Source: Candidatus Micrarchaeota archaeon
GTDB taxonomy: Archaea; B1Sed10-29; JAJRYS01
Length of the DNA: 10,314 nt
Reading direction: 5' to 3'
Assembly (NCBI GenBank): GCA_964496415.1
Contig: CAZBZN010000025.1
Coordinates: forward strand, 1 to 10,314
Within the stretch, counting starts at the first letter, position 1. Every line of letters begins with the position of its first letter. A model generated the notes under the pieces. The model did no database searches, was not told where the DNA came from, and saw nothing but the letters and a program-made list of their open reading frames with translations. The translations under genes were made by a program, and so were the position numbers. Positions 1 through 10,314 of the stretch are shown one piece after another.

Positions 1-79
1 CATCATCAACAATAACCCAGCGACGATTATTTTCATTAAGAACAAATGATAAATCCTTATCAAGTCTTTCCATTAACAT
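1..79 (-). CDS. 5' part of an ORF running off the left edge (MLMERLDKDLSFVLNENNRRWVIVDD...). Resembles the beta-strands of an RRE/PqqD-like domain; possible peptide maturase.
   Basis: Hand translation. ATG at 79-77, purine-rich AGGGGG at 94-89, open to position 1. Only 26 codons are visible, so the product call is weak. Confidence 0.45.
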   Translation of the reverse strand, partial: MLMERLDKDLSFVLNENNRRWVIVDD

Positions 80-122
80 TATAAACTTCCCCCTAAGAGA
101 AGTATCACCTATTCATATGTTT

Positions 123-239
123 TTATAAAAATAACCGTCTCCGTTGATCATATCCATTATGCTCTCCATAGTTGTCTATCCACGGCCCCCATCAGGATAA
201 CTTTGTTTTGCACCTAACACCTAGTGAAAAAACTTTCAT
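123..239 (-). pseudogene. Short peptide ORF with an internal TGA, paralog of 258-389: MKVFSLGVRCKTKLS*WGPWIDNYGEHNGYDQRRRLFL
   Basis: ATG at 239-237 behind GGGAAGGA, in-frame TGA at 194-192, TAA at 125-123. Shares MK[I/V]FS and [Y/W]IDxYG[D/E] with the upstream peptide, and the similarity continues in frame past the TGA. Confidence 0.55.
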
Positions 240-257
240 ACCAATCCTTCCCTGTAC

Positions 258-389
258 TTAATGTGATGAATCTATATATGCACTCACGCTGTAATTATCA
301 CCATACCTATCAATATAGCCATAGTCATCATACTCAATCATGTAACTGCAAACTTTACTATTTTTACTGTTGATTGAAAAAATTTTCAT
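258..389 (-). CDS. 43-aa peptide, putative RiPP precursor: MKIFSINSKNSKVCSYMIEYDDYGYIDRYGDNYSVSAYIDSSH
   Basis: Archaeal RBS GAGGTGA (400-394) 4 nt before the ATG, BRE/TATA upstream, TAA at 260-258. Four YxD motifs (YDD, YID, YGD, YID). Below the length cutoff of the ORF track. Confidence 0.65.
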   Translation of the reverse strand: MKIFSINSKNSKVCSYMIEYDDYGYIDRYGDNYSVSAYIDSSH

Positions 390-393
390 AACA

Positions 394-400
394 TCACCTC
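394..400 (-). promoter_or_regulatory. Shine-Dalgarno GAGGTGA for the 43-aa peptide
   Basis: Matches the archaeal SD consensus (GGAGGTGA) just ahead of the ATG at 389. Confidence 0.65.
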
Positions 401-424
401 TACAAGTATTTACCACCATTTAAT

Positions 425-440
425 TATTTAAAATTTTCTG
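425..440 (-). promoter_or_regulatory. BRE/TATA promoter (CAGAAAA-TTTTAAATA) for the peptide unit
   Basis: Purine-rich BRE abuts TTTAAATA about 25 nt upstream of the RBS. The AT-rich background lowers certainty. Confidence 0.55.
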
Positions 441-539
441 CAGCGATAAAAAGATAACTTCACGTATATTGTAAATAGAAATCGCAGTTCCTAAAAAAGA
501 TTTTTCTTAAAAGACTTTGGTTCTCTAACCCATTTTATT

Positions 540-552
540 AAAAAAACTAAAA
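540..552 (-). terminator. Oligo(T) terminator after the tRNA
   Basis: Minus strand reads TTTTAGTTTTTTT one base after the CCA end. Confidence 0.5.
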
Positions 553-570
553 GTGGTGGGCCCACTCGGA

Positions 571-654
571 CTCCCGGAGGAGCTGCGTTTTCCCCAGCGT
601 TAGGCAACAAGCGTAGCATTGTTGCCTGGGGGTTAGAAGGGGCGCAGCCCCTCT
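571..654 (-). other. 84-nt non-canonical tRNA intron at 59/60 (T loop)
   Basis: BHB: central helix TTCG/CGGG (two G-U pairs), bulges AAA and AGT, 11-bp intron helix GAGGGGCTGCG/CGCAGCTCCTC. Removal restores a 7-nt T loop. Confidence 0.88.
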
Positions 655-676
655 TTCGAACCAAGGACCTCCGGTT

Positions 677-721
677 GTCTTAGGCAAAACCCAGCAACCG
701 GAACTGTGCTAGAGCGTGCCA
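677..721 (-). other. 45-nt canonical tRNA intron at 37/38
   Basis: Strict BHB: central helix CTTA/TAAG, bulges TAT and ACA, flanked by the anticodon stem and GGCA/TGCC. Confidence 0.93.
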
Positions 722-791
722 TATAAGACCGGCGCTCTAACCTGACTGAGCTATGGGCCCTTTTAGTGTTATACTTTTGCTCTTTGCTTAA

Positions 792-805
792 ATTTAAAGT
801 TTTTC
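792..805 (-). promoter_or_regulatory. BRE/TATA promoter of the tRNA (GAAAAAC-TTTAAAT)
   Basis: Consensus-like BRE plus TATA 32-38 nt upstream of tRNA position 1, implying a short 5' leader. Confidence 0.65.
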
Positions 806-857
806 ATGAACACCAGCAGCGTTATGATTAATAAATGATTATTTTGTTATTTTTAAC

Positions 858-1412
858 ATGATTGGTATTACTGAACTTATAGAAATACTTGCTTTTTTAA
901 TTTCACTTTCATTTTCAATAATAATCTTAAGTAGGTTTTGGATTACTCTTGACTTAAAAAAGTTCGTTATGGGGATTTCTTTCTTAATCGGCGGAGTTTC
1001 TACAGCAAGCGCATTTTTATGTAACTCCATTAATACTTTATGTTATTTAAAATACTCTGCTTCTTTAGTTATTCCTTTAGGATTACTTGCAGCTGCTTTA
1101 ATGATTTTGACGAGGTATGAAAAACAAATTGCTTTACTGTTTTCTTTAGGAGTGATACTTTCTTTAGTCTTACCTCATAATGAATACAAATTGTTAAGGA
1201 TTCTTTTTTCATTTAGCTCAGCTCTTGCAGCAGCTGCCTTGTTTTTGATAACTTACTTAAAAACTCATGAAAAGAAACTCTTGTATTTGATTCTTTCAAT
1301 AGCTTTCTTTACCATTAGCCCAGTATTTTACCTTACTGGACTAGGTTTCTTTATTCATTACTTATTTATCATATTAGGGCTTTCAATAATGTTCGTAATC
1401 TTCTTAAAGTGA
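858..1412 (+). CDS. Hypothetical polytopic membrane protein (about 6-7 TM segments)
   Basis: 184-aa, almost entirely hydrophobic ORF ending 4 nt before the next gene. No family motif recognised. Confidence 0.7.
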   Translation: MIGITELIEILAFLISLSFSIIILSRFWITLDLKKFVMGISFLIGGVSTASAFLCNSINTLCYLKYSASLVIPLGLLAAALMILTRYEKQIALLFSLGVILSLVLPHNEYKLLRILFSFSSALAAAALFLITYLKTHEKKLLYLILSIAFFTISPVFYLTGLGFFIHYLFIILGLSIMFVIFLK

Positions 1413-1416
1413 TCGC

Positions 1417-1971
1417 ATGAAAAATATTAGCTTTGAATTAAGACGTAATCTTTTTCACCTTATCTTTGGATGCTTGCTTTCATTGATAGTCTTTTTCGGA
1501 GACCAAAAGTTCTTAGTTCCGTTTTTTTCAGGATTAGTTGTTTCAGGAGTTGTTATTTCAAAAGCTATTGAAAAAAGACCTGTTCCTATTTTGTCATGGT
1601 TTGTTGAAAAATTCGGGAGAAAAGACGAGCCCCCTGGAAGAGGAGCAATAAACTTCCTCACTGGAGTATTAATTTCTTTGTTGTTTTTTGATCCAAAGAT
1701 TGTTTTTATAGGAATCTTAGTGCTTTCTTTTGATGATAGCTTTTCAACAATAATCGGAATCAGTTTTGGAAAGCATAAGATAAGAAATAACAAAACATTG
1801 GAAGGATTTTTAGGAGGGTTCGCAGCTGCTTTATTTGTTTCCTGCATGTTCATCCCGCTAACAAAAAGCATTTTAGTATCTCTTGTTGCTGCAGTAATAG
1901 AACTTTACGCTTTCCTTGATGATAATCTTTTAATTCCAATCAGTGCTTGTATAGTAATCTCTTTAACATAA
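1417..1971 (+). CDS. CTP-dependent polyprenol/dolichol kinase-like protein (SEC59/DGK1/VTE5 family)
   Basis: ELRRNLFH at the N-terminus, DSFSTIIG..FGKHKI..NKTLEG CTP-binding motif, C-terminal DDN, multiple TM segments. Confidence 0.85.
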   Translation: MKNISFELRRNLFHLIFGCLLSLIVFFGDQKFLVPFFSGLVVSGVVISKAIEKRPVPILSWFVEKFGRKDEPPGRGAINFLTGVLISLLFFDPKIVFIGILVLSFDDSFSTIIGISFGKHKIRNNKTLEGFLGGFAAALFVSCMFIPLTKSILVSLVAAVIELYAFLDDNLLIPISACIVISLT

Positions 1972-1972
1972 G

Positions 1973-1981
1973 TTTTTATAA
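1973..1981 (+). promoter_or_regulatory. Putative TATA box (TTTTTATAA) upstream of aglB
   Basis: Lies in the only sizeable intergenic gap (44 nt) of the plus-strand run, about 35 nt before the aglB ATG. Confidence 0.45.
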
Positions 1982-2015
1982 TCAAAGAGCTTGTAAAAAA
2001 CAAAAGTGAAGCCTT

Positions 2016-4406
2016 ATGAAACTACGTAAGCAAGAAGTGCTTGAAGCAGTAATAATCATTGGATTGTTTTTGATAGCTTTTGGAATAAGAGCCATTCCTT
2101 CTGATAAGTTTCAAAACATTTATGGGTTTGACTCTTACTGGTCTGCGAGAATGACTAAATACATTATTACTGGGGAAAAGCCAGGATGGCCTTTTGTTCC
2201 AATGAATGATACTGTCACTGACTATCCTTGGGGAAGGATTGATTTTCCTGCTCTTGAAGTGGGATATTGGAGTATTAATGCTTTAGGCTACTGGCTTGCT
2301 GGAGGCGGAAGTTCTTTTGACTATCACTTGTTCGGAGTGGTTGCTTCATGGCTTAATGCTTTCTTAGCTTCGCTTGCGATCCCATTTATTTACTTGTTCG
2401 GCAGGAAAGCTTTTGGAAGAATAACTGGTTTTGCTTCCGCGTTGTTTTTAGCGTTTTCTCCAGGGCACTTGTTTTACTCTGTTTACGGTCATGCTGAAAA
2501 CGATGGTTTTGGATTATCCTTGTTTTTCTTAGCATTGTTTTCTTTCGTGTTAATGGTTAAAGAAAAAAAGAAAAAATACGGGTTGTTTTCATTATTCATT
2601 TTCTCTTGGCTTTCTTTAGTATGGCAGTCTTATAATGTCGCAGTACTTCTTATTTCTGGAACAGTGATTGCTTACTTCATTTACGCAGCTCTCTTAAGCA
2701 AGTTTGGGTATTACAAAAACTCTGAGTCAAAAGCAGAGAAAAGAAAGTGGATGATTAATTCTTTAGCATGGGTCACTCCTTCTGTAATAATTAACTACCT
2801 ATTTACTGGAAAAGAAGGCTTTGGAACTATGGCTCTCCCAGTATTACTAGTTGGGATGGGTATTGCTTTGATAATTGAAGCTTTTTGCTTTAAGAAAAAA
2901 CCATTGAAGGATTATAAGAAAATAAGTTTGTTTTTAGCAGCGTTTGCAGTAATTGGAGTATGGTTTTACGGAGCAGCTTTAGTAAAAGCTCCTTTAGGAT
3001 TCTTCTTACAATTCGGAAATGAAGGCAAACTCCTTCCTTACGAGCAAAGAATGCTGCAAACAATTGCAGAACAAAACCCAGTGCCTGGGAATAATTTCTT
3101 TGAAAGAATAAGTACTCTTGAAGGCAACTTTGGGTTTAACATTTGGCTTGCTTTCATAGGAGGATTGATAGCTTTAACAAAACTTTTTGTAGTGCCTTTC
3201 CTTAGAAAGGACTTTGACCACGAGTGGGATATAATGGCTTTTGGATTAACTTTCTTCTCTCTTTGGTTCTTAACTCAAAAGTCAATAACTTTGTTCTTCC
3301 TTTCAGGAAGCATTGCTTTTGGAGCAGGGTACTTCTTTGGTTCTGTTAAAAAAATCATTGACTACTTCATCAGGAAACCTGAATGGAAGAATTATAATGC
3401 CTGCTTAAGCATAATAGTAATAGGTTTTATGACTGCTTCTTCTTTCTCTTACTTCACGGTGATAACTGAAAACGCTAAGTCAATGTCTTATGATGTTTAT
3501 CCTGAATGGTTCGAGCTCTTTGACTGGATCAACAAGAACGTTCCAAAAGGTTCTGTAATGACTGCGTGGTGGGATTACGGGCACTGGCTTAACTACTTTA
3601 ACGGTGACAAAATTTACACAAGCCTTGACAATATTCAGGACAGAAAAGACATAATCTACACCGTAGCAGCAGCATTCACTCACACTCCTAAATGCGGAAT
3701 TGACCAAACTACTGGGACTTATTATTGTAACTCAACAGAACAAGCTTTAGAAGAAGCTGAAAGAGAATCCCTTTCACTGCTTAAGCCTTTAGGAACAAAC
3801 TACATCATCGTTGATTATGAGATAATTGCTGGAACTACTGGTGGAAAGTTCGGTGCTTTAGAACACATTGCAAACAACCAAATAGGTTGCGTGATGAGTT
3901 TTGATTGTAAGAAAACAGAAAACTATTACCTCTGCCCAATAGGAAGGATCAACACTGGAGAACAAGCCGGCTTTGCATTAACTCCTGAACAATGGGAGTT
4001 GTTGAAAAACACTTCTTGGCCAGGGTTAGTAGTAACAATTCCTGTCTATGGTTTTAACTCAAACCAGAAAGTAGGGGAAGTGAAAACCAGGTGGTTTGCC
4101 AAAGACACTTCAAGCGGAAAGCACTTGTTATTCGGAAGCGGGACAGCTTGCGGTAATTACTTCTTCCAAGGAGGAGCAAACCCAAGCAGTCCTGTCATTT
4201 ATTCTTTCATTCACAGGCTTTACTTTAATGACCCCTCATTAAAACATGTTGAAAAAGTATTTGATAATGGTTGGATAGTGGTTTACAAAGTAAACTGGGA
4301 GGGGATTCCTGACCCTGAAGAATTCACTTACTGGACTAAAACTAATTCAGTGCTGTGTACTGGAGAAGCTTCTGAAAGATGCAAGTTAGGAAAGCTAATA
4401 AAGTGA
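2016..4406 (+). CDS. aglB: Oligosaccharyltransferase AglB (STT3 family)
   Basis: GFDSY (GxD), HAEND (DxD-type), TIAE (TIXE), WWDYG, relaxed DK motif E..KFGAL. Multi-TM N-terminal half and soluble C-terminal domain. Confidence 0.95.
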   Translation: MKLRKQEVLEAVIIIGLFLIAFGIRAIPSDKFQNIYGFDSYWSARMTKYIITGEKPGWPFVPMNDTVTDYPWGRIDFPALEVGYWSINALGYWLAGGGSSFDYHLFGVVASWLNAFLASLAIPFIYLFGRKAFGRITGFASALFLAFSPGHLFYSVYGHAENDGFGLSLFFLALFSFVLMVKEKKKKYGLFSLFIFSWLSLVWQSYNVAVLLISGTVIAYFIYAALLSKFGYYKNSESKAEKRKWMINSLAWVTPSVIINYLFTGKEGFGTMALPVLLVGMGIALIIEAFCFKKKPLKDYKKISLFLAAFAVIGVWFYGAALVKAPLGFFLQFGNEGKLLPYEQRMLQTIAEQNPVPGNNFFERISTLEGNFGFNIWLAFIGGLIALTKLFVVPFLRKDFDHEWDIMAFGLTFFSLWFLTQKSITLFFLSGSIAFGAGYFFGSVKKIIDYFIRKPEWKNYNACLSIIVIGFMTASSFSYFTVITENAKSMSYDVYPEWFELFDWINKNVPKGSVMTAWWDYGHWLNYFNGDKIYTSLDNIQDRKDIIYTVAAAFTHTPKCGIDQTTGTYYCNSTEQALEEAERESLSLLKPLGTNYIIVDYEIIAGTTGGKFGALEHIANNQIGCVMSFDCKKTENYYLCPIGRINTGEQAGFALTPEQWELLKNTSWPGLVVTIPVYGFNSNQKVGEVKTRWFAKDTSSGKHLLFGSGTACGNYFFQGGANPSSPVIYSFIHRLYFNDPSLKHVEKVFDNGWIVVYKVNWEGIPDPEEFTYWTKTNSVLCTGEASERCKLGKLIK

Positions 4407-4412
4407 GTTAAT

Positions 4413-5423
4413 ATGCCTGCTTTAAGCCTTGGATTACTTGTGGCACTCGTCACTCCATTGATTATTGGTAAGAAAATAATCAAGTACTTAAAAGCAGTTG
4501 GGATAGTTGGAATAGACCAGCATAAAAAAGACAAGCCAGTGATTGCTTCTTCAGGAGGAACAATAGTAGCTACTGGTGTCTTTTCAGGACTATTGACTTT
4601 CATAGCTTTATCTGTCTTTGTTACAAAAGCAAACATAAACTTGCTTAACTTAATGGCAGCCTTGCTTACAGTACAAACGATTACTGTTATTGGTTTTCTT
4701 GATGACATCTACTTAAACAAGAAACCTGAGAAAGACAAGAGCGGGGAGATAATGCTTAGAAGAGGATTATCCCAGCTTGAAAAAACAGTTCTTTTAATTC
4801 CTGCAGCAATTCCATTAATGGCAGTGAATGCTGGAGTCTCTTCAATGATACTGCCTTTCATAGGAAAAGTGCAATTCGGATTACTGTACCCATTGATTTT
4901 AGTACCAATAGGCGTAGTATGCGTTGCCAGCGCAGTGAACATGCTTGGAGGGTTTAATGGCCTGGAAGCAAGCATGGGAGCAATAGCTCTTACAGGAATA
5001 GGCGTGTTCGCGTTAATGAATAACTCGGTTGAAGCAGCAGCAATAGCATTAACAGGAGCAGCTGCATTAATTGCTTTCCTAAAGTTTAATTTCTACCCAG
5101 CAAAAGTACTCCCAGGCGACTCATTAACTTACCTCATAGGGGCATTGATAGCCTCCTCAGTGATAATCGGGAACATTGAAAGATTCGGAGTAATAGTCTT
5201 CACTCCTTGGATAATAGAAGCCTTCATTAAAGCTAAGCAAAGATTCAGGGCAACTTGCCTTGCAAGAGTTGATGAAAAAGGACTGCTTCATCCAAAGAAC
5301 GATAAAATAGAATCTCTTACTCACCTGATGATGAAACTGTTCCCTCTAACTGAAAGAAGAATAGTAGTTCTGTTTGCTGGAATTGAGGCTTTGTGCGTTG
5401 CAATAGCCTTCGTGTTATGCTAA
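4413..5423 (+). CDS. aglH: UDP-GlcNAc:dolichyl-phosphate GlcNAc-1-phosphotransferase (AglH/Alg7/GPT; MraY-like family)
   Basis: GIDQHK, GFLDD, NMLGGFNGLE and YPAKVLPGDS motifs; polytopic; adjacent to aglB. Confidence 0.88.
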   Translation: MPALSLGLLVALVTPLIIGKKIIKYLKAVGIVGIDQHKKDKPVIASSGGTIVATGVFSGLLTFIALSVFVTKANINLLNLMAALLTVQTITVIGFLDDIYLNKKPEKDKSGEIMLRRGLSQLEKTVLLIPAAIPLMAVNAGVSSMILPFIGKVQFGLLYPLILVPIGVVCVASAVNMLGGFNGLEASMGAIALTGIGVFALMNNSVEAAAIALTGAAALIAFLKFNFYPAKVLPGDSLTYLIGALIASSVIIGNIERFGVIVFTPWIIEAFIKAKQRFRATCLARVDEKGLLHPKNDKIESLTHLMMKLFPLTERRIVVLFAGIEALCVAIAFVLC

Positions 5424-5438
5424 AGGAAAGGGGTATCC

Positions 5439-6818
5439 ATGATAATAGCATTTAGTGGTTTAGGAGGTAGTGGAAAAACACTACAAGCAAAGAAATTAAA
5501 AGAAGAATTTGAAAAGGAAGGAAAAAAAGCAAAACTCATTCACTTATCAGAGAAGTTTAGGTTGATAAACTTAGTTAAGAAAAACACTAAAACAAAAAGC
5601 ACTTGGAATGTTGACTTGAATCCTGGAATCATTAAAAGTATAAAATCACTTCTCATGTCAGTTTATTACGTGCTTCATAGTTGGGGGTTTTATTTCTCAA
5701 CTAAACGAAAAACAGTTATCCTTGACAGGTACTATGATGATTTTTTAGTAGGCTTGTACTACAGAAAAAGAATTCCTAAGAGCCTGCTAAAAGTAATGCT
5801 CAGGTTAATTCCAAGACCAGATCTTCATTATTACGTAAAAGTAACTCACTTAACTGCTTATGAAAGAAAAAAAGAACACCCTAAAAAAGTAATAAAAGCA
5901 GAAGAAACAGCATATGACGAATATTTAAAACTCAACAATAAAGTGATAATAATTAATGGTGAAAAAAGAGAAAAAGAAGTATTTAATCAGATAGTTTTTT
6001 TCACGGACAAGCCTAAAAACCTCCTTCCAGAAGAATTTGCTGTTCAAAGAAGCTTGTTTGAAAAAAAATGCCCTCACTTCTCGGTTGACATCGCTGATAA
6101 AATGATTGAATATGCTAATGCAAACAAGTGTTTATATCAACTTTACTTATTGTTCAAGAAAAACAAAATAGGATGCAGCAAAGAAAGCAAACTGGATGAA
6201 TACTTTAGTGAAAAGCTTAAAAAGATAAAAAGAACTATTGAGTATGTGAAAAAAAACTATAAAGAGGCTATAATAATAAAGTCTCTTGAAAAAGATGCTG
6301 ACCTCGGAGAAGACATTGATTTACTAATACCAACAGGCGAAATCAAAAAAGAAGAAATCCAAATACCAGGAGGACTTCCTTTAGATATTCACTATTCTAT
6401 AAACTATGATGGGATCGTCTTCCTAAAGGGAATGGAAAAAAAGATCCCTTTTGATGAATTAAATTACCTTGTAACAGTTGCACATGCTGTTTTTGAGGCG
6501 GGAACTATCACCTTAAATGATGTTCTTAAATCAAAAAACAAAAAAGTAAGCAAAAGAATTAAAAAAATGGTGGATGAGGACGGGTGGATTAATGCCTTAG
6601 AATACTTTGAGGAAAAAACAAAAAAAAGATACCAAAGATATCCAATATTTATACCACTCCCTTTAGTAATAAGTTTTAAAACAAAAAAAATCATTAACAA
6701 CCTTACCAAGAAACAAGGCATTGGAAAAAACATCATATTTTCACAAATAAAATCACTTGCAAATATCTGGTATGCTCACGTCAGAAGGAGGATAACTTAC
6801 TATGAAAAAAGACTCTAA
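5439..6818 (+). CDS. Fusion of a thymidylate-kinase-like P-loop domain and a putative nucleotidyltransferase domain
   Basis: IAFSGLGGSGKT Walker A, ILDRY, PRPDL, A..RK lid. The C-terminal half has IIK...GEDIDLL and LDIH, typical of Pol-beta-type (NTP_transf_5-like) proteins. Confidence 0.7.
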   Translation: MIIAFSGLGGSGKTLQAKKLKEEFEKEGKKAKLIHLSEKFRLINLVKKNTKTKSTWNVDLNPGIIKSIKSLLMSVYYVLHSWGFYFSTKRKTVILDRYYDDFLVGLYYRKRIPKSLLKVMLRLIPRPDLHYYVKVTHLTAYERKKEHPKKVIKAEETAYDEYLKLNNKVIIINGEKREKEVFNQIVFFTDKPKNLLPEEFAVQRSLFEKKCPHFSVDIADKMIEYANANKCLYQLYLLFKKNKIGCSKESKLDEYFSEKLKKIKRTIEYVKKNYKEAIIIKSLEKDADLGEDIDLLIPTGEIKKEEIQIPGGLPLDIHYSINYDGIVFLKGMEKKIPFDELNYLVTVAHAVFEAGTITLNDVLKSKNKKVSKRIKKMVDEDGWINALEYFEEKTKKRYQRYPIFIPLPLVISFKTKKIINNLTKKQGIGKNIIFSQIKSLANIWYAHVRRRITYYEKRL

Positions 6819-7452
6819 CAAGAACATAGCCATGTATTCTGGAAGAGCGATTTCTGATGAAAGTCCTGTATGCAAAAAAGCAATTGAACTGCTAAAATTA
6901 AAAAGTGGTGACGTGTTACTAGACGCTGGATGTGGAGCAGGAAACCTGTTAGTACTTGCTGAAAGAAAAAAGGTAAAAGTGGATTTACATGGCATAGATA
7001 TATCAGAAACCAACATAAGGATTGCTAAAGGAAGACTAAAAAAAACTAAACTAAAAGTAGGTAACATTACTAAACTTCCATACAAAAGTAAAAAATTTAA
7101 CAAGATAGCAATAATAGGAGTATTATTATATCTTACAGAAGAAGAATTAGAAAAAGCTGTAGAAGAAACTAACAGGGTCAGTTCACAAAACGCAGTAATA
7201 GTAATAAGAAACAACCAACCCTTAAATTATATTGGCAATAGAATAAAATTAATCCTCAGCATGCTTAAAGGGAAAAAAATAACTTTTACTGACAGGTATT
7301 ACCATCCAAACAAAATAATCTCTTTATTTGAAAAAAAAGGATTTAAATTAACAAGATTTGAAATAACAGCCGAGAAAAAAATAATAGACTGCAACCCAAT
7401 ACTAAGAAAAATTTTTGGAAGTGCTTGGTATATTTTCAGAAAGGGTGACTAA
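6802..7452 (+). CDS. Class I SAM-dependent methyltransferase
   Basis: LLDAGCGAG, GIDIS, GNITKLPY...FNK. Overlaps the upstream gene by 17 nt. Confidence 0.9.
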   Translation: MKKDSNKNIAMYSGRAISDESPVCKKAIELLKLKSGDVLLDAGCGAGNLLVLAERKKVKVDLHGIDISETNIRIAKGRLKKTKLKVGNITKLPYKSKKFNKIAIIGVLLYLTEEELEKAVEETNRVSSQNAVIVIRNNQPLNYIGNRIKLILSMLKGKKITFTDRYYHPNKIISLFEKKGFKLTRFEITAEKKIIDCNPILRKIFGSAWYIFRKGD

Positions 7453-8298
7453 ATGAAAAAAATAATTTTTAACCTTAACTTTGATGACTTCCACCCGCAG
7501 AATTCAAAGTATGGGGATTTTGGTGGAAATAAAGAAGGACTCTTTTCTTACATCAACGAATTGATCACCGAATACCCAAAAATAAAAATAACAATGTTCA
7601 CTGTTCCCAACTGGATTGACAAACCTGATGATCTGTTAGTAATTAAAGGAATAAAATACTTGCTAGGATTAAACTTTAACAATTCTTGGAAAGGGGAACC
7701 TTTTAGAATAGATAAGCATCCTGAATGGGTTGAATGGGTTAACGAGTATGTTAAAAAAGGAAACTTAGAAATAGCAATTCATGGTTTATATCATCATAAG
7801 GATAATACTTTTAGGCATTCAGCTGAATTTGAAGGTCTTGAATACGATGAATGCCTAACACGGCTTAGAAAAGCAGAAGAAATAATGAAAGAAGCTGGAT
7901 TGAAGTATGTACGTGGTTTCAGACCTCCTGGATGGGGAATTAGCGGTGGCCTTTTAAAAGCTCTTAAAGATTTAAAGTTTGAATTCGTGTCCTTGTTTGG
8001 TACTCCTTATAAACTTACTAACATATTTGAAATTGAAGGACTAGTAAACATTCCTCAAAATTATAGCATCTTAGAACCTGCTGAAGAGGGGTTAAGAATA
8101 GCACAAAAGTATGGGAAAGTTTACGCTAAAGGACATTACTCTCCAAGAAACGGAAGAGAAATTATTCCTAATGGATTAACTAAAGAGAACTTTAATAACC
8201 TCAAAACTTTGTTAGAAAGACTATCAGAAAACTATAAGTTAAGGTTCTTGTCAATGAAAGAGATAGCTAAAGAGTATAAAAGAGGTCGTCTTAGATGA
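7453..8298 (+). CDS. NodB/CE4-like polysaccharide deacetylase (DUF2334-like)
   Basis: FDD, EIAIHGLYH (HxxxH), EF and GFRPPGW motifs. Confidence 0.82.
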   Translation: MKKIIFNLNFDDFHPQNSKYGDFGGNKEGLFSYINELITEYPKIKITMFTVPNWIDKPDDLLVIKGIKYLLGLNFNNSWKGEPFRIDKHPEWVEWVNEYVKKGNLEIAIHGLYHHKDNTFRHSAEFEGLEYDECLTRLRKAEEIMKEAGLKYVRGFRPPGWGISGGLLKALKDLKFEFVSLFGTPYKLTNIFEIEGLVNIPQNYSILEPAEEGLRIAQKYGKVYAKGHYSPRNGREIIPNGLTKENFNNLKTLLERLSENYKLRFLSMKEIAKEYKRGRLR

Positions 8299-8957
8299 AA
8301 AAAAGATTCAGGGAAATGGGAAAAAATAAGTATAACCCCATAGAAGAAAAAACTGTAAAGTTTTTATCTTTAAGAATTGCAAGGCTCTTGAAAAATGTTA
8401 AAATAATCACTCCTAATAGAATCTCAATCTTCCGTCTCTTATTAGCGCTTTTAATAGCTTTTCTAATTACAAAAAAAGAACTAATAATATCAGCAGTGCT
8501 TGTTTATTTTTACTTCATGCTTGACAAACTTGATGGTGACCTGGCTAGAATCAGGAAAACAGAAAGTAATTCCGGCGCATTCATTGACTCAATTATTGAC
8601 AACTATTCTTTCATCATGTTAACAATAGCAGCAGCACTTGAGGCAGGAGTTACTAATCCCATCATTATAAGCATGGCTGTTACCTGTCCGATACTTTTTT
8701 TCTATCATTATTTTGGCCGTACTATTCACTTGGATACTGATTCAAAAAGAGTAAAAAGAGTGATGGAAAATTCAAGACTAAGGACTTTATTTGCTTTTAG
8801 CTATGGAAAATTGTACTTGTTGCTAATTGCCTGCTTATTGCTAAACATTCTTTATTATTTCTTATTAGTACTTGCATTACTTCAAGCGTATGTAATACTT
8901 TGGGTAATAGTATACGTCTATAGAGGGGTGAAAAATGAAAAAAAAGCCTTATCTTGA
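8295..8957 (+). CDS. CDP-alcohol phosphatidyltransferase family protein
   Basis: ITPNxIS and the full signature DxxDGxxAR-x7-GxxxDxxxD (DKLDGDLARIRKTESNSGAFIDSIID). ATGA overlap with the upstream gene. Confidence 0.92.
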   Translation: MKKRFREMGKNKYNPIEEKTVKFLSLRIARLLKNVKIITPNRISIFRLLLALLIAFLITKKELIISAVLVYFYFMLDKLDGDLARIRKTESNSGAFIDSIIDNYSFIMLTIAAALEAGVTNPIIISMAVTCPILFFYHYFGRTIHLDTDSKRVKRVMENSRLRTLFAFSYGKLYLLLIACLLLNILYYFLLVLALLQAYVILWVIVYVYRGVKNEKKALS

Positions 8958-9525
8958 AATTCAGCTTGAAAGCTTAAAAAACCCAAAAATAAAGAAATGG
9001 AGAGAAAAAGTCCAAGCAAAGTTTCTTCCGCAGTTCTATGAGTTTACAGGGTTAGATTTATCAAAAATGAAAGTGCTTGTATGCGCTTGTGGTTCTGGAT
9101 TTGAAGTTGAGCCCCTTCAAACTGAATGTAAAGAACTCTTGGGCATTGATATTGACAAAGAAAGTGTCAAATATTGCTCTAAGAACTTCAAAGGAAAATT
9201 TATGGTGGGTGATGCTGAAAACCTGAAATTTAAAGATAATGAATTTGATTTAGTGGTCTCTTGTTACACCCTTGAACATGTCAACAACTGGAAAAAAGCA
9301 CTGCATGAAATAATAAGAGTTGGAAAAAAAGCTTACATTAAAGTCCCTAACGGATTCTATCCTGACAACCATAAACCCGAAGAAAACGCTAAAAAAATAA
9401 ACCCCTTTGCTTTTGTAAAAGAATGTAAAAAGTACGGAAAAATAAAAGTTTCATGGGGTCCTTTTTACTGGCTTAAACCAACAGTAACTGTTTACTTAGA
9501 AAAATATAGCCTGGGTGAAGTTTGA
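8935..9525 (+). CDS. Class I SAM-dependent methyltransferase (type 11-like)
   Basis: VLVCACGSG, GIDID, GDAENLKFKDNEFDLV, LEHV, VPN. Confidence 0.88.
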   Translation: MKKKPYLEIQLESLKNPKIKKWREKVQAKFLPQFYEFTGLDLSKMKVLVCACGSGFEVEPLQTECKELLGIDIDKESVKYCSKNFKGKFMVGDAENLKFKDNEFDLVVSCYTLEHVNNWKKALHEIIRVGKKAYIKVPNGFYPDNHKPEENAKKINPFAFVKECKKYGKIKVSWGPFYWLKPTVTVYLEKYSLGEV

Positions 9526-9528
9526 TTG

Positions 9529-10314
9529 ATGTTTAAAAAAAAGAAGTTAGTTTCAATAATTATCCCAACATGGAATAATGAAGATGTAATAAAAGACTGT
9601 TTAGAGAGTTTAAGAAATCAGACTTATAAAAACATAGAAATTATAGTTATTGATAATTTTTCAAAAGATAAGACTTTTGAAATTGTAAAAAAGTATGGTG
9701 CAAAAGTTAAAAGGTTAAGGAGTAACATTTCTCAAGCTAGAAATGAAGGTGCTAAAATAGCTAAAGGGGAAATTTTAGTTTTTACCGACTCTGATTGTGA
9801 GTTTCCAAAGGATTATATTGAAAAGATAGTTAAAAAGATGAAAAAGTTTGATCTTATTGGCGGGAGAGATATTACAATTCCTTTTAATAAAAAAAGCTTA
9901 ACTCTTCTAGAAAGAACTTCTACTTTGGTTGAGGACTTAAGAAAACCAAAAACACCTATGCAAGTTGTCCATAGGATAAAAGCATGTAATTTAGCTATTA
10001 AGAAAAAAGTTTTTGAAAGTGTGAAAGGTTTTGATAACAGACAGGTTGCTTTAGAAGAGCCTGATATTTCTTTCAGAGTTCTCAAAAAAGGTTATAAAAT
10101 TTCTTTTGAACCAGACATTTTTGTTTATCATAAGAGAAGAACAACCTTAAAAGGGCTATTCAAACAGATGAAAAGAAATGGTGAAGGTAAGGCAACACTT
10201 TTACTGAAGCATGGGAGAGCTTTAATGAGAAAAATTGATTATTTTGTGGTAAGTTTTCCAATAGTGACAATTATTTTATTCTTGCTGTCTTTTTATAACA
10301 TATCATTTTTATTG
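9529..10314 (+). CDS. Family 2 glycosyltransferase, 3'-truncated by the window
   Basis: Hand translation open from ATG 9529 to the end: VSIIIPTWN, IIVIDNFSKD, ARNEG, FTDSD (DxD), GFD, EEPD, QMKRN, then the start of a TM segment. Missing from the ORF track because there is no stop. Confidence 0.92.
   Translation, partial: MFKKKKLVSIIIPTWNNEDVIKDCLESLRNQTYKNIEIIVIDNFSKDKTFEIVKKYGAKVKRLRSNISQARNEGAKIAKGEILVFTDSDCEFPKDYIEKIVKKMKKFDLIGGRDITIPFNKKSLTLLERTSTLVEDLRKPKTPMQVVHRIKACNLAIKKKVFESVKGFDNRQVALEEPDISFRVLKKGYKISFEPDIFVYHKRRTTLKGLFKQMKRNGEGKATLLLKHGRALMRKIDYFVVSFPIVTIILFLLSFYNISFLL

Follow-up and report, generated by a model that had tools for sequence, protein, structure and literature searches.

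A short ORF rich in Tyr-x-Asp motifs lies near the end of a small archaeal contig, and the question is whether it belongs to a peptide-modifying system and, if so, of what kind. The window, by which we mean the whole stretch of DNA analysed (10,314 nucleotides), is contig C25 at its full length and belongs to a Candidatus Micrarchaeota genome (G000) of 687 kb that is 91% complete. The original prediction placed tandem precursor peptides of a RiPP system at positions 1 to 440, with their maturase just left of the window. Judged on its sequence, the system is best read as a cassette of the RiPP type in a small phylum of DPANN-type archaea. Gene order, domains, catalytic motifs and the peptide pattern are conserved. 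The features, in the direction of transcription, are:

425..440, minus strand: promoter element resembling an archaeal BRE/TATA, CAGAAAA followed by TTTAAATA (by eye)
394..400, minus strand: Shine-Dalgarno sequence GAGGTGA of peptide 1
258..389, minus strand: precursor peptide 1, 43 aa, with an MKIF leader and a core with four YxD motifs
93..252, strand not given: polymorphic slot, replaced in a co-occurring run X1 contig, with other alleles in run X2
123..239, minus strand: interrupted second precursor copy, with an MKVFS start, TGA at 194-192 and WIDNYGE at 182-162
89..94, minus strand: Shine-Dalgarno-like AGGGGG of the maturase
1..79, minus strand: N-terminal part of the maturase, first 26 codons; the rest lies on contig C15 (L001:14678-16294, minus strand)
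L001:13917-14690 (frame): helical protein, 254 aa
L001:13234-13908: HAD-like protein, 225 aa

The precursor slot and its maturase

The 43-aa peptide with four YxD motifs proved to be a real ORF, running from 389 to 258 on the minus strand and also predicted by a gene caller (P0133). Its motifs are YDD, YID, YGD and YID. Of the 1521 genomic ORFs that start with ATG and span 30-60 aa, no other has three or more YxD motifs (one has two). The ribosome-binding site proposed for it was located as GAGGTGA at 400-394, and sites of the GGTG/GGAGG type lie 5' of five of seven homologous peptides, while G011 has a weak site and G013c none. The proposed promoter corresponds to the BRE/TATA-like element spanning 440-425, recognised by eye from its likeness to the consensus; the promoter scanning program covers sigma-70 sites only.

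Just upstream of this promoter lie a terminator-like hairpin and the 3' end of a tRNA-Ile gene (553-760, minus strand) with a UAU anticodon and encoded CCA. The gene apparently has two introns, one after position 37 and another, which is long, within the T loop; it is missed by ARAGORN at default settings, weakly matched by Rfam and partly found when introns are allowed. Further along the window, 1417-10314 (plus strand) holds an N-glycosylation cluster, unrelated to the cassette, with a kinase-like membrane protein, AglB/STT3, a glycosyltransferase of family 4 and others.

The second predicted peptide fared differently. Its MKVFS start and WIDNYGE motif do share one frame, but the frame is not open, with a TGA at codon 16 (194-192), and the proposal of two intact tandem precursors is not supported. 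This genome uses TGA as a stop codon, as the window ORF 858-1412 ends in TGA. In the +1 frame, bases 199-185 encode YPDGG, in agreement with the pattern of the precursor family, and the likeliest reading is that this copy has decayed through two one-base slips that cancel each other out; the second copy is thus probably a decayed precursor. A selenocysteine or otherwise recoded TGA was rejected, since TGA terminates other genes, homologues have neither a stop nor Cys at this position, and the family pattern is better matched in the +1 frame. An assembly error is not supported, as a run X1 contig (depth 11.3) is identical to the window over 26-282, although X1 may itself be the source run.

The precursor slot differs between strains, and the motif codons are kept. 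A 474-base contig of run X1 (depth 8.9) diverges from the window at 92 and rejoins it at 253, a 181-base contig of the same run (depth 5.3) substitutes for 328-418, and run X2 departs from the window sequence beyond 92 and beyond the MKVFS start. Both substitutions listed for the second allele of peptide 1, two of five contig differences, are synonymous (D31, Y33). This variability probably explains why the assembly breaks here.

The co-oriented downstream ORF starts at 79 on the minus strand and, as described, runs off base 1. Window bases 1-55 match exactly the last 55 bases of contig C15 at an assembly-graph junction. C15 is the sole overlap partner for that end of C25 (the assembly has 10 such pairs), and a contig of run X2, from a separate study, spans 1-92 and extends 798 bases past base 1. 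Together, the overlap and the run X2 contig indicate that the ORF continues as a 539-aa frame on C15. Extension to the left thus recovered the maturase, completed beyond the window's edge: a 547-aa protein with radical SAM (E = 8e-21) and SPASM (E = 3e-4) domains and a C-terminal PF00391 PEP-utilizer mobile domain (E = 1e-18). A motif check confirmed CxxxCxxC and the SPASM cysteines of a long radical SAM/SPASM protein, together with GGEP. Genes for the helical protein and then the HAD-like protein follow 3' of it.

Three further expectations found no clear support. An N-terminal RRE was expected; Pfam PqqD matched none of nine maturase homologues; the region, only ~60 residues long here, has a conserved N-x-x-x-GRW hairpin and a low-confidence beta-beta-alpha-alpha model (pLDDT 33-54). 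No peptidase or transporter was found among the cassette's ORFs, nor a C39 peptidase in the 91% complete genome. Kinship with known triceptide synthases was likewise unsupported: among the best 25 of 103 NCBIfam families, the maturase passed no cut-off. HxsB (182 bits, cut-off 370), PapB (181/340) and CbpB (177/375) ranked above the cyclophane synthases, with DynA at 161/450, GrrM at 134/310, YhhB at 121/445 and AmcB at 110/425. The enzyme fell below the cut-off of all models of described 3-CyFE families (GrrM/OscB, FxsB, YhhB, AmcB, XyeB), and no YxdB model appeared among these best 25 of 103. The nearest solved relative is CteB (5WGG; E = 6e-38, Foldseek rank 1), followed by anSME, with which the eight SPASM-region cysteines of the maturase align. 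ChlB matched over the core only (E = 6e-14).

Related cassettes and the peptide pattern

Of 31 genomes from the phylum, 6 have cassettes combining a peptide, a radical SAM (rSAM) enzyme and a His-swivel module, eight cassettes in all: one each in G000, G004, G011, G021 and G027 and three in G013, one of these with a split enzyme. In all eight, the ORF immediately upstream of the enzyme encodes a homologous peptide. G011, from the same taxonomic order, has a five-gene cassette in identical gene order, with the swivel as a separate ORF and identities to G000 of 46% (enzyme), 33% (helical protein) and 39% (HAD-like protein). Its 46-aa peptide, with an MKAF leader and a WIDTYGD core, was located by way of the enzyme rather than by its motif.

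A common pattern, Y-x-[DE]-x-G-x-[WY]-x-D-x-Y-[GS]-[DE], runs through the five closest precursors with minor differences in length, and the G013:C26 peptide starts with MKF and carries a period-4 YxD repeat with six motifs. Every one of the eight precursors has three to six aromatic-x-[DE] motifs. The claim of a conserved precursor stands, and the homologues in the cassettes keep the aromatic-x-D/E spacing. The original prediction had named a short or unrelated housekeeping ORF downstream and loss of this spacing as the outcomes that would speak against it; what was found is a long radical SAM/SPASM ORF and conserved spacing.

In a shuffle test that is partly circular, as six of the seven homologous peptides were picked with motif filters, D/E occurred at +2 from an aromatic residue 30 times versus 13.6 in composition-kept shuffles (0 of 2000 shuffles). 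Offset -2 was enriched as well (23 versus 13.5), and offsets +1, +3, +4, -1, -3 and -4 showed no enrichment in these peptides. Given this circularity, position directly upstream of the enzyme serves as the independent criterion. Six of the eight precursors contain no Cys, and the other two have one in the leader region. Y-G is present in five of the eight intact precursors and in the broken copy. All six matches of the peptide profile adjoin such enzymes, and all are training rows; against the protein collection, the profile gave 27 candidates and returned only the six training peptides.

A quick tree gave two supported groups, G000/G011/P0001/P0004 and G004/G013a/G021/G027, and left two enzymes unplaced, so that a single origin of the eight enzymes is not supported. 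SCIFF enzymes branch apart from the maturase in this tree. Pattern scans, which miss divergent cassette members, hit at least 78 metagenome loci and 69 genome loci, and among the matches listed G011 is the only close orthologue. The survey beyond the home phylum covered three archaeal phyla and turned up no cassette of this kind. One (17 genomes) gave 10 matches, whose inspected flanks were His-Xaa-Ser-like or had no such peptide; another (61 genomes) gave eight matches, with no swivel motif near the seven loci checked; and the third (66 genomes) gave none. In viral contigs, the core DNA pattern occurred at 46 loci, none near an rSAM.

Several other loci were noticed along the way. Four or five tandem ORFs of 23-28 aa with MKAKI leaders and Cys lie directly upstream of an rSAM gene in G001:C49 (L243:2799-3231), and a 42-aa aromatic-rich ORF has the same position relative to a related rSAM in a Nitrospira record (L107:5302-5433). 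Cys/Asp-rich peptides precede rSAMs in G009 and G027, and His-Xaa-Ser-like systems occur in another small archaeal phylum (loci in the set L229, L238, L257-L265). G000 itself has a tandem of three radical SAM genes (C8:28770-32076).

The phosphocarrier module

The swivel module was missed in the first reading because it lies outside the window. It accompanies all eight aromatic-x-acid cassettes and is fused to the enzyme in G000 and G004:C6, with fusions in two domain orders. PF00391 had 70 matches in the phylum, 44 of which were set aside, mostly by frame length, as PEP synthase, PPDK or enzyme I. The remaining 26 swivels divide into 13 adjacent or fused to an rSAM, 12 away from any rSAM and one at a contig edge. 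The swivel His is kept in all 13 rSAM-linked copies (12 by pattern, one by eye). Their rSAM partners have CbpB/PapB/HxsB, ACGX-system or ScmE-like best NCBIfam matches, and the associated peptides differ, including Cys-rich and WxxD-rich ones.

Cassettes of an rSAM and a swivel with other peptides, which have WxxD repeats, are Cys/Pro/Asp-rich or contain Cys, were seen at L207:5774-8537, L221:467-2630, L215:4129-6633 and L209:3204-5197; one of them is a swivel-helical-rSAM triple fusion. G000 also has three swivels with a 316-344-aa partner and no rSAM (C5:28135-29338, C7:30337-32382, C36:2418-3681), and the C7 module includes a paralogue of the HAD-like protein. A swivel subgroup follows a polyprenyl synthase gene (L210:2779-7081, L206:4972-7466, G000 C5:28135-30592), joined at the G002 locus by isopentenyl phosphate kinase- and IDI-2-like genes (named by eye); this subgroup is possibly a kinase of isoprenoid metabolism.

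No ATP-grasp domain was found in any of the cassettes. The ATP-grasp domains of G000, G004, G011 and G013 are those of PEP synthase only, to which G021 and G027 add PPDK. At G016:C14 (L208:325-3343), a helical homologue (E = 6e-14 with a two-sequence profile) has a swivel ORF on one side and a stand-alone ATP-grasp on the other, with no rSAM present, and this locus is predicted to encode the parts of a three-part split dikinase.

The helical protein itself had no significant match by Foldseek or PDB sequence search. Language-model features placed it at 0.96-0.98 with Rph_4th clusters at low recognition. Its alignment to residues 430-682 of RPH (5HV1; Z 6.1, rmsd 4.6, 142 aligned) ranked 38th and was the longest of 50 rows in a fold search dominated by generic channel helices. 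The likeness to RPH is thus a weak lead. Profile-profile comparisons between the helical partners of different cassettes gave none that was significant (best 5.6%). HAD proteins usually carry a DxD motif, in place of which the HAD-like protein has DVVGV. A match to this protein in G007 was rejected as a further cassette, with no rSAM cassette there.

Proposed chemistry, known systems and significance

The peptide is very probably the substrate of the adjacent enzyme. In the proposed mechanism, a precursor with a leader of ~15 residues and an acidic aromatic core would be acted on by the radical SAM/SPASM enzyme, which would abstract a side-chain hydrogen from Asp/Glu. The resulting carbon would couple to the ring of the Trp/Tyr that stands two positions earlier, so that each [WY]-x-[DE] would become a three-residue cyclophane, often in the period-4 pair W-x-D-x-Y-x-D. 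From the Cys-free cores and the dominant +2 spacing, we infer aromatic-to-Asp/Glu three-residue cross-links as the product, a proposal whose chances we judge to be evenly balanced. The lack of Cys in six of eight precursors, and its leader position in the other two, argues against thioether chemistry.

The same precursor and enzyme could instead perform different radical chemistry, an appreciable minority prospect that includes fused W-x-D-x-Y rings as in darobactin/dynobactin, an Asp-to-Tyr(i+2) link, epimerisation, or tyramine excision at x-Y-G, the motif at which spliceases excise tyramine. The enrichment at -2 fits D-to-Y(i+2) links or fused rings equally well, the DynA score exceeds those of GrrM and YhhB, and the enzyme is distant from characterised triceptide synthases; the frequent Y-G would suit excision, but three precursors lack it. 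The +2 signal is the stronger one and the sole spacing kept in the YxD-repeat peptide of G013:C26, and the nif11-class-3 and GDL-motif models fall outside the best 25 of 103 families. It is highly improbable that the short ORFs are not substrates at all, the peptide pattern being chance and the enzyme an anSME-like protein maturase or a small-molecule enzyme. The rank of anSME among solved relatives, its aligned cysteines and the missing C39 peptidase would agree with such an enzyme, but the homologous peptide directly upstream in every cassette, the uniqueness of peptide 1 among 1521 short ORFs, the strong ribosome sites and the synonymous variation in peptide 1 would not.

For the swivel module, we consider a role in which the His-swivel and its helical partner would together make up a split phosphotransferase of the dikinase type. 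PEP synthase would probably charge it in trans, and its targets would be Tyr, Thr or Ser of the peptide. Such peptide phosphorylation is rather unlikely. Only slightly less than even is the chance that the RiPP pair is real and that the swivel, helical and HAD-like proteins leave the peptide unmodified, being a mobile phosphorelay, a small-molecule kinase or a PEP/ATP-status regulator of the maturase. That alternative would suit the 12 of 26 swivel ORFs that stand without an rSAM (three in G000, one of them with a HAD-like paralogue), the subgroup beside polyprenyl synthase genes, the cassettes' lack of ATP-grasp and the DVVGV of the HAD-like protein. It sits less well with the 13 of 26 swivels that adjoin or are fused to rSAMs of several lineages, with the two domain orders of the fusions, and with a swivel in every aromatic-x-acid cassette.

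The preferred reading, a RiPP cassette with aromatic-to-Asp/Glu cross-links, resembles the triceptide systems (YxdB, ChlB, XyeB, GrrM/OscB, FxsB, YhhB, HaaB) in having a repeated aromatic-X-X precursor beside a radical SAM/SPASM enzyme. The available text of the respective sources defines triceptides as peptides whose aromatic-X2-X3 motifs carry an aromatic-to-C-beta link (PMC11499958), has YxdB joining Tyr C3 to Asp C-beta on Tyr-x-Asp (PMC11002830), and gives the rings of xenorceptide A2 as WVN, FAR and WSK, the first two of which have the same four-residue register as W-x-D-x-Y-x-D (10.1101/2024.12.16.628070). Unlike these systems, ours has an archaeal DPANN-type host, no XYE-kind protease or transporter, and an attached His-swivel module. 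As the enzyme is below all NCBIfam cut-offs and nearer to HxsB/PapB/CteB, it would at best work like a triceptide system; YxdB is set beside it by description only. HxsB (TIGR03978), CbpB (TIGR04163), PapB (NF047865) and CteB/SCIFF are its best profile or structure matches and share a PCGAG SPASM start, but it reaches about half of each HxsB, CbpB and PapB cut-off. It differs from His-Xaa-Ser systems in having no His-x-Ser repeats and no second rSAM partner (compare the HxS loci L263/L265), and from ranthipeptides and sactipeptides (PapB, CteB) in a core without Cys donors.

The PF00391 swivel with its conserved His recalls RPH, which the accessible part of PMC4844700 describes as ATP-grasp, acceptor and swivel domains, and HpeHI, a split dikinase that phosphorylates a phenolic OH according to the corresponding part of PMC12167813. 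In contrast to both, the cassette is without ATP-grasp, its swivel and helical parts are separate or rSAM-fused, the helical domain is much smaller than the RIF-binding domain, and the proposed acceptor is a peptide.

Archaeal cyclophane candidates are not unheard of, as the available portion of PMC11851443 lists six archaeal sequences of WprB-related enzymes with WPR or WxR/K precursors. In the available portion of the survey PMC12144867, the archaeal rSAM RiPP clusters are classed as ranthi- and sactipeptides; such rSAM-dependent clusters are predictions, and validation before that survey extended to just two lanthipeptides, both haloarchaeal. Literature searches combining PEP-utilizer, PF00391 or swiveling domain with RiPP (and radical SAM) returned no description of the module, although survey network tables could list the enzymes, and searches on DPANN, RiPP and radical SAM precursors returned graspetides only. 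The cassette is not described in the accessible parts of PMC9062424, PMC8939145, PMC8204110 and PMC12912966. It is apparently an undescribed variant of radical SAM RiPP systems with an unusual phosphocarrier module. The full combination, in which the first archaeal cyclophane RiPPs would come with a trans-charged peptide kinase reused with unrelated rSAMs and with a strain-swapped precursor slot, is improbable as a whole.

The locus offers a compact and testable rSAM substrate-enzyme pair in a 0.7-Mb archaeon, and its enzyme comes from a lineage other than those of the known cyclophane synthases. The exchange of precursors between strains hints at involvement in conflict or recognition. If the cross-link is true, the HxsB/CteB neighbourhood would have evolved or acquired aromatic-x-Asp macrocyclisation. 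If peptide phosphorylation is true, the module would be a tailoring enzyme new to RiPPs and an example of trans-charging in a dikinase.
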